Source: an uncultured Candidatus Saccharibacteria bacterium | GTDB lineage: Bacteria; Patescibacteriota; Saccharimonadia; Saccharimonadales; JAGQNJ01 | DNA length: 64,000 nt | Reading direction: 5' to 3' | NCBI GenBank assembly: GCA_964584895.1 | Contig: CAZPAW010000002.1 | Location: 66,748-130,747 of the forward strand | Shown: positions 1 to 64,000 of the stretch, piece after piece | Layout: each line of letters opens with the position of its first letter | Position numbering within the stretch: position 1 is the first letter of the stretch | Notes under the pieces: generated by a model | The model's input: only the letters and a program-made list of their open reading frames with translations | What the model was told of the DNA's origin: nothing | Database searches by the model: none | Made by a program: the position numbers and the translations under genes

Positions 1-183
1 AGAGGATGGCCAGTGAGATATTATTTAGAATCCGTGCCAGCAGATTGCGAAATCCAAGATACGCTTGATGCTGATATCTCATCAAATTTTTACCCAATTG
101 CATTTGTATTTGATTTAATGTTTTGGACACTAATTTCATCCGCAGTATTTTTTGGTTATAAAAAGCTTAGGAAGAAAAAATGA
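1..183 (+). CDS. 3' end of a membrane protein gene truncated by the window edge
   Basis: Frame 1 is open from base 1 to TGA 181-183, which overlaps the next ATG (ATGA). The tail FVFDLMFWTLISSAVFFGYKKLRKKK looks like a TM helix plus a basic anchor. Confidence 0.4.
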   Translation, partial: RGWPVRYYLESVPADCEIQDTLDADISSNFYPIAFVFDLMFWTLISSAVFFGYKKLRKKK

Positions 184-1145
184 TATATCTTGATTTATCA
201 AAACAACCAATTAATGAACCGATTCGGAAAGGTTTTGGCGAGGCATTGTTAGAGCTTGGCGAAAGCGATAAACATGTCGTGGCATTATGTGCGGATTTGG
301 CTGAATCAACCCAGATGCACTTGTTTGCTAATAAATTCCCTGAAAGGTTTGTAGAAATAGGTGTAGCAGAACAAAATTTAGTTACTGTTGGTTCCGGTAT
401 GGCATCTGCAGGAAAAATACCATTTGTTAGTAGTTATGCTGCGTTTAGTCCAGGTAGAAATTGGGAACAAATCAGAACTACAATTTGCTTGAATAACAGA
501 CCAGTGAAAATAATTGGGTCTCACGGCGGTCTATATACAGGGGCAGATGGCGCTACTCATCAAATGTTAGAAGACTATGCATTGATGAGAGTTCTCCCAA
601 ATATGGTTGTGTTGGCCCCAGGTGACTATATTGAAGCAAAAAAAGTTACGCTGGCTATGGCACAAGATCCAAGACCGAACTATATGAGAGTAACGCGAGA
701 GGCAACCCCTGTTTTTACAAACGAAAATACTCCATTTGTTATTGGAAAAGCCCAGATATTTTCTGCAGGTTCTGACGTTACAATAATATCGACAGGCGCG
801 ATGACCTATCAGGCATTAATGGCAACAGAAAAACTCTATAAATCCGGCATAGACGCTGAGCTTATTCATTCACCATCAATAAAACCATTAGATGCAGTAA
901 CAATATTATCAAGTGCTAAAAAGACAAAACACGTTATTACGGTAGAAGAACATCAAATTAATGGCGGGCTTGGTAGTGCAGTCTCAGAATTATTGTCAGA
1001 ACATTACCCTGTTCCGATAAAAAGAATGGGCGTAAAGGATAGGTTTGGAGAATCTGGTAAACCCAATGAATTACTTGAACACTATGGCCTAGACGAAAAA
1101 TCAATAATATTAACGGCTCATCATATGTTAAGCGAGGGTAAATAA
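180..1145 (+). CDS. Transketolase, C-terminal (pyrimidine-binding + C-terminal domain) subunit of a split transketolase
   Basis: 321-aa ORF with the transketolase Pyr-domain signature (FVEIGVAEQNLVTVGSGMA). Only the C-terminal half is encoded. The upstream gene is not the N-terminal half. Confidence 0.85.
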   Translation: MIYLDLSKQPINEPIRKGFGEALLELGESDKHVVALCADLAESTQMHLFANKFPERFVEIGVAEQNLVTVGSGMASAGKIPFVSSYAAFSPGRNWEQIRTTICLNNRPVKIIGSHGGLYTGADGATHQMLEDYALMRVLPNMVVLAPGDYIEAKKVTLAMAQDPRPNYMRVTREATPVFTNENTPFVIGKAQIFSAGSDVTIISTGAMTYQALMATEKLYKSGIDAELIHSPSIKPLDAVTILSSAKKTKHVITVEEHQINGGLGSAVSELLSEHYPVPIKRMGVKDRFGESGKPNELLEHYGLDEKSIILTAHHMLSEGK

Positions 1146-1147
1146 TC

Positions 1148-2059
1148 ATGGGCAGAAGTTTACAGCAAATTAGAACCGACTGTATTAAAGCTAGGGCATT
1201 GATGGAAAGATCGCGTCGGCAAAAATTCGCAGTCGGTGCTTTTAATATCGATAATCAAGAAACTCTAGTTGCAGTATGTAGAGCTGCTAAAGCAAAAAAT
1301 GCGCCAGTAATGGTTGAAGTTAGTAAAGCTGAAGTTGATGCACTTGGCTTAGATAACGTACGTGATTTGGTAGATAACTATAAAGAAGAATACGGGATAG
1401 AGATGTATATAAATCTCGATCACAGCCCTAGTGTCGATGATGCAATTGCAGGCATTGAAGCAGGCTTCGAATTTATTCACATTGATATATCTCAAGCGAA
1501 TAAAAAAGCATCGGAATCCGAGATAATTTCGAAGACAAAACGAGTTGTACAATTTGCTAAATCAACCGGTGCATTAGTTGAGAGTGAGCCCCATTATTTT
1601 GGTGGTGGATCGAATAAATTTGATTTTAAAATAAATTACGAAGAAATAAAAAAAACGTTCTCTACACCTGAAGGAGCAAAAGATTTTGTAGCTAAAACAG
1701 GTATCGATACATTTGCTGTTGCTATCGGTAACTTGCATGGTAAATACCCTGTTCCAAAAAAATTAGATTTAGTATTACTATCACAGATAAGAAAAGCTAT
1801 TGATTGCAACATTAGTCTGCATGGTGGCAGTGGAACACCAAGTCATTATTTTGAAGAAGCAGTTAAGATTGGTATCAGTAAGATTAATATTAATTCTGAT
1901 ATGAGGATTGCATATAGAGAAACTCTAGAAAAAGTATTAAAAAAAGATCCTGATGAATATGCGGTAGTAAAACTAATGGGAAAGGTTATTACAGAAGTAC
2001 AAAAAGTTGTTGAAAGTAAAATCGAATCATTTAATGCTAGCGGAAAGGCAAGACCGTAA
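1148..2059 (+). CDS. fba: Class II fructose-bisphosphate aldolase
   Basis: 303 aa. Class II aldolase family motifs are present (AFNIDNQE, LDHS, HIDIS, NLHG, LHGGSG). Confidence 0.85.
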   Translation: MGRSLQQIRTDCIKARALMERSRRQKFAVGAFNIDNQETLVAVCRAAKAKNAPVMVEVSKAEVDALGLDNVRDLVDNYKEEYGIEMYINLDHSPSVDDAIAGIEAGFEFIHIDISQANKKASESEIISKTKRVVQFAKSTGALVESEPHYFGGGSNKFDFKINYEEIKKTFSTPEGAKDFVAKTGIDTFAVAIGNLHGKYPVPKKLDLVLLSQIRKAIDCNISLHGGSGTPSHYFEEAVKIGISKININSDMRIAYRETLEKVLKKDPDEYAVVKLMGKVITEVQKVVESKIESFNASGKARP

Positions 2060-2060
2060 T

Positions 2061-3029
2061 ATGTCTGGCCGGCTTAAGGTTGTGTCTATCGGAGCAGCAA
2101 TACTCGATGTTTTCTTAAGAGGAAAGATTTTTGAGCCAATTAAAGAAAAAGACGGTAGCTTTACAGAAGAGTTCAAGCTGGGCACTAAGAACGAAGTCGA
2201 TGCAATAACCTATAGCACCGGCGGGGGCGCAACAAACGCAAGCGTCACATTTTCGCGACAGAATATTGCTAGTTACTTTATGGGAAAGATTGGTAACGAT
2301 ATTGCCGGTAAAGCCATCAGGGATGAATTACGTAAAGATAATGTTGATTGCAGTTTGATTCATATTAATGATCATGTTAGCACTGGCTATTCGACAATAT
2401 TACTATCACCAAACGGCGAACGAACGATTCTAACCTATAGGGGCGCCTCAAATGATTATCATTTTAAACGAAGTGATTTTTATAATATGGCGCCTGATTG
2501 GTTTTATGTGAGTTCTCTTTCAGGTGATATGAATTCGCTCGATGCTATCGTAAAATATGCAAATAATAATCAGATAAAAATCGCTATCAATCCTGGGTCT
2601 GGTGAAATAAGTCATAAAAGTTTTTTGCACTTATTAGACAATTTTACAATCTTAAGTTTGAATAAAGAGGAAATGCATCAACTTTTCGGGGCTGACTTAT
2701 CAATTAAGGAGTTGTTGATATTAGCCTCCAATAAAGTGCCGATAGTTTTGCTTACCGATGGCCCGAGAGGCTCTTATGTGTGCGATGGAGTTAGTATTTA
2801 TAAAGCGGGAACTTATGAAGATGTTCCTGTGATTGATAGAGCTGGCGCTGGAGATGCGTTCTCTAGTGGCTTTGTTGCAAAAATAATTAGTGGAGAATCG
2901 ATAGAAAAGGCTCTAACATTTGCAAGCGCTAACTCTACTAGCGTTGTGACAAAAATTGGGGCAAAAGAAGGAATATTACGCCATAATCATAAAATACATG
3001 ACATGAAAATTGAAATAAAAAGATTATAA
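2061..3029 (+). CDS. PfkB-family carbohydrate kinase (ribokinase-like)
   Basis: ATG 2061 lies directly after the fba stop. GGGATN and the DRAGAGDAF PfkB signature are present. The longer ORF from 2007 overlaps fba and is unlikely. Confidence 0.8.
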   Translation: MSGRLKVVSIGAAILDVFLRGKIFEPIKEKDGSFTEEFKLGTKNEVDAITYSTGGGATNASVTFSRQNIASYFMGKIGNDIAGKAIRDELRKDNVDCSLIHINDHVSTGYSTILLSPNGERTILTYRGASNDYHFKRSDFYNMAPDWFYVSSLSGDMNSLDAIVKYANNNQIKIAINPGSGEISHKSFLHLLDNFTILSLNKEEMHQLFGADLSIKELLILASNKVPIVLLTDGPRGSYVCDGVSIYKAGTYEDVPVIDRAGAGDAFSSGFVAKIISGESIEKALTFASANSTSVVTKIGAKEGILRHNHKIHDMKIEIKRL

Positions 3030-3079
3030 GCTGTAAGTCGAATGATGCTTATGCTAATGTGTTTATAAAGGATTGAACT

Positions 3080-4324
3080 ATGTCTAGAATGCTTTCAGAG
3101 TTATTAAATGCAGAAGAGCCTCTGTTTAGTTTGTCGATAAAGCAGCTCGAACAAGACAGCGGTAGACAAGGTCTTGATATAAAACTGTGTTCTGAAATTC
3201 AAACAAAAATTCGTAGAGCGATAAACGAACTTGGCTTGGACCCTGAAGATACCAAACCACGAGAACTATACTACGCATTAATCAATAAGGTTAAAGCAGA
3301 TGACATTAATCTTGCACAATCAATCGGCGTCAATGATCCTGAAAACGTTATCGAAGTATTACCGAAGATTAAGACTGCTATTGAAAATCTAAATATTCCT
3401 CGTTCATGTTGGGTCCTAAAACGAAGTATTGCAAAAAAAATCTTGAAGGATCATCCACCGAAGGAAGTCATGAAGATAATGAAATATCGATCTATTGATT
3501 CGATGCTAAAAAATGAAAATCTTGGTGAGATTTTTGGCGCAGTTCGTTTTGCCGAATCAGCCGATTGGTTAAGCGCTTTTAATGAAAAGTATACGAGCTT
3601 AAAACCAAGCGACTTTGAAAGTCGTTTAATCGAAATTATTGAAATGCCAATGGATAGATGGACTGACATTGCCGAGCCGTTTATTGAGAAAAAACGTCAC
3701 AATATAACGCATGTTAAAGAACTGGGTGTTATATTAATGCTCCCTATTAAAAAAACGAAAATGCCTGGATTATCAATAACAGTACTGCCATTACTACTTC
3801 ATTACATCAATGAAATTAGGTTATATTCTAGTTTTTTCAAGTTAAAGCAAGTCCAGCCAAATTTTGGGAAAATTGTAGCCGATACTCTTAATGCCGATCC
3901 AAGCAATGCCACTATAATCGCTGGTCAAAATATCCACTGGCGTGTTTTACAAAGATATTTTGGTAAACTTGAAAATGAAAATCACCCAGAAATATTTGAA
4001 CCTCATGTTCAGCCAGAAGATCTTCATTGGAGACACGCCGAATCAGTCTTATTTGATATAGATCCCAAAATTAATTTTTGGAAAGGTCTTGATTACGTAG
4101 GTTTAGTGGATGGAAAGCGCCCTGTGGTTTTTAACCTAATGGATATTGCAGTAGCTTATGTAAATAATGCGAGATACGAAAACAGAGTATTCTATCATTT
4201 TAGAGAGAGCCTATGGAATGAAATATTTGCTCGATATATGGGCGAGAAAACTTTAGAGGATCAGGTTCTAAAACAACTAGATAACGATATGATTAAGCCA
4301 GAGTTAATAGAGTTGGGAGAATAA
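3080..4324 (+). CDS. Hypothetical protein (414 aa), no family recognised
   Basis: Long uninterrupted ORF with AAAGGA 7 nt upstream of the ATG. Its stop TAA overlaps the next ATG by 1 nt. Confidence 0.6.
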   Translation: MSRMLSELLNAEEPLFSLSIKQLEQDSGRQGLDIKLCSEIQTKIRRAINELGLDPEDTKPRELYYALINKVKADDINLAQSIGVNDPENVIEVLPKIKTAIENLNIPRSCWVLKRSIAKKILKDHPPKEVMKIMKYRSIDSMLKNENLGEIFGAVRFAESADWLSAFNEKYTSLKPSDFESRLIEIIEMPMDRWTDIAEPFIEKKRHNITHVKELGVILMLPIKKTKMPGLSITVLPLLLHYINEIRLYSSFFKLKQVQPNFGKIVADTLNADPSNATIIAGQNIHWRVLQRYFGKLENENHPEIFEPHVQPEDLHWRHAESVLFDIDPKINFWKGLDYVGLVDGKRPVVFNLMDIAVAYVNNARYENRVFYHFRESLWNEIFARYMGEKTLEDQVLKQLDNDMIKPELIELGE

Positions 4325-4974
4325 TGAACTACCTTTTTCGCGAAATAAAAGAAGGCGACAAAACAATAATCGAGCAACGATTTACTATATGCGTTTCTGG
4401 GGCTGCGGCTGGTCATACTGTCGATATAGACTACGAACTTGCAATAAAACTGGGAAGAGAAATCGCGAAACGTGGCCATATTTTAACAACAGGGGCAAGT
4501 GTTGGCTTGCCCAATGCTGCAGCAGAAGGGTCCAGTATGGAAGGTGGTATGAGTATAGGTTTTTCTCCGGCCGGTAGTTTACGTGAACATTTAAGAAAGT
4601 ATCGATTGCCGTATGAAAATTATAGTTTTATAAATTTTAGTGGCTTAGAATATGCTGGCAGAGATCTATACCTAGTTCAATCAAGTGACGCCATAATTAC
4701 AATCGGTGGACGGTTTGGGTCTCTTCACGAATTTACATCCGCTATTGAAGCCGGAAAGCCATGCGGAGTATTAATTGGAACTGGAGGCACTGCTGACGTA
4801 ATTATGCAGTTAATGGACATTCTAGAGGCGCCTCAGAAATCATTAGTAGTTTACGACAATGACCCCCAAATTCTTGTCGAGAAAGTAGAAAAGATTCTAA
4901 AGAAAGACAATCAAGATATCTTAAAACAATTCTCTAAAAGAGATGAATTTTGGTATCATAAAAAACAAAAATAA
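4324..4974 (+). CDS. LOG/TIGR00725-like Rossmann-fold protein (SLOG superfamily)
   Basis: VSGAAAG near the N-terminus and a GGRFGSLHEF motif resembling the LOG PGGxGTxxE motif. Translationally coupled to the upstream ORF. Confidence 0.6.
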   Translation: MNYLFREIKEGDKTIIEQRFTICVSGAAAGHTVDIDYELAIKLGREIAKRGHILTTGASVGLPNAAAEGSSMEGGMSIGFSPAGSLREHLRKYRLPYENYSFINFSGLEYAGRDLYLVQSSDAIITIGGRFGSLHEFTSAIEAGKPCGVLIGTGGTADVIMQLMDILEAPQKSLVVYDNDPQILVEKVEKILKKDNQDILKQFSKRDEFWYHKKQK

Positions 4975-5008
4975 CATCTGTAATTAGATTGCCTGTTAAA
5001 CTATTTCT

Positions 5009-6970
5009 ATGAGTAATTTTAAACTTTCTTCGTTATATGAGCCAAAAGGAGATCAACCAGCTGCAATAGAGTCGTTAATATCTGGTTTAAAAAATAATTG
5101 CCATGAACAAACGTTGTTAGGAGTGACCGGATCGGGTAAAACCTTCACAATGGCAAATGTAGTTCAAAAAATAAATAAACCGACGCTTGTTCTAGCGCAT
5201 AATAAAACTCTTGCGGCTCAACTTTATAACGAATTTAAAAATTATTTTCCTCATAACGCAGTTCATTATTTTGTAAGTTACTTCGATTATTATCAACCTG
5301 AGGCATATATTGCTCGATCAGATACTTATATTGAAAAAGATAGTCAAATCAATGAAGAGATTGATAGACTACGTCACGCCGCTACAGATTCGCTTTTAGC
5401 TCGAAAAGACGTATTGATAGTTGCCAGCGTTAGTTGTATATACGGCATAGGCTCTGTAGAGGATTATGGAAATTTGGCATTAACGGTAAAAACAGGGGAG
5501 CGTCGAGTAAGAGACAAATTTTTACGGCAACTGACCGACATCCAGTATCAACGCAACGACATCGATTTTCACAGAGGAACTTTTAGGGTCAGGGGCGATG
5601 TCGTCGACGTATATCCTGCAAGTGAAGAACTGGCTTACAGAATTGAATTTTTTGATGATGAAGTAGAACGAATTATTCAGATTGATCCGTTGACCGGAGA
5701 AGTTTTAAAAAGACTATCATTAATAAGTGTTTTTCCAAGCAGTCACTATGTTACCCCTGAATCAAAGCTAAAAATTGCTATGAATCAAATCGAAGATGAA
5801 TTATCGAACAGATTGAATTTTTTTAAAAAAAATGGCCAGCTATTAGAAGCTCAACGCCTAGAACAGAGAACACGATTTGACCTTGAAATGCTCCAAGAAA
5901 CTGGTTTTGTGAAGGGTATCGAAAACTACAGTAGATATTTAACTAACCGAGAACAGGGTGAACAGCCTGCTACTTTACTTGATTATTTTCCAGATGATTA
6001 TTTGATGTTTATCGACGAATCTCACATGACAATTCCTCAAATTAGAGGTATGTATAATGGTGATCGTTCTCGAAAAGAAGTCCTTGTTGAACATGGTTTT
6101 CGATTACCGAGCGCGCTGGATAACCGCCCTCTAACTTTTTCCGAATTCGAACAACATATCAATAATGTAATCTACGTGAGTGCTACGCCAGCTGAATATG
6201 AGTTATCAAGGAGTAAAAATTTAGTAGAGCAAGTAATTCGTCCTACCGGCTTAGTAGATCCAGAAGTTATCGTTAGACCTGTCGAAAATCAAGTCGATGA
6301 CTTATTATCGGAGATTAGAAAATCGGTCGATAAACATCATCGCGTACTCGTCACAACACTCACTAAACGAATGGCAGAAGACCTTACTGATTATCTAAAA
6401 GATTTAAATATTAAAGTTTCATATGTCCATAGCGGCGTTGATACATTAGAAAGATCTGATATTTTGCGAGATCTTAGATTGGGAACATTCGATGTTTTAG
6501 TTGGAATCAATTTACTGAGAGAAGGTCTCGATTTACCAGAAGTCAGCTTAGTGGCAATCTTAGACGCAGACAAAGAAGGTTTCTTACGAAGCGATCAAGC
6601 ATTGATTCAGACTATTGGCCGAGCGGCAAGACATGTTGAAGGTAGGGTGATAATGTATGCCGATAAAGTAACCGGAAGTATGCAGCGAGCAATCTCAGAG
6701 ACGGATAGACGTCGCGCTAAACAAGTTGAGTATAATAAAGCTAATAATATAACCCCTAAAGGTATTGCAAAAGCAATTGAAACCAGCATGCTAGCGAATG
6801 TTGAAAAACCTGATAAGAAAAAGATTAATCTAAATAAAATTCCTAAAGACGAATACGGCTCGCTAGTAAGGGATTTGACTTCACAAATGGAGCTAGCATC
6901 GGCAAATCTACAGTTTGAAAAAGCCGCCGAACTTCGTGATTTAATTGCAAAGATAAAAGAAAAAATCTAA
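5009..6970 (+). CDS. uvrB: Excinuclease ABC subunit B
   Basis: 653 aa. Walker A GSGKTFT, helicase motifs and a C-terminal UVR domain ([13 protein letters not shown]). Confidence 0.97.
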
Positions 6971-8016
6971 ACTGGTGTATTCTCTACTACTTCAATAACA
7001 TCCGTATCATATAATATTTTCGATATTGCTCTGCCGTTTCTAACTGGATTTATTACTATCCCGTGTGATCTACCTTTAACAGGGAATAGCTTAAGATTTT
7101 CAAATTCCTCAACGAGTCTGTTCCACATTTTCAGCTCGCCAACTGGATCTTTATCGCCCGTTAGAACACTAACATTAGCGTGCTCTAAACGTCTTAACAT
7201 TGATTCAATATCGTTAGGGTCACTTCCGGAAAGTATATCCAGTCCTAGATGAGCTAAAGGGTATACATCATCTTTGCTAAAATGACCTGAATCAACAAGA
7301 TCCATAAATAAACCCCAAAGTCTATTGGGAGGTGTCGTAGCAATCTCTACGCCTACGTCCGGAACAACTGAGAATAAAAATCTACCAAATTTTTTTAAAT
7401 GAGAATATTTATCACCTTCACCACCTTCTTCGACCAGTGCAACAGCATTTAAAACTATGCCGGTTACTTGTTGTAATCGTCTCTCGTCCATTCTATTTAT
7501 TAGCTCTTTTGTAATAATGCTACTCATTGATGTCGAGACAAAGAATAAGGGTGATGCAGAAGGTACTACGTCGTCAATTAATCGGAGTCTAGTGTCGCCC
7601 ATTGCTACTAAATCATGCTGATGTCGCTGAGAGTGGGTATAACGATCTGCGCCTGGCCCGTAACCATCCGTAGCGATACCGTGAAAATAAACGTGGGGTG
7701 CATACCGAGCTAGAGTGTGCTGAAATTTACGTCCAACCCCGTGTCCAGTATGCTCTATGAAGCCAGGTAATATTAAGGCGTGCGGTGGATTATCTACTAG
7801 AACTCTCGGCGTAGTCTCGTAGACATTAATTCCAAAACCATCGACGTAATATGTTTCATGCGTTGACCGCTCGGATACAGAGTCGCTAGGGTCCGCATAT
7901 AATGCAGTTTCATTTGTTAGTTGTATTGGTTTACGGAGTAGCTTTTGTTGTGTTTCGCTATCTTCGTAAATCAGACCACCTCTAAGATTTTCAAAGCTCT
8001 GTTCACCGTTAGACAT
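6967..8016 (-). CDS. Hypothetical protein, possibly alpha/beta-hydrolase fold
   Basis: 349-aa ORF convergent with uvrB (4-nt overlap). The hydrolase call is weak and based only on the overall pattern (LILPGF...H, STSMSS). Confidence 0.45.
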
Positions 8017-8109
8017 ATAGCGTTCTCCATAAAAGAAGTTACGATATCATTATACTCCTTTAATGATATTCAGAATATTTTGCATTTATTGATATACTGT
8101 ATTTCAGCA

Positions 8110-8406
8110 ATGACAAAGATTTCTAGAGAAGAGATATTAAAATTGGCAAAATTATCAAAACTTCGACTATCAGAAGATGAGATAGAGCAGTATCAGAAAG
8201 AACTTTCTGAAATATTGGACTATGTTAGTCAATTATCCAAAGTGGATACAAAAAATCTAAAACCTACCTCACAAGTCACTGGCCTCGAAAATGTAACTAG
8301 AAGAGACGAAGTTATTGATTATGGCGTAACAACATCGGATCTCTTAAAAAATGTTCCCGCTATAAAAGACAATCAAATAAAAGTTAAACGAGTAATATCA
8401 TTATGA
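8110..8406 (+). CDS. gatC: Glu/Asp-tRNA amidotransferase subunit C
   Basis: Starts MTKISREEILKLAKLSKLRLSEDEIEQY, typical of GatC. ATGA overlap with gatA. The N-terminal extension from 7945 is rejected. Confidence 0.9.
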   Translation: MTKISREEILKLAKLSKLRLSEDEIEQYQKELSEILDYVSQLSKVDTKNLKPTSQVTGLENVTRRDEVIDYGVTTSDLLKNVPAIKDNQIKVKRVISL

Positions 8407-9830
8407 AATTTATGTGGCCTAGTATTGCTGAAATCACAGAGGGGGTTAAAACCGGCAAACAAACAGCAATAATGAATTTAGATGAGGCTTTTAAGCGTCT
8501 TGATACTAATAAAGATTTCAATACTACAATTTCTCTAACACGTGAACGTGCATTTAAAAGAGCAAAATTAATTGATGATCTTGCGGCCAATAAAAAAGAT
8601 ACAGGACGCTTAGCAGGGGTTCCATTTATCGCAAAAGATAACTTACTTACATTTGGAGGCGAGACTACAGCTGCTAGTAATATATTGAAGGGATTTAGAG
8701 CGCCATACCAGGCAACTGCTATAGAATTACTGGAAGCAGAGGGCGCAATTTGTATAGCAAAAGCTAACATGGATGCTTTTGCTCACGGATCGTCTACAGA
8801 AAACAGTGATTTTTTCACTACCAAGAATCCACATGATAAAACTAGAGTTCCAGGAGGATCTTCCGGTGGTTCGGCGGCAGCAGTTGCGCTAGGAATTGTG
8901 CCGTTTGCCCTAGGGACAGATACTGGCGGGTCAATAAGGTTACCGGCGAGCTATTGTGGAGTTGTGGGCCTTAAGCCAACATATGGATTGGTCTCGCGGA
9001 GTGGAGTAATAGCAATGGCCAGTAGTACTGACGTCGTAGGCCCATTAACAAATTCAGTAGAAGATAATACTTTAGTGCTTGATGTTATAGCTGGCAAAGA
9101 TCCTTTGGATAGTACCACTATTGATCGTGATAAATTTTCATACACTGATGTCGATATAGACTTGAATAATAAAAAAATCGGCATTATTAAGGAATGCTTT
9201 GGTGATGGCCTGGATCAGGGAGTACGTAGTTCGGTAGAGGCCTCTATAGCTAAACTTAAAAATCAGGGAGCAGAGTTAGTAGAGATAAGTCTGCCTTCAT
9301 TACCTTTAGCTTTAGCTGTTTATTATGTTATATGTCCAGCAGAAGTTAGTAGTAACCTTTCTAGATATGATGGTCAAAAGTATGGATTTAGTGATAAAAA
9401 TGCATCTAATCTAGACGAAAGTTATGAATTATCACGGAGTAATGGATTCGGTAAAGAGGCTAAACGTCGAATCATGATAGGGACTTATGTACTTAGTAGT
9501 GGATATTACGATGCATATTATAAAAAAGCTCAGACCGTAAGGACAAAATTAATCAATGAATTTAACAAGGTATTTGAGGAAGTAGATTTTATGTTAAGCC
9601 CTTCTGCACCAACAGTTGCTTTCAAGATCGGAGATAATGTTTCTGATCCTTTAAAAATGTATCTGAACGATGTAATGACGGTTAGCCCAAGCTTGGTAGG
9701 GGTACCCGCAGTAAGTGTTCCAATCGGTCCCGTTGACGGCATGCCGGTTGGATTGCAATTAATGGCGCCACAAAAGCATGATAGAGATTTATTGGGATTA
9801 GCAAAAGTTGTTGAGAGGTTATATATATGA
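8403..9830 (+). CDS. gatA: Glu/Asp-tRNA amidotransferase subunit A
   Basis: 475 aa with the amidase signature GGSSGGSAAAVA. Confidence 0.95.
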   Translation: MKFMWPSIAEITEGVKTGKQTAIMNLDEAFKRLDTNKDFNTTISLTRERAFKRAKLIDDLAANKKDTGRLAGVPFIAKDNLLTFGGETTAASNILKGFRAPYQATAIELLEAEGAICIAKANMDAFAHGSSTENSDFFTTKNPHDKTRVPGGSSGGSAAAVALGIVPFALGTDTGGSIRLPASYCGVVGLKPTYGLVSRSGVIAMASSTDVVGPLTNSVEDNTLVLDVIAGKDPLDSTTIDRDKFSYTDVDIDLNNKKIGIIKECFGDGLDQGVRSSVEASIAKLKNQGAELVEISLPSLPLALAVYYVICPAEVSSNLSRYDGQKYGFSDKNASNLDESYELSRSNGFGKEAKRRIMIGTYVLSSGYYDAYYKKAQTVRTKLINEFNKVFEEVDFMLSPSAPTVAFKIGDNVSDPLKMYLNDVMTVSPSLVGVPAVSVPIGPVDGMPVGLQLMAPQKHDRDLLGLAKVVERLYI

Positions 9831-10246
9831 GTCCAGAATATATGTTAATGCTTGGCGGTGTATTTATTATTGTTTGTACTTTTCTGGTAATTTCAATCAA
9901 ATTTGTTTCTCGTCGGGCAAAATTAAAGCCTAGAAAAAAAAGGTTTGACGCAAAATGGAAAAACCTACAACAATTATTAAAAGATAAGACTAAGTGGCCA
10001 GAGGCTATTCTAGAAGCAGATAAATTATTAGACAGAGCATTAATAAAGCGTGGTTATAAAGGTCAATCAATGGGAGAAAGGTTGGTTAGTGCCCAGCGAG
10101 ATTTTTCTAATAATGATAAAGTATGGTTTGGTCATAAGTTAGCAAAAAAACTCATCGAAGATCCTGAACTAAAATTAAGAGAGTCGGACGTTAAGAATGC
10201 CTTAATTGGAATAAGGCAGGGATTACGAGATTTAGGGGCGCTATGA
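9827..10246 (+). CDS. Hypothetical single-pass membrane protein inserted between gatA and gatB
   Basis: 139 aa with an N-terminal TM helix (LMLGGVFIIVCTFLVISI). ATGA overlaps at both ends. Confidence 0.6.
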   Translation: MSPEYMLMLGGVFIIVCTFLVISIKFVSRRAKLKPRKKRFDAKWKNLQQLLKDKTKWPEAILEADKLLDRALIKRGYKGQSMGERLVSAQRDFSNNDKVWFGHKLAKKLIEDPELKLRESDVKNALIGIRQGLRDLGAL

Positions 10247-11706
10247 AAAATAACAAGATAGCGACAATTAACGGATACTATCCCACGATTGGCATAGAAT
10301 GTCATGTGCAATTAAAAACGAATACTAAACTGTTTGCTGGAGTAGATAATGATGCGCGTTCAGCCAGTCCAAATTCTCTTATTAGCCACATATGTCTTGG
10401 TCTGCCAGGTGCCCTACCTGTTCTTAATGAAAATGCAGTAGAACTAGCTTCAAAAGCTGCATTTGCCCTTAATACGACTCCTTCTAAGTTCAGTAAGTTT
10501 GATCGTAAACATTATTTTTATCCTGACTTACCGAATGGATATCAGATAACACAATTCGATGAACCTATTATTATTGGAGGTCATGTTGATATATCGATAA
10601 AAGGTGAGAAAAAAACAATTGGTATCACAAGAGCACATCTTGAAGCTGATGCTGGAAAATCAACACATCCAGCCGTTGGGGATTATAGTTTAGTTGATTT
10701 AAATAGAGCAGGCACGCCACTTATTGAAATAGTCTCGGAACCAGATATGCATTCACCAGCTGAGGCAAAAGCTTTCGTAAAAGAACTCTTTCTTCTTATG
10801 AAATATGCTGACGTATCAGAAGCGAATTTGTTTTATGGAAATATGAGATTTGATGTTAATGTCTCAGTATCCAAAGATCCTAATAAGCTCGGAACTAGGA
10901 GTGAAACAAAAAATCTTAATTCGTTTAAATCAGTCGAGAAAGCGGTAGAATTTGAGATTAAACGTCAAATCGATTTGCTTGAGCATAACAAACCTGTCGT
11001 CCAGGAGACTAGAGGTTTTGATGATGCAAAACAAAAAACTTTTTCACAAAGATCAAAAGAAGATGCTCACGACTATCGTTATTTTCCAGATCCCGACTTA
11101 CCACCAGTTATCATTTCTCAAGAAACTATCAGCCGAATAAAAAATACCATGCCAATTCTACCTTCTGAATTAAGGTCAAAATTGCAACACCTTAATTTAG
11201 ATAAGTCGGTTATAGAAACGCTTGTTGAACATATTGTTGCAGGAAAATTTATCCAAAAAATTATAAATATGACTAACGAAATTGATTTACAAAGAAAAAT
11301 TGCTTTATGGTTGGCGACAGATGTTCAATCTCACGTTGTTGATAATAAAAAAGATTGGGCAGATCTACGGCTCGATTGCGATTCTTGGATAATGCTAGCT
11401 ACGATGGTTCGGGAAAATCAGCTAAGCTCAACGAATGCGAAAACCATTATAAATTCTATGATAAACGGCGTAACTGACCCGATGAAGCTAGCAAAAGAGA
11501 AAGATTTACTACAGGCTCAAGATGATGAATTTATCGATACAATTATAGAACGGGTGATGGTTGAAAATCCGAAAGCATGCGAAGATATCAAGAACGGCCA
11601 AGAAAAAGCCATCGGTTTTTTACTTGGACAAATTATGAGGCTGTCTAACGGCAAAGCCAATCCGGGCTTAGTAAAAACTAAAATTAAATCTCGGCTTAAT
11701 AAATGA
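10243..11706 (+). CDS. gatB: Glu/Asp-tRNA amidotransferase subunit B
   Basis: 487 aa. GatB N-terminal motifs (IGIECHVQL, HYFYPDLP) and a C-terminal GatB/YqeY domain. Confidence 0.95.
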   Translation: MKNNKIATINGYYPTIGIECHVQLKTNTKLFAGVDNDARSASPNSLISHICLGLPGALPVLNENAVELASKAAFALNTTPSKFSKFDRKHYFYPDLPNGYQITQFDEPIIIGGHVDISIKGEKKTIGITRAHLEADAGKSTHPAVGDYSLVDLNRAGTPLIEIVSEPDMHSPAEAKAFVKELFLLMKYADVSEANLFYGNMRFDVNVSVSKDPNKLGTRSETKNLNSFKSVEKAVEFEIKRQIDLLEHNKPVVQETRGFDDAKQKTFSQRSKEDAHDYRYFPDPDLPPVIISQETISRIKNTMPILPSELRSKLQHLNLDKSVIETLVEHIVAGKFIQKIINMTNEIDLQRKIALWLATDVQSHVVDNKKDWADLRLDCDSWIMLATMVRENQLSSTNAKTIINSMINGVTDPMKLAKEKDLLQAQDDEFIDTIIERVMVENPKACEDIKNGQEKAIGFLLGQIMRLSNGKANPGLVKTKIKSRLNK

Positions 11707-12590
11707 GCAACTATAAACCTGTAACAAAAGCAATTATTGCTGCGGCCGGCCTAGGTACTAGGTTTTTGCCACAAACAAAAGCGATGCCTAAAGAAATGTT
11801 GCCTATTATCGATAAACCGGTTATTCAATTAATAGTTGAAGAGGCGGTAGCAGCTGGGGTAACGGACATAATAATAGTAACGGGTAGCACTAAACGAGCT
11901 ATAGAAGATCATTTCGATAGGGCAGTAGAGCTAGAAGATCAACTCCAAAGAAGTGGGAAAAAAGATGCAGCCCAGGAAATTAAACAAGTAGCTGAACTTG
12001 CAAACTTTATTTATTTACGACAAAAAGGTAGTCCACGAGGTAACGCAAGACCCGTACTAAACGCATCACATTTGATAGGTGAAGAACCGTTCTTTGTTTT
12101 TTTTGCAGACGATTTCTTTAGATCAAAAGTACCTCGTGCTAAGCAGTTACTTGACGTATATCTAAAAACTGGAAAATCTGTGATTTCATCAATTGAAGTA
12201 GAGCCACAAGATTATTCAAAGTATGGAATGATTAAGCCAGGAAATTCGGTTGATATTGATACTTTTGTCGTGAAAGAGCTTGTAGAAAAACCAGAAAAAG
12301 ATAATAGCCCATCTAATATGGCTTCAGTTGGCGGCTATTTATTGACTCCGGAAATACTCCCACTAATAAATAAAGAAAAAGTAAGTGCGCGCGGCGAGAT
12401 TGAGTTGTCTGAGTCTATTAATGAATTATCAAAAATCGACAAAGTATATTCGAAAAAAATCGACGGAATCTATCATGACACTGGAGATAAACAAAAATAC
12501 CTAGAAGCAATTGTTGATTCAGCCTTGAGCGATAAGTCTATAGGGGCTGTATTTCGTGATTATCTTGAGAAAAGATTAAAAAAGGACTAA
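11703..12590 (+). CDS. galU: UTP-glucose-1-phosphate uridylyltransferase
   Basis: 295 aa with the motif AAGLGTRFLPQTKAMPKEMLPI. Confidence 0.9.
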   Translation: MSNYKPVTKAIIAAAGLGTRFLPQTKAMPKEMLPIIDKPVIQLIVEEAVAAGVTDIIIVTGSTKRAIEDHFDRAVELEDQLQRSGKKDAAQEIKQVAELANFIYLRQKGSPRGNARPVLNASHLIGEEPFFVFFADDFFRSKVPRAKQLLDVYLKTGKSVISSIEVEPQDYSKYGMIKPGNSVDIDTFVVKELVEKPEKDNSPSNMASVGGYLLTPEILPLINKEKVSARGEIELSESINELSKIDKVYSKKIDGIYHDTGDKQKYLEAIVDSALSDKSIGAVFRDYLEKRLKKD

Positions 12591-12599
12591 AATACTGTT

Positions 12600-12860
12600 A
12601 TGGATTCATTCGATATTTTAGTAATTATTCTCTCTATCGCACTTGCAATATTCTTAGTAACCGCAATCGTTCTTGCGATTGGGCTAGTAAAGCTAGTTAA
12701 ACAGCTAAGAGTAATAACCTCAAAAGCAGAAGAAATAGTCGATGATGTTGAAGTAGTAAGTGGTTTTTTTAGAAAATCAGCTGCGCCTGTGGCGATAACT
12801 TCTTTACTTAGTAATATCGTATCGAAAATAACTGAACATAATAAAAAGGGGAAAAATTAA
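12600..12860 (+). CDS. Small membrane protein, DUF948-like
   Basis: 86 aa with an N-terminal TM followed by a helical region. Sits next to a YtxH-like gene, as in Firmicutes. TAAAAT lies 6 nt upstream of the ATG. Confidence 0.55.
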   Translation: MDSFDILVIILSIALAIFLVTAIVLAIGLVKLVKQLRVITSKAEEIVDDVEVVSGFFRKSAAPVAITSLLSNIVSKITEHNKKGKN

Positions 12861-13276
12861 TGAAAAAAAATAATGACGGTGGAAAAAAATTAGCTTTGGG
12901 TGCTCTAATTGGAGTTGTCGCCGGTTTTTTAACCGGAATACTGACTGCACCAAAAAGCGGCAAAGAAACACGCGAAGATATTAAAAAAACGGCCAACAAA
13001 GCTAAAATCGAAGCTGAAAAAAAGCTTAAAAATCTACATAAAGAAATAGCAGTATTGCTAGATAAAGCAACAAACCTCGCAAATTCTAGTAGCAGTAAAA
13101 TTAAAAAAGAACTAGACAAAGCCATCGCAAACGCAAAAGAAACTCAGCAAAAAATAAAAGAAGTTATTTCTGCCATAAAAAATGGAGAAACTGACGAGCC
13201 TGAATTAAAAAAAGCGGTCGCAGAAGCTACTAAGGCTAAAGATCACTTAGCAAAATTTTTCAAACAAGATCGATAG
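12860..13276 (+). CDS. YtxH domain protein
   Basis: 138 aa with GALIGVVAGFLTGILTAPKSGKETREDIKK, typical of the YtxH family. Confidence 0.7.
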   Translation: MKKNNDGGKKLALGALIGVVAGFLTGILTAPKSGKETREDIKKTANKAKIEAEKKLKNLHKEIAVLLDKATNLANSSSSKIKKELDKAIANAKETQQKIKEVISAIKNGETDEPELKKAVAEATKAKDHLAKFFKQDR

Positions 13277-13341
13277 TCTGTAAGTAAAAATTACATCTAT
13301 AAACTTTCGCTAAGACCACGGCTATTTCATATAATAATATT

Positions 13342-16300
13342 ATGAATAAGGTTTCTTTGACTGGCAAAGATTTTGTACATTTGCATAATCACACTCATCA
13401 CAGTCTTCTTGATGGATTAACTAAAATACCAGCATTAATTGATCATATAAAGAAATTCGGCATGGAAGCAGTAGCGATGACTGATCATGGAACCCTTTCT
13501 GGAGCGATTGATTTCTACATTAACGCTGTTAATAATGAAATTAAACCAATAATTGGTATTGAAACATATGTAGCCGCTAGAAAACATACTGATAAAGAGC
13601 CAGGTAAAGATAAACCTAATTTTCATTTAATTTTACTAGCCAAAAACAACAAGGGCTATCAGAACCTGCTTCGTTTAAGCACAATAGCAAACCTAGAAGG
13701 TTTTTATTATAAAGCAAGAATTGATCGAGAATTATTAAAAAAATATAACGAAGGTCTTATTGTTCTTAGTGGATGTATCGGAGGTGAGCTAGGGGACGCG
13801 TTAAGAAATGGTCAACAAAAAAAAGCCGAAGAAATTGCATTGTGGTATAAAAACATTTTTGGAGACAGATATTTTCTTGAAGTACAAGATCATGGACATC
13901 CAGACCATCCTTCGAAGTGGGATCAACAAGTAGAAGTGAATAAAAAGACCCTAGAACTAGGAAAAAAACTAAAAATAAAATGCGTATTGACTTGCGATGC
14001 ACATTATTTAAATAAGGAGGACCAAGAAGCTCACGAAATACTTCTTTGTGTGCAAACAGGCTCTTTTATCAATGACGAAAATCGCATGAGCTTAAAGGAC
14101 TTTGATTTGCACGTAACTGATCCTAAAGAGTTAATTGAACGGTGGGGGAAAACTAATCCTGAACTTATTAAAAATACTAGATTGATTGCAGATCAGTGCA
14201 AAGTAGAACTTGATTTAGGAAAAATCTTAATACCAAAATTTCCTGTTCCAAAAGGAGAATCTGAAAAGTCGTACTTAGCTAAAAAAGTCTACAAAGGACT
14301 TGCGATACGTTACGCTAAAGACAAAAATTCTTCTGTAAAAAAGCAAACTAGCATTAATGATTACATAAAAATACTTCCAAACGATGTTAAAACTAGGGCC
14401 GAATTCGAACTTAATGTTATAGATAGTATGGGTTTTAATGGATATTTTTTAATTATTGAAGATTTTATAAATTGGGGAAAAAGCCAATCTATCGTATTTG
14501 GACCAGGCCGCGGTTCGGCTGCTGGATCGATAATAGCTTATGCTCTAAAGATTACGGAGTTAGATCCCCTGAAATATGATTTGTTGTTTGAAAGATTTTT
14601 AAATCCAGAAAGAATTTCTATGCCTGATATCGATATCGACATACAAGATACCCGTAGAGACGAAGTAATTCAATACTGTGTAGCAAAATATGGCGAAAAT
14701 CGTGTGGCAAATATAGTGACTTTCGGTACAATGGCTGCTCGAAATGCAGTTCGGGATGTGGCTAGAGTCCTAGAAGTGCCATATTCAGAGGCTGATAGGT
14801 TGGCGAAGATGATACCTCCGCCTGTTCAGGGTAGACATATACCTTTAAAGACTAGCTTAGTTGATAACTCAGACCTTAAAAAAGAATATGAGACTAACGA
14901 TACAGCTAAAACAATATTTGATTTAGCAACAAAACTAGAGGGTACAATCCGGTCCCACGGCGTACATGCTGCCGGTGTTGTGATAGCACCTGACGATATT
15001 GTAAAGTTTACCCCTTTAGAAATGGCTCAAAAAGGTGTAGTTGCGACTCAATATCCAATGAATCCTATTGAAGAATTAGGATTGTTGAAAATGGATTTTC
15101 TAGGGCTATCCAATTTGACGATCATAAAAAATACTCTCAGGATAATAAAAAAGGTATCAAAAATTGACATAGACTTGACTGACTTACCTTTAGACGACAA
15201 GAAGACGTTCGAATTACTTGGAAGAGGTGATACTACTGGGGTTTTTCAATTTGAATCAGCTGGTATGAAGCGCTATTTACGGCAATTAAAACCAGAGGTC
15301 TTTGAAGATATTGTTGCAATGGGCGCATTATATAGACCGGGGCCCTTAACCGCTGGGCTAACTGATAAATTTATAGCTCGAAAAAACGGTTTAGAAAAAG
15401 TTAGTTTCGAACATCCTTTGATGAAAAAAGCTTTAGGCAGTACTTACGGTGTGTTGGTTTATCAAGAACAAGTTATGAGAATTGCGCGTGATATGTGCGG
15501 ATTTTCAGGAGGTCAGGCAGACACATTAAGAAAAGCGATTGGTAAGAAAAAACTAGATTTAATGGCTAAAATGAAAATCGAGTTTGTTGACGGTATGGTG
15601 TCGAATTCTGGAGTAGATAAAACTTTTGCTAAGAAATTCTGGAAAGATCTTGAAGGCTTCGCTGATTACGCATTTAATAAATCGCATTCAGCTTGTTATG
15701 GCTTAATCTCGTACCAAACTGCTTATTTGAAAGCGCATTACCCGAATGCTTTTATGGCGGCACTAATGACTAGTGATTATGATGATACGGATAGGCTGGC
15801 AATCGAGATTAAGGAATGTCAACATATGGGGGTCGAAGTACAGCCACCGAATGTTAACGAATCATTTTTAGAGTTTGCAGTGGTTCCCGGTTCGAATCAG
15901 ATTAGATTTGGTCTAAGTGCTGTTAAGAATGTCGGTTCAGCAGCTGCAGAAGAAATAGTTAGAGCACGAGAAAAAGTCGGTCTATTCAAATCGCTTGAAG
16001 ATTTCTTTAAAACAGTAAATTCTAGAATAGTTAACAAAAAAACTGTAGAAAGTCTAATCAAATCGGGAGGATTCGATGATTTTGGAGACAGAGAATTCTT
16101 GTTAAATAACATCGATATCTTACTGGCATTTGGTCAAAAATTTCAAAAAGATGATAACTCTGGCCAAATAGACTTATTTGGCTCTGATAAAGATCAATAT
16201 GCTTCAACAAAACCGTCATTAAATCTTGGAGACTCTTCTACCGAAACTCCAACAAAACAGAAATTACTTTGGGAGAGAGAATTATTGGGACTGTATCTGT

Positions 16301-16950
16301 CGGAGCATCCACTAGATAAATATAAGGATATGTTTGAAGAAACAGTTGTACAGATAGATCAGTTAAAGCCTGAACACCATAATAAAACTGTAAAAGTTGG
16401 AGGTGTTGTCATTTCTGAAAAAGAGATTATTACAAAAAATGGACAAAAAATGGCGTTCGTGCAACTGGCTGATCATAATAACGAGATAGAGTTGGTAGTT
16501 TTTCCTTCAATACACCAACAAACAGTTGGTTTGTGGGAACGAGATAAAATACTTTCAGTTAGCGGCAAAATAAGCGCTAGAACTAAACAAGGGGATCCAG
16601 ATGATTTAAAAATTTTAGTTGATGAGGCCAGAGAAATATCCGTTGAACAAGCCGAGGCATATCAAAAAACAGGGAAAAGAAAAAAACCTCCAAAAGAAAA
16701 CAAAATAAAGAATACTGATTCTAGGTCAAAAAAGTTATATATCAGGATAACGGATTCAAATGACACAGAAAAACTGCAAATAATCAAAAAAAATATTGAC
16801 GAAAATAGTGGCGCTACCGAAGTTATTTTAGTTGTAGGACGAAATAACGAAAAAAAGGCAATAAAGCTACCATCCAAGGTCGAAATAAATGATAATATTA
16901 TTTCAAAGTTTAGTGAAGTTGTTGGAGCTGAAAACTGTAAACTTTATTGA
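13342..16950 (+). CDS. dnaE: DNA polymerase III alpha subunit
   Basis: 1202 aa. N-terminal PHP domain (HLHNHTHHSLLDG), polymerase core, OB fold, plus a basic C-terminal extension. Confidence 0.97.
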   Translation: MNKVSLTGKDFVHLHNHTHHSLLDGLTKIPALIDHIKKFGMEAVAMTDHGTLSGAIDFYINAVNNEIKPIIGIETYVAARKHTDKEPGKDKPNFHLILLAKNNKGYQNLLRLSTIANLEGFYYKARIDRELLKKYNEGLIVLSGCIGGELGDALRNGQQKKAEEIALWYKNIFGDRYFLEVQDHGHPDHPSKWDQQVEVNKKTLELGKKLKIKCVLTCDAHYLNKEDQEAHEILLCVQTGSFINDENRMSLKDFDLHVTDPKELIERWGKTNPELIKNTRLIADQCKVELDLGKILIPKFPVPKGESEKSYLAKKVYKGLAIRYAKDKNSSVKKQTSINDYIKILPNDVKTRAEFELNVIDSMGFNGYFLIIEDFINWGKSQSIVFGPGRGSAAGSIIAYALKITELDPLKYDLLFERFLNPERISMPDIDIDIQDTRRDEVIQYCVAKYGENRVANIVTFGTMAARNAVRDVARVLEVPYSEADRLAKMIPPPVQGRHIPLKTSLVDNSDLKKEYETNDTAKTIFDLATKLEGTIRSHGVHAAGVVIAPDDIVKFTPLEMAQKGVVATQYPMNPIEELGLLKMDFLGLSNLTIIKNTLRIIKKVSKIDIDLTDLPLDDKKTFELLGRGDTTGVFQFESAGMKRYLRQLKPEVFEDIVAMGALYRPGPLTAGLTDKFIARKNGLEKVSFEHPLMKKALGSTYGVLVYQEQVMRIARDMCGFSGGQADTLRKAIGKKKLDLMAKMKIEFVDGMVSNSGVDKTFAKKFWKDLEGFADYAFNKSHSACYGLISYQTAYLKAHYPNAFMAALMTSDYDDTDRLAIEIKECQHMGVEVQPPNVNESFLEFAVVPGSNQIRFGLSAVKNVGSAAAEEIVRAREKVGLFKSLEDFFKTVNSRIVNKKTVESLIKSGGFDDFGDREFLLNNIDILLAFGQKFQKDDNSGQIDLFGSDKDQYASTKPSLNLGDSSTETPTKQKLLWERELLGLYLSEHPLDKYKDMFEETVVQIDQLKPEHHNKTVKVGGVVISEKEIITKNGQKMAFVQLADHNNEIELVVFPSIHQQTVGLWERDKILSVSGKISARTKQGDPDDLKILVDEAREISVEQAEAYQKTGKRKKPPKENKIKNTDSRSKKLYIRITDSNDTEKLQIIKKNIDENSGATEVILVVGRNNEKKAIKLPSKVEINDNIISKFSEVVGAENCKLY

Positions 16951-16971
16951 TTTTTGGTTGTTATTAAAAAA

Positions 16972-17937
16972 TCAAAGGATAACGCCAATTTTTTGACTGA
17001 CTAGTAGACAAAGAACTATTAGCGAAATAAGCGTAACGTCAAATAATGGATTTTTTACAATGTAACGTTCGCCCTTTGAAATCATTTTTCTTATTTGGTT
17101 TCCGTGTTTAAGTAATAGGTAGATAGATATACCTCCAAGCACAAAACTAATTACATATTTTAACCATGAGTAGTTAGCGCCTGTAATGACTTGAAGTCGG
17201 GTTATATTAACATTTTCTGCGTCGCTAGTTTTACTTCCTAAAGTTGTGTTATAGCCTATGCTTCGACGAGATTCGGTTGTGCTAAATGAACCGACTGGAC
17301 TTTTTTCAGGTTTGGCGTAAAGTGCAACTACTACTGTAGTAGGACCTTCGTTTAAGTAGTCCGAACTATTAGCATAGCCAAATCCAACTTCACTGTAATT
17401 TTCATCCAAAACATTCTCTTTATGACTTTGACTATTTAACCAACCTGATACAACTTGACTCGAATCGAAAAATCCGTAGGCTAGATTCTCGCCAGCTTTT
17501 TTGTACTTGTAGTTAAATTTATTTACGAAGGTCCAAGGAGTCTTTCCATCAGGAGTGTCGTGAGACCAGTAGTTTCTTCTAGTCATATCTTCTGCCTTGG
17601 CTTGAGCGGCTTTTGTCAATCTTGAATTTATTTTAAGAGGTTTTTTGTTGTTTTTGGATCGAGCTTCGTTGGTTGAGTCAAGGAGTCCAGAAGGGCTAAC
17701 GTTTGTAGCGTATGCCAGAACACCAATATTATTCGAACTTGTTCGCCATGGCTGCACAATTGATACAATCAATAACAATATTACCAATAATGGCAAGTAT
17801 GGATAGTATGGCTTCAGAAAGCTTTTTGATTTTGATTGTTTGGGCCGAAGATTTGAGTGTAATTTAGTTTTTGGCGCTAAGCTTACTTCTCTATATTTTT
17901 TGTTTTTCTTCGTTTTTGCGCCCCTTTGGTGCGACAT
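16972..17937 (-). CDS. Membrane-anchored CAP/SCP (YkwD-like) domain protein
   Basis: 321 aa. CAP-domain motifs are present (NYWSHDTPDG, GENLAYGF, SGWLNSQSHKENVLD). TM segments near the N- and C-termini. Confidence 0.7.
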   Translation of the reverse strand: MSHQRGAKTKKNKKYREVSLAPKTKLHSNLRPKQSKSKSFLKPYYPYLPLLVILLLIVSIVQPWRTSSNNIGVLAYATNVSPSGLLDSTNEARSKNNKKPLKINSRLTKAAQAKAEDMTRRNYWSHDTPDGKTPWTFVNKFNYKYKKAGENLAYGFFDSSQVVSGWLNSQSHKENVLDENYSEVGFGYANSSDYLNEGPTTVVVALYAKPEKSPVGSFSTTESRRSIGYNTTLGSKTSDAENVNITRLQVITGANYSWLKYVISFVLGGISIYLLLKHGNQIRKMISKGERYIVKNPLFDVTLISLIVLCLLVSQKIGVIL

Positions 17938-17952
17938 AGTATTATTATAACA

Positions 17953-18465
17953 CTAATGTTTATTTTGAGAAATGACTTTTAGCTGATACATAGCAATCGC
18001 TGAGGCTTGGGAAACATTGAACGATTCTTTTGCTCCGAACATCGGAATTTCAACAATTTTATCACATAAAGATAATACATCTCGATCCAAACCATCGACT
18101 TCATTACCTAATAAAATTGCAATATCATTGTTCGACTTGTAGTCATTTAACGGTAATGATTTTTTATCTTGTTCTAGTGCGATAATGTCAATTTTATCCG
18201 TTTTTAATTTCTCTATTAGATTGATTAATTCTAGACAATGGGACCATTGAACGTTATTTTCAGCACCTAAGGCCGTTTTCGTTATTTGATTAGATATTTT
18301 ATAAGCTATGTGAGGAAGTCGTAAATCATTTTTTTGCGCCGGGTATGGAGTGTATCCTGTAAAATAAATATGACTAATACCAAAACCGTCTGCAGTTCTC
18401 ATTATCGAGCCCACGTTATGAGCGCTACGAATATTATGTAAAATTAACGAAATTCTATTACTCAT
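17953..18465 (-). CDS. SpoU/TrmH-family RNA 2'-O-methyltransferase
   Basis: 170 aa with SPOUT knot motifs (LLGNEVDGL, IPMFGAKESFNVSQASAIAMY). Confidence 0.85.
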   Translation of the reverse strand: MSNRISLILHNIRSAHNVGSIMRTADGFGISHIYFTGYTPYPAQKNDLRLPHIAYKISNQITKTALGAENNVQWSHCLELINLIEKLKTDKIDIIALEQDKKSLPLNDYKSNNDIAILLGNEVDGLDRDVLSLCDKIVEIPMFGAKESFNVSQASAIAMYQLKVISQNKH

Positions 18466-18514
18466 TTATATTTATTATATGACTATTTGTCGTAATTGAG
18501 GTGCTTATGGTTAA

Positions 18515-20128
18515 ATGATATACATGAGCGATGATGCTAGAAGAGACGAAGAACAGGCAACGCTAAAGCGTGCCAGTATACTTGGACTCGATTACACTGA
18601 TACAAGTGCAATACAAAATAAACAATTGTTTAAAGATATATTAACGATAAATGAATTAGAGTCTATGAGGGTCGTGCCAATTAGCTCTGACAGATTTAAT
18701 ATTAAGTTTGGTGTAACAAATACCACTTCACAGCAGACAACTTCTCAGTTAAAACAAAGATTTTCTGACCAACGTGTAGAATTTACATTGATTTCTGACA
18801 GTGGTTTCAGGGATTACATGAGATTGTACAATCCGCCTCGCAAGATTGTATATCAGAATATAGAATTAACTAATGCAGGGACAGAAGAACTCGTCAGGAG
18901 CGTATCTTCGTCGTTAGAGCAGGTTAGAGCAGACGATATGTTGGCTTATCTAGTGTCCCAAGCCCATAAACTAAACGCTTCAGACATTCATATCGAAAAT
19001 CAACGTGATAATGTTAGGGTTCGATTCAGGATTGACGGGGTCTTGCATCCTATCGCAAAATTAACCCAACAAAAGAATAGAATCTTACTTTCGGCAGTTG
19101 CTAGTGCTGCTAATGTTAGTACTGCCGCTGAAGATGCCCAACAAGGTCACATATCAGAAAAAATTAGTATGGCTGATGGATCCTTTGTGAATGTAAATTT
19201 ACGAATCGAAACGGTCCCAACTATTAACGGTATGGACGTAGTTATGAGACTATTTAATCTTAAAGAAGATATGTATACGTTAGACAAGCTGGGTTTGAGT
19301 CAAAAAGAACGAAAAGTTGTCGATGATATTATCGCAAAACCTAGTGGGTTGGTATTAGCTGTGGGTCCTACGGGATCCGGTAAAACGACCACTCTGTACT
19401 CTATGCTAAATACTTTAAATATTGATACCCGTAAGATTATTACAATTGAAGATCCTGTAGAGTATCAATTCGGGGGTATAACTCAAATTCCAGTCAGGTC
19501 AACAAGTGGTCAAGAGACAAAATTTGCAGACAAATTGCGGGCAGTACTTAGGCTTGATCCAGATGTAGTGATGGTTGGCGAAATAAGGGATCTAGATACT
19601 GCAAAAACTGCCCTTCAAGCCTCACTGACCGGCCATTTAGTGCTTTCTACGTTTCACGCAGGCTCTGCAGCAGCGGCCTTGACGCGAATTTTGGATGTAA
19701 TTGAAGAGAATCCATTGCTAGCAACTGCTATAAGGCTAGTTATGGCACAAAGGCTGGTGCGAAAATTAGACGATAGCTCAAAGGTAGCGTATAAACCAAC
19801 TGAGGCGGAGTTAGATCATATTCAAAAAGTGATAGCTACACTTCCATCAGATGTTACAAAACCAAATCTCGATCAGTTACAGTTATATCGCCCAGGAAAA
19901 ACCGCAGACAATCTATATGGATTTAAGGGTCAGATTCCTTTGCGTGAACAGTTTTTAATGAATGATAATATAATCGCAGTTTTACAAAAAGGTGCTAGTG
20001 GTACATCTACAAAAGATATCGAAAATGTTGCTGTGACGAGTGGCATGGTAACAATGTTACAAGACGGAATTTTGAAAGTATGTGCCGGATTAACAACTCT
20101 AGAAGAAGTTGCTAGAGTGGTCGGCTAA
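18515..20128 (+). CDS. pilB: Type IV pilus / type II secretion assembly ATPase (GspE/PilB family)
   Basis: 537 aa with Walker A GPTGSGKTT and Asp/His boxes. The start could be ATG 18524. Confidence 0.9.
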   Translation: MIYMSDDARRDEEQATLKRASILGLDYTDTSAIQNKQLFKDILTINELESMRVVPISSDRFNIKFGVTNTTSQQTTSQLKQRFSDQRVEFTLISDSGFRDYMRLYNPPRKIVYQNIELTNAGTEELVRSVSSSLEQVRADDMLAYLVSQAHKLNASDIHIENQRDNVRVRFRIDGVLHPIAKLTQQKNRILLSAVASAANVSTAAEDAQQGHISEKISMADGSFVNVNLRIETVPTINGMDVVMRLFNLKEDMYTLDKLGLSQKERKVVDDIIAKPSGLVLAVGPTGSGKTTTLYSMLNTLNIDTRKIITIEDPVEYQFGGITQIPVRSTSGQETKFADKLRAVLRLDPDVVMVGEIRDLDTAKTALQASLTGHLVLSTFHAGSAAAALTRILDVIEENPLLATAIRLVMAQRLVRKLDDSSKVAYKPTEAELDHIQKVIATLPSDVTKPNLDQLQLYRPGKTADNLYGFKGQIPLREQFLMNDNIIAVLQKGASGTSTKDIENVAVTSGMVTMLQDGILKVCAGLTTLEEVARVVG

Positions 20129-20307
20129 TTAACTGGCAAATTAGGCGGTATTTGTTTAGGTTTTGCTATCACCTCAAGACCAGCAATATAACCAACGTAA
20201 ATGTCATGAGGTAATAATTCTGCTGTATTATTTAGTTTTATTTCAGTTACAGGAACTGGTTGATCTGTAGATAATCTAGTTAAATCTTTTGGATTATCCA
20301 TTGTCAT
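20125..20307 (-). CDS. Hypothetical small protein (60 aa)
   Basis: ORF 4 nt downstream of the malic enzyme gene on the same strand. No recognisable motif or SD. Confidence 0.3.
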   Translation of the reverse strand: MTMDNPKDLTRLSTDQPVPVTEIKLNNTAELLPHDIYVGYIAGLEVIAKPKQIPPNLPVN

Positions 20308-20311
20308 TTTA

Positions 20312-21451
20312 TTACTTTATCACTTTCGAGATAACAGGGACCAGTCGACCGTCTAAAACGCTTGGGATTATGCAATCAGCTGTAGGATTTTCAACGAGTT
20401 TAGCAATAGTTTCTGCAGCAGCAATTTTGTGCTCATTTGTTATTTGACTTACTTTGTTATCAAGAGCTCCTCTGAAAATACCCGGAAATGCTAAGGCGTT
20501 ATTAACTTGGTTTGGAAAGTCACTTCTACCTGTGGCCATGATAGCTACACCTGCTTTTTTAGCTTGATCTGGCATTATTTCTGGTACAGGGTTAGCCATA
20601 GCAAAAATTATTGGATCTTTTGCCATAGTTTTTACCATTCGCTCTGATAAAAGGCCAGGCGCTGAGACGCCTATAAAAATATCTGCATTTGTTAGTGCGT
20701 TAGTTAGACTGCCAGATAGATTATTGTGATTTGTGTATTCTAGGAGTTTTTTCTTCTCACGGTTTAAATCTCTGCGATCTTTACTGATTATTCCCTTGCT
20801 ATCAACAACTAAAATTTCTGGCTTAGCATAGAGGTGTATTAGTTTCATTACAGCTGTTCCGGCTGCTCCTGCTCCGACCACTACAATCCGACATTTTGAT
20901 AAATCGCGTCTGGTTACTTTTATGGCATTGATAAGTCCAGCGAGGACTACTACTGCGGTCCCGTGTTGATCATCGTGAAAAACTGGTATTTTAAGCTCTT
21001 TTTTCAGTCTCTCCTCGACTTCGAAGCATATAGGAGCGGCAATGTCCTCTAGGTTAATCCCGCCGAAGCTTGGTGCAATGGCTTTGACTGTGGCGACTAT
21101 ATCATCAGCACTATGTACGTCGATAATAATCGGGATAGCATCAATGTTTGCAAAGTGCTTAAAAAGCATGGCCTTGCCTTCCATCACTGGTAATGCACCA
21201 TATGGTCCAATATTACCTAGCCCCAGAACTGCTGAGCCATCGCTGATTACTGCAACAGAGTTATTTAACCATGTATATTCACGTGTTTCGGATGGATGGC
21301 TAGCCACATAACTAGAAACAGCGGCTACACCTGGGGTGTAATAAGTGCTTAGTTTGTCGGGTGAATCTAGCTTATCTTTTAAAGATACTGATATTTTACC
21401 TTTTAGTTTTTTATGTTGATTAAGTGCTAGTTTTGCAAAATCTTTACCCAT
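20312..21451 (-). CDS. NAD(P)-dependent malic enzyme
   Basis: Malic-enzyme motifs are present (YTPGVA, GAGAAG NAD-binding). Start chosen at MGKDFAKLAL (21451) to avoid overlapping rplS. The ORF track extends to 21547. Confidence 0.9.
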   Translation of the reverse strand: MGKDFAKLALNQHKKLKGKISVSLKDKLDSPDKLSTYYTPGVAAVSSYVASHPSETREYTWLNNSVAVISDGSAVLGLGNIGPYGALPVMEGKAMLFKHFANIDAIPIIIDVHSADDIVATVKAIAPSFGGINLEDIAAPICFEVEERLKKELKIPVFHDDQHGTAVVVLAGLINAIKVTRRDLSKCRIVVVGAGAAGTAVMKLIHLYAKPEILVVDSKGIISKDRRDLNREKKKLLEYTNHNNLSGSLTNALTNADIFIGVSAPGLLSERMVKTMAKDPIIFAMANPVPEIMPDQAKKAGVAIMATGRSDFPNQVNNALAFPGIFRGALDNKVSQITNEHKIAAAETIAKLVENPTADCIIPSVLDGRLVPVISKVIK

Positions 21452-21535
21452 ATTAACTAATAATAACATGTTCGCAGTTATAACTGCTAACAGAGGTTGC
21501 ATTATTAATAACTTTAGTGTAAAGTGCATTAGTCT

Positions 21536-22102
21536 ATGAGTGATCAATTACAAGAATTAGCAAATTCTTATAAAAAAACTAAAGTTGTCGATGTTCGATC
21601 TGGCGATACTGTAAAAGTCCATCAAAAAATTCGTGAAGGCAAAAAAGAACGAATCCAGATTTTTGAAGGATTAGTTATCCGAACCGATAACAAAAATAGT
21701 CATTTATCGCGAATCACTGTTCGGCGTGTCACTAGTGGTGTGGGTGTAGAAAAATCCTACCTACTACATTCTCCGATTGTCATGAAAGTTGAAGTAGTAA
21801 AAAGAAGCAAAGTTCGTCGGAAGTATCTTAGTTATATGCGTGAACTTACCGGTAAGTCAGCACGACTAACTGGCGTAAAGTTTGATAAAGAAGGCGTTAA
21901 CTCTGTTATTGATGAAAAAGCTGCAGAATTAGAGCGCAAGTTACATGAAGAACAACAAGCCAAACACGAAGCCGAGCAAGCCAAAAAAGCCGAAGAAGAA
22001 GCTAAGCTTGAAGCTAAAGTAGAACAAGCCAAAGCAAAACACGAAGTTGTTGAAAATAGTACCGAAGAACCACAAGATACAAAAACAGGCGAAACAAAAT
22101 AA
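21536..22102 (+). CDS. rplS: Ribosomal protein L19 with a long K/E/A-rich C-terminal extension
   Basis: L19 core (GDTVKVHQKIREGKKERIQIFEGLVI) followed by about 70 aa of EQQAKHEAEQAKKAEEEAKLEAK-type low-complexity tail. Confidence 0.9.
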   Translation: MSDQLQELANSYKKTKVVDVRSGDTVKVHQKIREGKKERIQIFEGLVIRTDNKNSHLSRITVRRVTSGVGVEKSYLLHSPIVMKVEVVKRSKVRRKYLSYMRELTGKSARLTGVKFDKEGVNSVIDEKAAELERKLHEEQQAKHEAEQAKKAEEEAKLEAKVEQAKAKHEVVENSTEEPQDTKTGETK

Positions 22103-22177
22103 AAAATCTTACTTAATTAGCAAAATTATTTGATATGTAATGGCTCAAAAGATTATACGGTGTGTATAATTATAAGT

Positions 22178-22456
22178 ATGTCTTATGGAGAACATAATAA
22201 TACTGGGAGCATTTTGGACACTAACGTTCCGTCGTCGTTGCAAAGAGCTAGAGAAAGAAACTCGCTTACTCTCGCTCAAATGCGTAGCGCTGACCTTGTA
22301 GAACGAGCCGTGTTAAAGCAAGAAGTTGAAGACTTAACTTTTGCACATACAGGACAAACACCCCAAGAAATCGAAGCAGCACGGGATGAATACTACACAA
22401 GAATGATGCATTCTGACGCTGACCTAGGTTGGGTGGCATTAAATGGTTGGGATTGA
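22178..22456 (+). CDS. Hypothetical protein (92 aa) between rplS and rnhB
   Basis: ATG 22178 is preceded by TGTGTATAAT (22161-22170) plus 7 nt. The ORF overlaps the rnhB start by 14 nt. The ORF track starts at TTG 22130. Confidence 0.5.
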   Translation: MSYGEHNNTGSILDTNVPSSLQRARERNSLTLAQMRSADLVERAVLKQEVEDLTFAHTGQTPQEIEAARDEYYTRMMHSDADLGWVALNGWD

Positions 22457-22997
22457 CGAAGTTGGACGTGGTGCTTGGGCAGGACCTCTACTGGTAGTAG
22501 CGGCAATTACTAAAACAACACTACCTGTAGGGTTAAAGGATTCAAAGGTTTTATCAAAAAAGAAGCGAGAACAACTATTTTCTCAACTAATTGATTCATG
22601 CTATTTCGGAGAAGGCTGGGTTAGTAATACAGAAATTGATAAATTTGGGCTAACTAAGGCGATGAAGTTAGGTGTAAAACGTGCACTCTCTACTCTTGGT
22701 TGTCAACCCTCAGATCTTATTATTATGGATGGCAAGATTAATTACTGTGGCTATGAGTTTACGAATGTACGGTGCTTACCAAAAGCGGACGCGGCGTATC
22801 CGATTGTTAGTGCGGCTAGTATCTATGCAAAAGTAGTTCGTGATAATAGAATGAATGATCTATCGACACAGTATCCAGGATATGGGTTCGAAAATCACGT
22901 AGGATATGGTACAAAAATGCATCAAAAATCACTAAAATTGTTGGGTGTTTCCACAATTCACAGATTGTCATACAAACCCGTCAAATCTTTTGTATGA
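22443..22997 (+). CDS. rnhB: Ribonuclease HII
   Basis: 184 aa with GIDEVGRGAWAGPL at the N-terminus. Confidence 0.9.
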   Translation: MVGIDEVGRGAWAGPLLVVAAITKTTLPVGLKDSKVLSKKKREQLFSQLIDSCYFGEGWVSNTEIDKFGLTKAMKLGVKRALSTLGCQPSDLIIMDGKINYCGYEFTNVRCLPKADAAYPIVSAASIYAKVVRDNRMNDLSTQYPGYGFENHVGYGTKMHQKSLKLLGVSTIHRLSYKPVKSFV

Positions 22998-23338
22998 ATA
23001 CTACCTCTATTGGTCGACGAGCAGAAAATGCGGCAGTAATTTATCTAGAAGATCAAAGTTTTTTAGTTATTGATCAAAACTGGCGAAAGCCACAATGTGA
23101 AATTGATATTGTCGCAAAAAAGAACAACCGAATCTATTTTGTCGAAGTAAAATATCGCAAGTCAACTGAATTTGGGGGTGGTCTTGACTATATAACGTCC
23201 AAAAAACAAAAACAGATGCATTTTGCGGCCTCGACATGGTGTGCATACAATAATTGGGCAGGTGATTATTGTCTGTCGGCTATTGAGGTAACTGGAAATA
23301 ATTTTATTGTTAGTGAATTTATTGAAGATATTTTTTGA
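22994..23338 (+). CDS. YraN-family (UPF0102) endonuclease-like protein
   Basis: 114 aa. The pattern matches UPF0102 (EIDIVAKK...FVEVKYR). ATGA overlap with rnhB. Confidence 0.8.
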   Translation: MNTTSIGRRAENAAVIYLEDQSFLVIDQNWRKPQCEIDIVAKKNNRIYFVEVKYRKSTEFGGGLDYITSKKQKQMHFAASTWCAYNNWAGDYCLSAIEVTGNNFIVSEFIEDIF

Positions 23339-25865
23339 TTTTTAATTCGTCTCGTTTACGCCAAGCAATTCTTGATTGAATATCCGATAAGCCTATTTCG
23401 ATATTATGTTTCAAAACTTTATTTTCAATTAATGGCATAAAGAGATCCTCGTATTTCTTTTTATGTTTGTCGGTCGTTACTACGCTTGCAAAATATGTCG
23501 GGAGATAATCAAATGATTTGCTTTCTCCGATTTCTTTTTCTATCCATCGCCAATTATCTACACAAAATTTCCACATTATATCTCGGGTGTAGTAGTTTCT
23601 TAAAAATAGCACAATCCATCTAGATAGATCTTGTGCCCGTACAAAACCTGATTTACCCAAGGCTTTAGAAATCACTAAATTAGCGTGTTCTGGGTTTCTT
23701 GTAGAGGAAAGACCAGCCACGATATCCAACTGTAGATCAGGCGAGGCATGTTCGTATCTATCTACAAGGACATTAATTGTTTTTATTCCAAGCTCTCTAA
23801 CGGCGGCACTGATTATAACTGATCTAATTTCAGAAGGAATGTCATCGATTTTTTTGGAGTTATACAAAGAAACTGCTGTTTGTAAAGACTTTTCATCATC
23901 GGAGCCAACCATTATAGATATTAGCGTTCGTCTAAATTGTTTTGTGTTTGAGTCGTCAGTTTTTTTATCGTGCCAACCGAGTTTTTTAATATGACTTATA
24001 GCTAAATCCATTTTTAATTTTTTTAATCTTTTCTCGGTTATTTTGTCCCCCTCTGTTAACTGATGAGCGGCGCCTATTATACGTAGCATTAACGACCATA
24101 CGCTATCGCGGGTTTCTGGTTGATTTGCAACAACAATTTTTAAGCCGTCAACAATTGAATTATCCCCACGGCGCGCAAGCATATATAAGTCATTTAAAGT
24201 GTTGATTCGGCCTTCTGCTGGCATAGAATCTTCATGTAAGGCTTTTGTAACTGTTTTTTTGTGAGCCTCTGATAAATAATCTACAAAATAATGACCACTT
24301 CCGTGAGTGTTGAGAAGTGTATTAACGTCGCCGTCTACAGTCAATGATTGAGTTTTCATTATTTCAGGATGGATAGAGTTGTTGGCGAGAAGCGGAATAG
24401 GCCATATAGTCGCATCTTTTTTGTCAGTATCAAGCAAAAAACGCTGTTGTTTTATAAGTAGCCCATCATTAGATTCGCTAACGTGAATAACGGGCATCCC
24501 CGGTTGGGTAATCCAGGCATCCATAAGAGCTGGCACATCGTGCTTAGTAACAGAACCAAGCGAGTCCCAAAGATCGTTTCTAGTAGCATTAGAATATGCA
24601 AATTTTTCAAAGTATTTTTTTAAGCCTATTCGAAAATCAGAATCTCCGATATATTCGCGCAACATTTTTAGTAGACGTCCGCCTTTAGCATAGACAATGC
24701 CGGGATCAAATAGACTTTCAATTAGTTCTGGATCACTGACTTTTACTGTAACTGGCTGGATATCTTTGTAGATATCACGGCTTGAAGTCGATAAAACGTC
24801 CTGCGATGTATATAGCTCCCATTGATTCCATTCTGGGTGAATGTTATCTAGCGCAATATGTTCCATAATGCTGGCAAAACTTTCATTCAGCCAGAGATCG
24901 TCCCACCATTTCATTGTCACAAGATTTCCGAACCATTGATGCGATATCTCGTGCGCTATAACTAGGCTAACGTATTGTTCAGATGAAATCGATCGATTAT
25001 TTGGATCAGCCAGTAGTACGATTTCTCGATATGTAATCAAGCCCCAGTTTTCCATTGCCCCCGCGTCAAAGTCGGGTAAAGCTACCATGTCGAGTTTTTT
25101 CAAAGGAAAAGGAACTTGAAAATAATCACTGAAGAAATCGAGTATTTTTACGCCTTCATCAACCGAATATTGCAGATGAGTTTTGTCACGAGCGCTACAG
25201 GCCCAGCTCCTAATAAGAGTGCCATCTTTTGCTATCGACTCAATGTAATGCATGTCTCCTGTTACGAAAGCCAGTAAATAGGTTGACATTTTAGGAGTTG
25301 TTTTAAAGGTGGTTATTTTGCGACTATTGATGATTTTTGTTGAATCTTCTTCCGTATTCGACAAAACTATATCCGATTTATCGGTTATAAGAGTTAGGTC
25401 GAAAGTTGCTTTTGCAGAAGGTTCGTCGATGCAAGGGAAGGCTTTTCGAGCGTGGTGGCTTTCGAATTGGGTTGCTATGAGTGATTTTTTCTTGCCTTTA
25501 TCTGTAAAATTACTCTTATATATCCCGAGCATTTCTTTAGAAATTTTCGCTGAAAATGTTAATCTGACTTTATATAGTCCGGGATAAATTATTGAATCAG
25601 TATGTAGCCTAGCTTCATGTAGCTTATTTTGTAAATTAATACGCGAGACCGTGATTTGCTCATAAAGTTTAACGTTAAATATCTCTGCTCTTGATATTTT
25701 TAAATGATTTTGATGAAAAGTTATTCGTTTACTTGGCCGTCCGACTTTTTTGCCGAGCACAATTAGTTCACCAGTAACTTGGTTATTGTCTTTATCAATA
25801 TCAAATTTAATTTGATAGTTTTGAGGCTCGAATTGACCTATGAGTTGCTTTACAGATTTTGCCAT
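23319..25865 (-). CDS. pepN: M1-family aminopeptidase N
   Basis: 848 aa with GAMENWG and the HEISHQWFGN...WLNESFA zinc-binding motifs. Confidence 0.9.
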   Translation of the reverse strand: MAKSVKQLIGQFEPQNYQIKFDIDKDNNQVTGELIVLGKKVGRPSKRITFHQNHLKISRAEIFNVKLYEQITVSRINLQNKLHEARLHTDSIIYPGLYKVRLTFSAKISKEMLGIYKSNFTDKGKKKSLIATQFESHHARKAFPCIDEPSAKATFDLTLITDKSDIVLSNTEEDSTKIINSRKITTFKTTPKMSTYLLAFVTGDMHYIESIAKDGTLIRSWACSARDKTHLQYSVDEGVKILDFFSDYFQVPFPLKKLDMVALPDFDAGAMENWGLITYREIVLLADPNNRSISSEQYVSLVIAHEISHQWFGNLVTMKWWDDLWLNESFASIMEHIALDNIHPEWNQWELYTSQDVLSTSSRDIYKDIQPVTVKVSDPELIESLFDPGIVYAKGGRLLKMLREYIGDSDFRIGLKKYFEKFAYSNATRNDLWDSLGSVTKHDVPALMDAWITQPGMPVIHVSESNDGLLIKQQRFLLDTDKKDATIWPIPLLANNSIHPEIMKTQSLTVDGDVNTLLNTHGSGHYFVDYLSEAHKKTVTKALHEDSMPAEGRINTLNDLYMLARRGDNSIVDGLKIVVANQPETRDSVWSLMLRIIGAAHQLTEGDKITEKRLKKLKMDLAISHIKKLGWHDKKTDDSNTKQFRRTLISIMVGSDDEKSLQTAVSLYNSKKIDDIPSEIRSVIISAAVRELGIKTINVLVDRYEHASPDLQLDIVAGLSSTRNPEHANLVISKALGKSGFVRAQDLSRWIVLFLRNYYTRDIMWKFCVDNWRWIEKEIGESKSFDYLPTYFASVVTTDKHKKKYEDLFMPLIENKVLKHNIEIGLSDIQSRIAWRKRDELKIKKYLQ

Positions 25866-25900
25866 ATAACAAATATACTAACATGTAGAAAGGCTTAAGC

Positions 25901-25929
25901 TTGACTGATTATCAATAGACTGATAATAT
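25901..25929 (+). promoter_or_regulatory. Sigma70-type promoter upstream of nusA
   Basis: TTGACT (25901-25906), 17-bp spacer, TAATAT (25924-25929). Confidence 0.5.
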
Positions 25930-25941
25930 CATAACTAGTTT

Positions 25942-25966
25942 GGTCGGCCGGAAGGTCGACTTTTTA
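25942..25966 (+). terminator. Intrinsic-terminator-like hairpin in the nusA leader
   Basis: Stem GTCGGCC / GGTCGAC (one G-T pair) with a GGAA loop, followed by TTTTT (25961-25965). Lies between the promoter and the nusA RBS. Confidence 0.45.
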
Positions 25967-25989
25967 AATATTTAACGAAAGGAATAATT

Positions 25990-27183
25990 ATGGATTTAGA
26001 CATGAAACAACTCGCTCTTGCCGTGAGAACAATTGCTGAAGAAAAAAACCTACCAGAAGAGACTGTTAAGGAAAGTGTCGAACAAGCACTAGCTGCTGCT
26101 TATAGACGTGATTATGGCGATAGAGAACAAGAAGTAAGAGTGTCGATGAACCTAAATACTGGTGATGTTGATGCGTATGTTACTAAGGACATCGTAGATA
26201 ATGTAGAAGATGATAAGACCCAGATTAGCATTAAAGATGCAAGTGTTATGAAAAAAGACGCAAAAGTTGGTGACCAAATAGAGGTTCACCAATCTGTTGA
26301 AAGTTTTGGTCGTGTTGCTGCTCAGACTGCTAAACAAGTAATTTTACAGAAGCTACGTGAGAGTGAGCGTGAAATCATCTTAGCAGAATATGAAGACAAA
26401 ATTGGAACAGTGATAAATGGGATCGTATCCAGAGTAGAGGGAAGACTTGTACGCGTTGATATTGGAAAAGCTCAGGGTATTATGCCCTCTAGCGAACAAA
26501 TTCAAGGAGAGCACTACTACAGCGGTCAGAGGGTTAAAGTATATCTAAAAGATGTCGAAAAAGGACTTCGAGGACCTCAGTTAATCGTATCAAGAGGAAA
26601 TGCTGAGTTTATTGAATGGTTATTCAGAAATGAAGTCCCAGAGATGGAGAACGGCGCAGTAGAAATTAAAAAAATAGCCCGTGAAGCTGGAGTAAGAACT
26701 AAACTAGCTGTTAATTCAACAGTTCCAGGCGTAGATCCTGTAGGGACATTCGTTGGCGGTCACGGTACTAGGGTAAACGCGGTTATGAGCGAAGTTGGCG
26801 AACAAGAAAAAATTGATATTGTTGTTTGGGATGATGACGTAAAGCAATTCATTATTAATGCGCTTAGCCCAACAAAAGTAACTAAAGTAGAGATCGACGA
26901 AAAGACGAAAAAAGCAAAAGTATTTGTACCAGAAGATCAATTATCGATTGCAATCGGTAAAAGTGGCCAAAATGTACGATTAGCAAGTAAAATTTCTGGA
27001 TACGAACTTGATATTGAAGGCGATAATTCGACTGCTCAACAATCTGAAACTGAAGTAAATGAAAAGTCGTTACATCAACAACAATCAGATGCCTCTACAG
27101 AAGTAAAACCAAAGAAACTCAAGAAAAAATCAGAATTAGAAAGTAGTTTACTGGAAGCAGTCGAAGAACACGGTGAAGAATAA
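25990..27183 (+). CDS. nusA: Transcription termination/antitermination factor NusA
   Basis: 397 aa with NusA N-terminal, S1 and two KH domains and an acidic tail. RBS AAAGGA 6 nt upstream. Confidence 0.95.
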   Translation: MDLDMKQLALAVRTIAEEKNLPEETVKESVEQALAAAYRRDYGDREQEVRVSMNLNTGDVDAYVTKDIVDNVEDDKTQISIKDASVMKKDAKVGDQIEVHQSVESFGRVAAQTAKQVILQKLRESEREIILAEYEDKIGTVINGIVSRVEGRLVRVDIGKAQGIMPSSEQIQGEHYYSGQRVKVYLKDVEKGLRGPQLIVSRGNAEFIEWLFRNEVPEMENGAVEIKKIAREAGVRTKLAVNSTVPGVDPVGTFVGGHGTRVNAVMSEVGEQEKIDIVVWDDDVKQFIINALSPTKVTKVEIDEKTKKAKVFVPEDQLSIAIGKSGQNVRLASKISGYELDIEGDNSTAQQSETEVNEKSLHQQQSDASTEVKPKKLKKKSELESSLLEAVEEHGEE

Positions 27184-27503
27184 TATATATCAACAATAGA
27201 AAAATTAGTAATACACACTTTACTCATGTCAAGAATACCGACCAAACATCATTGCTAGAATTCCCCAATAACAGCATATATTGCATCTATTTACTGCAGT
27301 CCTGATGAAAGAATGTTAATGAGCTGCACTCTTGACCCATGTCAAGACTGCCAAGTACTTACATGCACTAATACATCTATCATCGTACAGTTGACCTCTA
27401 CTTTCTCCAGTCCAACCAGTAGTAGCCATAGCTACAACTGGTTCAGGGCTTCAAAACTATAGTCCAACTGCATCACTGCTAACTGCATTATTGCACGCAA
27501 GTA

Positions 27504-27541
27504 TTGGCACTCTTGACATGAGAGTGCTAATTTCATAATAT
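27504..27541 (+). promoter_or_regulatory. CIRCE operator overlapping the clpC promoter
   Basis: TTGGCACTC-ttgacatga-GAGTGCTAA (27504-27530) versus the consensus TTAGCACTC-N9-GAGTGCTAA. TTGACA (27513-27518) lies in the spacer, then 17 bp, then TAATAT (27536-27541). Confidence 0.75.
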
Positions 27542-27593
27542 GGGAGTACGATTAAAAAATCGGCAATAAATTTTATAGAGGGATAACTAACAA

Positions 27594-30068
27594 ATGCACC
27601 CAAATTCATCAGACTTTCAAGAATTTTTAAACCACTTGTCAGAAAACGCATTGCAAAGTTTGCGTCATGCGGATGCAATTGCAAGAACCGCTAACGATCC
27701 ATATGTCGGCACTGAACATTTACTTTTAGGTGTTTTAGCTCAAGAAGGATCTTTGGGGCATAAGATTTTAGTAGACGCCGGTGTAACTTTAGAAAAAGCA
27801 AGAGTCGCACTAAAGCTCAATCCAAAAAATATCATTATTAATCTTGGTGCAAAAGGCCTGAGTGAAACAGCGAAACTGACACTTAAGATGGCTTATGATA
27901 TCGCACAAGAGTTTAACCAAGAGTTATGCGGTACAGAACATATTGTTTATAGTATTTTGAGTCAAAAAAATGCACGGGCTACAGTCTTAATTAGAGAGAT
28001 GAGTGTTGATGTTGATAGGTTGGTAGCTGAATTAGAACAATTCTTGAATAAACAACAGTATAGCGAATCAAACGGCATAAGTTCATCTAAACGTACAAAA
28101 AAGACACGAAAAACAGCTTTAGATTTTTTTGGGACTGATTTAACTCTTCAAGCAAGAGAAGTAAAGTTAGACCCAGTTGTTGGCAGAGACCCTCAAATTC
28201 GACGCCTTATTACAATTTTAAATCGAAGAACCAAAAACAATCCTGTTTTGATTGGGGAGCCAGGTGTTGGTAAAACTGCAATAGTCGAGGGTCTAGCTCA
28301 AAGAATTATTAGTGAGGACGTACCAGATAGTCTGCTTGAAAAGCGGGTTGTTATGCTTGACTTAGCTGGAATGATTGCTGGTACAAAATACAGAGGTGAA
28401 TTTGAAGATAGATTAAAAAAGGTAATGGCTGAACTAGAACAGAATAAGAATACTATAGTCTTTATAGACGAACTTCATTTAATAGTTGGGGCCGGTTCTG
28501 CTGAAGGGGCTATGGATGCAGGCAATATTTTAAAGCCAGCATTGGCACGCGGAAAAATACAATTAATTGGCGCAACAACTACTAACGAATACACTAAACA
28601 TATTGAAAAAGATGCAGCTTTAGAACGTAGACTGCAACCAATCCAAGTACCAGAGACGAGTATTAATGAAACGATAGCTATATTAAAGGGTTTGAGAAAA
28701 AATTATGAGTCTTTCCATGGAGTAACAATCAGTGATGACGTAATTGAGGATACTGTACAACTTGCAAAACGATATATAAATGACAGGTTTATGCCAGACA
28801 AAGCGATTGATTTGATTGATGAAACAGCAGCGCATTTAAGATTAGACAAAGGACGCACTCCGCCCGAAGTACGCAGATTAAAGCAAGAACTAAAACTTTT
28901 AAATACAAGAATCGAAGATGCTGTAGAAGCCGAAGATTACGAAAGAGCGGCTCAAAATAAGCAACGAGCAAGCCAAATTCAAGAAGAACTCAAAAAACTA
29001 CATTCAGATGAGAAGAACAATAAGCCTCTTACAATGAGCAGTGATGATGTTGCGGCTACTGTAGCAAGAATAACTGGAGTACCGACAAAGAAAGTAATAC
29101 GTTCTGAAGCAAAATACCTTATGACCTTAGAGAAGTCATTAGGAAAATACGTAATAGGTCAAAATGAGGCTGTTGAAGCGGTCTCTAAAGCAATTCGCAG
29201 AAACCGTTCAGGTGTAGGTAGCGAAAAACGTCCTGTAGGTTCATTCATATTTTTGGGCCCGACAGGGGTTGGAAAGACTGAACTTGCACGAGTCTTAGCA
29301 AGAGAATTTTATGGTTCTGAAGAAGCTTTGGTTAAGATTGACATGAGTGAATTCAGCGAAAGACACACAGCTGCTAGGTTGGTTGGAGCACCTGCTGGCT
29401 ATGTAGGGTACGATGACGGCGGACAATTAACAGATAAAATCAGGCGGCAACCGTATAGTCTAGTTTTGTTTGACGAAATTGAAAAAGCACATCCTGACGT
29501 GTTCAATATGTTACTTCAAATGCTTGAAGATGGACATCTGACTGATGCAAAAGGTAGAAAAATTGATTTTACTAATACTATTGTAATCATGACTAGTAAC
29601 ATTGGGGCTGAAAAACTTCAGAAAGAAGCTAATCTTGGATTCTCTGCAACATCTGCAAAACAATTAGAAAACCTTGACGAACTACATAAAGCAAACAAAG
29701 ATAAAGTGCTAGATGACTTAAAAAAGATGTTACGACCAGAACTAATTAATAGAATTGATAAAATTGTAGTATTTAGAGCGTTAACCAAAAAAGATATTAT
29801 TAAGATTCTTGATCTTCAAATCGAAGAACTCCGAGAACGACTTGTCAAACACGGCTTAAGCGTAAAACTAACTTCTAAAGCAAAGAAATACATGCTAGAC
29901 AATGGTTATGATTCTAAAAACGGCGTGAGACCACTTAGAAGATTGCTGCAGGATACCTTAGAGGACTATATTGCTAGCGAACTATTAACGGATCAGTACA
30001 AAAAAGGAGATATTGTATCCATCGATTCAAACAAAAAAGAGCTAGTCTATACAGTTACCAACGAATAA
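27594..30068 (+). CDS. clpC: ATP-dependent Clp protease ATP-binding subunit ClpC
   Basis: 824 aa. Clp_N repeats, two AAA+ modules ([16 protein letters not shown]) and a UVR-like linker. Confidence 0.93.
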
Positions 30069-30089
30069 TCATATATAATTTAATGTAGC

Positions 30090-31061
30090 ATGGCATTCAG
30101 ACGACCAAAAATAGCTAGTTTTGTTTTCGTAGGTTTCTTAATATTTTTCAGTCTAGGTTTTTACTTCAGGCAGAATATATTTGATTGGTATAGATTGTAT
30201 TCATATAAACCTTCATCAGAGATTGCTCAAATAGCCAAAAAAACATCTATGACAGACAAAGGCAGGCAGTACTTCTATGTCATGCACCCTGTCATTAGCA
30301 ATAAAGAAGATTTTAATCAAAAGTGTAGACAAGATATGCCAACCGAATTTTCAATAATTTTGGGATGTTATATAAGAAACGATGGTATTTATCTATACAA
30401 AGTAGTCGACCAAAGGTTGAATGGCATAATTGAAGTAACGGCGGCACATGAAATGCTACATTCGGCGTATGATCGTATGAGTGAATCTGAAAAAGAGAAA
30501 GTCAATCAAATGTTATTATCGGCTTATTCAAAGATCGACAATCAAAGAATAATCAAAACTGTAGAACAATACTCTAAACAAGATCCATCAAGCACTCCTA
30601 ATGAGCTACATTCAATTCTAGGAACTGAGGTGAGTCAGCTTCCAAATGAACTTGAGAATTACTATAAAAAGTATTTTACTGATAGGAAAAAAATAACTGA
30701 CTTATCTAGTGGTTATGAATCAGAGTTTAGTTCGAGACAAGCAAAGGCCGAACAAATACAAAATCAACTGAATATAATTAAATCAAAATATGAAAATAAT
30801 TTAAAAACGGCACAGAGTTACCGCAATCAGTTAATAGAAGATAAGAAAACTCTCGAGAGACTACTTCAATCTCAATCAACAGATCAATATAATTCATTAG
30901 TTGATTCTTATAACCAAAAAGTAAATGAGTATAATCAATTAGTTAGGCAAATTACGAATCAAATTGATGTATATAACAATCTAGTCAAAGAGTATCAAAA
31001 TAATTCTCTTGAGATTAATAATTTGTACGAATCAATCGACAGCCGTCCGTCTGAAATTTAA
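30090..31061 (+). CDS. Membrane-anchored hypothetical protein with an HExxH motif and a Q/N-rich coiled-coil tail
   Basis: 323 aa. N-terminal TM (FVFVGFLIFFSLGFYF), AAHEMLH motif, and a C-terminal third rich in Q/N heptads. Confidence 0.55.
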   Translation: MAFRRPKIASFVFVGFLIFFSLGFYFRQNIFDWYRLYSYKPSSEIAQIAKKTSMTDKGRQYFYVMHPVISNKEDFNQKCRQDMPTEFSIILGCYIRNDGIYLYKVVDQRLNGIIEVTAAHEMLHSAYDRMSESEKEKVNQMLLSAYSKIDNQRIIKTVEQYSKQDPSSTPNELHSILGTEVSQLPNELENYYKKYFTDRKKITDLSSGYESEFSSRQAKAEQIQNQLNIIKSKYENNLKTAQSYRNQLIEDKKTLERLLQSQSTDQYNSLVDSYNQKVNEYNQLVRQITNQIDVYNNLVKEYQNNSLEINNLYESIDSRPSEI

Positions 31062-31082
31062 TCTGTTACAATAATTTACATA

Positions 31083-32423
31083 ATGGTAAAACAAAAAAAG
31101 ATCTATGTTTGCGGTAATTGTGGTGCTGAGAGCGTGGTTTGGTCAGGAAGATGTCAGAGCTGTCATGAATGGAACACTTTGGAAGAGGTTACGATAGACT
31201 CAAGTCCAAGTCGTAAAGCCAATAATAGCCAACCAAAAATTACAATAATAAGTGATGCGATTAAAAATAATGAAAAAAGGTATTCTGTAAACCAGACCGA
31301 TATAGATCAAGTCCTTGGCGGTGGAATGGTCCAAGGGGGAGTGATTCTTATTGCAGGAGAACCTGGAATAGGGAAAAGCACGCTATTGCTTCAGCTAGCC
31401 AACGGTATAGCAAGAAATGCCGATGTCCTGTATATAAGTGCCGAGGAGTCAATCCATCAAGTTGGATTACGTGCTAATCGGTTAAAGACCACAAATGTTA
31501 GAATTTCTTTTTCCGATGAATCTGACGTTGATTTGATATCCGAACTAATCCTTAAATCAAAATATAATGTTGTAATTGTCGATTCGATTCAGACCGTATC
31601 TACAGAATCATTGTCGAGCTCTCCTGGATCTATAGGACAAATCACTAGTTGTGCTCATAAATTGATTGCTGCTGCGAAAAAGTCTAACACAGCATTAATT
31701 TTAGTAGGCCATGTTACTAAAGAAGGTAGTATTGCTGGGCCAAAAATTCTTGAACATATTGTAGATGTTGTATTGCAACTGGAGGGCGATAGGTATGGAG
31801 GATTTAAGGTCCTACGTAGCATAAAAAATCGTTTTGGCGCAACCAACGAAGTCGTCATTTTAGAGATGGAAGAGACTGGATTACGGGTAGTAACTAATCC
31901 TTCGAAGGAGTTACTTAATGAAAGACAAAATACTGATGGATCAATAGTACTTGCCACTATGGAGGGTACGAGGCCAATACTTGTAGAAATACAAGCTTTG
32001 GTCAACAAAACTTCATATGGGTACCCAAAAAGAACCTCAAGTGGCTTTGATCTCAATCGACTTAATTTACTTATTGCAGTTTTAGAGAAAAGAACAAAAT
32101 TAAACCTAGCAGATAAAGATATCTATATTAACGTTGTCGGCGGGATAAAGATTGTTGAAAATGCTGGCGATCTTGCAGTTTGTATCGCTATCGCGTCTGC
32201 AGCAAAAGGGTTTAAACTTCAAAATAACGCGGTAGTTTTCGGAGAAGTAGGACTTAGTGGTGAGGTTAGACATGTTAGCGATATATCTAAACGTGTCAGT
32301 GAAGCAAAAAAAATGGGGTTTTTGGCTTGTATTGGCCCCAATTTTGATAAGAAAGTCACTGACTTTCAATACTTTAAAGCCACGAACATTAAAACCATTT
32401 TGAATAAATTCTTGTCGAAATAA
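31083..32423 (+). CDS. radA: DNA repair protein RadA
   Basis: 446 aa. N-terminal Zn ribbon (CGNCG...CQSC), Walker A GEPGIGKST, KNRFG motif and a Lon-like C-terminal domain. Confidence 0.95.
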   Translation: MVKQKKIYVCGNCGAESVVWSGRCQSCHEWNTLEEVTIDSSPSRKANNSQPKITIISDAIKNNEKRYSVNQTDIDQVLGGGMVQGGVILIAGEPGIGKSTLLLQLANGIARNADVLYISAEESIHQVGLRANRLKTTNVRISFSDESDVDLISELILKSKYNVVIVDSIQTVSTESLSSSPGSIGQITSCAHKLIAAAKKSNTALILVGHVTKEGSIAGPKILEHIVDVVLQLEGDRYGGFKVLRSIKNRFGATNEVVILEMEETGLRVVTNPSKELLNERQNTDGSIVLATMEGTRPILVEIQALVNKTSYGYPKRTSSGFDLNRLNLLIAVLEKRTKLNLADKDIYINVVGGIKIVENAGDLAVCIAIASAAKGFKLQNNAVVFGEVGLSGEVRHVSDISKRVSEAKKMGFLACIGPNFDKKVTDFQYFKATNIKTILNKFLSK

Positions 32424-32479
32424 CAAACTATCAGAAAGAATAAGTACGAACTTAGTTGGAAGTATTTAAATAGGGACTT

Positions 32480-35400
32480 TTACAGTGGATAGGAGAAGCT
32501 TATGCTGCTAGTCTTACCGCTAGCTGTTATGGTAGCAGTATAGTTCTTGTCTTCTTCTACGTCTTTGGTAATCGATTTATTCGTAGTTGTAGAACAGCTA
32601 TTCGAACCACCATTTGGCTTCAAGCAGACTTGATAGCTTGTGCCAGAAGGCATTGTAGAGCCAGACCATTGGATCTTTACAATGTTTGCGCCTTGGTCCG
32701 TAACTGAAAGCGAGCCAATTGAAGTTGATGAACTGGATTGTCCTGAGATCGAAGAAGAATCACTGGCGTCATATAAGACACTATCAACCACGGTTGCTAC
32801 TACTTCTTTTGTACCAGAGAAGTTTGGTTTATAGTTTTTGTAAATAACCGTTCCTGGTTTTGTTACATTAAATGATCCGCCTGCAATTTCTGAACCACCT
32901 ACTGTGAAAGTCACTTTTCCTGGGAATCTCGAGCTGGATAGAGGATGTGTTCCTTGAGATATTGTTGCTATTAAGTTGTAGTTGTTGGAGCCTTGTTTTT
33001 GGACAGATAGGGAGACTCGAGGTTTTGAATCACTACATTTGTGGATATCGTCTTGTTGGTTTGAGTTGTTGCCGCCCGCATCAACGAAAGTATCTCCAGA
33101 AAAACTAGACGCGTCCGTCTCAGTCAGAGTTTTCTTGGCTCTTTTTGGAGTACAGCTAGTAGCTAACTTATTCGATACAATATCAATTGTTTTCTTTGAA
33201 GCAGATTTTTTCTTGTTATTTTCGTACCAACTAGGATACAAATCTTGGGCTGGACTCGGCTCTACCGATCCAATACCTACGTGGTTACGAATAACGTAAG
33301 CTTGAGCTTCTTTAACGCCAGGCGGTTTCTTCCAGTCTTTAGCGGGTTTACCCTCATGAGCTGATTGCATCCAACCTTGCCAAATTGGTTGAGTCATTGA
33401 TTCCATTGTCCCGACCATTTCGACTTGTCTTGTGTGATGTCCAACCCAAACGCTGGCGGCATATTTTGTAGAATAACCTGTCATCCAACCGTCCTTAGCG
33501 TCGTTAGTTGTACCGGTTTTCATAGCAAACTTCCAGCCGTTAGGGCCATACTGAGGTTTTCTCCCAGCAGGGAAGTAGCTAGCATTAGGATCGGACAGTA
33601 TGTGATTAATAATATAGGCTGAATCTTCTTTTACTGCCTGCCTATCTTTATTTTTTTCATCCCTTGACCAATCGTAAATCGGTTTACTTGACGAATCTTC
33701 AATCTTTAGTATGTAAGTTTGAGGTATGTATTTGCCATTTCGTGATAGTGAAGCTTGTGCATGAACATGCTCATCTAATTTTAAATAAGCACCGTCGCCA
33801 ATTGCAGACGAGCCTCCACATTGAATTTCTTTTTCTAAAGCTTCGTCTCCGTAACAATTATAGCCACTTTCTAATCCTAGATTTTCAGATGTTTTTATTG
33901 TTTTATCGACACCATTTATAAGCATTGCTTTTACTGCTGGTACGTTTCTTGAACCTCCGAGCGCGTATCTAATAGTTACCGGACCGGGAAAGCGGAAATC
34001 ATAGTCATATAAGCAGTTGCCGTTTCCTCTTGGTGGTGGCAAACCTTTATTAGTACAAGGATATCCTTCTAACTCGCCTTGAGTGTCATACAGTACTGAT
34101 CCAGCACCAAAGTTATTCTGGTTATCAATTAGAGATACGTAATCGTATGGCTTGTAACTCGAGCCTGGAGGCAATTTTGTTTGAGCATAATTTAATTGAC
34201 CGAATTCTTTATTAGAAAAATCTGTTCCTCCAACAAGCGCAACCATTTGTCCTGTTTCGACGTCCTCTGCGGCAAATGCAGCGTTGTCACCGCCTTGCGC
34301 GTAAACTTGGCCTATTCCTGCTTGAATCTGCTCTTCTGCTTTTTTCTGTAGATTCAGGTCTAGTGAAGTGGTCACTCTCCAACCGCCAATATCTGCTGTT
34401 TCTGAGGCTATTTTGTTTTGAATTTGGTTTTTTGCTGCAAGAACAAACCAAGGAGCTTTTATTCCAGCATATTTTGCTTTTCGAGGTTTGACTGTCTTTA
34501 AGACGTTAACTTTTTTCGCAGCATCTCTTTCTTTCGATGTTATCATGCCCTGTTCTACCATCTGGTCCAATATATAATGTTGTCTGTTAGTAAAGGCTTC
34601 TTTCTCAAAATCTTGACTATAAGGTGAATAGTATCTAGGTGATTGAGGTATTGCTGCCAGCATCGAAGATTCTGCCAAGTTTAATTCTTTGGCAGATTTA
34701 TTAAAGTAGTCTCTAGCAGCAGCCTCTGCACCATACTCAATACCGCCATACGGAGCAGTATTAAGATAGCCAGTTAGAATTTCATTCTTAGAGTAACTTC
34801 TTTCTAATTCAACTGCTAGAATTACTTCTTTGACTTTCCGACTGATTGTACGCTCTTGTGTCCAGTTTTGAGTTAGTTTTACTAATTGTTGTGTAATCGT
34901 AGATCCGCCTTGAGTACTTCCGCCAAATGCGTTATTCCAGGCAGCTCTTGAAATTCCTCTGACATCAAATCCACCGTGTTTGAAGAAATCTTTATCCTCG
35001 ATAGCGATTGTCGCATCTTTTAACTCTTGAGATATCTCATCTTCTTCTACAGGAATTCTTTTTGCAGCATCATAATCTTCCCATAAAAGAACTTTGTTAG
35101 TTCGGTCATAATATTGGATACTTCCACCTAGATTACTGCCTGTTATTGATCTCAGGTCGGGTAAATCCTTCCTAAAATATGCAAACATCCCAACTAGCAA
35201 CAAGAATCCAGCTATAAATCCAATGCCAAGCACTTTCAAAGCCATTATTCCGCCTTCGCGACTAAACCAGTAATTATATAGGCGCTTTGGATGTAGTCTG
35301 TAGAAAAATCTATGAATTGGGTTTTTTGGCATACCTGCTAAACGTTCGGCTTTTGACCGACTTTTTTGGATAGATCTAATTTTGAGTTTTTCAGATATAC

Positions 35401-35482
35401 TTCGGTGAATTTTTACTGTTGATCCGCTTTTTGTAGTAAACGAGTTTCTTCCTACTCTTGGTCTTCGGCGATCTCTTGCCAT
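32480..35482 (-). CDS. Bifunctional class A penicillin-binding protein (PBP1A-type) with a long C-terminal extension
   Basis: 1000 aa. GT51 motifs (EDKDFFKHGG, GGSTITQQLVK) and transpeptidase motifs (SSYKP, KTGTTND). About 280 aa of extra S/T/G-rich beta-type C-terminal region. Confidence 0.9.
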   Translation of the reverse strand: MARDRRRPRVGRNSFTTKSGSTVKIHRSISEKLKIRSIQKSRSKAERLAGMPKNPIHRFFYRLHPKRLYNYWFSREGGIMALKVLGIGFIAGFLLLVGMFAYFRKDLPDLRSITGSNLGGSIQYYDRTNKVLLWEDYDAAKRIPVEEDEISQELKDATIAIEDKDFFKHGGFDVRGISRAAWNNAFGGSTQGGSTITQQLVKLTQNWTQERTISRKVKEVILAVELERSYSKNEILTGYLNTAPYGGIEYGAEAAARDYFNKSAKELNLAESSMLAAIPQSPRYYSPYSQDFEKEAFTNRQHYILDQMVEQGMITSKERDAAKKVNVLKTVKPRKAKYAGIKAPWFVLAAKNQIQNKIASETADIGGWRVTTSLDLNLQKKAEEQIQAGIGQVYAQGGDNAAFAAEDVETGQMVALVGGTDFSNKEFGQLNYAQTKLPPGSSYKPYDYVSLIDNQNNFGAGSVLYDTQGELEGYPCTNKGLPPPRGNGNCLYDYDFRFPGPVTIRYALGGSRNVPAVKAMLINGVDKTIKTSENLGLESGYNCYGDEALEKEIQCGGSSAIGDGAYLKLDEHVHAQASLSRNGKYIPQTYILKIEDSSSKPIYDWSRDEKNKDRQAVKEDSAYIINHILSDPNASYFPAGRKPQYGPNGWKFAMKTGTTNDAKDGWMTGYSTKYAASVWVGHHTRQVEMVGTMESMTQPIWQGWMQSAHEGKPAKDWKKPPGVKEAQAYVIRNHVGIGSVEPSPAQDLYPSWYENNKKKSASKKTIDIVSNKLATSCTPKRAKKTLTETDASSFSGDTFVDAGGNNSNQQDDIHKCSDSKPRVSLSVQKQGSNNYNLIATISQGTHPLSSSRFPGKVTFTVGGSEIAGGSFNVTKPGTVIYKNYKPNFSGTKEVVATVVDSVLYDASDSSSISGQSSSSTSIGSLSVTDQGANIVKIQWSGSTMPSGTSYQVCLKPNGGSNSCSTTTNKSITKDVEEDKNYTATITASGKTSSISFSYPL

Positions 35483-35599
35483 TATGCGACTTTCTCCTTA
35501 ACGTTTAACATGAACATTATATCAAAAATAATCTAAACAAACTTATATTTCGCTATTATTAATATCTAATATATTTTTCTGGTATACTCGTTTACGAAC

Positions 35600-36376
35600 A
35601 TGACAAAAAACCAAACCAATCGAAAAAAAGCAGATCAGTATAACGACCCAAGCCATAATTATCAGAAATACTGGGAAGGTAGAGAGTACGAAAACGCAGC
35701 AGAAGAACTTGCAATAAGGCGTTTATTAAAAAACCGATCATTCAAACACGCTGTAGATGTTGGTGGAGGATACGGGCGTCTTTGTCTATTGCTAGAAGAG
35801 TATGCAAAAAAAGTAACATTAGCCGAACCAAGCAAACAGCAACTTGACTTGGCTAAAGACTTTTTAAAGGGCCACAAACGAATTGACAGGGAGCTAATGC
35901 AGGCTGATGACCTTAAATTTAAAGACGATTCTGTAGATCTTATAACAATGGTTAGAGTGATGCATCATCTGCCAGATCCTTCATTGGAATTTTCAGAAAT
36001 TGCACGAATTCTGTCTGATGATGGATTTTTTATTTTAGAAATTGCAAATCTTGCTCATATAAGGAACAGGATAAAATATATGATTAAAGGAAAGAAAATT
36101 CCGATAGATCCTGTAGATATTAGAAGCCCAAAAAATCGCAACAAGAATGAAGTCGAATTTGTTAATCATAATCCAAAGAAAGTAACACGACAGTTAGCCC
36201 ATGCTGGCCTCAAAGTCGACAAAGTTCTGTCCGTATCAAACCTCCGTAGCCCAGGTCTTAAAAAAATAGCCCCTATTAGTGCCATGACGACTGTTGAAAA
36301 GTTTTTACAAAGACCTCTGGCTAGGGCTCACTTTGGACCAAGTGTATTTATGCTTGTTAAAAAAGCGAAATCTTAA
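35600..36376 (+). CDS. Class I SAM-dependent methyltransferase
   Basis: 258 aa with motif I VDVGGGYGR. Confidence 0.75.
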   Translation: MTKNQTNRKKADQYNDPSHNYQKYWEGREYENAAEELAIRRLLKNRSFKHAVDVGGGYGRLCLLLEEYAKKVTLAEPSKQQLDLAKDFLKGHKRIDRELMQADDLKFKDDSVDLITMVRVMHHLPDPSLEFSEIARILSDDGFFILEIANLAHIRNRIKYMIKGKKIPIDPVDIRSPKNRNKNEVEFVNHNPKKVTRQLAHAGLKVDKVLSVSNLRSPGLKKIAPISAMTTVEKFLQRPLARAHFGPSVFMLVKKAKS

Positions 36377-36413
36377 CTACCTTGAATCCTGTATGTCTAT
36401 AATGTGACGATAT

Positions 36414-38447
36414 ATGGATAAGGAAATAACTCTAGACGAAGTACAAGGAATCGGACCAGCTGCTGTTCGAGGATTGAAGAGCGTTGGAATTACTAGTCTA
36501 GAAGATTTATTGACATATTATCCCAAGCGATATGAGGACTATTCAAAACTGCTTCAAATAAATGAAATTAAGCCTGGGCAGGTTTCTATTAAGGGAAAAA
36601 TTTCTAATATTGTAGGTCGATATGTGCGTCGTGGTATGCATATAACAGAAGCGGTACTGAACGACAAGACAGGTTCGGTTCGTCTTGTTTGGTTCAATCA
36701 ACCATACAGGGCTAGTTCAATTAAAGTTTCTTCAGAGTATTTTGTTTCAGGAAAGTTTCAATTATCTAGACAAAGACTGAGTATTATAAATCCCACTATC
36801 GAATTAGTAAGTGATTTTCCATTGAATACAGCTCGAATTATACCTGTATACCCACAAAATAAATTAATAAAGTCTTCTCAGATTCGAAAATTTATTAAAA
36901 ATGCATTAGTCTATTCAACAAATATTGAAGATATAATTCCCCCAAATATCATAAAAAAGTATGATATATTGCCAAAAAAACAAGCAGTGCGGTTAATTCA
37001 TTTTCCCAGTACAGTTCAAGAATTAGACAAGGCGACATATTCACTTGGATTTAGCGAACTATTTGAACTGATATTAGCTAATATAATTAACAGAAAAGAA
37101 CTCAATCGTGCAAATTCAGTACAAATAAAATTCGACGAAAAATTAGCTAAAAATTTTGTTAGTAATTTGGCTTATAAACTAACAGATGATCAACGGATTG
37201 TAACGTGGCAGATTTTAAGAGACCTTGATAATAAGCACGCTATGAACCGTTTGTTGGAGGGTGATGTGGGATCTGGAAAAACTGTAGTGTCGGCTATGGC
37301 TGTTGCGATGACAATAAGTCAAGACTACCAAGTATTTATACTAGCGCCAACTGAAGTGTTGGCCAGACAACACGCAAACACTTATAGTGATCTTTTAAAA
37401 CCTTTAGGCCTAGATCATTACGTAACTTTACTTGTAGGTAGTATGAACAAAAAGCAAAAAACAATTGCTTACCAGAACATTGAAAGCTCTAAATCGAAAG
37501 TGATAATTGGGACACACGCCATACTACAAGAATCGCTTAATGTTGATGAACTCGGTTTGATAATAGTCGACGAACAACACAGATTCGGAGTAGATCAACG
37601 TAAAAAACTATTAAAAAAATCTGGTCATATGGTCCATATGCTAAGCATGTCAGCAACGCCAATTCCAAGAAGCCTAGCTCTGACTGTGTTTGGAGATCTG
37701 GATATAAGCAGAATTAAGACTATGCCAAAATCCAGAAAAAAAGTATCCACAAACCTTGTCGTTCAAAATGAGCGCACGACGATATATAAGGGATTGATTA
37801 GTAATTTAAGTCAAGGCGAACAAATGTTTGTTGTGTGCCCGTTGATTGATAACTCTGATTTTATCTCTGCTCGTTCTGCAAATGTAGTTTTTGATGAATT
37901 AGCATCACTTTACAAAGATTATAAAGTCGCTCTTTTACACGGTAGGCTGTCTTCAATTGAAAAACGTAATATCATGCAAGATTTTGTTGATAATCGAATT
38001 AATGTATTAGTCTCGACTACAGTTATTGAAGTTGGTGTTGATGTTCCAAATGCTACGATCATGTGCGTTGAATCACCCGAGCGATTCGGCTTAGCACAAA
38101 TCCACCAATTAAGGGGTCGAATTGGTAGAGGAGAAAAGCCAGGATACTGTTTCTTGATGCAAACAGATAATGATCCGCCTTCAAAACGATTAAGAGCAAT
38201 AAAAAGCAGTAACGATGGATTCAGATTGGCAGAATTTGATTTAAAGATACGTGGGCCGGGGGCAATTTACGGTAAAACACAGCATGGAATATTAGATTTA
38301 AAAATGGTTGATTTGAGTAACCAGTCTTTGATAAATAGTGCTAGACGAGCAGCCAAAGAGTTACTTAATAATGACCCCGAGATGTTACAATATGATGGAC
38401 TACGAAAACGAATAGAAAAATTACAAAAAGTCACGCATCTAAATTAA
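36414..38447 (+). CDS. recG: ATP-dependent DNA helicase RecG
   Basis: 677 aa. Wedge domain plus helicase motifs GDVGSGKT and DEQHRFG. Confidence 0.95.
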   Translation: MDKEITLDEVQGIGPAAVRGLKSVGITSLEDLLTYYPKRYEDYSKLLQINEIKPGQVSIKGKISNIVGRYVRRGMHITEAVLNDKTGSVRLVWFNQPYRASSIKVSSEYFVSGKFQLSRQRLSIINPTIELVSDFPLNTARIIPVYPQNKLIKSSQIRKFIKNALVYSTNIEDIIPPNIIKKYDILPKKQAVRLIHFPSTVQELDKATYSLGFSELFELILANIINRKELNRANSVQIKFDEKLAKNFVSNLAYKLTDDQRIVTWQILRDLDNKHAMNRLLEGDVGSGKTVVSAMAVAMTISQDYQVFILAPTEVLARQHANTYSDLLKPLGLDHYVTLLVGSMNKKQKTIAYQNIESSKSKVIIGTHAILQESLNVDELGLIIVDEQHRFGVDQRKKLLKKSGHMVHMLSMSATPIPRSLALTVFGDLDISRIKTMPKSRKKVSTNLVVQNERTTIYKGLISNLSQGEQMFVVCPLIDNSDFISARSANVVFDELASLYKDYKVALLHGRLSSIEKRNIMQDFVDNRINVLVSTTVIEVGVDVPNATIMCVESPERFGLAQIHQLRGRIGRGEKPGYCFLMQTDNDPPSKRLRAIKSSNDGFRLAEFDLKIRGPGAIYGKTQHGILDLKMVDLSNQSLINSARRAAKELLNNDPEMLQYDGLRKRIEKLQKVTHLN

Positions 38448-38459
38448 TAGGAAGAACTT

Positions 38460-39287
38460 ATGTATTCAGGCACAACTCTAACCCCATTTTCAGGACGAAT
38501 TCTTGGGGCTCACCAAAAACTTGACCGTGTTGCCAGAAATAATTTAAAAAAATTGATTTCAAACAATGGCGATTTTCCGACTTCGCGCAAAATTCTGCAT
38601 TTTGAAGGGAAAAACGGGCCTGACGCGATAAAGCGAAAAAGTCCTTCGGTTGATGAACCATGGCATTATTACAGCCCATTCAACGAAGAGGATTCACAAT
38701 TGCTCGATTTAATAAGTGATCATTACATTAAGTTAGTCCAAGAATTGAAATCTAAGAATCAGGAACGGATTGCCTTCGAGGCAGCCTGGCTTGCTCATGC
38801 ATTGACTGACGGACTAACACCAGCACACCACTACCCTTATGAACAAAATATAGAAAAAATATGGGGTGGCAACAAAGAATCAAGGACAACCTTAAAATCA
38901 AAATGGTTTCCGCCGGCAGACACAGTAAAAGAGAGACTTGATAAAACTTGGAAAGTCTGGGGCCCTAAAGGTCTGATAAGCGTACATAGTCTTTTTGAAT
39001 TAGGAATCGCTACTATTATTGCGCCGTTATCGATGAAAGAGTCGTTGCCGAACCAATCCGAGCTAATTGATGCTCAAAAAATTGGACTTTTAGAGTATTT
39101 TAAAAATACTGCTAGAGAAATCGCAATTCTAGATATGTACGATAGATTCGTAAAAAAAGGCTGGTCGCCAAAATTAGTAATTGATGTACGTAATAAATTA
39201 GGGCCTGCAATAGCTAAAACCATTACAATTTCTTGGTATTTAGCAATTAATGAATCATGCAAGCCGAAAGTACGCCAAGTGAAGTGA
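38460..39287 (+). CDS. Hypothetical protein (275 aa)
   Basis: Long ORF with no family recognised. The His/Asp-rich segment AWLAHALTDGLTPAHH might be a metal site. Confidence 0.55.
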   Translation: MYSGTTLTPFSGRILGAHQKLDRVARNNLKKLISNNGDFPTSRKILHFEGKNGPDAIKRKSPSVDEPWHYYSPFNEEDSQLLDLISDHYIKLVQELKSKNQERIAFEAAWLAHALTDGLTPAHHYPYEQNIEKIWGGNKESRTTLKSKWFPPADTVKERLDKTWKVWGPKGLISVHSLFELGIATIIAPLSMKESLPNQSELIDAQKIGLLEYFKNTAREIAILDMYDRFVKKGWSPKLVIDVRNKLGPAIAKTITISWYLAINESCKPKVRQVK

Positions 39288-39817
39288 AAGTAATAGCTGG
39301 TTATTTAAAGGGTCGTGAAATAGATGCGTTAATTGGCAAAAGAACTCACCCTATGAGCGAAAAAGCGCGCGGAGGGTTGTTCAATGTGCTTGGCGACCTT
39401 AGTGGACTTGAAGTTTTAGATGCTTTTGCTGGTACTGGAGCACTTAGTATCGAAGCAATTAGTCGTGGAGCTAAGAAAATTATTTCTATTGATATTGATA
39501 AAAAAGCGAATAATGTCTTAAAACAAAATATTAAGTCATTACAAATAGAAGATAAAATTAAAGCAATTAACGCTAATGTAAGTGGATGGTCCGATAATAA
39601 TGTAGGAGCACAATTTGATATCGTAATATCTGCGCCTCCATACGATGGAATAAAATTACCAATCTTAAAGAAGTTAGTAAGCCACGTTAAATCAAATGGA
39701 TTATATATACTTGATTGGCCAGGGAAAATGGAAATACCACAATTCGATTCGTTATCAATCGTCACGAATAAAAATTATGGTGACGCACAACTAGTTTTTT
39801 ATAAAAAAACAGGGTAA
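39257..39817 (+). CDS. rsmD: 16S rRNA (guanine966-N2)-methyltransferase RsmD
   Basis: Motifs DAFAGTGALSIEAISRGA and SAPPYD. The true start may be GTG 39284, which forms a GTGA overlap with the upstream stop. Confidence 0.85.
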   Translation: MQAESTPSEVKVIAGYLKGREIDALIGKRTHPMSEKARGGLFNVLGDLSGLEVLDAFAGTGALSIEAISRGAKKIISIDIDKKANNVLKQNIKSLQIEDKIKAINANVSGWSDNNVGAQFDIVISAPPYDGIKLPILKKLVSHVKSNGLYILDWPGKMEIPQFDSLSIVTNKNYGDAQLVFYKKTG

Positions 39818-41464
39818 AATCGAACAGTTACCAAAAATTATCAATGGGGATGTGGTGGAATTGGTAGACACGCTAGTCTTAGGAACTAGTGCCGCAAGGC
39901 GTGTAGGTTCGAGTCCTATCATCCCCACCAAGAACGAACTTTTCGGGAAATTTGAGCGCATTTGCGCTCTTTTTTCTTTGGTTTTGCGGAGCAAAAACCA
40001 AATGTTTTCAGGGGGGAGAAAAGAATTTTGGGCAGCCGTAGGCTGCGCCTTTTTGGAATTCAAAAACAGGTTCAAACCGTCAATTTTGGCAAAAGCGTCC
40101 TTTATCGCCACAAAGTCGCCACTTTTTGCGATTTCACAGAGAGAAACGGCTTGTTTGAGCCACTGGCGCATAGGTTCAACCCAAGCTTTGCTGGCAAGCG
40201 TTAGCTTGCCGACTTGTTCCTCCAGCGACTTCTTTTCGCTCATTAGTTCGCCTTGTCTAGTGCGGTAGGTTTGCTGTTCAATATCTTGGTCTAAATAGCC
40301 GTCTAAAAGTCGCTGTAACTTGCCTTGCAAGTTCGCAAGTCGTGTTTGGGCATTAGCCACAAACACACTGGCAGACTGCTCGGCTTTGCGTTCGTCCTCG
40401 TCCAGCATTTTGCTCAAAGTCGTTGCCCAACTTTCGGGCAGGGCGTAGCCCTGCAATATGTCGGACAATTGCGCTGCTAAATCTTGCTCGGTAACTGGTG
40501 GCTCTTTGCAAGTAATAGTTTTGTGTTTTCTTGTACAACGGTAATAGATATATTCGTGCGTGTTGCCGTTTTTCTGGTGCTTTATCTTTTTCTCGGCGGT
40601 TATTGCCATATTACAAGTTGCACAAGTCAGCAAACCGCAAAACACCTGCGGCGCGGTTGCGCCTTTTTGAGGGTGGCAACGTTTGGCAATTACGGCTTGT
40701 ACTCGGTCAAATAGCCGTTTTTCAATTATTGCCTTGTGTTTGCCCTCGTACACCTCGCCGCAATAACGAAAATGTCCGAAGTAAAACGGGTTCGTTAGTA
40801 TGCGTTTTATCTGGTCTTTGGTCAGTTGTTTGCCGCTTTTGGTGGTAATGCCTCTGGACTTCATAAAAACGGCGACACTTTCAAGTGTTTGGTTGCCCTG
40901 TGTATATAACTCAAAAGCGGCTAAAATAACAGGCGCAAGCCGTTTGTTTACAATAACTGTTTTACTACGGACATCATTGATGTAGCCAATCGGGGCGTGG
41001 CTGGGGTACAACCCCAGCCGTACCTTTTGGCGCAAACCTCGCTTGGTGTTCTCGCTCAAATTGTCCACATAATACTTGGACTGCCCAAAAGCAATAGACA
41101 GCATAAATTTGCCTTGTGATGTGTTCTCAAACCAAAAAGACGGAAATTTGAGCGTGCCAATCTTGCCAGCGTCCAAAAGGTACACAATTTGCCCGCCGTC
41201 CACGCTATTGCGTGCAAGGCGATCAGGGTGCCACGCAAGTATATTGCCACCGTTCTTTTCAATTTCTGCCAGTAGTTTGCCAAAAATAGGGCGACCAGTT
41301 GTTTTTGCCGATTTCTTTTCTATAAACTCGGCGGCGATATACAAGCCTTCACGTTTGGCAAATTCTCGCAACTCCACGAGTTGCGCCTCAATAGACAAAA
41401 CCTGTTTGTCCTCAACATCTGTACTCTTGCGAGCATAGATGTAAAACTTTTGTATTGTTTCCAT
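39791..41464 (-). CDS. Large serine recombinase (integrase/invertase)
   Basis: The N-terminal resolvase domain has catalytic-Ser context YARKST and DRLARN. A recombinase domain, zinc ribbon (CGLLTCATCN...YYRCTRK) and coiled coil follow. RBS AAGGGGG. The ORF has no stop before IR-A or the att core. Its last 44 codons run antisense through tRNA-Leu to 39791, so the functional C-terminus is uncertain. Confidence 0.9.
   Translation of the reverse strand: METIQKFYIYARKSTDVEDKQVLSIEAQLVELREFAKREGLYIAAEFIEKKSAKTTGRPIFGKLLAEIEKNGGNILAWHPDRLARNSVDGGQIVYLLDAGKIGTLKFPSFWFENTSQGKFMLSIAFGQSKYYVDNLSENTKRGLRQKVRLGLYPSHAPIGYINDVRSKTVIVNKRLAPVILAAFELYTQGNQTLESVAVFMKSRGITTKSGKQLTKDQIKRILTNPFYFGHFRYCGEVYEGKHKAIIEKRLFDRVQAVIAKRCHPQKGATAPQVFCGLLTCATCNMAITAEKKIKHQKNGNTHEYIYYRCTRKHKTITCKEPPVTEQDLAAQLSDILQGYALPESWATTLSKMLDEDERKAEQSASVFVANAQTRLANLQGKLQRLLDGYLDQDIEQQTYRTRQGELMSEKKSLEEQVGKLTLASKAWVEPMRQWLKQAVSLCEIAKSGDFVAIKDAFAKIDGLNLFLNSKKAQPTAAQNSFLPPENIWFLLRKTKEKRAQMRSNFPKSSFLVGMIGLEPTRLAALVPKTSVSTNSTTSPLIIFGNCSILPCFFIKN
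39846..39930 (+). tRNA. tRNA-Leu (anticodon UAG), type II with long variable arm, CCA encoded
   Basis: Hand-folded. Acceptor GGGGATG/CATCCCC. D stem GTG/CAC. Anticodon stem CTAGT/ACTAG with loop CTTAGGA. Variable arm TGCCGCAAGGCGTG. T arm GTAGG-TTCGAGT-CCTAT. Discriminator A plus CCA. Confidence 0.93.
39925..40049 (+). repeat. IR-A left copy (125 bp)
   Basis: Reverse complement matches 41619-41743 at 123/125 positions (mismatches at 40026 and 40033). Starts with the last 6 nt of tRNA-Leu. Confidence 0.95.
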
Positions 41465-41586
41465 AGCTGTACCCCCTTGAACTCAAATAGCCGCCCTGTT
41501 GCACACAAATCAGGCAAGCCTAACTTGTACAGGACGGCTATTAAAGCCAAGCAAAAAGCCTGCCAAAATGATTTGTGTGCATTTGT

Positions 41587-41615
41587 ATTTTACCAAATAC
41601 CGCCAACTACGGCAA
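41587..41615 (-). promoter_or_regulatory. Candidate promoter of the recombinase gene
   Basis: On the minus strand: TTGCCG (41615-41610), 17-bp spacer, TAAAAT (41592-41587). The -35 box abuts the inner edge of IR-A right. Confidence 0.4.
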
Positions 41616-41618
41616 AAC

Positions 41619-41743
41619 GGCGCAGCCTACGGCTACCCAAAGTTCTTTTCTCCCCCCTGAAAACATTTGGTTTTTGCTCCGCAAAACCAAAGAAAAAAGA
41701 GCGCAAATGCGCTCAAATTTCCCGAAAAGTTCGTTCTTGGTGG
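41619..41743 (-). repeat. IR-A right copy (125 bp)
   Basis: Inverted copy of 39925-40049. Overlaps IR-B left by the 7-bp core ttggtgg (41737-41743). Confidence 0.95.
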
Positions 41744-41911
41744 AATTTTACAACTCCGCTAGAACCTATTTTGAGGAAAAGTGCTGAAAACTGCAAGGCG
41801 GCGGGCAACGCCCGCTCCGCCAGAAAAACAATTCTTTGCATTTTTTGAATTTTACCCCCGCCGAATTTCTTTTTTTGAATTTGGAAAAGAATTGTTTTTC
41901 TGGACGGTGCG
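41737..41911 (+). repeat. IR-B left copy (175 bp)
   Basis: A perfect reverse complement of 43102-43276, checked base by base. Contains an internal 18-bp-arm hairpin (41820-41837 / 41886-41903) and a GC hairpin GCGGGC-AAC-GCCCGC (41801-41815). Confidence 0.95.
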
Positions 41912-41928
41912 AACAGCGTAACTAGGCT

Positions 41929-43065
41929 TTAAGAAGAGTAGCTTCTATCGATACGGTCAGACAACGAGGTAACAACCTCATAATTTATAGTTTCGTATGC
42001 GCTCGCTATGTCGTCAGCTGTAATCGATAGCGAACCTTGTTCCCCCATTAGAATAACCTCATTACCGACGACAACTGAGCCGTCGATATCAGTAATATCA
42101 ATTACTGTTTGATCCATTGCTACGCTGCCGACTATCGGAGCAAATTGTCCATTTATCAAAACTTTGGTGGCATTGTGTGGCGTACGGCGGTAGCCATCGC
42201 CATACCCGACTGGTAGTAGTGCAATGGTGCTTTGTTTTTCGGCTTTCCAGCGCCGGTTGTAACCCACCGTTTCTCCTGGCTCAATAGTTCTCACAAAAAT
42301 TACTTGCGTTTTAAATGATAGGACGGGCTTGAACTCTTTAGCAACAAATTCGTATTTCTGGTGTTCCTCTGGGAAAGGATTGAGCCCATATGTTATCAGG
42401 CCCGGCCGAACCATCGTAAAGTGCGCTTCTGGAAAATTGATAATTGCGGCACTATTAGCACAGTGTATCAACGGAGGGTTGATTCCTTCATTTTGCAGCA
42501 TATTAAGCGAATCGTTGAATACCTTTAGCTGTTGGTGCGTAAACGCAACATCTAATGCTTCTGACTCAGCAAAATGCGTAAATAAGCCCTCTAGTTCCAT
42601 GTGTGATGAGTGCTGTATGGCTTGAGCAAGAGCAAGTAACTTATCGGGGTCGCAACCTGCCCTATGCATGCCTGTATCAATCTTAATATGAACCTTGGCT
42701 TTCTTTCCTTGAGTACTGGCGGCTCCCTCGATAGCAGATAGTATCTTTTCGTCCATGACTGTGATAGATGCATCAAGCTGGATTGCTTCCATAACTGAAG
42801 CTTTATCGAGGTAATTAAGTAACAAAATTGGTGCACGAACACCTGCGCTACGGACTTTTTTAAGTTCACCCAAGCTAACAACGCCTATATAGGTTGCTCC
42901 AGCTTCAATGGCTTTCTTAGCCGTCTCTTCAATACCATGTCCATAGGCGTTAGCTTTCACAACAGCCATCACTCTTGTATCATTTGATACAATTTCCAGT
43001 ATCTTTGAGATATTATGAGCATAATTTCCAAGGTTTATATCTGCTACAGTTAGTCGGTTTGGCAT
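41929..43065 (-). CDS. alr: Alanine racemase
   Basis: 378 aa. PLP-lysine motif AVVKANAYGHG and a C-terminal beta domain. TATAAT (43078-43073, minus strand) lies 7 nt upstream of the ATG. Confidence 0.93.
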   Translation of the reverse strand: MPNRLTVADINLGNYAHNISKILEIVSNDTRVMAVVKANAYGHGIEETAKKAIEAGATYIGVVSLGELKKVRSAGVRAPILLLNYLDKASVMEAIQLDASITVMDEKILSAIEGAASTQGKKAKVHIKIDTGMHRAGCDPDKLLALAQAIQHSSHMELEGLFTHFAESEALDVAFTHQQLKVFNDSLNMLQNEGINPPLIHCANSAAIINFPEAHFTMVRPGLITYGLNPFPEEHQKYEFVAKEFKPVLSFKTQVIFVRTIEPGETVGYNRRWKAEKQSTIALLPVGYGDGYRRTPHNATKVLINGQFAPIVGSVAMDQTVIDITDIDGSVVVGNEVILMGEQGSLSITADDIASAYETINYEVVTSLSDRIDRSYSS

Positions 43066-43101
43066 ACTTACGATTATAGCCTAAATGTCGCCTGTGGCGA
43101 C

Positions 43102-43276
43102 CGCACCGTCCAGAAAAACAATTCTTTTCCAAATTCAAAAAAAGAAATTCGGCGGGGGTAAAATTCAAAAAATGCAAAGAATTGTTTTTCTGGCGGAGCG
43201 GGCGTTGCCCGCCGCCTTGCAGTTTTCAGCACTTTTCCTCAAAATAGGTTCTAGCGGAGTTGTAAAATTCCACCAA
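43102..43276 (-). repeat. IR-B right copy (175 bp)
   Basis: A perfect inverted copy of 41737-41911. Ends with CCACCAA (43270-43276). Confidence 0.95.
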
Positions 43277-43428
43277 TGAAACAAGATCGTCATCTGACGG
43301 TCTTTTTTCATTTTCGAGTGTTGAAAGACTCGAACCCTGGTCGAAAATCGCCTGTGGCTGTTTTCGTTTTACTTGCTTGTTGCTATGCGCAATGACTTCA
43401 GTCATTTTACCGCTAGCAGAAGATGAAG

Positions 43429-43446
43429 GAGCCCTATCATCCCCAC
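43429..43446 (+). pseudogene. Remnant of a tRNA-Leu 3' end
   Basis: gagCcctatcatccccac matches tRNA-Leu 39911-39928 (gagTcctatcatccccac) at 17/18 positions, in the same orientation, 153 bp beyond the element edge. Confidence 0.6.
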
Positions 43447-43638
43447 TAACAAAGATATCGCCCATAGTGGCGATTCTTTAATTAGTCTAGGGATGGCAGA
43501 TTTGAACTTCACCCCAAGAGTAAAGGCGAGAATAGCTCGACGACTATCCGAACGTAAAACTTCTAAATTCAAATTCTTTTTACGTATAAAAACGATAAGA
43601 GCTCTATTAATTGTAAAAGTGATAAACTATTAAGTATT

Positions 43639-44880
43639 ATGAAATTATCAACACAGCCCTATAAAGGCACTAGAGATTATTACCCAGATGATACACGCAT
43701 CCGCGAGTGGATGTTCAGTAAATGGCGCCAGGCGTGTGAATCATTTGGATACGAAGAATATGACGGGCCGATTTTGGAGCCTTTAGAACTATTCACGTCC
43801 AAAACAAGTGATGAAATAGTTAACGAACAAACATATTCATTCACTGATCGCGGAAATAGAAGAGTTGTTATGCGGCCCGAAATGACGCCAACGGTATCGA
43901 GGATGGTTGCTGCTCGACGACAAGAGCTGTCTTATCCGTTACGTCTATATAGTATTCCTAACTGTTTTAGATACGAACGACCGCAAAAAGGGCGTTTACG
44001 TGAGTTTCGACAGTTAAACGCCGATATTTTTGGTGTGGACGGCTTAGAAGCGGATGTAGAAATTATTCTGCTTGCAGATTTTATTATGAAAACGTTTGGA
44101 GCTAAACCCGAGCAGTACGAAATCCAAATCAACAGCAGAATCTCCATGACTGAAGCCTTTGATGATATGAAGCTTAACAAAGAAGAGTGTTCTAAAGCAC
44201 TTAGCCTGATTGACCGCAGGGAAAAGACGGATCCAACTGAATGGAAAGATCTTTTTAACGAACTGCTTGGAAAAGAGCGAGCTCGAAATCTATTAGAGTT
44301 TTTGAGCGAAGAAAACGTTCCAGATGACGCTCAAAAAGTAATAAACCAATTGATTAAGCTGGGTGTTGAAAACGTACGTTTTAATCGATACTTGGCGCGT
44401 GGTTTTGATTACTATACGGACATTGTTTTCGAGGTATTCGATACAAATCCCGACAATAACAGATCAATGTTTGGGGGCGGCCGATATGATGGGCTTGTCG
44501 GCCAATTTGGGGTTGAGCCAGTTCCAACTGTAGGTTTTGGAATGGGCGATGCAACGCTGATGAACTTCCTAGAGAGCAACGATTTACTGCCAGAACCGAT
44601 AATTGAAACGGATCTATACATTGCAGTAATCGGAAATGTTGCAAATGAGGCCCAATCAGTTGCCCAAAATTTGCGGGTTGAAGGTATAAATGTTGTAGTT
44701 GATTTGTCGGGTAAAAAACTAGAAAAACAAATCAAAACAGCCGAGAAAAAAGCTATAACCTATGTACTTTTTATAGGAGAAGAAGAACTGCGAACTCAAA
44801 AGTTTAAACTAAAAAATATCAAAAACGGTGCTGAGCGGACGATATCACTGTCAGAGGTCACTAAACAAATAGAAAAATGA
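43639..44880 (+). CDS. hisS: Histidine-tRNA ligase
   Basis: 413 aa with class II aaRS motifs (RYERPQKGRLREF, RGFDYYT, GGGRYD). Confidence 0.93.
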   Translation: MKLSTQPYKGTRDYYPDDTRIREWMFSKWRQACESFGYEEYDGPILEPLELFTSKTSDEIVNEQTYSFTDRGNRRVVMRPEMTPTVSRMVAARRQELSYPLRLYSIPNCFRYERPQKGRLREFRQLNADIFGVDGLEADVEIILLADFIMKTFGAKPEQYEIQINSRISMTEAFDDMKLNKEECSKALSLIDRREKTDPTEWKDLFNELLGKERARNLLEFLSEENVPDDAQKVINQLIKLGVENVRFNRYLARGFDYYTDIVFEVFDTNPDNNRSMFGGGRYDGLVGQFGVEPVPTVGFGMGDATLMNFLESNDLLPEPIIETDLYIAVIGNVANEAQSVAQNLRVEGINVVVDLSGKKLEKQIKTAEKKAITYVLFIGEEELRTQKFKLKNIKNGAERTISLSEVTKQIEK

Positions 44881-45332
44881 GAGCGATTAATCACGCCTTA
44901 ACTGGAGCAGTTATTGGTTTTGGTATCGGAAACCCAGTAGCTATTCCAATAGCCTTTGCTTCACATTTTATATTGGATAGTTTGCCGCATTACGGAGACA
45001 GGACTAGGTCCGAAATAGAAGTACATAACAGTACCGAGTTTAAAGTACTTCTGATTGTTGATACAGTTCTTTGCGGTTTATTGGTTTTAATACTAGGACT
45101 TAATGGTGCTGATAATTGGCAATTAGCAGCAATGTGCGCCTTTGCCGGTGCTTCGCCTGATCTACTTTCTATTCCAAGATTTAAACGATCAATTACCGAA
45201 AAGAAAAAGTATACCGGGAATGCATTTCAGAGGTTTCATAAAAAAATTCAATGGGGTGAAAAACCTTGGGGAAAATATATTGAAATCTTTTGGTTAATTA
45301 TAATGATTTTTATTCTAGTAAAAATCAACTGA
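44877..45332 (+). CDS. Membrane protein, DUF457/YdjM-like metal-dependent hydrolase family (tentative)
   Basis: 151 aa with several TM helices. N-terminal INHALTG...SHFILDSLPH pattern. ATGA overlap with hisS. Confidence 0.5.
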   Translation: MRAINHALTGAVIGFGIGNPVAIPIAFASHFILDSLPHYGDRTRSEIEVHNSTEFKVLLIVDTVLCGLLVLILGLNGADNWQLAAMCAFAGASPDLLSIPRFKRSITEKKKYTGNAFQRFHKKIQWGEKPWGKYIEIFWLIIMIFILVKIN

Positions 45333-45352
45333 ATCTGTTAGCATACAAAACC

Positions 45353-46633
45353 ATGCAAGTAAAAAGACATAATATATCCGATACCAAAGTATCCTTAACT
45401 ATACAAGCCGACGAGAAAGAACTAAAAACGGCTAAACAGATGGCATTAGAAAAACTACGTTCCAAAGTAAAGGTGTCGGGTTTTCGTGATGGAAAAGTGC
45501 CATTAAATCTAGTTGAAAAAAATCTCAATCAACAAACCCTGCAAACAGAATTTCTAGACGAAGCACTTAGCAGCCTTTATCCTGTTGCAGCCCAAAATCA
45601 AAATATTAGACCAATCGACAGACCGAATATAACGATCAAAAAATTTGTACCGTATTCGGTATTAGAATTTGAAGCGGTTATCGAAATATTAGGACCAATT
45701 AAATTAACTGATTATAAAGCAGTTAAAAAACCGATAAAAGTTGAACCCGTATCGAGTAAAGATATTAATGAAGTTCTTGAAAACTTAGCTACTAGACAAG
45801 CAGAAAAATCTGAAGTAAATAGAAAGTCAAAAAACACTGATCAATTATGGATTGATTTTAAAGGCGTAGACGTTGCGGGTAAGCCTATCGACGGTGCTGA
45901 CGGCAAAGACTATCCCCTAGTGCTCGGTAGTAAAACTTTTATACCAGGATTTGAAGAAAATTTAGTTGGCTTGAAAAAATCTGATAAAACTACATTTACG
46001 CTAACATTCCCAAAATCATACGGAGTAAAAAAGTTAGCAAACAAAAAAGTTACTTTTACGGTGACAGTTAAAAAGATTGAAGAAGTTAAAAAACCAAAAA
46101 TAGATGATAAATTTGCTACAAAAATCAGTCCATTTAAGAACTTGGCTGAACTGAAATCAGACATAAAAGCCCAGATGGCAACAGAGAAACAAAAAAAAGC
46201 TCTTCAAACTCAAGAAAATGAAATTATTAAAGAGATAACTGAAAAATCTTCTGTATCGATTCCTGACTCATTGTTGACCGAGCAGGTAGAACGACTACTC
46301 GGTGAGTTAAAGCAAAACTTAACCTATAAAGGTCTCACTTATGACGAATATTTAAAACAACAGGGATATGATGAAGACGGTTATAAACAAAAAGTACTAC
46401 TCCCCGAAGCAAAACAAAGAGTTAAAGCGGGTCTTGTATTGGCTGAAATTGCAGAGAAAGAAAGTATCTCTGTATCTAATGAGGAAGTCGAAGCTCGCAT
46501 TCAGGCTCTTAAGACACAATATAGCGACCCTGGGATGCATGCAGAGCTCGAAAAAGATGATTCAAAACGCGAAATATCATCCCGTTTAATGACAGAGAAA
46601 ACAATAAATAAGTTAGTACAATACTCGACTTAA
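45353..46633 (+). CDS. tig: Trigger factor
   Basis: Start at MQVKRHNISDTKVSL. Ribosome-binding motif GFRDGKVP, followed by a central FKBP-type PPIase region. The extension from 45290 overlaps the upstream gene and is rejected. Confidence 0.9.
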   Translation: MQVKRHNISDTKVSLTIQADEKELKTAKQMALEKLRSKVKVSGFRDGKVPLNLVEKNLNQQTLQTEFLDEALSSLYPVAAQNQNIRPIDRPNITIKKFVPYSVLEFEAVIEILGPIKLTDYKAVKKPIKVEPVSSKDINEVLENLATRQAEKSEVNRKSKNTDQLWIDFKGVDVAGKPIDGADGKDYPLVLGSKTFIPGFEENLVGLKKSDKTTFTLTFPKSYGVKKLANKKVTFTVTVKKIEEVKKPKIDDKFATKISPFKNLAELKSDIKAQMATEKQKKALQTQENEIIKEITEKSSVSIPDSLLTEQVERLLGELKQNLTYKGLTYDEYLKQQGYDEDGYKQKVLLPEAKQRVKAGLVLAEIAEKESISVSNEEVEARIQALKTQYSDPGMHAELEKDDSKREISSRLMTEKTINKLVQYST

Positions 46634-46672
46634 AATATAGACATTGACCTGATACTATGTTATAATATTGTT

Positions 46673-47059
46673 ATGAATGCTTCGAACTATATTGAATTAT
46701 TCGACAAAGTTGAAAGCGGTCAAGATCTTGCCAGATTCGCGGACGCTTTGGCTGATAATTACCCTGTAATGGGCCCACGGATACATGAATTAATGTTTAA
46801 GTACCATGAAATTTCCGACTTAGGTACTGACCCACTAGATAATGTATATTCACGACTCAGTCAACTGGCTGAGGAAACTATCAAACAGTCGTTAATGGGC
46901 GGTAGCCAAGCTCAGCTTCTGCTACCCACAACCTTCAATAGGCTAAACAGGCAATCACATAAAGATCAAGGAAATGAAAACCCGCCAGTAGAAGGAATTA
47001 TCGGTTATGCAAGTCTAGGGCTTGCAGCAATATTCAGAAGATTAAAAAAAGATAGTTAG
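46673..47059 (+). CDS. Hypothetical protein (128 aa) between tig and clpP
   Basis: TGTTATAAT (46658-46666) plus 6 nt, then the ATG. C-terminal hydrophobic helix (IIGYASLGLAAIF). The stop codon lies inside the clpP CIRCE element. Confidence 0.5.
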   Translation: MNASNYIELFDKVESGQDLARFADALADNYPVMGPRIHELMFKYHEISDLGTDPLDNVYSRLSQLAEETIKQSLMGGSQAQLLLPTTFNRLNRQSHKDQGNENPPVEGIIGYASLGLAAIFRRLKKDS

Positions 47060-47092
47060 CACTCTTGACGTGAGAGTGCTAATTGATATATC
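47056..47092 (+). promoter_or_regulatory. CIRCE operator overlapping the clpP promoter
   Basis: TTAGCACTC-ttgacgtga-GAGTGCTAA (47056-47082) matches both consensus 9-nt arms exactly. TTGACG (47065-47070) lies in the spacer. TATATC follows about 16 bp downstream. Confidence 0.8.
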
Positions 47093-47121
47093 ATGAATAT
47101 ACTATTTAATGGAGTATTCAT

Positions 47122-47715
47122 ATGTCATCAAGTTCAGTTTTAATTCCAACTGTTATAGAGTCAGACGGACGCGTTGAACGAGCCTATGATATCTATTCAC
47201 GTTTACTTAAAGACCGAATAATTTTTTTGGGTACTGACGTTAACGAGCATACCGCTAATTTGATAGTTGCTCAATTATTGTTTTTAGAGTCGGAAGATCC
47301 AAAGAAAGATATTAAACTGTATATCAACAGTCCTGGCGGTAGTGTATATGACGCTTTAGCAATTTACGATACTATGCAATTTGTAAAAAATGATATTGAA
47401 ACAGTTGGTATAGGTATACAAGCAAGCGCAGCCGCTTTTCTATTAAGTTCTGGAACTAAGGGGAAGCGTTTTATACTAAAAAATGCCACAGCTATGATTC
47501 ATCAACCATCAGCCGGCACAAAAGGCAAAGTAACTGATATGGAGATCGATCTAAAAGAAGGTATCAGAATCAAACATAAACTAAACGAGATTATGGCAAA
47601 AAATACCGGAAAACCAATCAAACAAGTTGAAAAAGATATGGATAGAGATTATTGGATGACATCAGACGAAGCCGTAAAATATGGTTTAGCAGATAAGGTG
47701 ATATCAAAACGCTAG
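47122..47715 (+). CDS. clpP: ATP-dependent Clp protease proteolytic subunit
   Basis: 197 aa. The ClpP family pattern is present ([14 protein letters not shown], active-site Ser context [14 protein letters not shown]). RBS GGAG. Confidence 0.95.
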
Positions 47716-48089
47716 CCCTACCTAGTGTTCAGAATTTTTTAGGAAGAAAATGGCATAATTTGAAAAATTTTTTCTAACAAGGACTTATACTGGTCTTTAC
47801 TAAGGGTTAATTTAAAAAATACTAACATTTACAGACGCAGCTATCGTAACTAATTCTTAAAATTACACTAAATCGAATGAAACTATTATTGTTGGTAATA
47901 CTATGATTTTTCATAGTTTGCGAAAAGTAATAAAATAAAAACTTGACATAATACTTTTGTTATATAAACTACTTATTAAGAAGTAGGGTAAGCGGGCCTT
48001 GCTATAATTTATCAAAAAATTGTGTAAGCTACCCCTTAGAGATCTTCGTTCAAAATCAATCTAACAGATTCAAGGAGAACTTGCTCTAT

Positions 48090-51000
48090 ATGGCAAAGTC
48101 GCTAAAGCTCACGTCTAGTAAACGGCAATATTTTACAAAAACAGAAAACATATTAGATCTACCAAATTTAGTCGACCATCAAAACAAATCCTTTCAATGG
48201 TTTATAGAGGAAGGACTTGGTGAGTTATTGGCCGAAGTAAGCCCGATAGAGGACTATACTGGCACAAAATTATCCCTTAGTTTTAAAGATTATAGATTCG
48301 AAAAACCAAAACTAACAGAACAAGAAGCACGTGAGAATAATGTCAGTTACGATGCTCCGCTAAAAGCAACAGTTGTGTTAACTAATAAAGTTACAGGTGA
48401 AGTAAAAAAACAAGAAATTTACCTCGGTGATTATCCGTATATGACATCACGAGGAACTTTTGTGATTAATGGAGCAGAACGTGTTGTTGTAAGCCAGTTG
48501 ATAAGATCAGCTGGCGTTTTCTTTACTGCTGAACAAAGCGCTGGGAAAAAGCTATATGGTGCAAAGGTTATCCCAGGACGTGGTGCTTGGTTAGAGTTCG
48601 AAACCTCTGCTAAAGGCGCAATGTTTGTAAAAATCGATCGAAAGCGAAAGATTCCGGTCACTACATTACTACGAGCACTTGGAGTATCTGATGCAAAAAT
48701 GAAAGAAGAATTCGCTCATGTCGATCAAGGTAAAGACAGCTATATCGATATGACTCTTGAAAAAGATCCTGCCAGAGGCACAAACGAAGCTTTAATCGAA
48801 GTATATAGACGACTAAGACCTGGTGATTTAGCGACTGTTGATAATGCTCGAAGCTTGCTTGAAAATATGTTCTATAACTTTAAACGTTTTGACTTTAGTA
48901 GAGTTGGTCGGTACAAAATCAACAAACGTCTAGATATCGATCTGCCAAATACTGCAGAGAACCGCGTTATGAGATTAGAAGATTTAATCGCTATTATTGC
49001 TGAAATTATTCGATTAAATAACACACAAGAACCAGCCGATGACATTGACTCGCTTGCAAATAGGCGAGTCAAATTAGTCGGAGAACTAGTTCAAAGACAA
49101 TTTAGGATTGGGCTTCTTCGTATGGAGCGCAATACAAAAGATAGAATGTCGATGAGTGAGATCGAGACAGTAACGCCTGGTCAACTTATAAACGCACGGC
49201 CAGTCGTAGCTGCCGTTAGAGAGTTTTTTGCTAGCTCACAGTTGTCGCAATTCATGGATCAAATAAATCCATTGTCGGAACTTGCACATAAAAGACGATT
49301 AAGCTCAATGGGTCCTGGTGGACTTTCTAGAGAGCGAGCAGGATTTGAAGTACGTGACGCTCACGCCACACATTATGGACGTATTTGTTCTGTAGAAACA
49401 CCAGAAGGTGCAAATATTGGCCTTGTTTTGAACATGGCTACATACGCAAGAATTAACGATTATGGATTCATAGAAACTCCGTATCGTAAAGTAATTAACG
49501 CAGTAACTGCCAAAAAAGCAGCTGGACATATTGCATCAGTAAACTTAGACGACGAAAAAGGCGCGGTAATCGTCAAAGCTGGCGACAAAATCACTGAGGC
49601 TCAAGCAAAGAAACTAGCTCTAGTGAAAAAACAAGTAACTTGGCCAGTTAGAGCTAAAGCTACTGACGAAATCGTATATTTAGACGCTTATGAAGAAGGT
49701 AAAGCTGTTATTGCAAGCGCAGGAGAAACCATTGATGATGATGGGTATTTCGAAAATAGCCGTGTTTCTGCACGTATTCGATTGAAATCGGGTGAAATTG
49801 ACGCTGATGAAGTTACTCATATGGATGCATCTAGAAGACAAATCATAGGATCAAGTGCTGGGTTGATACCATTTATTGAAAAAAACTATGTTTATAGAAG
49901 TCTTATGGGTAGTAACCAACAACGACAGGCAGTACCTCTAATAAACCCAGAATCTCCGATCGTCGGAACTGGCTTAGAGACAACAGTAGCAAATAATTCT
50001 GGCCAGTTAACAGTAGCCGAAGATAATGGAGAAGTGCTTCGCGCTGACGCTGATGAAGTTACGGTAAAATACGCAAAGTTAGGCAAAAAGAGTTATTACC
50101 CGCAACACTTTGTTAGGAGTAATGAAGGAAGTTGTATTAATCAAAAAGTTGTAGTTAGCCGAGGAGATAAAGTTAAAGCTGGCACTCCATTAATCGAGGG
50201 TATGTCAATCCAGGGAGGAGAGCTTGCTCTAGGTAAAGATTTAATAGTCGCATTTATGCCTTGGAAGGGCTATAACTTTGAAGATGCTGTGATTATTTCA
50301 AGAAAACTTGTCGAGGATGACACGTTGACCTCTATTCATATCGTAGATTTTATGACAGAAGTTAGAGAGACAAAACTTGGACCTGAAATCGTAACCCGCG
50401 ATATTCCGAACGTAAGCGAAGATGCATTACGCCATTTAGATGATGACGGAATAGTACGAATCGGCGCCGAAGTACACCCAGGAGATATTTTGGTTGGAAA
50501 GATTACGCCAAAAGGAGAACAAGAACTAAGTAGCGAGGAAAGACTGCTTCGAGCAATTTTTGGAGAGAAAGCAAAAGACGTAAGAGACACTTCTCAAAGG
50601 ATGAGCAATGGTAAACACGGAAAAGTCGTTGGCGTTAAAGTATTCTCTAGAGAGAACGGTCACGAATTAAAATCCGGTGTTATTATGCAAATTCAAGTGT
50701 TCGTCGCACAAATGAGAAAAATTGCTGTCGGAGACAAATTAGGAGGTCGACACGGAAATAAAGGTGTCATAGCCAGGATTTTACCTGTAGAAGATATGCC
50801 ATTTATGGAAGATGGTACACCTGTTGATATTTTGTTAAACCCACTTGGCGTGCCTAGTCGTATGAATATTGGACAGTTATTTGAAACTCATCTTGGAATG
50901 GCTGCACATGCACTAGGATTCAAAGTAGCATCACCACCCTTCAACGGCGTTTCATTGAACAAAATCCACGAATTACTTAAAGAAGCAGGTCTACCTGAAA

Positions 51001-51629
51001 GTGGAAAACAATATCTATACGATGGTAGAACTGGCGATAAATTTACAGAGATGACGACAGTTGGATCGATGTATATGATCAAGCTTAACCATATGATTGT
51101 AGATAAAATTCACGCACGATCAACTGGTCCTTACACAATGGTTACGCAACAACCACTCGGCGGAAAAGCTCAAAACGGTGGCCAAAGATTTGGAGAGATG
51201 GAAGTATGGGCGCTAGAAGCATATGGAGCTGCCCACACATTACAAGAAATGCTTACAATCAAGTCTGACGATGTTTACGGAAGAAGCAAAGCTTATGAAT
51301 CTATCATAAAAGGAACAGAAATCGTAGGACCGAAAGTGCCTGAAAGTTTCAATGTTTTGGTTAAAGAATTACAAGGCCTTGGACTGAAAGTTGATCTATT
51401 TACTAAAGAAAAAACGATCGACGCTGAGGAAATACTGTCTGAGACAATCGAAGAAGAAGCCGAACACCCGTCCGACATTGATGTCCCGCAACCCGAGGCA
51501 TCTGAAGTCGATGTAACAGAAGACGTTTCTGTCGACGAGTTTGACATGATGGAAATCGACAGCACTGTGGGAGAAAACGATCCCAAACTAGCCACACCAA
51601 TTGACGAAAAGGAGATAGAAAATGCGTAG
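48090..51629 (+). CDS. rpoB: DNA-directed RNA polymerase beta subunit
   Basis: Conserved throughout (GDKLGGRHGNKGV, NPLGVPSRMNIGQ). ATG 48090 lies 12 nt after AAGGAG. The ORF-track TTG 48081 is too close to the SD. Acidic C-terminal tail. Confidence 0.97.
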   Translation: MAKSLKLTSSKRQYFTKTENILDLPNLVDHQNKSFQWFIEEGLGELLAEVSPIEDYTGTKLSLSFKDYRFEKPKLTEQEARENNVSYDAPLKATVVLTNKVTGEVKKQEIYLGDYPYMTSRGTFVINGAERVVVSQLIRSAGVFFTAEQSAGKKLYGAKVIPGRGAWLEFETSAKGAMFVKIDRKRKIPVTTLLRALGVSDAKMKEEFAHVDQGKDSYIDMTLEKDPARGTNEALIEVYRRLRPGDLATVDNARSLLENMFYNFKRFDFSRVGRYKINKRLDIDLPNTAENRVMRLEDLIAIIAEIIRLNNTQEPADDIDSLANRRVKLVGELVQRQFRIGLLRMERNTKDRMSMSEIETVTPGQLINARPVVAAVREFFASSQLSQFMDQINPLSELAHKRRLSSMGPGGLSRERAGFEVRDAHATHYGRICSVETPEGANIGLVLNMATYARINDYGFIETPYRKVINAVTAKKAAGHIASVNLDDEKGAVIVKAGDKITEAQAKKLALVKKQVTWPVRAKATDEIVYLDAYEEGKAVIASAGETIDDDGYFENSRVSARIRLKSGEIDADEVTHMDASRRQIIGSSAGLIPFIEKNYVYRSLMGSNQQRQAVPLINPESPIVGTGLETTVANNSGQLTVAEDNGEVLRADADEVTVKYAKLGKKSYYPQHFVRSNEGSCINQKVVVSRGDKVKAGTPLIEGMSIQGGELALGKDLIVAFMPWKGYNFEDAVIISRKLVEDDTLTSIHIVDFMTEVRETKLGPEIVTRDIPNVSEDALRHLDDDGIVRIGAEVHPGDILVGKITPKGEQELSSEERLLRAIFGEKAKDVRDTSQRMSNGKHGKVVGVKVFSRENGHELKSGVIMQIQVFVAQMRKIAVGDKLGGRHGNKGVIARILPVEDMPFMEDGTPVDILLNPLGVPSRMNIGQLFETHLGMAAHALGFKVASPPFNGVSLNKIHELLKEAGLPESGKQYLYDGRTGDKFTEMTTVGSMYMIKLNHMIVDKIHARSTGPYTMVTQQPLGGKAQNGGQRFGEMEVWALEAYGAAHTLQEMLTIKSDDVYGRSKAYESIIKGTEIVGPKVPESFNVLVKELQGLGLKVDLFTKEKTIDAEEILSETIEEEAEHPSDIDVPQPEASEVDVTEDVSVDEFDMMEIDSTVGENDPKLATPIDEKEIENA

Positions 51630-54600
51630 ATACTCACACGGTCCTGATATTACCGATTTCGATGCCGTAAGATTAGCTGTAGCTAGTGCAGGCGATATAT
51701 CTGATTGGTCTTATGGAGAAGTCACAAAACCTGAAACAATTAACTACAGAACCCAAAAACCTGAACGCGATGGTCTGTTTTGTGAAAGAATTTTTGGGCC
51801 AGTTAAAGACATAAACCCCCATGATGCTAAATACAAGGGAGTCAGATCAAGAGAAGCAGCAGTTGATAAGAAAGGTGAAATTGTTACACGTAGTATTGTG
51901 CGACGTGAAAGAATGGGACATATACAACTTGCATCACCTGTTGCGCATATTTGGTTCTTGCGTGGCACACCTTCTGCGATGGGTCTACTACTAGGCTTAA
52001 CTGTCAAGAACCTGGAGAGAGTTGCGTATTTTGCTAGCTATATCGTAAAGAAAGTTGATGTTAAAAAACGAGATCAATTATTAAGCGACAAGGAAGCGCA
52101 GACAGAAGCTGCAAAACAAGCAATTGACGTTCGTTACGAAGCAGAATCTAAGAAAGAAGACGCTAATCTTAAAGCTCTTGCAGAAATGCGGACCAAAGAG
52201 CTGGAAGAGCTTTCAAACGAATTTAATGAATATAAAGAACAAATCGATATGTTAGTCCCTTGCGGTCTAATTAATGAAGGCGATTACCAAAACTTACCTG
52301 AAGAGTTCAAAGAAATCATCGAGGTTGGGATGGGCGGCTCAGCCCTAAAACAGATGCTCGACGATATTGATCTTGATGAGTTAATTGCTCAACTCAACGA
52401 AGAATCACAAGGAGCAAAAGGTCAACGAAAGAAAAAACTGCTCAAAAGACTTAGATTACTTGAAAGCATGAATCGCGCAGGCATTAAGCCAAACTCAATG
52501 TGTCTGCAAGTTTTGCCAGTTATCCCGCCAGATTTAAGACCTATGGTCCAATTAACTGGGGGACGATTTGCTACTTCTGACCTGAATGATCTATATCGAA
52601 GAGTGATAAATCGCAACAATAGACTTAAAAAGCTAATTGACCTAAACGCACCAGAGGTAATTTGTAGGAATGAACAGCGAATGCTCCAAGAAGCAGTCGA
52701 TGCATTGATTGATAACGGAAACGCTCGTTCTGGCCGCGCAGTTGCTGCGTCTGGACAACGAAGACGTCTAAAATCTTTGAGTGACATGCTAAAAGGTAAA
52801 CAAGGACGATTCAGACAAAACTTACTAGGAAAAAGAGTTGATTATTCTGGACGATCGGTGATTGTATCTGGTCCAGAACTAAAAATCGATCAATGTGGAT
52901 TACCTAAGATGATGGCTCTAGAATTATTTAAGCCATTCGTTATAGGCTCGTTGATAGAAAACGATTTTGCTCATAACATTCGTAGTGCAACAAGAATGAT
53001 AGAACTCGGAGAAACTCCTGTATGGGACGCACTGGATGAAGTAATCAAAGACAAATATGTATTACTAAACCGTGCCCCAAGTCTTCATAGATTAAGCATC
53101 CAGTCATTTAAACCAATATTGATTGAAGGAAAAGCAATCCAGCTCCATCCTTTAGTATGCCGTGGATTCAACGCTGATTTTGACGGTGACCAGATGGCGG
53201 TACACTTGCCATTATCTGGAGCTTCTCAACTTGAAGCAAAAGAAATTATGGCAGCCAACAAAAACTTACTAAAACCAGCCGATGGATCTCCAATTCTTCA
53301 CATAGAACAGGATATTGTGCTTGGATGTTATTACCTAACATATGAAAAACCAGGAAATAATGAAAAGACTCGAACCTTTAGATCTCTTGACGAAGCTGTA
53401 ATGGCTTACGATGCAAAAAGCATAAACCTTCAATCTAGAGTTAGTGTTCCTTTCAGAGGAAAAAAACAAGACACTACACTAGGCAGACTATTATTTAACG
53501 AAATTTTTCCGGAAGATTTTGGTTTTCACAACGAAACAATGACTAAAAAGCTGCTAGGTAGCGTGATGTCTGAAGCCTACGAAAAATATGGCCAAGATAT
53601 TACGGCCGAGATTGCAGACGACCTTAAAGACATTGGTTTCGAATACGCTACTGTTTCTGGTCTTTCTCTTGGAATTTCTGATTTTAGTGACATTGCTGGG
53701 CTTGAAAGTAAGCTTAAGGAAGGCGAGTCAAAATCTGCAGAAATTAGCACTCAGTACGATGAAGGTTTCATCACTGATGAAGAGAGATACCGCCTAACTG
53801 TAAATAACTGGAAACAAATCGATTATCAAATTCAAAAAATGCTTACAGAGCAATTCTCACATGAAGACAGCGCTATGGCAACAGCCGTAACTTCTGGAGC
53901 TCGTGGAAATATCGGTCAGGTAAAAACAGCCGTAGGTATGCTTGGAATCACTCAGGATACTACAGGACGCGCGATTGAGTTACCTATACGTTCAAGCTAT
54001 AAAAAAGGACTTAACCCTCTAGAGTACTTTACTGCCACTAGAGGTGCACGAAAGCAAATGATAGATACTGCTCTAAAAACTGCAGATTCGGGTTATCTAA
54101 CAAGAAGATTAGTCGATGTCAGTCAGGACGTGTTTACTGATGATGAGCAGGCGCCAGATCCTGGATTCCCAGTTTATCGATCTGACTCAATTGAGATTGG
54201 CGTAACACTCGGCTCTAGGCTAGAAGGCCGTTTTGCTGCCGAAAATGTAAAACCTCACGTCAAAAAAGGCGAATTGATTACCAGGGCGATTGCTGAGAAG
54301 ATTGATAAAGATTCTAGTATTGAAGTAGTTAAAATAATGAGTGTCTTGAGCTGTAGTAGTCCTAGGGGCATTAGTAGAAAATCATACGGTATTGATCCTG
54401 CGACCGGTAATTTGGTCAGCCCATTTTATCCTGTGGGAGTTGTTGCCGCACAAAGTATTGGAGAGCCGGGTACACAGCTAACATTACGTTCATACCATGC
54501 TGGAGGCCAATCAGTCGAAGATATAACCACTGGGTTGCCTCGCGTTGAAGAACTATTTGAAACCCGAACACCAAAAGGTCAAGCTATTTTGTCTGAAATA

Positions 54601-55434
54601 GCCGGGACTGCAAATATTTGGGAAGAAGGTGAACACTATATAATTCAAGTTACGTCAGATGATAAAACTCGGGTTGAACTCGAATTGAATGACAGAATCG
54701 CAAGAGTTGAGACAGGTACAGAAGTTGGAGTTGGTGATGTTGTAGGTATCGGTCCTAATGATTCTGATCCATTAGTAGCTCCAATTTCCGGAAAAGTCTC
54801 TGTTACAAAGAAAAAGATTACAATAACACCAGTAAACGAACAAATAGTAAAATATGAGGTGCCTTCCAATAAACCTATTGTAATCAAAGACGGAGACAAA
54901 GTTTTCGCTGGACAAAGACTGACAGGCGGATCAATCAATTTGCACGAATTGATGAAGCTTCAGGGTATTGAAGCTACCCAACGCTATATCATGAACGAAA
55001 TACTTCAGATTTTTGTTTCTCAAGGTCAAAATATTTCGGACAAACATCTAGAAGTTATTGTTAGACAGATGTTCTCACGCGTACAGATAGATGATGCTGG
55101 AGATAGCGAATATGTTACCGGAGATATTGTTAGTAAAGTTGATGTGTTAGAAAAAAATGAAGAGCTGGCAAAGAACAAAAAACAGCTCGTGCAGTACAGT
55201 CAGTTGTTACTAGGTATCACTAAGGCTTCACTTTCAACCGAATCGTTCTTGTCAGCCGCAAGCTTCCAGGATACGACTAGAGTATTGATCGCAGCGGCCA
55301 CTAGTGGTAAGGTTGATTATCTTAGAGGACTTAAAGAAAACGTCATCTTAGGGCGCATGATTCCTGTCGGAACAGGCTACAATGCCTATGACAAAAAAGA
55401 AGCTACCCCCGTTGACGAAGAGGACGAAAGGTGA
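51622..55434 (+). CDS. rpoC: DNA-directed RNA polymerase beta' subunit
   Basis: 1270 aa with the catalytic NADFDGDQM motif. 8-nt overlap with rpoB. Confidence 0.97.
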   Translation: MRRYSHGPDITDFDAVRLAVASAGDISDWSYGEVTKPETINYRTQKPERDGLFCERIFGPVKDINPHDAKYKGVRSREAAVDKKGEIVTRSIVRRERMGHIQLASPVAHIWFLRGTPSAMGLLLGLTVKNLERVAYFASYIVKKVDVKKRDQLLSDKEAQTEAAKQAIDVRYEAESKKEDANLKALAEMRTKELEELSNEFNEYKEQIDMLVPCGLINEGDYQNLPEEFKEIIEVGMGGSALKQMLDDIDLDELIAQLNEESQGAKGQRKKKLLKRLRLLESMNRAGIKPNSMCLQVLPVIPPDLRPMVQLTGGRFATSDLNDLYRRVINRNNRLKKLIDLNAPEVICRNEQRMLQEAVDALIDNGNARSGRAVAASGQRRRLKSLSDMLKGKQGRFRQNLLGKRVDYSGRSVIVSGPELKIDQCGLPKMMALELFKPFVIGSLIENDFAHNIRSATRMIELGETPVWDALDEVIKDKYVLLNRAPSLHRLSIQSFKPILIEGKAIQLHPLVCRGFNADFDGDQMAVHLPLSGASQLEAKEIMAANKNLLKPADGSPILHIEQDIVLGCYYLTYEKPGNNEKTRTFRSLDEAVMAYDAKSINLQSRVSVPFRGKKQDTTLGRLLFNEIFPEDFGFHNETMTKKLLGSVMSEAYEKYGQDITAEIADDLKDIGFEYATVSGLSLGISDFSDIAGLESKLKEGESKSAEISTQYDEGFITDEERYRLTVNNWKQIDYQIQKMLTEQFSHEDSAMATAVTSGARGNIGQVKTAVGMLGITQDTTGRAIELPIRSSYKKGLNPLEYFTATRGARKQMIDTALKTADSGYLTRRLVDVSQDVFTDDEQAPDPGFPVYRSDSIEIGVTLGSRLEGRFAAENVKPHVKKGELITRAIAEKIDKDSSIEVVKIMSVLSCSSPRGISRKSYGIDPATGNLVSPFYPVGVVAAQSIGEPGTQLTLRSYHAGGQSVEDITTGLPRVEELFETRTPKGQAILSEIAGTANIWEEGEHYIIQVTSDDKTRVELELNDRIARVETGTEVGVGDVVGIGPNDSDPLVAPISGKVSVTKKKITITPVNEQIVKYEVPSNKPIVIKDGDKVFAGQRLTGGSINLHELMKLQGIEATQRYIMNEILQIFVSQGQNISDKHLEVIVRQMFSRVQIDDAGDSEYVTGDIVSKVDVLEKNEELAKNKKQLVQYSQLLLGITKASLSTESFLSAASFQDTTRVLIAAATSGKVDYLRGLKENVILGRMIPVGTGYNAYDKKEATPVDEEDER

Positions 55435-55449
55435 TAGGGTTATAAACTG

Positions 55450-55863
55450 ATGCCAACGATCAATCAACTAATCAGAAAACCGCGAAAACCTGTGACTAAG
55501 AAATCGAAGTCACCGGCTCTTCATCGAGTTGTCAATAATCTAAACACTACTAACTACGAAAAGCCATCTCCATTTAAACGAGGTGTTTGTGTTAAAGTGA
55601 CTACAAAAACCCCGAAAAAACCTAACTCAGCACTTCGTAAGGTTGCTCGTGTTAGATTAACTAACGGACACGAGGTCTGGGCCTACATCGGTGGCGAAGG
55701 TCACAACCTTCAAGAGCACGCAGTAGTACTTATTCGTGGTGGACGAGTAAAAGACCTTCCGGGCGTGCGATATCATATCGTACGTGGTGCGCTAGACCTC
55801 CAGGGTGTTTCTGACCGAAAACAGGGCCGATCTAAATATGGCACCAAAAAGGCAGGTAAATAA
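55450..55863 (+). CDS. rpsL: Ribosomal protein S12
   Basis: [10 protein letters not shown]...[10 protein letters not shown] signature. Confidence 0.97.
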
Positions 55864-55865
55864 CA

Positions 55866-56342
55866 ATGCCTAGGAAAAAGACTAAGGAATTAATCAGAAA
55901 AATACCTGGCGATCGCCTGTATGATAGCGTCATGGTTCAACGTGTGATTAACCGTGTAATGTGGGACGGTAAAAAGCAAGTTGCCGAACGATTAGTTTAC
56001 GAAGGAATGCAACAAGCTGCCGATAAACTAAAAGTCAAAAACCCGTTAGAAGTTTTTGATAAAGCACTTAGCAATATTCGACCAAGCGTCGAGACTCGCT
56101 CTAGAAGAGTAGGTGGAGCAAACTATCAGATACCATTCGAAGTTAAGGGCCAACGTCAATCACACCTTACAATTATGTGGTTTGTAGAAGCCGCTAGAGC
56201 CAGGTCAGGTATGAGTATGAAAGATAGAATCGCCCAAGAACTTATGGATGCCTATAACGAAACAGGCGCAGCAGTTAAAAAACGTGAAGATATGCACAAA
56301 ATGGCCGAAGCCAACCGTGCCTTCGCACACTTTGCGAGATAA
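55866..56342 (+). CDS. rpsG: Ribosomal protein S7
   Basis: 158 aa with the conserved S7 C-terminus (KKREDMHKMAEANRAFAHFAR). Confidence 0.96.
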   Translation: MPRKKTKELIRKIPGDRLYDSVMVQRVINRVMWDGKKQVAERLVYEGMQQAADKLKVKNPLEVFDKALSNIRPSVETRSRRVGGANYQIPFEVKGQRQSHLTIMWFVEAARARSGMSMKDRIAQELMDAYNETGAAVKKREDMHKMAEANRAFAHFAR

Positions 56343-56345
56343 ATA

Positions 56346-56549
56346 ATGTTAGTAAAAAGTCTTCAAAGTCTAGAAATAGGTATTGCTAATAGGCTAGTTG
56401 AGCGAGAAGAAACCTTAGAGCAGTCATTTCGAACTGGCGAGAATAGAAGCCCTCTCAATCTTGAAGTACTTGGTTTAAGAGCTTCCCACTTAATAATGAG
56501 CGCAGTTGTTTCAGTAGCAGAAATATTAATACCTAGGAGTACAGAATAA
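56346..56549 (+). CDS. Hypothetical protein (67 aa) inserted between rpsG and fusA
   Basis: Starts 3 nt after the rpsG stop, and its stop abuts the next ATG. No family recognised. Confidence 0.4.
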   Translation: MLVKSLQSLEIGIANRLVEREETLEQSFRTGENRSPLNLEVLGLRASHLIMSAVVSVAEILIPRSTE

Positions 56550-56813
56550 ATGACAGATTTAAATGTTGATTCATTGATACCTGAAAAATGTAGAGATGCG
56601 AATGGCCAAGGCTGTGGTGAACTAAAATTAAAAATCGAAGAAGATGTTGCGTTAGGTGTTGACCCATCAACCTATTCCCTGCATTGGGCTGACAAATTAT
56701 GTAGTGGTTGGAGCGAGGAAAATGGTTGTGGGCACGCAGGCATTGGAATGATGCAATGTGTTGGTGAATTAGCAGTAGAAATATTTAACAATAGAAGGCA
56801 TGGAGAACAATAG
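56550..56813 (+). CDS. Hypothetical Cys-rich protein (87 aa) inserted between rpsG and fusA
   Basis: Five Cys ([27 protein letters not shown]). Its TAG overlaps the fusA GTG by 1 nt. Confidence 0.45.
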
Positions 56814-58900
56814 TGGCGGATAAAAAAATTGATCTAAAAAATTATAGGAACATCGGCATTATCGCGCATATTGATGCTGGTAAAACCACGACAACTGAAG
56901 GTATTCTTTACCGTACAGGATTAAAGCACAAAATTGGCGCTGTTCACGAAGGTGAAACTACAACTGACTGGATGGAGCAAGAGCGAGAACGTGGAATCAC
57001 AATCACCTCTGCCGCTGTTACTTGCTTCTGGAAAGATCACAAGATCAATATCATCGATACGCCAGGACACATCGACTTTACTGCAGAAGTTGAACGATCG
57101 CTTCGCGTGTTAGACGGGGCTGTTACGGTATTTGACGGTAAAATGGGTGTAGAAAGCCAATCAGAGACCGTATGGAGACAAGCTAATAAGTATAACGTTC
57201 CTCGCATCTGTTTTATTAACAAAATCAATCAAACGGGTGGCGACTTTTACAAATCTCTTGACACTATTCATGCGAGACTAACTAAACGAGCTTTCCCTAT
57301 ACATTTGCCTATTGGCTTTGAGCAGTCAATTAATGGAATCATTGATCTGATTAATATGAAGGCCTACACATATAAAGAGTTTACCGATCATGAATTGGTG
57401 GAGTCTGAAATACCTGAAGATATGCTTGATCAGGTCAAAAAGTATCGTAGTCTACTAATCGAGAATGCTGTAGCAGAGGATGAAAAGATCTTAGAAAAAT
57501 TCTTTGAAGTTGGCGAAGAAGGACTGTCGGAGGACGAAATCCGACAAGCTGTGCGAACGGCAACACTAACTAGTGACTTTTTTCCTGTAACGGGTGGCGA
57601 TGGACGCGGGGTTATTGTAGAGAAAGTACTTGACGCTGTTAATGACTTTTTGCCAAGTCCACTTGATCGTGGTTCTGTCTGGGGTACACATCCTAAAAGT
57701 GGTGACGAGATCGAGAGAAAACCAAGTGAAACTGAACCAATGTCAGCGCTTGCTTTCAAGATTGCAACAGACCCATTTGTAGGAAAATTATGTTTCGTTA
57801 GAGTTTACTCAGGCAAGCTTCAAGCTGGTTCATATGTTTACAACAGTTCTACTGGCGAAAAAGAACGCGTTGGACGAGTTGTACGAATGCAGGCCGATAA
57901 ACGCGAAGATATAACTGATATTAGTGCTGGTGATATTGCTGCCATCGTTGGACTCAAGGGAACAACTACTGGTAACACTTTATGTGATGTTAACAATACA
58001 GTAGTACTAGAGAATATCACATTCCCTGATCCACCAGTGTCAATTGCGATTGAACCAAAAACGAAAGCCGACCAAGAAAAGATGGGTATTGCACTGCAAC
58101 GTTTAGCAGAAGAAGATCCAACCTTCCAGGTAAAAGTTGATCACGAGACTGGTCAAACGATCATTAAGGGTATGGGTGAGTTACACCTAGAGATTATTGT
58201 TGATCGAATGAAACGCGAGTTTGCAGTCGAAGCTAACATCGGTCAACCTCAAGTTGCTTACCGCGAAACTATCCGTAAAGATGGTATTGAAGTGCAGGGC
58301 AAATTCATTCGTCAATCTGGTGGACGTGGTCAATATGGTGATGTATGGCTTCGTTTGTCTCAGAACGAACAAGGTAAAGGATTTGAATTTATTAACAAAA
58401 TTAAAGGTGGCGTAATCCCGGCAGAATATATAAAACCAGTTGAAGAAGGTATCAAAGAGGCTATGAACAATGGTGTGTTAGCAGGATACCCGGTCGTTGA
58501 TATTGTTGCAGAACTCTACGATGGTAGTTACCACGATGTCGACTCGAGCGAAATGGCCTTTAAAGTTGCTGGGTCAATGGCTTTGCAATCAGGTGTTAAA
58601 CAAGCATCGCCAGTACTACTAGAACCTGTCATGAAAGTTGTTGTTGTAACCCCAGAAGAATTCATGGGTGAAGTTATCGGGGACCTCAACAGTAAACGTG
58701 GACGAATTGAATCAATGGAAGACTTAACCGCGGGAATCAAAGAGATTACAGCGTTCGTTCCTCTGGGTGAGATGTTTGGCTACACCACAAACTTACGAAG
58801 TAATACTCAGGGTAGAGCTAGTTCAAGTATGGAACTTGACCACTACGAAGATGTTCCTAACAACGTCGCCGAAGCTATTATTGCTAAAAACAATAAATAG
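56813..58900 (+). CDS. fusA: Elongation factor G
   Basis: 695 aa with a GTG start after GGAG. Motifs AHIDAGKTT and DTPGHIDF. Confidence 0.97.
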
Positions 58901-58917
58901 AAATATAATTAATCAGA

Positions 58918-59118
58918 ATGCCAGAACAACGGACGCAAGTAGAAAACGAACAACTAGGTACGCAGTGCATGTTTTATGCTGCGCTTGGAGGATATTCTTT
59001 ACCAGCAGAAGGTTTTAGTATTAACAAAATTATACCCGAAAACATTCCAGACCACGCAGCAAAAAGTCTAGAGAGAATAGCTTTTTTTCTTGATCTAGTC
59101 AGTAATACTGATAATTAG
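58918..59118 (+). CDS. Hypothetical protein (66 aa) within the fusA-3'-end duplication
   Basis: TATAAT (58904-58909) plus 8 nt, then the ATG. Lies between the functional fusA end and its displaced 84-nt copy. Confidence 0.4.
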   Translation: MPEQRTQVENEQLGTQCMFYAALGGYSLPAEGFSINKIIPENIPDHAAKSLERIAFFLDLVSNTDN

Positions 59119-59131
59119 AAAAGTGTAACGC

Positions 59132-59215
59132 GCTAGTTCAAGTATGGAACTTGACCACTACGAAGACGTGCCTAACAACGTCGCTGAAGCAATCATCGCT
59201 AAAAATAGTAAATAG
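59132..59215 (+). pseudogene. Displaced, diverged copy of the last 27 codons + stop of fusA
   Basis: 84 nt, 76/84 identical to 58817-58900. The first 35 nt are identical. Seven of the 8 differences are synonymous in the fusA frame (ends KNSK* versus KNNK*). Confidence 0.85.
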
Positions 59216-59281
59216 TACAAAATTTACAAGAAACTAATAGCGATACAAAAAAGACCCTTAGAATAAATTGCTACACTGTCA

Positions 59282-60082
59282 CTATTTAGTTACATTTGTT
59301 CCATCAGTGAAGTATTTGCCAGTATTAAAATCTGATCTCATTCGAGTGTAATCACCGGTAGGCAAAGGGATACTTTTAACCCTAATGGCGGCAATATCTA
59401 TCGGATCACCCAGAATCGCTACGTATATTCTAGCCTTTACTTGTCGATTAACTGGATTACCGAAGTTATCGGTGTCATATATATATTCATTAAAACCATA
59501 GCAACCTAACCGACGTGCAGTTTTATTACTTTCTTTCCTGTGATCATATGAAGTATTGCTGGTCGTATACCATGATTTTGCTCCCTCTCGGTATAAACGA
59601 ATGTTAACATTCGTATTCCAGCTTTTTGCCTTCCAGCATAGCTGTACTGCCATAGGACGATTTTTGGTGTTCACAGGCTTTGGAATAATAAAAGACTTAG
59701 ATATGTATGTCATTCTTGGGATGTTTGGACTACTTCTGGTTCTCCAGCCATTTAGCTTTAAACCTTTAGAATTAGTTGATACCTTGATTTTATTTCCAAC
59801 TGACCTCCATTTAACTACCGGAATACTACGGTCATATTCATCTTCATTGTTATTTTCCTTAGCGCCATCGTCATAATTTAGTACTTTAATCGGCTTTTTC
59901 TCTACAACATCCCCAGCTGGATAAGTTTTACTATAATTTTTGGACTTCGCATTAGAGCTCTTTATATTTAAGATATCCTGATTATACGCAACGTATCCTA
60001 GCAGTAGCATCGTTAATGATAACAAGCCAATTATTAACAATGATACTTTAGATTTATTTAGTTTGAATGTTTTTTTATTCAT
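59282..60082 (-). CDS. Signal-anchored secreted protein, paralog 1 (266 aa)
   Basis: N-terminal TM (VSLLIIGLLSLTMLLLGYVAY). Shares SKNYxKTYxAG, RPMAVxxCW, CxGF and VKAxxxx motifs with the adjacent ORF. Confidence 0.65.
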   Translation of the reverse strand: MNKKTFKLNKSKVSLLIIGLLSLTMLLLGYVAYNQDILNIKSSNAKSKNYSKTYPAGDVVEKKPIKVLNYDDGAKENNNEDEYDRSIPVVKWRSVGNKIKVSTNSKGLKLNGWRTRSSPNIPRMTYISKSFIIPKPVNTKNRPMAVQLCWKAKSWNTNVNIRLYREGAKSWYTTSNTSYDHRKESNKTARRLGCYGFNEYIYDTDNFGNPVNRQVKARIYVAILGDPIDIAAIRVKSIPLPTGDYTRMRSDFNTGKYFTDGTNVTK

Positions 60083-60121
60083 AGTTTTTACTAATTAAGG
60101 GATTGTACAGATTACACTAAA

Positions 60122-60955
60122 CTATTTCGTTATATCAACCTCGTTTTGTCTTTCGTAATATGCGTTTTCTGGTGGTTTTGTTGGTTCGAAAACTTTAACA
60201 GACGCGAGTTCAATGCCGCCTTCAGGGACTTTAATGAATAGTTTTGCTTTAACCGACTTACTAACTTTTTTCATGTATTGTCCGGGTTTTATTGGCTCGT
60301 TTTGTGGGTGTGATCTAGGGACTACTTGTTGATAGACGACATCATAAAAGCCCCAGCATGCAATTTCACGATAACGATTAGGGTCGGCTTCAAATTGATG
60401 TGTATAGTTTTTATGATATAAGCCAGCCTTGGTTCTCCACACATCTTGGACGCCTTTGCTTAAACGTAGTTTTATAGAGGTATTTTTACTTAAAGCCCGC
60501 CAACAAACATATACAGCCATTGGACGTTTTGATTTAGGTATAGTGAACCATTTACTTAAATAGACCCATCCTTCATTTTTGCTAGTGTATTTTTCATCGG
60601 CGTGATTCATTGTCCAGCCGTCAATAGTAGGACCGCCTGGCTTTGCAGGCATTTTTATAGTTTTTCCCTGCGATGCGACACTTACGAGTTTACCTCTTTC
60701 GTATTTGTAGCCAGCAGGTTTATAATTAACTAATTTTCCCGCAGCATAGGTCTTATTATAGTTTTTTGATTGGGCTTCGGAGTCTAAAAGATTGAATATA
60801 CCATTTTTGACTGCTATATATCCGAATAAAAACACTACCATTAGTACGACTAGAAAAAGTATCAAAGTCAGATTAGATTTTTTAGTTTTAACACTTTTTT
60901 TGTTTTTCATGTTCTTTTTGGTTAACACGGTTTTTTTCCTATTTTTTCTTTTCAT
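60122..60955 (-). CDS. Signal-anchored secreted protein, paralog 2 (277 aa)
   Basis: Very basic N-terminus followed by a TM (LTLILFLVVLMVVFLFGYIAV). Collinear motif matches with paralog 1, including two conserved Cys. Confidence 0.65.
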   Translation of the reverse strand: MKRKNRKKTVLTKKNMKNKKSVKTKKSNLTLILFLVVLMVVFLFGYIAVKNGIFNLLDSEAQSKNYNKTYAAGKLVNYKPAGYKYERGKLVSVASQGKTIKMPAKPGGPTIDGWTMNHADEKYTSKNEGWVYLSKWFTIPKSKRPMAVYVCWRALSKNTSIKLRLSKGVQDVWRTKAGLYHKNYTHQFEADPNRYREIACWGFYDVVYQQVVPRSHPQNEPIKPGQYMKKVSKSVKAKLFIKVPEGGIELASVKVFEPTKPPENAYYERQNEVDITK

Positions 60956-61147
60956 TTTATATTTAAATATCTTTATTTTAATTATTACTAATTTAACTAT
61001 AATCGAAATTATTCATATATGTCAATTTTTGTAAATACGTTCTTTCTTTACATAATTAACAAAATTCGATACTATTAATTAGTATCTCGCGTGAGTATTG
61101 TATACTTATGCTAAATATTTAAGTAAATAACAGGAGTAAACAACAAA

Positions 61148-62329
61148 ATGGCAGATTTCGATAGAAGCAAACCACACGTTAACGTAGGAACAATGGGACA
61201 CGTTGACCACGGTAAAACTACACTTACGGCAGCAATTACAGCAGTATTAGCTAAAAAACTTCCGAGTGACGTAAACAAACCAGTTAAATACGATGAGATT
61301 GACAAAGCACCAGAGGAAAAGGCTCGTGGTATAACCATAGCAACTTCTCACCAAGAGTACGAGAGTAAAAAACGTCACTACGCTCACGTTGACATGCCAG
61401 GTCACGCAGACTACGTCAAGAACATGATTACTGGTGCCGCTCAAATCGACGGCGCTATTTTGGTTGTATCTGCAGCTGACGGCCCTATGCCTCAAACCCG
61501 AGAACACGTACTGCTTGCAAAACAAGTTGGCGTACCATCTATCCTTGTTTTCATGAACAAAATGGATCTTGCAGATCCAGAACTAGTGGAACTTGTAGAA
61601 ATGGATATCCGAGAACTGTTAGGTAAATACGAATTCGACGAGAATGCTCCTATCATCAAAGGTTCTGCAACAAAAGCCCTTGAAGGTAGCGCAGCAGACG
61701 AAGATGCCGTAATGGAATTAGTCGATAAAATGGATGAATACGTACCAGAACCAAAGAGAGATCTTGATAAAGATTTCTTGATGGCTATTGAAGATGTGTT
61801 CTCTATTAAGGGACGTGGAACAGTAGCGACTGGACGTATAGAACAAGGTGTAGTAAAGGTTAACGAAGAAGTCGAAATTGTTGGTATCCACGATACTAAA
61901 AAGACTGTAGTAACAGGCGTAGAAATGTTCAAGAAAAATCTTGATCAAGGTCAAGCTGGTGATAATGTCGGAATCTTGCTACGAGGAATCGAACGAGACG
62001 ATATTGAACGTGGTCAAGTTTTGGCTAAACCAGGTTCAATTACACCTCATACAGAGTTTGATGCTGAAGTATACGTGCTAACCAAAGAAGAAGGCGGACG
62101 TCACACTCCATTCTTCAAAGGTTATAAACCACAGTTTTACTTCCGAACAACCGATGTGACTGGTGAAGTTGAACTGCCAGCCGACAAGGAAATGGTCATG
62201 CCTGGTGATACAGTAACTTTCAAGGTTAAATTGATTCAACCGATTGCTATGGATCAAGGACAACGTTTTGCTATCCGCGAAGGCGGACGAACGGTAGGAG
62301 CTGGTGTTGTAACTAAGATTACTAAATAA
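61148..62329 (+). CDS. tuf: Elongation factor Tu
   Basis: 393 aa with GHVDHGKTT and [17 protein letters not shown]. Confidence 0.98.
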
Positions 62330-62346
62330 GTAATCCGAGAAACCAT

Positions 62347-62380
62347 AAAAGAGCCTCCAAAAAATGAGGCTCTTTTAAAT
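62347..62380 (+). terminator. Rho-independent terminator after tuf
   Basis: Stem AAAAGAGCCTC / GAGGCTCTTTT (62347-62357 / 62366-62376) with an 8-nt loop and a T-rich tail. Confidence 0.75.
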
Positions 62381-62498
62381 TTTGATACTATGTTGTACAA
62401 TAGATACACAAATTAATCGTGATGACTAAAAGTCGTTGTAGTTGATCTAAATATCATTACAAAGATGTTACATCGCACAGATAGAAAGGTAAAAATCA

Positions 62499-62885
62499 AT
62501 GACTGACGCCGACAAATCGACTCAATCTAAGAAAACATCCATAAAAAATAGCGAACCAAAAGAAAAAGCCGTAGCTTCAACTAGTCAACGGATAAGAATA
62601 CGTTTAAAAGCATATGATCATAAAGTAATCGACCAAGCAACAAAACAAATTGTTGATACGGCAATCAGAACGGGCGCAAATATCGCTGGGCCAATCCCAC
62701 TACCTACGCGTAGAACTGTATATACAGTAGTAAAAAGCCCTCATGTCTTTAAAAAAGGACGAGAGCAATTCGAAATGCGTACTCACAAACGACTTATCGA
62801 CGTATTAGAACCAACACCTAAGACAATTGATTCATTAATGAACCTCAGTTTACCAGCTGGTTGCGACGCCGAAATCAAGATGTAA
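62499..62885 (+). CDS. rpsJ: Ribosomal protein S10 with about 28-aa N-terminal extension
   Basis: The S10 core starts at [12 protein letters not shown]. No in-frame ATG lies closer to the core than 62499. Confidence 0.9.
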
Positions 62886-62895
62886 ATTTTGTAGT

Positions 62896-63297
62896 ATGAA
62901 AATGCGTGAAATATCTGACCAGCAATTAAGAAATAATATTGAATATCATGAAGATTACTCAACACTCCAAAGTTATGCGCCGATTGGTTGTAGGGCATGT
63001 CCTCAAGTAGTATCCTTCGCAGAAAAATTAGCGCTGAACGTACTACGGAACGCTAGTCAATATAACTTCAGAAGAACAAGAGTAAAGTCAGTTGATGAAA
63101 TGAAGCGTGGCCAATTAATGCTTGAAGCAGCTGAATTGATGAGTCGAAGATTTGAATTATGCCCTGGGCCAAGCATAGTTGATCCAAACAATGTTGACGA
63201 GAGTCTAAAGCTACCTGTTAGCGGTTTATTTTCAGAAACACACCATATTCCTAATATAGCTGAGGAGTGTGGCTTACCGCATACCGAACAGCAGTAA
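62896..63297 (+). CDS. Hypothetical protein (133 aa) between rpsJ and rplC
   Basis: ORF begins 10 nt after the rpsJ stop. TAAATT (62883-62888) plus 7 nt precede the ATG. No family recognised. Confidence 0.45.
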   Translation: MKMREISDQQLRNNIEYHEDYSTLQSYAPIGCRACPQVVSFAEKLALNVLRNASQYNFRRTRVKSVDEMKRGQLMLEAAELMSRRFELCPGPSIVDPNNVDESLKLPVSGLFSETHHIPNIAEECGLPHTEQQ

Positions 63298-63318
63298 AAA
63301 ATCTGTTATAATCTGATT

Positions 63319-63582
63319 ATGGCAAAAAAACAAAAACGTGCGCGAGAAACTGATGACGCATACTTTCTCAAATTAGTACTGTTTATGATTTTAGGTTCTA
63401 TGTGGTTAAAAGTTAGCGATGGGCAAACTTGGCAAATTCCATTACCTGTAGGATTACTTTTTGGGATTCTACTAGCTCGGCATGATCATTTTCAAATTGA
63501 CAGAAAAATTGAATATGCAGTTTTACTTATTGCAGCATTCATAGGTTTTTGGGCCCCAATCGGCATCTACATAAACTTGTAA
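63319..63582 (+). CDS. Small membrane protein (87 aa) between rpsJ and rplC
   Basis: TGTTATAAT (63304-63312) plus 6 nt, then the ATG. Probably two or three hydrophobic helices. Confidence 0.5.
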   Translation: MAKKQKRARETDDAYFLKLVLFMILGSMWLKVSDGQTWQIPLPVGLLFGILLARHDHFQIDRKIEYAVLLIAAFIGFWAPIGIYINL

Positions 63583-63739
63583 TATACACAACATATTGAC
63601 AGAGGTAAGTTATTTGTGCTAATCTGTTATGGTATCAAGAAAATCCTTGGTGATTCTAGTGAAGGTTTGTCTCGTTTAACAGAGACAAAAACCACATAAG
63701 AGCCAATTTTTTTATGCAAATAATTGAAAGGGTCTAAAC

Positions 63740-64000
63740 GTGGACTTTAAGAGTCTTATTACAACTAAAATTGGAACAACAAGTACCATCAACGAGGACG
63801 GTAGCGTTGAAGCAATTACTCTTTTGTCTGCGACTCCCAATACAATTACACAAATTAAGACAACCGAAAAAGATGGTTATAATGCACTGCAAATAGGATT
63901 TGAGAACAAAAATCAATCAAAACTCGGCAAAGCACTTCTCGGTCATGTCAAAAAATCAAAAGTTATGCCTCGAATTATCAAAGAAGTGCGAATCAATGAA
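63740..64000 (+). CDS. rplC: Ribosomal protein L3, 5' part (runs off the window)
   Basis: GTG 63740 opens a frame reading VDFKSLITTKIGTTSTINEDGSVEAITLL...TEKDGYNALQIGF...LLGHVKK. This is typical of the L3 N-terminus. The ORF is not in the supplied track. Confidence 0.85.
   Translation, partial: MDFKSLITTKIGTTSTINEDGSVEAITLLSATPNTITQIKTTEKDGYNALQIGFENKNQSKLGKALLGHVKKSKVMPRIIKEVRINE

What the first reader, a model, noticed from the sequence alone, without database searches (positions are those of the whole stretch)
39791..40049. Recombinase ORF has no stop before the att core, so its C-terminal tail is set by the junction it faces
On the minus strand the recombinase frame stays open through all of IR-A (about 42 codons, ...KKAQPTAAQNSFLPPENIWFLLRKTKEKRAQMRSNFPKSSFLV). 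It then crosses the CCACCAA core. In the present context it continues for 44 codons antisense to tRNA-Leu and the rsmD 3' end (GMIGLEPTRL...CFFIKN, stop at 39791), giving 557 aa.

The mirror copy of IR-A at 41619-41743 carries the same frame, seen as the + strand ORF 41575-41787. There it reads across the core into IR-B as EFYNSARTYFEEKC-stop. After inversion of the recombinase module, or in an excised circle, the protein would therefore end 14 aa after the core (527 aa).

The same EFYNSARTYFEEKC tail is also encoded at the third junction (minus ORF 43226-43465).

A recombination-state-dependent C-terminus recalls the integration-dependent immunity systems of some mycobacteriophages. In those, attP lies inside a regulatory gene and integration changes the protein tail and its stability. 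Whether the IR-encoded tail is translated at all is inference.
Basis: partly seen in the sequence, partly recalled or inferred. Interest (0 to 1): 0.6.

Follow-up and report, generated by a model that had tools for sequence, protein, structure and literature searches.

The report
Integration rewrites a recombinase's tail
A 3.4-kb mobile element of an ultra-small (CPR, probably Saccharibacteria) bacterium has its insertion crossover point 14 codons before the end of its own recombinase gene, so inserting next to a tRNA gene swaps the enzyme's tail; hundreds of related elements do the same, but this stretch is conserved mainly as DNA and RNA signals, not clearly as protein.

Summary
The 557-aa large serine recombinase ORF (39791-41464, minus) has no stop before the CCACCAA core at the tRNA-Leu CCA end. 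It then reads 44 codons antisense to the tRNA. The mirror copy (41613-41743) reads across the same core into EFYNSARTYFEEKC-stop.

In 60 of 64 related CPR loci the ORF likewise runs into a tRNA gene. About 45 mirror copies encode a conserved 14-aa native tail. Of the 120 closest protein clusters, 17 end with that tail, all on short contigs.

The regulatory reading is not established.
- Codons 472-511 show almost no coding-type substitution pattern (omega 0.78 against 0.85-0.98 off-frame).
- This stretch is three covarying hairpins that act as terminator-like sites on the tRNA-sense strand.
- The tail-coding arm mimics the tRNA T-loop, shifted 4 bp outward, as expected for an attP half-site.

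Some evidence points the other way.
- The frame is open in 43 of 43 loci.
- The native stop position is fixed.
- AlphaFold2 predicts an ordered helix for the native tail and disorder for the fused one.

Best reading: attP overlaps the 3' end of the gene, as in phage Mx8. Whether the tail swap has a function is untested.

The parts
39846..39930 (+). tRNA-Leu (anticodon UAG) with encoded CCA. It is the B arm of the attachment site (attL side).
   Evidence: ARAGORN; Rfam RF00005, 60.5 bits.
39925..39931 (+). Core copy 1 (CCACCAA) at the tRNA 3' end. On the minus strand it encodes L512-V513 and the first base of codon 514.
   Evidence: Sequence. It forms the outer end of IR-A. In relatives the core is TGG + 2 nt, the reverse complement of xxCCA.
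39791..39924 (-). Junction-specific fused tail: 44 codons (GMIGLEPTRL...CFFIKN) plus stop. It is antisense to tRNA-Leu and to the last 27 nt of rsmD.
   Evidence: AlphaFold2 gives pLDDT below 50 from residue 505 on. Equivalent tails in relatives are 5-73 aa and unrelated to each other.
39932..40055 (-). IR-A. It holds the attP P' arm plus three hairpins, and is read as recombinase codons about 470-511.
   Evidence: 131-nt inverted repeat at 98%. Omega 0.78 against 0.85-0.98 off-frame. Frame open in 43 of 43 loci. Hairpin covariation.
39954..39969 (+). Hairpin 3, GAGCGC-ATTT-GCGCTC followed by TTTTTTCTTT. A terminator-like site 24 nt after the tRNA 3' end.
   Evidence: Terminator scan. 93% of cells paired, with 3 pairs changed on both sides.
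39977..40002 (+). Hairpin 2, TTTGGTTTTGC-GGA-GCAAAAACCAAA. On the other strand it encodes the 'invariant' W489..L492 motif.
   Evidence: 89% of cells paired, 6 of 10 pairs changed on both sides (for example UA:11 / GC:9). Distant relatives have TGGGCGGCGC...GCGCCGCCCA here.
40032..40046 (+). Hairpin 1, GCAGCC-GTA-GGCTGC followed by GCCTTTTTGG. On the other strand it encodes KKAQPTAA.
40056..41464 (-). Body of the large serine recombinase (residues 1 to about 469): Resolvase, Recombinase and zinc-ribbon domains with a coiled-coil insertion.
   Evidence: Pfam PF00239, PF07508, PF13408. Omega 0.21-0.32. Foldseek matches to the SPbeta, LI, Bxb1 and phiC31 integrases.
41465..41612 (-). Region upstream of the recombinase gene, with a promoter-like site (TTGCCG-17-TAAAAT, 41615..41587).
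   Evidence: Consensus scan only.
41613..41736 (+). Mirror copy of IR-A. It carries the same frame (...KTAQPTATQSSFLPPENIW...KSSF) with no recombinase body attached.
   Evidence: Present in 50 of 64 related loci, mostly 98-100% identical to the copy at the gene's 3' end.
41737..41743 (+). Core copy 2 (TTGGTGG), inverted. Together with its two flanks it forms an intact attP in inverted orientation.
41743..41787 (+). Native tail EFYNSARTYFEEKC plus TGA. It is the attP P arm and contains GCTAGAACCTATTTT, a tRNA T-loop mimic.
   Evidence: AlphaFold2 helix 510-526 with pLDDT 77-83 in the native-tail homologue P0010.
41744..41911 (+). IR-B, left copy.
   Evidence: 175-nt inverted repeat at 100%. An equivalent pair flanks the cargo in 27 related loci.
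41929..43065 (-). Cargo gene: alanine racemase, 378 aa.
   Evidence: Pfam PF01168 and PF00842. Cargo differs in every relative.
43102..43269 (+). IR-B, right copy. On the minus strand it again encodes the EFYNSARTYFEEKC tail.
43270..43276 (+). Core copy 3 (CCACCAA). This is the attR-type junction with host DNA.
43283..43304 (+). Terminator-like hairpin in the B' flank. It is probably the original tRNA-Leu terminator, displaced 3.35 kb by the element.
   Evidence: Weak similarity to the IR-A terminator (z = 3.3).

Best explanation
Window 39925-43276 is an integrated 3.35-kb element. It belongs to a large family, confined to CPR bacteria, of elements that carry a large serine recombinase (LSR) and insert at the CCA end of tRNA genes.

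What is shown.
- The element's attP overlaps the 3' end of the recombinase gene, and the crossover core lies 14 codons before the native stop.
- Integration therefore replaces the last 14 residues (x[FL]Yxx[AV]RT[YH]Fxxxx) with whatever the antisense strand of the target tRNA encodes. Here that is 44 residues; in relatives it is 5-73.
- The roughly 42 codons before the core double as a tandem set of three hairpins. On the opposite strand these look like terminators. They replace the tRNA's own terminator, which integration displaces.
- The same hairpins sit in mirror image upstream of the recombinase gene.
- The 14 tail codons are also the attP P arm, which imitates the tRNA T-loop 4 bp further from the core.

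What is inferred.
- The last 56 codons are shaped mainly by these nucleic-acid functions.
- The reading frame is kept open because the native protein ends in a short helical extension that is tolerated, or mildly useful.
- The tail swap is primarily a consequence of where attP sits, not a demonstrated switch.
For: Identity and fold.
- LSR domains and fold.

Family-wide anatomy.
- 572 related loci in GTDB species representatives, across Saccharibacteria and the Morani-, Nomura-, Magasanik-, Parcu-, Uhr- and Paceibacterota groups.
- The ORF runs antisense into a tRNA gene in 60 of 64 complete loci. At least 11 amino-acid specificities are used (Leu, Arg, Ile, Gln, Gly, Val, Lys, Thr, Ser, Asn, Cys).
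- The native tail is encoded by the mirror copy in about 45 loci.
- The native tail is exactly 14 aa in 27 of 36 loci; fused tails are 5-73 aa.

Nucleic-acid constraint.
- Omega for codons 472-511 is 0.78, against 0.85-0.98 in the off-frames. For the body it is 0.21-0.32 against 1.1-1.9.
- Synonymous divergence is depressed: pS is 0.41-0.57, against 0.77 in the body.
- Information in the tail core by codon position is 1.17 / 1.53 / 1.18 bits (all).
- Three hairpins: 87% of cells paired against 36-50% with slid partners. 12 pairs changed on both sides. 0 of 500 shuffles reach the observed score.
- Terminator-like sites number 1.91 per IR-A on the tRNA-sense strand (42 of 43 loci), against 0.23 on the recombinase-sense strand. 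The window's own sites are listed.
- In the tRNA arm the shared (C)T(C)GAACC(T) motif has GAA at offset 15 (24 of 29 loci). In the P arm GAAC is at offset 19 (26 of 29). For LI integrase the zinc-ribbon motif is shifted 5 bp between attB and attP (PMC3783163).

Free and integrated forms.
- Native-tail genes make up 17 of the top 120 clusters. All are on contigs of 1.7-5.5 kb.
- The four read in detail have mirror attP - rec - attP - cargo and no tRNA (L001, L081-L083).

Precedent.
- Mx8 attP lies within int, and integration gives int a new 3' end (PMC6070905).
Against: - Frame 0 of the IR-A stretch is open in 43 of 43 loci, against 22 and 18 of 43 for the other frames.
- No gene-linked copy is disrupted (0 of 69). 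Of 50 mirror copies 4-5 are (4 with a frameshift or stop; L063 has only diverged in frame), Fisher p about 0.01-0.03. So some selection does keep translation running to the core.
- The position of the native stop is fixed.
- AlphaFold2 gives the native tail as a helix with pLDDT 77-83 and helix 488-502 at 63-80.
- In the fused window protein everything after residue 505 is below 50, and helix 488-503 drops to 46-56. An ordered-to-disordered change on integration could matter for function.
- The element has no room for a directionality factor.
- Orientation is strongly biased: integrated copies almost always have the gene facing the tRNA. A purely neutral by-product does not explain this.
Confidence: 0.55

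Rival explanations
1. Regulatory tail switch. The native 14-aa helix is needed for one direction of the reaction or for stability. Replacing it with a disordered tRNA-antisense peptide would then lock, inactivate, destabilise or re-direct the enzyme. Directionality would be controlled without a separate directionality factor, as reported for Mx8 IntP/IntX.
For: - The frame is always open to the core.
- The native stop position is fixed.
- AlphaFold2 predicts order for the native tail and disorder for the fused tail.
- The element holds only the recombinase and one cargo gene, with no candidate directionality factor.
- About 60 of 64 MAG loci carry the fused state. Native-tail genes sit only on short unbinned contigs.
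- Integrated recombinase bodies stay under purifying selection.
- Mx8 precedent: the changed 3' end altered integrase specificity (PMC6070905).
Against: - There is no frame-specific substitution signal in codons 472-527.
- Every conserved amino-acid motif there coincides with a hairpin stem or the T-loop mimic.
- Fused tails share nothing, so only loss of the native tail could carry a signal.
- Two of the 120 homologues are frameshifted inside IR-A yet otherwise intact (P0053, P0101).
- A confident pLDDT for a lone amphipathic helix is weak evidence.
Confidence: 0.28
2. In-place inversion switch. The recombinase, or homologous recombination, flips the IR-A-flanked recombinase module and the IR-B-flanked cargo module within the chromosome. 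This would toggle the enzyme between its two tails, and change cargo orientation, as a phase-variation device like Hin or a shufflon.
For: - Both modules are flanked by long, near-perfect inverted repeats that end in the same core. This holds in the window and in 50 and 27 related loci.
- Cargo ORFs occur in either orientation relative to the recombinase gene.
- Many contigs break inside the repeats.
Against: - If flipping were frequent, consensus assemblies should show both orientations. About 60 of 64 show the gene facing the tRNA.
- The few chromosomal-looking native-tail cases have diverged IR-A copies, so they are not simple flips (L001 at 78%; L002).
- attL x attP is not a permitted pairing for characterised serine integrases (PMC3783163).
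- Contig breaks at repeats are expected with or without inversion.
Confidence: 0.12
3. Chance open frame or assembly artefact. The run-on ORF and the repeats would be accidents of composition or of metagenome assembly.
For: The stretch is poor in stops in all frames. Other frames are open in 18-22 of 43 loci, and a 155-aa ORF in another frame crosses the mirror copy in the window.
Against: - The same anatomy appears in dozens of independent assemblies from different studies and phyla.
- Frame 0 is open in 43 of 43 loci.
- The tail motif is absent from shuffled sequence.
Confidence: 0.02

Closest known systems
Myxococcus phage Mx8 integrase (intP in the phage, a recombinant int gene in the prophage)
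   Same: attP lies inside the integrase coding sequence. Integration creates a recombinant gene with a new 3' end, so the free and integrated forms encode different C-termini (PMC6070905, citing Tojo 1996 and Magrini 1999). From my own recollection of those primary papers, which I could not open: the Mx8 attB sites lie in tRNA-Asp genes and the prophage gene is called intX.
   Different: - Mx8 Int is a tyrosine recombinase of a 49-kb phage.
- Here the enzyme is a large serine recombinase of a 3-7 kb element with no phage genes.
- Only 14 residues are exchanged.
- An extra inverted attP and two inverted-repeat pairs are present.
- A functional consequence is documented for Mx8 and untested here.
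Integration-dependent immunity of mycobacteriophages (BPs, Brujita and relatives)
   Same: attP lies inside a gene, so integration changes the C-terminus of that gene's product (PMC4557955).
   Different: - There the gene is the repressor, not the recombinase.
- The integrase is a tyrosine recombinase.
- As I recall the published system, the switch works by removing a C-terminal degradation tag.
- Here there is no repressor. Native tails end in ...EEKC...QQNA or ...IKNS, not in an ssrA-like tag.
Phage-type large serine integrases (A118/LI, SPbeta, Bxb1, phiC31)
   Same: Same domain set and fold. attP and attB half-sites share a motif that lies further from the centre in attP (PMC3783163).
   Different: - To my knowledge, characterised serine integrases are not described as having the crossover inside their own ORF.
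- They use a separate directionality factor.
- Here the shift is 4 bp rather than 5.
- The target is the generic 3' end of many different tRNA genes.
- attP shows only weak dyad symmetry.
SSV1-type archaeal virus integrases
   Same: From general knowledge: attP lies within the int gene and the target is a tRNA gene, so integration rearranges the recombinase gene itself.
   Different: SSV1 Int is a tyrosine recombinase, and integration splits the gene into two separated parts. Here the whole catalytic and DNA-binding body stays intact.
Hin-type invertible segments and the yeast 2-micron circle (FLP)
   Same: The recombinase gene lies between inverted repeats that contain its own crossover sites. 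Two unique segments are separated by a pair of inverted repeats.
   Different: Hin is a small serine invertase with 26-bp sites and an enhancer. FLP is a tyrosine recombinase on a replicating plasmid. Inversion is not shown here, and the element is integrated next to a tRNA gene.

Membership tests
Large serine recombinase (serine integrase) | N-terminal resolvase-type catalytic domain with the active-site serine | tested here: met
   PF00239, E = 4e-21, residues 8-151. R12, S14 and other residues of the YARKSTD motif are invariant in 110 homologues. The N-terminal domains of 3g13, 3guv and TP901-1 integrase match.
Large serine recombinase (serine integrase) | Recombinase domain plus zinc-ribbon domain with a coiled-coil insertion | tested here: met
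   PF07508 (1.4e-15) and PF13408 (4e-07). Invariant C276, C281, C284, C310, C319. AlphaFold2 helices 344-391 and 397-426 with pLDDT 82-94. Foldseek E = 2e-13 to SPbeta integrase and 4e-9 to LI integrase 4kis.
Large serine recombinase (serine integrase) | attP and attB half-sites share a zinc-ribbon-domain motif displaced by about 5 bp | tested here: inconclusive
   The shared (C)T(C)GAACC(T) motif sits at offset 15 in the tRNA arm and 19 in the P arm, a 4-bp shift. Only one arm of each site could be compared. The dyad-symmetry test of attP was weak (best score 0.38, and not centred on the core).
Large serine recombinase (serine integrase) | Conservative recombination at a 2-bp crossover, attP x attB giving attL + attR | not testable with these tools
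   The three junctions share a 7-nt core and have the half-site composition of attL, inverted attP and attR. No empty attB was found.
Mx8-type 'attP inside int' arrangement | Crossover site within the recombinase coding sequence, so the integrated gene has a new 3' end | tested here: met
Mx8-type 'attP inside int' arrangement | Tyrosine recombinase | tested here: not met
   The enzyme is a serine recombinase.
Mx8-type 'attP inside int' arrangement | The altered C-terminus changes integrase activity or specificity | not testable with these tools
   Only indirect hints: AlphaFold2 order against disorder, set against no codon-level constraint.
Integration-dependent immunity (mycobacteriophage BPs type) | attP inside the repressor gene | tested here: not met
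   attP is inside the recombinase gene. The element holds only the recombinase and alanine racemase.
Integration-dependent immunity (mycobacteriophage BPs type) | C-terminal degradation tag on the free form that integration removes | tested here: not met
   About 45 native tails were inspected. They end in EEKC, EENC, STKC, QQNA, IKNS or QNK; none is ssrA-like. Proteolysis itself was not testable.
Serine invertase phase-variation systems (Hin/Gin/Min) | Small serine recombinase with a C-terminal helix-turn-helix, short inverted sites, and both orientations present in a population | tested here: not met
   The enzyme is a 527/557-aa LSR. About 60 of 64 assemblies show one orientation. Population-level inversion was not testable.

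The most novel reading that the evidence does not exclude
The tail swap is the element's directionality control. The native isoform would carry out attP x attB integration, using a C-terminal helical hairpin encoded across attP. The integrated isoform, whose tail is replaced by a disordered tRNA-antisense peptide, would be locked, or re-directed toward the intact internal attP or toward excision. An LSR element with no directionality factor would then sense its own integration state through its own gene. The universal inverted attP and the near-exclusive 'gene faces tRNA' orientation would follow from this ratchet.
Probability: 0.22. Interest if true: 0.85.

Novelty: new variant of a known kind. 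Interest (0 to 1): 0.58.

Why it matters
If the swap is functional, this would be a serine integrase whose direction or stability is set by recombination within its own gene. That is a compact self-sensing switch, of interest for how serine integrases control directionality and for synthetic biology.

Even if it is a by-product, the work defines a widespread element family that I found no description of (literature searches returned nothing).
- It is found across CPR / Patescibacteria: 572+ loci in species representatives and thousands of protein clusters.
- It moves single metabolic genes into the CCA end of many different tRNA genes.
- It carries its own replacement terminators.
- It mimics the tRNA T-loop in attP.

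It also supplies natural attP/attB pairs and recombinases from organisms for which genetic tools are scarce.

Finally, it is a clear case of one 170-nt stretch carrying four overlapping codes: ORF, attachment site, terminators and inverted repeat. 'Invariant' residues such as W489 and L492 turn out to lie in hairpin stems.

Tried and rejected
- Dyad symmetry of attP over 32 aligned sites. The best scores (0.38) were not centred on the core, so I make no pseudo-palindrome claim.
- Empty attB. An exact 26-nt tRNA-end + B' junction was searched in JGI metagenomes and gave no hit.
- Phage origin. IMG/VR holds no relative, so this is not a known viral integrase.
- Pooled NG86 dN/dS without a frame control was misleading because the body is saturated (pS 0.76). 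It was replaced by a comparison of the three frames and by close pairs.
- RNAalifold's own consensus missed hairpin 1 and drew a spurious T-run/G-run helix. I specified the three hairpins explicitly and counted pairs instead.
- A phmmer search of 1.84 billion representatives with the 57-aa mirror peptide returned only 40 small ORFs (26-231 aa, most 62-161). These are mirror copies called as genes, with no conserved N-terminus. This gives no support for a separately expressed C-terminal peptide, and no estimate of the ratio of native to fused forms.
- Is B' a decayed IR-A? There is only a weak local match at the terminator hairpin (z = 3.3). The stretch after the tRNA remnant does not match (z = -0.9).
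- The primary Mx8 papers (PMC93896, PMC93897) are not held. Mx8 is cited through the review PMC6070905.
- Rfam finds nothing but the tRNA in the window.
Full report
1. WHAT IS IN THE WINDOW

The minus-strand ORF 39791..41464 encodes a 557-aa protein with Resolvase (8-151), Recombinase (177-262) and zinc-ribbon (275-331) domains. It is a large serine recombinase (LSR).

An AlphaFold2 model of a close homologue matches the SPbeta, LI (4kis), Bxb1 and phiC31 integrases by Foldseek.

tRNA-Leu(UAG) lies at 39846-39930 on the plus strand. The 7-nt core CCACCAA (39925-39931) covers the last acceptor bases, the discriminator, the CCA and one further base.

The ORF has no stop before this core. It reads ...KKAQPTAAQNSFLPPENIWFLLRKTKEKRAQMRSNFPKSSFLV. 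It then continues for 44 codons antisense to the tRNA and to the last 27 nt of rsmD.

The repeat finder gives two inverted-repeat pairs.
- IR-A: 39925-40055 / 41613-41743, 131 nt, 98%. It flanks the recombinase gene.
- IR-B: 41737-41911 / 43102-43276, 175 nt, 100%. It flanks an alanine racemase gene (41929-43065).
- The pairs overlap by the core, so there are three cores in alternating orientation.

By half-site composition the three junctions are as follows.
- tRNA | IR-A: attL type.
- IR-A' | IR-B: a complete attP, inverted.
- IR-B' | host: attR type.

G+C is 0.43-0.50 inside the element and 0.30-0.40 outside it.

The mirror copy reads in the same frame into EFYNSARTYFEEKC-stop (ORF 41575-41787). 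So does the third junction (ORF 43226-43465).

2. IT IS A FAMILY TRAIT, NOT AN ACCIDENT

A protein search returned 7866 significant homologues. The best 120 are 64-93% identical. All but a handful continue through the IR-A-encoded stretch and diverge exactly after ...LV.
- 93 of 120 then read G[LIVF]EP-type peptides, the signature of an antisense tRNA T-arm.
- 17 end in x[FL]Yxx[AV]RT[YH]Fxxxx.
- 10 are of other kinds.

A scan of one genome per GTDB species found 572 related loci. They lie in Saccharibacteria and in the Morani-, Nomura-, Magasanik-, Parcu-, Uhr- and Paceibacterota groups.

I analysed the 64 loci with a complete gene.
- In 60 the ORF runs antisense into a tRNA gene: Leu, Arg, Ile, Gln, Gly, Val, Lys, Thr, Ser, Asn or Cys.
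- In 50 an inverted copy of the gene's last 100-185 nt lies about 150 nt upstream of its start. This copy is mostly 98-100% identical to the gene's own 3' end. Most of the remaining contigs start too close to the gene to tell.
- In about 45 loci that mirror copy continues in frame into the conserved tail.
- A second inverted-repeat pair of 150-270 nt flanks a cargo segment of 0.9-5.2 kb in 27 loci.

The native tail is exactly 14 aa in 27 of 36 loci. Fused tails are 5-73 aa, median 22.

Cargo differs everywhere. Examples are a methyltransferase, an AraC-type regulator, inositol monophosphatase, an FAD oxidase, a zinc alcohol dehydrogenase, an EamA transporter, a GDSL lipase, a 2-hydroxyacid dehydrogenase, a short-chain dehydrogenase and an aminotransferase.

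No relative occurs in IMG/VR.

3. IS THE RUN-ON STRETCH PROTEIN-CODING IN THE EVOLUTIONARY SENSE?

I built a codon alignment of 43 reconstructed native genes and compared Nei-Gojobori pN/pS in the true frame with the two shifted frames.
- Body: 0.21-0.32, against 1.1-1.9 in the shifted frames. A strong coding signal.
- Residues 430-471: 0.46-0.57, against 0.9-1.1.
- IR-A codons 472-511: 0.78, against 0.85-0.98. Essentially no frame-specific signal.
- Tail 514-527: 0.58-0.67, against 0.67-0.73 and 1.06-1.13.

In the tail core all three codon positions are about equally conserved (1.17, 1.53 and 1.18 bits). Synonymous divergence is depressed there (pS 0.41-0.50, against 0.77 in the body). That is the pattern of a constraint on the nucleic acid.

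4. WHAT THE NUCLEIC-ACID CONSTRAINTS ARE

(a) IR-A consists of three hairpins. On a 22-sequence alignment my three-helix structure behaves as follows (RNAalifold independently found two of the three).
- 87% of cells form standard pairs, against 36-50% when partners are slid.
- 12 pairs have changes on both sides.
- 0 of 500 shuffles reach the observed score.

The 'invariant' W489 and L492, and the KKAQPTAA motif, lie in hairpin stems. In distant relatives TTTGGTTTTGC/GCAAAAACCAAA is replaced by TGGGCGGCGC/GCGCCGCCCA, which turns WFLLRKT into WAALRAAH.

On the tRNA-sense strand the hairpins are followed by T runs.
- The window has GAGCGCATTTGCGCTC+TTTTTTCTTT 24 nt after the tRNA, and GCAGCCGTAGGCTGC+GCCTTTTTGG further in. 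Both have mirror images at the other end of the module.
- Across 43 loci there are 1.91 terminator-like sites per IR-A on that strand (42 of 43 loci have at least one).
- The recombinase-sense strand has 0.23.

The host flank beyond the third core begins with its own hairpin and T run (43283-43304). This is probably the original tRNA terminator, now 3.35 kb away. The element therefore brings replacement terminators, encoded antisense within its recombinase tail.

(b) The tail-coding P arm has the consensus ...tT.TACaAC.a.GCTcGAACCTATTTT. The tRNA arm is Cg...g..aGGAcTcGAACCt. The shared motif starts at offset 19 in the P arm and 15 in the tRNA arm.

For LI integrase the zinc-ribbon-domain motif lies 5 bp closer to the centre in attB than in attP (PMC3783163). 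ARTYF is therefore largely the translation of a T-loop mimic.

A test for dyad symmetry of attP was not convincing.

5. EVIDENCE THAT TRANSLATION OF THE STRETCH STILL MATTERS

- Frame 0 of IR-A is open in 43 of 43 loci. The other frames are open in 22 and 18 of 43. The stretch is intrinsically poor in stops, which weakens this argument.
- No gene-linked copy is disrupted (0 of 69). Of 50 mirror copies 4-5 are disrupted (4 by a frameshift or stop; L063 has only diverged in frame), p about 0.01-0.03.
- Two of the 120 homologues are frameshifted inside IR-A.
- For the native isoform (P0010, 527 aa), AlphaFold2 predicts a beta-hairpin at 466-475 that closes the zinc-ribbon domain. It then predicts helix 488-502 (pLDDT 63-80) and helix 510-526 (77-83).
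- For the window's fused isoform, pLDDT is below 50 from residue 505 to the end, and helix 488-503 falls to 46-56.
- IR-A begins where the canonical LSR fold ends.
- These are predictions. The tail part of the alignment held only 17 native sequences.

6. FREE AND INTEGRATED FORMS

Native-tail genes occur on short contigs of 1.7-5.5 kb. The four I read in detail (L001, L081, L082, L083) have the order mirror attP - promoter region - recombinase - attP - cargo, with no tRNA.

L002 has tRNA-Val in the same orientation as the gene, followed by a diverged IR-A and a native-tail gene.

Conservative recombination cannot create the internal attP on integration. The free form must therefore already carry two inverted attP sites, a layout like the 2-micron circle, with one of them split on integration.

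This is inference. I could not demonstrate a circle or an empty attB.

Two things remain unexplained. One is why the internal attP is universal. The other is why MAG assemblies almost always show the gene facing the tRNA.

7. MECHANISM AND VERDICT

Shown.
- attP overlaps the recombinase 3' end.
- Integration exchanges a conserved 14-aa ending for an arbitrary one.
- The preceding 42 codons are at the same time an att arm, a tandem terminator and an inverted repeat.

Inferred (confidence 0.55). The tail swap is chiefly a consequence of this packing. The C-terminal extension is tolerated, or mildly useful.

Rivals.
- A true regulatory switch: 0.28.
- In-place inversion: 0.12.
- Artefact: 0.02.

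The closest precedent is phage Mx8, where attP lies within int and integration yields a recombinant int with a new 3' end and changed properties (PMC6070905). That enzyme is a tyrosine recombinase.

The mycobacteriophage integration-dependent immunity system (PMC4557955) shares only the principle of an attP inside a gene.

Literature searches found no description of this CPR element family.

I rate it a new variant of a known kind.

Noticed in passing
window 43429-43455 (with 39911-39937): A 27-nt direct copy (85%) of the tRNA-Leu 3' end, with a degenerate core CCACTAA, lies 152 nt beyond the third core. On the minus strand it reads ...SLLVGMIGL, like the present recombinase/tRNA junction. It may be a relic of an earlier insertion or of a second tRNA. 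Serine recombination would not duplicate the tRNA end.
   Followed up: partly
window 41613-41911, and the equivalent site in L003-L080: Every integrated element keeps a complete attP in inverted orientation just upstream of the recombinase promoter region. The IR-A and IR-B pairs are 98-100% identical within an element, although elements differ by up to about 50%. This implies concerted evolution or a free form with two attP sites. The function is unknown.
   Followed up: partly
window 41929-43065; cargo segments of L003-L077: Cargo consists of one to a few ordinary metabolic or accessory genes, different in nearly every element and found in either orientation. Here it is alanine racemase. Elsewhere it includes a short-chain dehydrogenase, an aminotransferase, an alcohol dehydrogenase, inositol monophosphatase, an EamA transporter and a GDSL lipase. 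The system looks like gene-cassette traffic in genome-reduced CPR bacteria.
   Followed up: partly
L005 (2097-2282 and 547-638), L017 (10254-10282, 10450-10536), L001 (107-268 and 3155-3351): Some loci hold extra, diverged copies of the recombinase 3' end or of the junction. In L017 the tRNA-Leu lies 3 kb beyond the junction. This suggests tandem or nested arrays, and module exchange between elements at the shared core.
   Followed up: no
L003+L062, L010+L040, L012+L029, L017+L034, L018+L060: Single MAGs, sometimes single contigs, carry two family members with only 53-75% identical recombinases at different tRNA genes. Several lineages therefore coexist in one genome.
   Followed up: no
window 41615-41587 and 43100-43073 (minus strand): Promoter-like hexamers for the recombinase gene and for alr sit exactly at the inner edges of the upstream inverted-repeat copies. 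Each module would then be 'terminators - gene - promoter' framed by repeats. This rests on a consensus scan only.
   Followed up: no
window 41820-41837 / 41886-41903, repeated at 43110-43127 / 43176-43193: IR-B itself contains a perfect 18-nt inverted repeat (CCAGAAAAACAATTCTTT ... AAAGAATTGTTTTTCTGG) with a 48-nt spacer. Its role is unknown.
   Followed up: no
P0121-P0160: Forty clusters of small predicted proteins (26-231 aa, most 62-161) are simply mirror copies of the recombinase 3' end that gene callers have annotated as genes. They are a likely source of spurious 'hypothetical proteins' in CPR genomes.
   Followed up: partly

What the first reader, a model, noticed from the sequence alone, without database searches (positions are those of the whole stretch)
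39925..43276. tRNA-Leu-integrated serine-recombinase element built from two abutting inverted-repeat pairs, with an internal inverted attP-like junction (2-micron-plasmid-like layout)
Read directly from the sequence:
- IR-A is 125 bp. 39925-40049 matches the reverse complement of 41619-41743 at 123/125 positions (mismatches at 40026/41642 and 40033/41635). It brackets the recombinase gene plus its 5' region (1569 bp unique).
- IR-B is 175 bp. 41737-41911 matches the reverse complement of 43102-43276 at 175/175 positions. It brackets alr (1190 bp unique).
- The two pairs overlap by 7 bp at 41737-41743 (ttggtgg). The same 7-mer CCACCAA forms both outer edges. One is 39925-39931, the last 6 nt of tRNA-Leu including CCA plus one base. 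The other is 43270-43276.

Three junctions therefore co-exist: tRNA|CCACCAA|A, B|CCACCAA|A (internal, inverted) and B|CCACCAA|X. In att terms these are attL, attP and attR on one molecule.

Inference: picture a 3345-bp circle carrying two inverted copies of a 293-bp B-core-A site. These would separate a recombinase module from an alr module, as in the FLP/2-micron plasmid. Integration of such a circle through one copy into CCACCAA at the tRNA 3' end gives exactly the observed order.

The model predicts recombinase-driven flipping of either module. It also predicts excision that restores tRNA-Leu followed by tgaaacaag. I do not recognise this architecture from described large-serine-recombinase elements, but I cannot search.
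Basis: partly seen in the sequence, partly recalled or inferred. Interest (0 to 1): 0.88.

Follow-up and report, generated by a model that had tools for sequence, protein, structure and literature searches.

The report
Serine-integrase gene shuttle at tRNA ends
This is a small mobile element that a serine integrase has inserted at the very end of a tRNA-Leu gene, carrying an alanine racemase gene. It belongs to a large family in ultra-small (CPR/Patescibacteria) bacteria that I could not find described, and in that family the integrase gene is cut by its own insertion site.

Summary
IR-A (131 nt, 98%) and IR-B (175 nt, 100%) abut at a 7-nt core that also ends tRNA-Leu(tag). They are the only long inverted repeats in the 64-kb window.

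The layout is a family trait, not a one-off or an assembly artefact. In 55 elements from independent Patescibacteria assemblies it recurs as tRNA 3' end | arm-rec-arm | arm-cargo-arm. These elements use 21 anticodons, and arm pairs have median identities of 99-100%.

New findings:
- The outer 30 nt of arm B mimic a tRNA T-loop and 3' end. Their GGTTC motif sits 4 nt further from the core than the tRNA's own (33 of 37), and their last bases match the target's discriminator-CCA.
- The recombinase ORF never stops before the core (55 of 55).
- Read across A-core-B, the ORF ends in a conserved 14-residue tail (xFYNxARTYFEEKC*). Integration replaces that tail with tRNA-antisense junk.
- Recombinase orientation is nearly fixed (55 against 2-4), while cargo orientation is about 50:50.
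- Cargo modules are exchanged between recombinase lineages.

This is inferred. No circle or empty site was seen, and eight literature searches found no description.

The parts
39846..39930 (+). tRNA-Leu(tag), intact. Its discriminator-CCA end is the target half-site (T).
   Evidence: ARAGORN; Rfam tRNA, 60.5 bits.
39925..39931 (+). Junction J1 core, CCACCAA (T.core.A; attL-like).
   Evidence: The shared identity across the family narrows to ACCA.
39925..40055 (+). Arm A (left copy of IR-A). It contains a terminator hairpin at 39954-39969 plus a T run, hairpin 2 at 39977-40002, a G6 run, and a terminator-like hairpin at 40032-40046. On the minus strand it also carries the last ~42 codons of the recombinase ORF before the core.
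   Evidence: z = -3.5. Covarying hairpins appear in the 35-element alignment. The ORF is open here in 55 of 55 elements.
39791..41464 (-). Large serine recombinase ORF as it stands (557 aa). Residues 1-511 (41464-39932) are the conserved protein. After the core it reads tRNA antisense (GMIGLEPTRL...) up to a chance stop.
   Evidence: PF00239, PF07508, PF13408. Thousands of homologues. An AF2 model of a homologue matches serine integrase structures.
41587..41615 (-). Promoter-like site for the recombinase (TTGCCG-17-TAAAAT with TG). Its -35 hexamer lies at the inner edge of arm A'.
   Evidence: Consensus scan only.
41613..41743 (+). Arm A' (right, inverted copy of IR-A). It carries a mirror terminator at 41714-41699 on the minus strand.
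41737..41743 (+). Junction J2 core, TTGGTGG. A'.core'.B is an inverted, intact attP-like site (B'.core.A).
41619..41787 (+). Detached spare copy of the recombinase 3' end. It comprises the arm A' codons, the core, and the first 45 nt of arm B. These encode ...SSFLV|EFYNSARTYFEEKC, with the stop at 41785-41787. This is the family's conserved native C-terminus.
   Evidence: ORF 41575-41787. The 14-codon tail with a fixed stop position is conserved across elements.
41737..41911 (+). Arm B (left copy of IR-B). It holds the reverse complement of the tRNA T-loop mimic (GCTAGAACCT, 41758-41767), a GC hairpin, and a long hairpin. The long hairpin's stem is 41820-41837 / 41886-41903, and its loop holds a conserved CCCCCGCCG (41855-41863).
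   Evidence: z = -3.5. Covariation of the 18-bp stem: 12 of 18 pairs change on both sides, and 0 of 500 shuffles reach the observed score.
41929..43065 (-). Cargo gene: alanine racemase (378 aa).
   Evidence: Pfam Ala_racemase_N 6.9e-71 and Ala_racemase_C 2.7e-43.
43073..43100 (-). Promoter-like site for alr (TCGCCA-16-TATAAT). It lies just inside arm B', so it is part of the invertible unique segment.
   Evidence: Consensus scan only.
43102..43276 (+). Arm B' (right copy of IR-B). Its outer end, AGGTTCTAGCGGAGTTGTAAAATTCCACCA (43246-43275), mimics a tRNA T-loop and 3' end.
   Evidence: The GGTTC motif is 4 nt further from the core than in the tRNA in 33 of 37 elements.
43270..43276 (+). Junction J3 core, CCACCAA (B'.core.X; attR-like).
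43277..43312 (+). X: the displaced native sequence downstream of the tRNA, with a terminator hairpin at 43283-43304 plus a T run.
   Evidence: In other loci X is likewise a hairpin that differs from locus to locus.

Best explanation
The segment 39925-43276 is one copy of a widespread Patescibacteria mobile element driven by a large serine recombinase (LSR).

Shown:
- The unit consists of two modules, recombinase and cargo. Each is bracketed by its own long, near-identical inverted arms (A/A' and B/B').
- It sits exactly between the discriminator-CCA end of a tRNA gene and that gene's terminator.
- The three junctions share halves: T.c.A, inverted B'.c.A, and B'.c.X.
- The outer end of arm B' is a tRNA 3'-end mimic. 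Its last bases match the target tRNA, and its GGTTC motif lies 4 nt further out than the tRNA's own.
- The recombinase ORF has no stop of its own before the core. Only when arm A is joined to arm B does it end in a conserved 14-residue tail.

Inferred:
- The free form is a circle with two inverted copies of a ~300-bp attP (B'.c.A) that separate the two modules.
- The recombinase pairs one attP with the tRNA end (attB = T.c.X) and exchanges strands within ACCA, probably at A73-C74.
- If the attP used is the one inside the recombinase gene, the gene loses its native tail and reads into tRNA antisense. This is 'state I', the arrangement in this window and in about 95% of chromosomal copies.
- I propose that this truncation disables or attenuates the enzyme. 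That would lock the insertion without a directionality factor.
- The other attP survives as J2 and holds an intact inverted spare of the gene's 3' end. One inversion across IR-A, whether homologous or site-specific, would rebuild the full-length gene ('state II') and re-arm the element for inversion or excision.
- Arm A also supplies a new terminator for the tRNA.
- The arms let cargo be swapped between elements in either orientation.
For: Anatomy in the window.

Family:
- 79 loci were retrieved from GTDB species genomes.
- 55 elements have a tRNA abutting an arm-flanked recombinase module, and 40 of these also have an arm-flanked cargo module.
- They use 21 anticodons of 13 amino acids.
- Arm identity has a median of 99.4% for A and 100% for B. 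Arm lengths have medians of 132 and 175 nt.

Junction logic, with a core that co-varies with the tRNA (CGCCA for Ser, AGCCA for Gln, TACCA for Arg, CTCCA for Thr and Lys).

tRNA mimic with a +4 offset in 33 of 37 elements.

ORF across the core:
- The recombinase frame is open through arm A in 55 of 55 elements, against 34 of 110 for the other two frames. Stops fall 20-284 nt into the tRNA antisense.
- The A'.c'.B reading gives a 14-codon tail, xFYNxARTYFEEKC*, in 33 of 55 elements. A related tail of 12-15 residues (NVFEQIRTYFKSNC*) is present even in relatives only 45% identical.
- Arm A shows no third-codon-position excess (entropy 0.91 / 0.91 / 0.92). The gene body does (0.65 / 0.49 / 1.07). 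The arm-encoded stretch is also low-confidence in AF2. The frame is therefore kept open, but the arm does not evolve like ordinary coding sequence.

Orientation and exchange:
- 55 elements are in state I. L025 and L031 are flipped, and L089 and L090 have native tails.
- Cargo orientation is about half and half.
- The same 1481-nt cargo, 96% identical, lies inverted in L003 and L014, whose recombinase modules are only 77% identical.
- Tandem arrays have hybrid junctions of the form B2'.c.A1 (L009, L092, L093).

The enzyme is an LSR by Pfam, by invariant R12/S14 and zinc-ribbon cysteines, and by fold.
Against: - No circular junction can be told apart from J2, and no empty site (T.c.X) was found. 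Excision and the circle are therefore inferred.
- All data are assemblies. Orientation calls around 130-nt repeats can be wrong. The state II contigs end inside arms, and one (L089) looks chimeric.
- A symmetric two-attP circle should integrate 50:50. The 55 against 2-4 bias needs the extra assumption that state II is unstable or that state I is a sink.
- Canonical LSRs do not recombine attP with attL or attR, yet the tandem arrays require one of these reactions.
- The function of the 14-residue tail is untested. Its conservation overlaps the DNA-level tRNA mimic (GCTAGAACC encodes A-R-T), so part of it may reflect the binding site rather than the protein.
- Some contigs (L091, L092) show heterologous arms (78-80% identical) around one recombinase gene.
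Confidence: 0.6

Rival explanations
1. The element integrated once by the LSR. Everything after that is homologous recombination. On this view the long arms are conserved homology arms, RecA-type exchange after natural transformation swaps or flips the unique segments, no two-attP circle exists as a regular intermediate, and the truncated recombinase tail has no regulatory meaning.
For: - Arm pairs are 98-100% identical within an element but diverge between elements. That is what gene conversion produces.
- When cargo is exchanged between lineages, the inner arms travel with the cargo while the outer ~20 nt stay lineage-specific. The breakpoints therefore lie inside the arms, not at the core.
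- Inverted arms allow an incoming fragment to recombine in either orientation, which fits the roughly 50:50 cargo orientation.
Against: - It does not explain why J2 is a precise B'.core.A junction with the core in inverted polarity in every element.
- It does not explain why the recombinase frame is kept open through arm A in 55 of 55 elements, nor why a 14-codon tail with a fixed stop is conserved in arm B.
- It does not explain the hybrid junctions made exactly at the core in tandem arrays.
- It does not explain why the recombinase orientation is not randomised as well.
Confidence: 0.22
2. Each arm-flanked module is an independently mobile cassette, as in an integron. The recombinase module and the cargo modules each excise and insert on their own at the shared core.
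For: - Cargo modules move between recombinase lineages.
- The arms are structured imperfect palindromes, reminiscent of attC sites.
- Arrays of several modules exist (L003, L009, L065).
Against: - The cores flanking any single module are in inverted polarity and contain no palindromic dinucleotide (CCACCAA / TTGGTGG). Serine-recombinase chemistry between them gives inversion, not excision.
- Arrays alternate strictly rec|cargo, and no run of cargo modules behind one recombinase was seen.
- 'Solo' recombinase modules turned out to be followed by a B arm.
Confidence: 0.08
3. A domesticated invertible switch (inverton or shufflon). The recombinase is an invertase that flips the cargo or its own gene for phase variation, and the unit is not mobile.
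For: - Inverted repeats flank both segments.
- Both cargo orientations exist, and rarely both recombinase orientations.
Against: - The promoter-like site for alr lies inside the flipped segment, so inversion would not switch it off.
- The units sit at 21 different tRNA anticodons with matching cores.
- They carry unrelated cargo.
- G+C is 44-50% against 33-39% in the flanks.
- They form tandem hybrids.
Confidence: 0.05
4. Assembly artefact: a chimeric or palindromic join made by the assembler or by amplification.
For: - Many contigs in public assemblies end inside the arms.
- Inverted joins are typical of amplification chimeras.
Against: - The same architecture, with different sequences, tRNAs and cargo, occurs in 54 other elements. 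These come from assemblies with different contig-naming styles and projects, including a record titled 'complete genome' (L013, CP064994.1).
- Independent Logan contigs of the same organism break exactly k-1 bases into the arms.
Confidence: 0.01

Closest known systems
Integrative elements and prophages of large serine recombinases (phiC31, Bxb1, A118/LI integrase, SPbeta SprA, SCCmec Ccr, Tn4451 TnpX)
   Same: - The enzyme architecture is the same: resolvase catalytic domain, recombinase domain, and zinc ribbon with a coiled coil.
- Insertion is conservative and site-specific, with only a few shared bases at the crossover.
- The attP-type half-site has a recognition motif further from the centre than the attB-type half-site. 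Here the offset is +4 nt. From my own knowledge of the LI integrase-attP work (Rutherford et al. 2013), the known offset is about 5 bp.
   Different: - This element has two inverted attP copies and therefore long inverted repeats around both modules.
- attP lies inside the integrase ORF, 14 codons before the stop.
- The target is the discriminator-CCA end of many different tRNAs, and the attP half is a tRNA mimic.
- There is no room for a directionality-factor gene, since the element holds only rec and alr.
- Hybrid sites are reused in tandem arrays.
- Sequence identity to phage integrases is at most 26%.
tRNA-gene genomic islands of tyrosine integrases (P4-like and Islander-type islands; tycheposons of Prochlorococcus)
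   Same: - They insert at the 3' part of tRNA genes and keep the tRNA intact.
- They are small cargo-carrying islands in streamlined genomes.
- Tandem arrays form at one tRNA.
   Different: - Those islands use tyrosine recombinases and leave a displaced tRNA 3' fragment of tens of bases as a direct repeat.
- Here only 4-10 nt are shared, the crossover is at the discriminator-CCA, and the enzyme is a serine recombinase. The family descriptions are from my own knowledge.
Yeast 2-micron plasmid with FLP
   Same: The inferred circle is divided into two unique halves by a pair of long inverted repeats. Each repeat carries the recombination site, so orientation isomers are expected.
   Different: - FLP is a tyrosine recombinase.
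- The 2-micron circle is a replicating plasmid that uses inversion for copy-number amplification.
- Here no replication gene is present, and the sites serve chromosomal integration.
Integration-dependent immunity of mycobacteriophages (attP inside the repressor gene; Broussard et al. 2013, own knowledge)
   Same: The attachment site lies inside an ORF, so integration changes the C-terminus of the encoded protein and thereby, in those phages, its activity or stability.
   Different: - Here the split gene is the integrase itself.
- The enzyme is a serine recombinase.
- An inverted spare of the lost 3' end is kept inside the element.
Integrons
   Same: - Both offer a fixed platform that collects small cassettes of accessory genes.
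- The recombination-site regions are structured imperfect palindromes with covariation.
   Different: - Integrons use the tyrosine recombinase IntI, which acts on folded single-stranded attC sites, and their cassettes are individually mobile and mostly promoterless.
- Here the core polarity forbids excision of a single module, and alr has its own promoter-like site.

Membership tests
Large serine recombinase (serine integrase) | N-terminal resolvase-type catalytic domain with the nucleophilic serine in an R-x-S-T context | tested here: met
   PF00239, E = 4e-21, residues 8-151. The sequence reads YIYARKSTDVEDKQ. R12, S14 and T15 are invariant in 40 homologues.
Large serine recombinase (serine integrase) | Recombinase domain followed by a zinc-ribbon domain with an embedded coiled coil | tested here: met
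   PF07508 at 1.4e-15 and PF13408 at 4e-07. Cysteines C277, C282, C285, C311 and C320 are invariant. The AF2 model has long paired helices at 345-392 and 398-428. Foldseek matches full-length serine integrase complexes and LI integrase 4kis at E from 5e-16 to 1e-08. The model's mean pLDDT is only 67.
Large serine recombinase (serine integrase) | Recombination between a short attP and attB at a central dinucleotide, giving hybrid attL and attR | tested here: inconclusive
   The junction halves are shared exactly as for attL, attP and attR in 40 elements. The shared core narrows to ACCA, or TCAC in a distant clade, and the two overlap at A73-C74. No biochemical evidence and no empty site were obtained.
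Large serine recombinase (serine integrase) | Directionality set by a separate recombination directionality factor | tested here: not met
   The element contains only rec and alr. No further gene fits between the arms. A factor encoded elsewhere cannot be excluded.
tRNA-targeting genomic island of a tyrosine integrase | Tyrosine integrase, and a direct repeat of a displaced tRNA 3' fragment at the far end | tested here: not met
   No Phage_integrase domain is present. Only the 7-nt core is repeated at J3. A separate relic of a tRNA-Leu 3' end lies 150 nt further on (43429-43447) but is outside this unit.
Integron | IntI tyrosine recombinase, an attI platform, and individually excisable attC cassettes | tested here: not met
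   The enzyme is a serine recombinase. The cores around one module are inverted, so a single module cannot be excised by this chemistry.
DNA invertase switch (Hin/Gin type, or an inverton) | A small serine invertase or tyrosine recombinase acting on short inverted sites around a promoter or gene segment at a fixed chromosomal locus | tested here: not met
   The enzyme is a 511-residue LSR. The units occur at 21 tRNA anticodons with unrelated cargo. The alr promoter-like site lies inside the segment.
2-micron-type plasmid | An autonomously replicating circle with inverted repeats used for FLP-mediated amplification | tested here: not met
   No replication gene is present, and the enzyme is not a tyrosine recombinase. 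Only the inverted-repeat layout is analogous, and the circle itself was not observed.

The most novel reading that the evidence does not exclude
The element is a self-disarming and re-arming integrase system suited to hosts that take up DNA by natural competence.

- attP lies inside the integrase gene, so insertion removes a conserved, needed 14-residue tail and freezes the element without any directionality factor.
- The inverted spare 3' end at J2 lets one inversion restore the enzyme.
- J2 is complementary to the joined ends (B'.c + c.A). A single strand of the integrated element, taken up by a naturally competent cell, could therefore fold into two stem-loops. Stacked, these would rebuild a double-stranded attP.
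- Each strand would also carry one B-sense copy of the conserved hairpin, which might act as a priming site.

If so, this would be a serine-recombinase counterpart of the integron: the main cassette-trafficking system of CPR bacteria.
Probability: 0.2. Interest if true: 0.92.

Novelty: new variant of a known kind. Interest (0 to 1): 0.8.

Why it matters
- **Gene flow in CPR bacteria.** CPR/Patescibacteria have tiny genomes, and how they gain accessory genes is poorly understood. This family may be a major route. The recombinase search returned thousands of homologous protein clusters. The elements sit at many tRNAs, often several per genome, and carry metabolic genes. Examples are alanine racemase, malate/lactate dehydrogenase, alcohol dehydrogenase, NUDIX, queuosine salvage and FAD oxidases.
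- **Recombinase mechanism.** The family offers a natural case of an integrase whose gene spans its own attachment site. It also shows an attP half that mimics a tRNA end, with a core that tracks the target's discriminator-CCA, and apparent stable integration without a directionality factor. Serine integrases are genome-engineering tools, so a clade with a readable target rule (a tRNA-like motif, a 4-nt spacing shift and a matching core) would be of practical interest.
- **Assembly quality.** The arms probably contribute to Patescibacteria assemblies breaking next to tRNA genes.

Tried and rejected
- **Empty site.**
  - Exact scans of the JGI metagenome contigs for T.c.X and for X alone found nothing.
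  - No retrieved locus is a close enough relative to show an unoccupied tRNA-Leu(tag) with the same flanks.
  - A protein search with the ORF that an empty site would encode returned only the J3-spanning ORF.
- **Circle.** It cannot be recognised by its junction, because J2 has the same sequence. Contig L090 (A-U1-A'.c'.B-U2-B', with both ends inside arms) fits either a circle or state II.
- **Native tails on short contigs.** I considered arguing that native-tail proteins occur only on short contigs and so come from circles. I dropped this because distal units of tandem arrays also carry a native-type tail (L093 matches L009 9675-12684 at 99.97% identity, on a 587-kb contig).
- **Viral origin.** The IMG/VR scan found no relative. 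Phage integrases are at most 26% identical.
- **Known RNA families.** Rfam gave only the tRNA, plus sub-threshold miRNA-precursor hits that merely reflect the long hairpin in arm B.
- **Palindromic second half-site.** I looked for one in arm A that would mirror the tRNA mimic. No GAACC lies at the expected distance. Only a GTTC-like motif lies about 12 nt from the core, so this is inconclusive.
- **Single-module mobility.** Rejected on core polarity.
- **Literature.** Eight full-text searches and one paper check found no description of this architecture. Subscription-only papers are not covered.

Full report
**1. Observation**

The repeat finder gives arms 39925-40055 / 41613-41743 (131 nt, 98%) and 41737-41911 / 43102-43276 (175 nt, 100%). 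They overlap in TTGGTGG at 41737-41743, and CCACCAA lies at both outer edges. tRNA-Leu(tag) ends at 39930. Arm-derived probes occur exactly twice, against 0.00 expected. No other inverted repeat of 40 nt or more exists in the 64 kb.

Between the arms lie two genes. One is a large serine recombinase (PF00239, PF07508, PF13408). The other is an alanine racemase. The insert has 44-50% G+C against 33-39% in the flanks.

Independent Logan contigs of the same organism end 30 nt inside the arms. This is expected for a real repeat in a k=31 graph.

**2. It is a family, not a one-off**

The recombinase has thousands of homologues (7866 of 8000 scored candidates). Most have no name, and the named ones are from Saccharibacteria.

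I retrieved 79 loci from GTDB species genomes, plus loci found through single proteins. I then ran self-BLAST and ARAGORN on all of them. The results were:

- 55 elements, counting the window, have a tRNA whose 3' end overlaps an arm of an arm-flanked recombinase module.
- 40 of these also have an abutting arm-flanked cargo module.
- 21 anticodons of 13 amino acids are used.
- Arms have a median length of 132 nt (A) and 175 nt (B). Median identity within a pair is 99.4% and 100%.
- Hosts span Saccharibacteria and, at 45-50% protein identity, Microgenomates- and Parcubacteria-type lineages.

The contigs carry SPAdes-, MEGAHIT- and JGI-style names. They also include a record titled 'complete genome' (L013). 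This excludes an assembly artefact.

**3. Junction logic**

Call the tRNA side T, the downstream native DNA X, and the core c. In every full element J1 = T.c.A, the reverse complement of J2 = B'.c.A, and J3 = B'.c.X.

- The shared core is 4-10 nt and is always the discriminator plus CCA of the tRNA concerned: CACCA for Leu, TACCA for Arg, CGCCA for Ser, AGCCA for Gln, CTCCA for Thr and Lys.
- Its minimum is ACCA in Saccharibacteria and TCAC in the distant clade. These overlap at A73-C74. I take that as the likely crossover dinucleotide. It is not palindromic, so the sites are polar.
- J1 and J3 are direct and J2 is inverted. A serine recombinase could therefore excise the whole two-module unit but only invert a single module.
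- X is a hairpin plus T run (43283-43304 here). This is what normally follows a tRNA gene.

**4. A tRNA mimic in arm B**

The outer 30 nt of B' read AGGTTC(T/G)AGC-N15-NCACCA. The tRNA reads GGTTCGAnnCC-N9-NCCA. The GGTTC motif is 4 nt further from the core in B' than in the tRNA in 33 of 37 elements, including the distant clade.

From my own knowledge of the LI integrase-attP structure, LSR attP half-sites place the zinc-ribbon motif about 5 bp further out than attB half-sites. The pattern therefore fits B' as a P-type half-site and the tRNA as a B-type half-site.

The right halves (A and X) are unrelated, and X differs at every tRNA. In tandem arrays the junction between units is B2'.c.A1 (L009, L092). 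So an incoming attP has recombined with a hybrid site, either attL or attR. Canonical LSRs do not do this.

**5. The recombinase gene spans its own site**

The recombinase frame is open through arm A in 55 of 55 elements, against 34 of 110 for the other two frames. It never stops before the core. It then runs 20-284 nt into tRNA antisense and ends at a chance stop. This explains the 520-557-residue length scatter of the homologues.

Read instead from arm A' across the core into arm B, the frame ends after exactly 14 codons in 33 of 55 elements. The tail is conserved: xFYNxARTYFEEKC*. In the window it is EFYNSARTYFEEKC, with the stop at 41785-41787. In the 45%-identical clade it is NVFEQIRTYFKSNC*.

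Among the 120 best protein clusters, 82 end in tRNA-antisense sequence, 15 end in the native tail, and 23 are other or truncated.

Arm A itself shows no codon-position signature. Entropy at codon positions 1/2/3 is 0.91 / 0.91 / 0.92, against 0.65 / 0.49 / 1.07 in the gene body. The arm-encoded stretch is also low-confidence in AF2 (pLDDT below 50 for residues 478-510). The arm evolves as structured DNA, but its frame is kept open. I read this as selection to reach the tail encoded in arm B.

So integration at the attP copy inside the gene replaces a conserved C-terminus with junk. An intact spare of the last 56 codons stays inverted at J2.

**6. Orientations and exchange**

- **Recombinase.** Orientation is almost fixed. 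In 55 elements the 3' end faces the tRNA (state I). L025 and L031 are flipped, with the tRNA abutting the promoter-side arm and the contig ending in the far arm. L089, a low-coverage and probably chimeric contig, is also flipped. L090 is either flipped or circular.
- **Cargo.** Orientation relative to the recombinase is about half and half. The same cargo occurs both ways. L003-Tyr and L014 share 1481 nt at 96% identity, inverted, while their recombinase modules are only 77% identical. Further examples are L005 against L010 and L037 against L044.
- **Exchange breakpoints.** In those exchanges the inner arms travel with the cargo. The outer ~20 nt, which hold the mimic, stay with the recombinase lineage.
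- **Cargo content.** Cargo is varied and mostly metabolic: methyltransferase plus HD, LigT plus S51 peptidase, NUDIX, Ldh_2, zinc ADH, queuosine salvage, FAD oxidase plus a disulphide oxidoreductase, PadR plus a BtrH-like protein, and hydrolases.

**7. Structure inside the arms**

Arm A is a row of hairpins with compensatory changes across elements:

- a GC stem plus T run 24 nt after the CCA, which would be a replacement terminator for the tRNA
- a second hairpin
- a G6 run
- a third, terminator-like hairpin

Arm B holds the mimic, a GC hairpin, and an 18-bp stem with a ~50-nt loop containing a conserved CCCCCGCCG.

- 12 of its 18 pairs show changes on both sides.
- 86.5% of cells are paired, against 69.5% or less when the partner is slid.
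- 0 of 500 shuffles reach the observed score.
- There are many G-T pairs on the B-sense strand.

The function of this hairpin is unexplained.

**8. Model**

Shown: sections 1-7.

Inferred:

- Insertion through the copy inside the recombinase gene gives state I. Insertion through the other copy gives state II, with both modules flipped.
- A symmetric circle predicts a 50:50 split, but state I dominates. I therefore propose that the full-length enzyme is the active one.
- State II would then stay reactive, through inversion with J2 or through excision. State I would be a sink in which the truncated enzyme is disabled. That would explain stable insertion without a directionality factor.
- The long, near-identical arms would allow rare homologous inversion or gene conversion. 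This would re-arm the gene and keep the arm pairs identical.
- Cargo orientation is randomised by the choice of attP, by J2 x J3 inversion, or by homologous replacement.

My confidence by step:

| Claim | Confidence |
|---|---|
| LSR element of this family at the tRNA end | about 0.95 |
| Two-attP circle | about 0.6 |
| Self-disarming tail | about 0.4 |

**9. Rivals**

- Homologous recombination alone explains arm identity and cargo swapping. It does not explain the exact inverted attP, the open frame, or the conserved tail.
- Independent cassettes are excluded by core polarity and by the strict rec|cargo alternation.
- A fixed phase-variation switch is contradicted by the many targets, the foreign G+C, and a promoter that lies inside the segment.
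- An artefact is excluded by recurrence.

**10. Comparison and novelty**

The enzyme is an LSR by domains, by invariant residues, and by fold. Foldseek gives E from 5e-16 to 1e-08 against serine integrase complexes, LI integrase, Bxb1 and phiC31. It is remote from characterised integrases, at 26% identity or less to phage enzymes, and is absent from IMG/VR.

I found no description of the following features in eight full-text searches and one paper check:

- dual inverted attP
- attP inside the integrase ORF
- the tRNA-end mimic
- the two-module layout

The library lacks most subscription journals, so prior description cannot be ruled out. I rate the finding as a new variant of a known kind.

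**11. Limits**

- No reads were available.
- No circle or empty site was seen.
- Orientation calls come from assemblies.
- Promoter and terminator calls are consensus matches only.
- The AF2 model is of moderate quality (mean pLDDT 67).

Noticed in passing
window 43429-43474: A second, partial tRNA-Leu 3' end (GAGCCCTATCATCCCCACTA, 85% identical to 39911-39937) lies 150 nt beyond the element's right junction. It is followed by its own hairpin terminator (43457-43474). It looks like a displaced tRNA end left by an older integration at the same tRNA, of the kind tyrosine-integrase islands leave. The 150 nt in between match nothing in the other loci.
   Followed up: partly
window 58817-58911 and 59132-59226: The last ~85 nt, including the stop, of the 695-aa ORF at 56813-58900 are repeated 315 nt downstream at 86% identity. 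This suggests a displaced gene 3' end, perhaps from a small insertion or an old integration at the end of that gene.
   Followed up: no
window 41820-41903 (mirror copy within 43102-43276); arm B of loci L003-L058: An 18-bp stem with a ~50-nt loop is conserved with compensatory changes across elements, and the loop motif CCCCCGCCG is conserved in most of them. G-T pairs favour the B-sense strand. Function is unknown. Candidates are a recombinase accessory site, a 3'-UTR structure of the full-length recombinase mRNA, or a single-strand priming site.
   Followed up: partly
L065 1559-10339 (CAWASW010000011.1): This is a complex locus. One recombinase module sits at tRNA-Gln. Next to it, an arm-flanked segment of 4.6 kb at tRNA-Lys contains a further cargo pair and recombinase pair nested inside it. 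So elements can insert into one another.
   Followed up: no
L091 816-1145; L091 and L092 whole contigs: An extra 109-aa ORF sits between arm A and the recombinase promoter in L091. In L091 and L092 the arms on the two sides of one recombinase gene are only 78-80% identical. These are recombinant or tandem-array units, which shows exchange at the core between different lineages.
   Followed up: partly
L006, L022, L023, L047, L062, L083 (record titles): Short contigs carrying these elements are binned in MAGs labelled Spartobacteria, Gammaproteobacteria, Acinetobacter or Clostridia. Given 74-94% identity to the Saccharibacteria elements for all except L083 (46%), these are probably binning errors caused by the element's deviating composition, not cross-phylum transfer.
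   Followed up: no
L067, L069, L073: Distant relatives (about 46% identity) lie next to a tRNA in the same orientation but have no detectable arms, or only degenerate ones (80%). They are either decayed copies or a simpler arm-less form of the element.
   Followed up: no

What the first reader, a model, noticed from the sequence alone, without database searches (positions are those of the whole stretch)
41737..43276. Alanine racemase as a single-gene cassette precisely bracketed by perfect 175-bp inverted repeats
The alr CDS (41929-43065, minus strand) has only 17 bp on its 3' side and 36 bp on its 5' side before the perfect IR-B copies begin. The 36-bp unique 5' flank carries TATAAT 7 nt upstream of the ATG. 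The cassette therefore brings its own, probably leaderless, promoter in either orientation.

Each IR-B copy contains structured DNA. An 18-bp-arm hairpin is formed by ccagaaaaacaattcttt / aaagaattgtttttctgg (41820-41837 / 41886-41903). A GC-rich stem-loop GCGGGC-AAC-GCCCGC (41801-41815) is followed on the alr-sense strand by a T-rich run. These look like terminators or insulators on both sides.

A core peptidoglycan-precursor gene sitting as cargo or an invertible module of a recombinase element is unusual. If this is the only alr in the genome, excision would be lethal or would create D-Ala auxotrophy. That would act as an anti-loss (addiction-like) device, or it would indicate capture of a host gene.
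Basis: partly seen in the sequence, partly recalled or inferred. Interest (0 to 1): 0.65.

Follow-up and report, generated by a model that had tools for sequence, protein, structure and literature searches.

The report
Alanine racemase on recombinase mobile element
The alanine racemase gene is the passenger of a 3.3-kb mobile element that a large serine recombinase inserts at the 3' end of tRNA genes in ultra-small Patescibacteria. The perfect inverted repeats around it are halves of a spare, inverted copy of the element's own attachment site, a layout shared by dozens of related elements carrying other genes.

Summary
A 175-nt, 100% inverted repeat (IR-B, 41737-41911 / 43102-43276) brackets an intact alr gene, which has a TATAAT 7 nt before its ATG.

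It is not a one-off cassette. alr fills the cargo slot of a 3,345-bp element (39925-43276) inserted at the CCA end of tRNA-Leu(tag). A large serine recombinase (LSR) drives the element, and a second repeat pair (IR-A, 131 nt) flanks the LSR gene.

Of 66 related LSR loci beside a tRNA gene, all abut the tRNA's 3' end. Fifty-two have IR-A. Thirty-six of the 42 with enough upstream DNA have IR-B around a variable cargo. Only this window and one relative (L004) carry alr.

The three repeat junctions read as attL (tRNA side), attR (far end) and a complete but inverted attP in the middle. attP lies inside the LSR gene, so integration replaces a conserved 16-codon tail with tRNA-antisense sequence. 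The internal copy keeps a spare 3' end.

Cargo orientation differs between close relatives, and LSR orientation is almost fixed.

I infer an integrative gene shuttle with a built-in inversion module. The inversion step is not shown. The addiction idea (only alr in the genome) could not be tested. I found no published description.

The parts
39846..39930 (+). tRNA-Leu(tag), the integration target. Its CCA end is the right half of attB and now forms attL (site S1).
   Evidence: Found by ARAGORN and Rfam tRNA at 60.5 bits. All 66 related LSR loci with a downstream convergent tRNA abut that tRNA's 3' end at ...tt|TGG....
39925..39931 (+). Core copy 1 (CCACCAA) at the tRNA/element junction, site S1 = attL.
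   Evidence: This 7-nt sequence is shared by both repeat pairs.
39925..40055 (.). IR-A arm a*. It encodes the last ~40 codons of the LSR before the core. It is also the left half of attP and holds terminator hairpins that face transcription coming from the tRNA.
   Evidence: Inverted repeat I2, 131 nt, 98%. Terminator GAGCGCATTTGCGCTC plus a T-run at 39954-39969(+). The ORF stays open through this arm in 66/66 loci.
39791..41464 (-). Large serine recombinase ORF as it stands when integrated (557 aa). The element encodes it down to 39932; the last 45 codons are antisense tRNA and rsmD flank.
   Evidence: Pfam Resolvase, Recombinase and Zn_ribbon_recom. 72% identity to the L004 LSR. The stop always lies beyond the junction.
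41587..41615 (-). Candidate LSR promoter: TTGCCG-17-TAAAAT with an extended TG.
   Evidence: Consensus scan only. A TGGTATAAT sits at the equivalent place in L004.
41613..41743 (.). IR-A arm a, an inverted copy of the LSR 3' coding end lying upstream of the LSR. Its terminator faces transcription leaving alr.
   Evidence: Terminator at 41714-41699(-).
41737..41743 (+). Core copy 2 (TTGGTGG, inverted), centre of site S2. S2 is a complete attP (a*-core-b) in inverted orientation.
   Evidence: A complete S2 is also present in all 17 loci where no outer IR-B arm was detected.
41613..41787 (+). Spare 3' end of the LSR gene on the opposite strand: ...SSFLV EFYNSARTYFEEKC, stop TGA at 41785-41787.
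   Evidence: The + strand ORF 41575..41787 ends here. The tail and the stop position are conserved in 40 distinct elements, which use TGA, TAG or TAA.
41737..41911 (.). IR-B inner arm (b'). It contains a pseudo-tRNA 3' half (TAGAACC at 41760-41766), the LSR tail and stop, a GC stem-loop and an 18-bp hairpin.
41929..43065 (-). alr (alanine racemase), the cargo gene.
43073..43100 (-). alr promoter, TCGCCA-16-TATAAT, 7 nt before the ATG (leaderless type).
   Evidence: conserved in L004. Similar TAnnnT-N5-9-(A/G)TG motifs lie within 90 nt of an arm in about half of the other elements, cleanest in roughly a dozen.
43102..43276 (.). IR-B outer arm (b), the far end of the element.
   Evidence: Homology to elements at other tRNAs stops at 43276-43284 in most related loci; two extend somewhat further.
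43270..43276 (+). Core copy 3 (CCACCAA), site S3 = attR.
43283..43304 (+). Displaced native terminator of tRNA-Leu, the start of host flank X.
   Evidence: Terminator scan. Many of the X flanks in other loci hold terminator-like hairpins.

Best explanation
**What it is.** alr is the cargo of a 3,345-bp integrative element (39925-43276) inserted at the CCA end of tRNA-Leu(tag) by its own large serine recombinase (LSR).

**Layout.** The element belongs to a large, apparently undescribed Patescibacteria family laid out as: host flank X | core | b - cargo - b' | core' | a - LSR - a* | core | tRNA.

**The three junctions (shown).** They behave as follows.
- S1 (a*-core-tRNA) is attL.
- S3 (X-core-b) is attR.
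- S2 (b'-core'-a) is a complete attP in inverted orientation.

IR-B and IR-A are therefore not two separate devices. Together they are one roughly 300-bp inverted duplicate of the region that holds attP and the 3' end of the LSR gene. Because integration cuts the outer copy at its core, one half ends up flanking the LSR and the other half flanks whatever lies in the cargo slot.

**Half-sites (shown).** Arm b is a pseudo-tRNA 3' half. It carries the motif T(C/A)GAACC 4 nt further from the core than in the real tRNA. This is the spacing difference expected between attP-type and attB-type half-sites.

**attP lies inside the LSR gene (shown).** Integration swaps a conserved 16-residue C-terminal tail for tRNA-antisense sequence.

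**Inferred steps.**
- The element excises and re-integrates by recombination at the cores.
- The cargo segment flips between the IR-B arms without affecting alr, which has its own leaderless promoter and a terminator-like hairpin on either side.
- A flip of the IR-A segment would rebuild the full-length recombinase from the spare 3' end. That would give a rare stochastic switch from a locked state to an active state.

**Origin of alr (inferred).** alr was probably captured from a Saccharibacteria genome. Whether the host depends on this copy is unknown.
For: **Family and target**
- There are more than 120 LSR clusters at 68-95% identity.
- 66/66 loci that have a downstream convergent tRNA place the LSR 64-167 nt (mostly 110-122 nt) from that tRNA's 3' end, across many different anticodons.
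- Very similar LSRs (89-96%) sit at different tRNAs, and several genomes hold several copies.

**Boundaries in the window**
- The 7-nt core is present three times.
- Homology to other elements ends at the tRNA on one side and at 43276-43284 on the other in most related loci.
- A terminator follows immediately outside the outer arm.

**Architecture**
- IR-A is found in 52 loci. IR-B is found in 36 of the 42 loci with at least 1.5 kb upstream.
- Median identity of both repeat pairs is 100%, and the arms overlap by 4-12 nt.
- The layout holds from 96% down to 45% LSR identity.
- Within an element the arms are near-perfect, while between elements they are 68-96% identical.

**S2 is a complete attP**
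- Shown by the three-site alignment and again.

**Half-site offset**
- The motif sits at +19 in the tRNA and +23 in arm b in 40/42 elements.
- Published LSR work places the zinc-ribbon-domain motif 5 bp closer to the centre in attB than in attP (PMC3783163).

**ORF across the attachment site**
- 0/66 ORFs stop before the junction.
- Read in the attP configuration, the ORF stops 47 nt after the junction in 40 distinct elements.
- These use TGA, TAG or TAA and show the synonymous Arg change AGA/CGA.

**Cargo**
- Cargo is variable and mostly unrelated between elements.
- alr occurs only in the window and in L004.

**Inversion**
- The methyltransferase cargo, with its promoter and both arm junctions, is flipped between L009/L015 and L014.
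- A 396-401 aa cargo gene is flipped between L039 and L047.
- The LSR is flipped relative to the tRNA in L028 and L035.

**alr origin**
- Element-borne in the window and L004; in ddl-alr-murF in L006.
- Arm-b remnants lie next to alr in L169.
- The LSR (GC 0.44-0.50) is richer than the rsmD-side flanks (0.30-0.40); alr (0.39-0.48) overlaps hisS (0.41-0.45).
Against: - No empty site and no circular junction was recovered for this species. Mobility of this particular copy rests on comparison with relatives only.
- No recombination directionality factor is evident, and canonical LSRs do not recombine attL with attR unaided. The excision route is therefore unknown.
- The inversion evidence is comparative. 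It rests on different species and on two contigs that end inside an arm. Arms longer than the reads can leave orientation unresolved in short-read assemblies, and that could apply to alr in this window too.
- Conservation of the tail is partly confounded by the DNA-site constraint on arm b.
- Host gene conversion alone could maintain near-perfect repeats, with no switch function at all.
- Native-tail LSR proteins in short metagenome contigs (4 of 40 clusters) may be assembly-graph chimeras. L175 shows a*-core-b contiguous, but its arms are mosaic.
Confidence: 0.72

Rival explanations
1. The repeats form an on/off phase-variation switch for alr. The recombinase acts as an invertase that flips alr relative to an outside promoter.
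For: Inverted repeats flank a gene next to a serine recombinase. Cargo orientation differs between related elements.
Against: - The promoter (both -35 and -10) and the ATG lie inside the unique segment and would move with the gene.
- The same promoter is kept in L004, which has no IR-B.
- Both arms are identical, so either orientation has the same surroundings for 175 nt.
- The enzyme is a large serine recombinase, not a Hin/Gin-type invertase.
- The outer arm is the end of an inserted element.
Confidence: 0.07
2. The repeats are functionally only transcription insulators. They shield the recombinase gene and the cargo from the tRNA promoter and from each other, and host gene conversion keeps them identical. 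The internal attP copy has no recombination role.
For: - Intrinsic terminators in both IR-A arms face incoming transcription. One sits directly after the tRNA, where the native terminator was displaced.
- IR-B contains a hairpin plus a GC stem.
- The hairpin stems differ between the window and L004 with compensating changes.
Against: - Insulation does not need 100% identity over 130-290 nt.
- It does not need an exact copy of the core and both half-sites, nor a conserved ORF tail with a conserved stop in the inner copy.
- Segment orientation does vary between elements.
Confidence: 0.15
3. The free form is a circle with two inverted attP regions separating an LSR segment from a cargo segment, like the yeast 2-micron plasmid. 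Alternatively it is a single-stranded dumbbell in which the repeats pair. In either case the repeats serve isomerisation, amplification or circularisation of incoming single-stranded DNA, not a switch in the integrated state.
For: Excision between S1 and S3 would by geometry give such a circle. L175 shows b'-core'-a ... LSR a*-core-b with no tRNA. The three mismatches in the window's IR-A lie at the end furthest from the core.
Against: - No replication gene is conserved in the family. One Replic_Relax cargo gene was found, in L043 only.
- No circular contig was found, and no relatives occur in IMG/VR.
- If both attP copies were used equally for integration, half of the elements should have the LSR pointing away from the tRNA. 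The observed count is 2 of 66.
Confidence: 0.05
4. The repeats are an assembly artefact or a collapsed repeat.
For: Perfect repeats longer than a read are a classic source of misassembly.
Against: Independent Logan contigs from several samples break exactly 30 nt inside the arms, with reverse-complementary ends. The same layout is present in dozens of assemblies from different groups, including a record titled complete genome.
Confidence: 0.01

Closest known systems
Large serine recombinase (serine integrase) elements such as phage A118/LI, Bxb1, phiC31, and transposon LSRs TnpX/TndX of Tn4451/Tn5397
   Same: - The enzyme has the three LSR domains: resolvase, recombinase and zinc ribbon.
- The core of identity between sites is short.
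- A shared recognition motif sits closer to the centre in the host site than in the element site (PMC3783163).
- The element is minimal: recombinase plus cargo.
   Different: - Sequence similarity to solved LSRs is only distant (best E 1.8e-05, catalytic domain only).
- The target is the CCA end of many different tRNA genes.
- attP lies inside the recombinase ORF.
- The integrated element keeps a full inverted attP together with long, near-perfect inverted repeats.
- No directionality factor gene is evident.
- I know of no described LSR element with this layout, and 7 literature searches found none.
SSV1-type (fusellovirus) integrases of Sulfolobus, whose attP lies inside the int gene
   Same: Integration cuts the integrase ORF at its own attachment site. 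The integrated and free forms therefore encode different proteins. The SSV1 side of this comparison rests on my own knowledge.
   Different: Those are tyrosine recombinases of archaeal viruses, and the gene is split near the middle. Here only the last 16 codons are exchanged, the enzyme is a serine recombinase, and a spare inverted 3' end is carried along.
tRNA-targeting genomic islands with tyrosine integrases, e.g. tycheposons of Prochlorococcus (bioRxiv 10.1101/2020.12.28.424599, listed)
   Same: Small cargo-shuttling islands at tRNA genes in streamlined genomes, with variable metabolic cargo.
   Different: - The recombinase family is different.
- Those islands duplicate a stretch of the tRNA 3' end as direct repeats.
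- Here the crossover is at the CCA end, only 4-12 nt are shared, and the arms are inverted rather than direct.
Yeast 2-micron plasmid and other genomes with a large inverted repeat that isomerise
   Same: The predicted excised circle would hold two inverted roughly 300-bp copies, each containing a recombination site, dividing it into two unique segments. One of those segments encodes the recombinase.
   Different: The circle is only inferred. No replication functions are present. The recombinase is a serine enzyme rather than FLP (a tyrosine enzyme). The element lives integrated in the chromosome.
Invertons / serine invertase switches (Hin, Gin, PinQ)
   Same: Inverted repeats flank a segment next to a serine recombinase, and segment orientation varies between relatives.
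   Different: - The arms are 130-290 nt rather than about 26 bp.
- The enzyme is of the large type.
- The promoter travels with the cargo.
- The outer arms are the ends of a mobile element.

Membership tests
Large serine recombinase integrative element | Recombinase with an N-terminal resolvase catalytic domain, a recombinase domain and a zinc-ribbon domain | tested here: met
   Pfam PF00239 (4e-21), PF07508 (1.4e-15) and PF13408 (4e-07), each above its gathering score. The N-terminus YARKST carries the expected serine.
Large serine recombinase integrative element | Inserted at a specific host site, with only a short stretch of identity at the two junctions | tested here: met
   66/66 loci with a downstream convergent tRNA insert at that tRNA's 3' end. 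The shared core is 4-12 nt.
Large serine recombinase integrative element | The same recognition motif lies about 5 bp closer to the centre in attB than in attP half-sites | tested here: met
   T(C/A)GAACC sits at +19 in the tRNA and +23 in arm b in 40/42 elements. The published value is 5 bp (PMC3783163). Only the tRNA-side half-site shows this; the other half-sites are unlike each other.
Large serine recombinase integrative element | Catalyses attP x attB recombination; excision needs a directionality factor | not testable with these tools
No conserved third gene exists in the family, because the cargo is variable.
Serine invertase switch (inverton) | A small Hin/Gin-type invertase with short inverted sites, where orientation controls expression | tested here: not met
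   The enzyme is of the large type, the arms are 131-175 nt, and the alr promoter lies inside the segment.
Serine invertase switch (inverton) | Both orientations occur in nature | tested here: inconclusive
   Cargo is flipped between related elements in different species. The LSR is flipped in 2 of 66 loci. No within-population data were available.
Composite transposon / insertion sequence with terminal inverted repeats | A DDE-type transposase, terminal inverted repeats at both ends of the unit, and a target-site duplication | tested here: not met
   There is no transposase. The outer ends (a* and b) are unrelated to each other; each pairs instead with an internal copy.
Integron gene cassette | An attC hairpin at the cassette end and an IntI tyrosine integrase with attI | tested here: not met
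   The recombinase is a serine enzyme. The repeats flank the gene on both sides and are 175 nt long.
tRNA-integrating island with tyrosine integrase | A Phage_integrase-family enzyme and a direct repeat of the tRNA 3' part at the far end | tested here: not met
   There is no tyrosine integrase in the element. A 27-nt, 85% copy of the tRNA 3' end does lie 153 nt beyond the element (43429-43455) and remains unexplained.
Addiction by an essential gene on a mobile element | The element-borne copy is the only functional copy in the genome | not tested
   Only 64 kb is available, and it holds no second alr and no ddl or murF. For L004, no other alr cluster among the best 120 hits shows its 864,056-bp contig length; this is weak evidence.

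The most novel reading that the evidence does not exclude
The two repeat pairs form a self-contained control device for an integrase that has no helper protein.

- Because attP lies inside the recombinase gene, integration removes the enzyme's conserved C-terminal tail and locks the element in place.
- The inverted spare copy (S2) lets a rare flip of the IR-A segment rebuild the full-length gene. This re-arms the enzyme for excision or for further recombination at other tRNA genes.
- The identical IR-B arms make the cargo slot orientation-free and exchangeable between elements.

This would be a new way of setting recombination directionality: the reaction rewrites the recombinase's own reading frame. 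It would also define a new class of gene shuttle that moves single housekeeping genes, even alr, among ultra-small bacteria.
Probability: 0.3. Interest if true: 0.88.

Novelty: new variant of a known kind. Interest (0 to 1): 0.72.

Why it matters
- **Gene flow in reduced genomes.** Patescibacteria have tiny genomes, and the routes by which they exchange genes are poorly documented. This family appears to be a common, minimal vehicle, with several copies per genome in some cases. It moves one to a few metabolic or housekeeping genes between tRNA sites. The alr case shows that even a core cell-wall gene can travel this way.
- **Recombinase mechanism.** Three features are, as far as I can find, undescribed for serine integrases: an attachment site inside the integrase gene, a pseudo-tRNA half-site, and a retained inverted attP. 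Together they make a concrete question testable: can an integrase control its own direction without a helper protein?
- **Tools.** The enzymes target the conserved end of tRNA genes, which could be useful for engineering Patescibacteria or as new integrase tools.
- **Genome assembly and annotation.** The 130-290-nt perfect repeats break short-read assemblies, so many contigs end in them. Gene callers also report recombinases of 462-650 aa, because the ORF runs into the tRNA.

Tried and rejected
**Dead ends**
2. A search with the ddl protein of L006 was meant to find the ddl-murF locus of the L004 genome and see whether its native alr is missing. ddl is too conserved, and none of the best 120 hits came from that contig.
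3. Exact-protein look-ups of hisS and rsmD were meant to find an empty tRNA-Leu site. All hisS contigs start inside the outer arm, and all rsmD contigs stop before or inside the tRNA.
4. The LSR as called in the window (557 aa) is not on record.
5. IMG/VR holds no relatives of the LSR, so there is no sign of a phage origin.
6. Rfam found only the tRNA. The microRNA-family hits on the arm hairpins are far below threshold.
7. PDB sequence search found only distant catalytic-domain matches.
8. Seven literature searches and two paper look-ups found no description of this family.

**Ideas considered and dropped**
- *The 27-nt copy of the tRNA 3' end at 43429-43455 marks the element's end.* Dropped, because homology to other elements stops around 43276-43284.
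- *attL mimics attP and attR mimics attB, so excision equals integration.* Dropped after the constant 4-nt offset between arm b and the tRNA was measured.
- *A single-stranded dumbbell recombines directly with the chromosome.* Dropped, because on paper this gives hairpin-capped chromosome ends.
- *Native-tail LSR proteins in metagenomes prove excised circles.* Dropped as proof, because short contigs can be graph chimeras through the repeat.
Full report
**1. Checking the observation**

The repeat finder reports arms 41737-41911 and 43102-43276. They are 175 nt long, 100% complementary, and enclose 1190 nt.

The enclosed ORF, 41929-43065 on the minus strand, is a full-length alanine racemase. 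Pfam gives Ala_racemase_N at 6.9e-71 and Ala_racemase_C at 2.7e-43. The unique flanks are 17 and 36 nt.

A promoter-like site, TCGCCA-16-TATAAT, lies at 43100-43073. Its -10 box ends 7 nt before the ATG.

The 18-nt-arm hairpin and the GC stem-loop are there and dominate the predicted fold. The fold is only modestly better than shuffled sequence (z = -1.9), and the run of U after the GC stem is weak.

The repeat is real in raw data.
- A 1250-nt Logan contig seen in three samples equals window 41882-43131 exactly. Its two 30-nt ends are reverse complements, as expected when a k=31 graph breaks at an inverted repeat.
- hisS contigs from two other samples start 30 nt inside the outer arm.

**2. 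What surrounds it**

A second inverted pair, IR-A (39925-40055 / 41613-41743, 131 nt, 98%), flanks a large serine recombinase (LSR). The LSR ORF is 41464-39791 on the minus strand and has Resolvase, Recombinase and Zn_ribbon_recom domains.

The right arm of IR-A and the left arm of IR-B overlap by 7 nt, TTGGTGG (41737-41743). The same 7 nt, as CCACCAA, begin the left IR-A arm and end the right IR-B arm. At the left IR-A arm they overlap the CCA end of tRNA-Leu(tag), 39846-39930.

Immediately outside the right arm lies a terminator, 43283-43304. The LSR stretch (GC 0.44-0.50) is more GC-rich than the rsmD-side flanks (0.30-0.40). alr (0.39-0.48) overlaps the range of the neighbouring hisS gene (0.41-0.45), so composition does not mark alr as foreign.

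**3. Relatives**

The nearest alr, 84% identical and on an 864-kb JGI contig (L004), is again followed by an LSR that is 72% identical. That LSR ORF runs into a convergent tRNA, here tRNA-Arg(cct), in an unrelated neighbourhood. The next nearest alr (72%) sits in ddl-alr-murF with no recombinase.

The LSR has more than 120 database clusters at 68-95% identity. One scan of species-representative genomes returned 80 loci, mostly from Saccharibacteria and other Patescibacteria MAGs.

In all 66 loci where a convergent tRNA is in view just downstream, the LSR match ends 64-167 nt (mostly 110-122 nt) before that tRNA's 3' end. The junction always reads ...tt|TGG.... The tRNAs span many anticodons: Leu, Arg, Met, Val, Ser, Gln, Asn, Tyr, Gly, Lys, Thr, Ile, Ala and Glu.

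LSRs that are 89-96% identical sit at different tRNAs, and several MAGs hold two or three copies. This is a mobile family that targets the end of tRNA genes. None of the 80 loci carries alr.

**4. The repeats are the family's architecture**

A self-comparison of each locus gave these counts.

| Feature | Loci | Length | Identity |
|---|---|---|---|
| IR-A around the LSR | 52 | median 135 nt | median 100% |
| IR-B next to it | 36 of the 42 with at least 1.5 kb upstream | median 175 nt | median 100% |

IR-B encloses 0.9-4.6 kb. The arms of the two pairs overlap by 4-12 nt.

The layout persists from 96% down to 45% LSR identity. It appears in MAGs labelled Saccharibacteria, Woesebacteria, Levyibacteriota and Gottesmanbacteria, and in a record titled 'chromosome, complete genome' (L017).

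Homology between the window and elements at other tRNAs ends at the tRNA on one side and at 43276-43284 on the other in most related loci; two extend somewhat further. The element is therefore 39925-43276.

The enclosed genes are almost all different:
- methyltransferase, HD hydrolase, several NUDIX, HIT and HAD proteins;
- Zn-dehydrogenases, Ldh_2, and an FAD oxidase with a pyridine-nucleotide oxidoreductase;
- queuosine salvage, GDSL lipase, peptidase S51, 2'-5' RNA ligase;
- an APH-type kinase and an MFS transporter;
- PadR, TetR and AraC regulators, and a Panacea antitoxin.

alr is one passenger among many. TAnnnT motifs 5-9 nt before an ATG or GTG, lying within 90 nt of an arm, are seen in about half of the elements, cleanest in roughly a dozen.

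**5. Reading the three junctions**

The three junctions line up as follows when written in the LSR orientation.

| Site | Reads as | Interpretation |
|---|---|---|
| S1 | a*-core-tRNA | attL |
| S2, reverse complement | a*-core-b | complete attP, inverted in the chromosome |
| S3 | X-core-b | attR |

X is variable and often terminator-like, consistent with the native tRNA flank. S2 is also present in every locus where the outer arm was not detected.

Arm b looks like the 3' part of a tRNA. The motif T(C/A)GAACC lies at +23 from TGG in 40 of 42 elements, against +19 in the real tRNAs. In the LSR model of Rutherford et al., the zinc-ribbon-domain motif lies 5 bp nearer the centre in attB than in attP (PMC3783163). 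The 4-nt offset fits b as an attP-type half-site and the tRNA as an attB-type half-site.

The core varies with the target (TGGTG, TGGTA, TGGCT, TGGCG, TGGAG). In some elements only TGGT is shared, which places the crossover at the CCA/discriminator end.

L013 holds two elements in tandem, with a* of one joined to b of the next.

**6. The recombinase gene crosses its own attachment site**

In 66 of 66 loci the LSR ORF has no stop before the junction. It ends 20-287 nt into tRNA-antisense or flanking DNA. This explains the 462-650 aa range of called proteins.

Read in the attP configuration (a*-core-b), the ORF ends 47 nt after the junction in 40 distinct elements. The tail is L-V/A-x-[FLI]-Y-[ND]-x-A-R-T-[YH]-F-x-x-[KN]-x.

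Three observations argue that this tail is translated.
- The stop is TGA, TAG or TAA in different elements.
- The Arg codon varies between AGA and CGA.
- Third codon positions vary.

A non-coding stretch would not keep its first in-frame stop at one position while the stop codon itself changes. I therefore take this to be the true gene end. Integration then replaces 16 codons by junk of variable length.

S2 preserves an intact spare of the last ~57 codons on the opposite strand. In the window this is + strand 41613-41787, with the stop at 41785-41787 (one search lists an ORF ending there).

Seen this way, IR-A plus IR-B are one inverted duplicate of about 300 bp holding attP and the gene's 3' end. 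The outer copy is split by integration. That is why one half brackets the LSR and the other half brackets whatever lies in the slot.

**7. Inversion**

The methyltransferase cargo of L009/L015 and of L014 is about 90% identical over 690 nt. That stretch includes its TGTGATATAAT-N7-ATG promoter and the arm junction. It faces the inner arm in L009/L015 and the outer arm in L014, and the opposite junction is swapped too. A 396-401-aa cargo gene is likewise opposite in L039 and L047. Overall, cargo orientation relative to the LSR is about half and half.

The LSR points to the tRNA in 64 of 66 loci. In L028 and L035 the tRNA is joined to arm a and the LSR 5' side. In L035 the two arms differ at 2 of 79 positions, so this is not a graph ambiguity.

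A flip of the IR-A segment would join the LSR body to the spare tail and rebuild the full-length gene. This follows from the sequence. Whether the flip happens often, and which enzyme does it, is not shown.

One caveat applies throughout. Arms longer than the reads can leave orientation undetermined in short-read assemblies, and that includes alr in this window. L004, which lacks IR-B, has alr co-oriented with the LSR, as the window does.

**8. Other functions of the arms**

Both IR-A arms contain GAGCGCATTTGCGCTC followed by T6. One faces transcription leaving the tRNA, at 39954-39969 on the plus strand, and replaces the displaced native terminator. The other faces transcription leaving alr, at 41714-41699 on the minus strand.

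The hairpin stems differ between the window and L004 with compensating changes. Insulation of the LSR from both sides is therefore likely.

A candidate LSR promoter, TTGCCG-17-TAAAAT with an extended TG, lies just inside arm a.

**9. The alr question**

Element-borne alr is found in the window and in L004. In L004 the repeats have decayed: IR-A is 79% identical, IR-B is absent, and the tail is degenerate. That suggests a fixed copy there.

A 70% relative (L169) has alr preceded by a remnant of arm b and a nearby tRNA-Leu, with no LSR. The same locus also has an LSR-less cassette flanked by b-like arms beside another tRNA-Leu. A 67% relative has alr 139 nt from a convergent tRNA-Glu.

alr has therefore moved repeatedly in this clade. 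Its closest relatives are all Saccharibacteria or other Patescibacteria, which favours capture from a host of the same group.

Whether the present host has another alr could not be tested. The only hint is that no other alr cluster among the best 120 hits carries the 864,056-bp contig length of L004.

**10. Comparison with known systems, and verdict**

The element passes the testable criteria for a large serine recombinase integrative element. It fails those for invertase switches, DDE transposons, integron cassettes and tyrosine-integrase tRNA islands (see the membership table).

Three features set it apart from LSR elements I know of:
- attP lies inside the integrase ORF, as in SSV1-type archaeal viruses (which use tyrosine enzymes);
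- one half-site is a pseudo-tRNA;
- a complete inverted attP is retained with long, homogenised repeats, which by geometry would give a 2-micron-like circle on excision.

No description turned up in seven searches of the held literature, and no relatives occur in IMG/VR. That is absence of evidence within this library only.

My verdict has three parts.
- The mechanism behind the internal attP is the open and interesting part.

Noticed in passing
window 43429-43474: A 27-nt, 85% copy of the tRNA-Leu 3' end (GAGCCCTATCATCCCCACTAACAAAGA) is followed by its own hairpin, ATCGCCCATAGTGGCGAT. It lies 153 nt beyond the element's end. It may be the scar of an older insertion at this tRNA.
   Followed up: partly
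window 41480-41570 (minus strand); L004 9400-9480: The LSR 5' leader holds a long hairpin, AATAGCCGTCCTG...CAGGGCGGCTATT. L004 keeps it with compensating changes (CGTCTCGG/CCGAGGCG). It could be a regulatory RNA structure. Rfam has no match.
   Followed up: no
L013 3648-10882: Two elements of this family lie in tandem at one tRNA-Leu(cag). Arm a* of the outer element is joined through the core to arm b of the inner one. This implies recombination of an attP with an already occupied site.
   Followed up: partly
L169 998-2322 and 4453-5992: A 291-aa gene flanked by b-like inverted arms (77%) lies directly beside tRNA-Leu(tag) with no recombinase. Separately, alr (70% identical to the window's) is preceded by a remnant of arm b and a tRNA-Leu(cag). 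Both look like recombinase-less remains of such elements.
   Followed up: partly
L028 5646-7500; L035 5639-7483: In both contigs the tRNA 3' end is joined to arm a and the 5' side of the LSR, the opposite of the usual orientation. Both contigs end inside the other arm.
   Followed up: partly
L022, L024, L025, L041, L048, L038, L016, L020 and others, first ~50 nt inside one IR-B arm: A conserved block, (C)TGCC(A/G)TAAA(T/C)GGCAGAGGCGG(C/T)GTGGC..., made of two hairpins, lies just inside only one of the two arms. It can be on either side relative to the direction of the cargo gene.
   Followed up: no
L175 (ENA k141_239101) 473-3023: This contig has b'-core'-a, a 109-aa ORF, then the LSR with its native tail (a*-core-b contiguous) and no tRNA. 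It is either an excised circle or part of a tandem array. The core-proximal ~70 nt of its two a arms come from different lineages (mosaic).
   Followed up: partly
L011, L026, L027, L051, L068, L088 (record titles): Contigs carrying this LSR are filed in MAGs named Spartobacteria, Gammaproteobacteria, Acinetobacter and Clostridia. Most are short contigs. The likely cause is mis-binning of Patescibacteria repeats rather than true hosts.
   Followed up: no
L043 2969-3832; L080 1376-2431: The cargo of one element includes a Replic_Relax (replication-relaxation) protein. The cargo of another holds a DDE (rve) transposase, so insertion sequences can nest in the slot.
   Followed up: no
window 39791-39931: The recombinase ORF as it would be called (557 aa) overlaps the whole tRNA-Leu gene and the end of rsmD on the opposite strand. 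Automatic annotation of this family will give inflated and variable protein lengths.
   Followed up: yes
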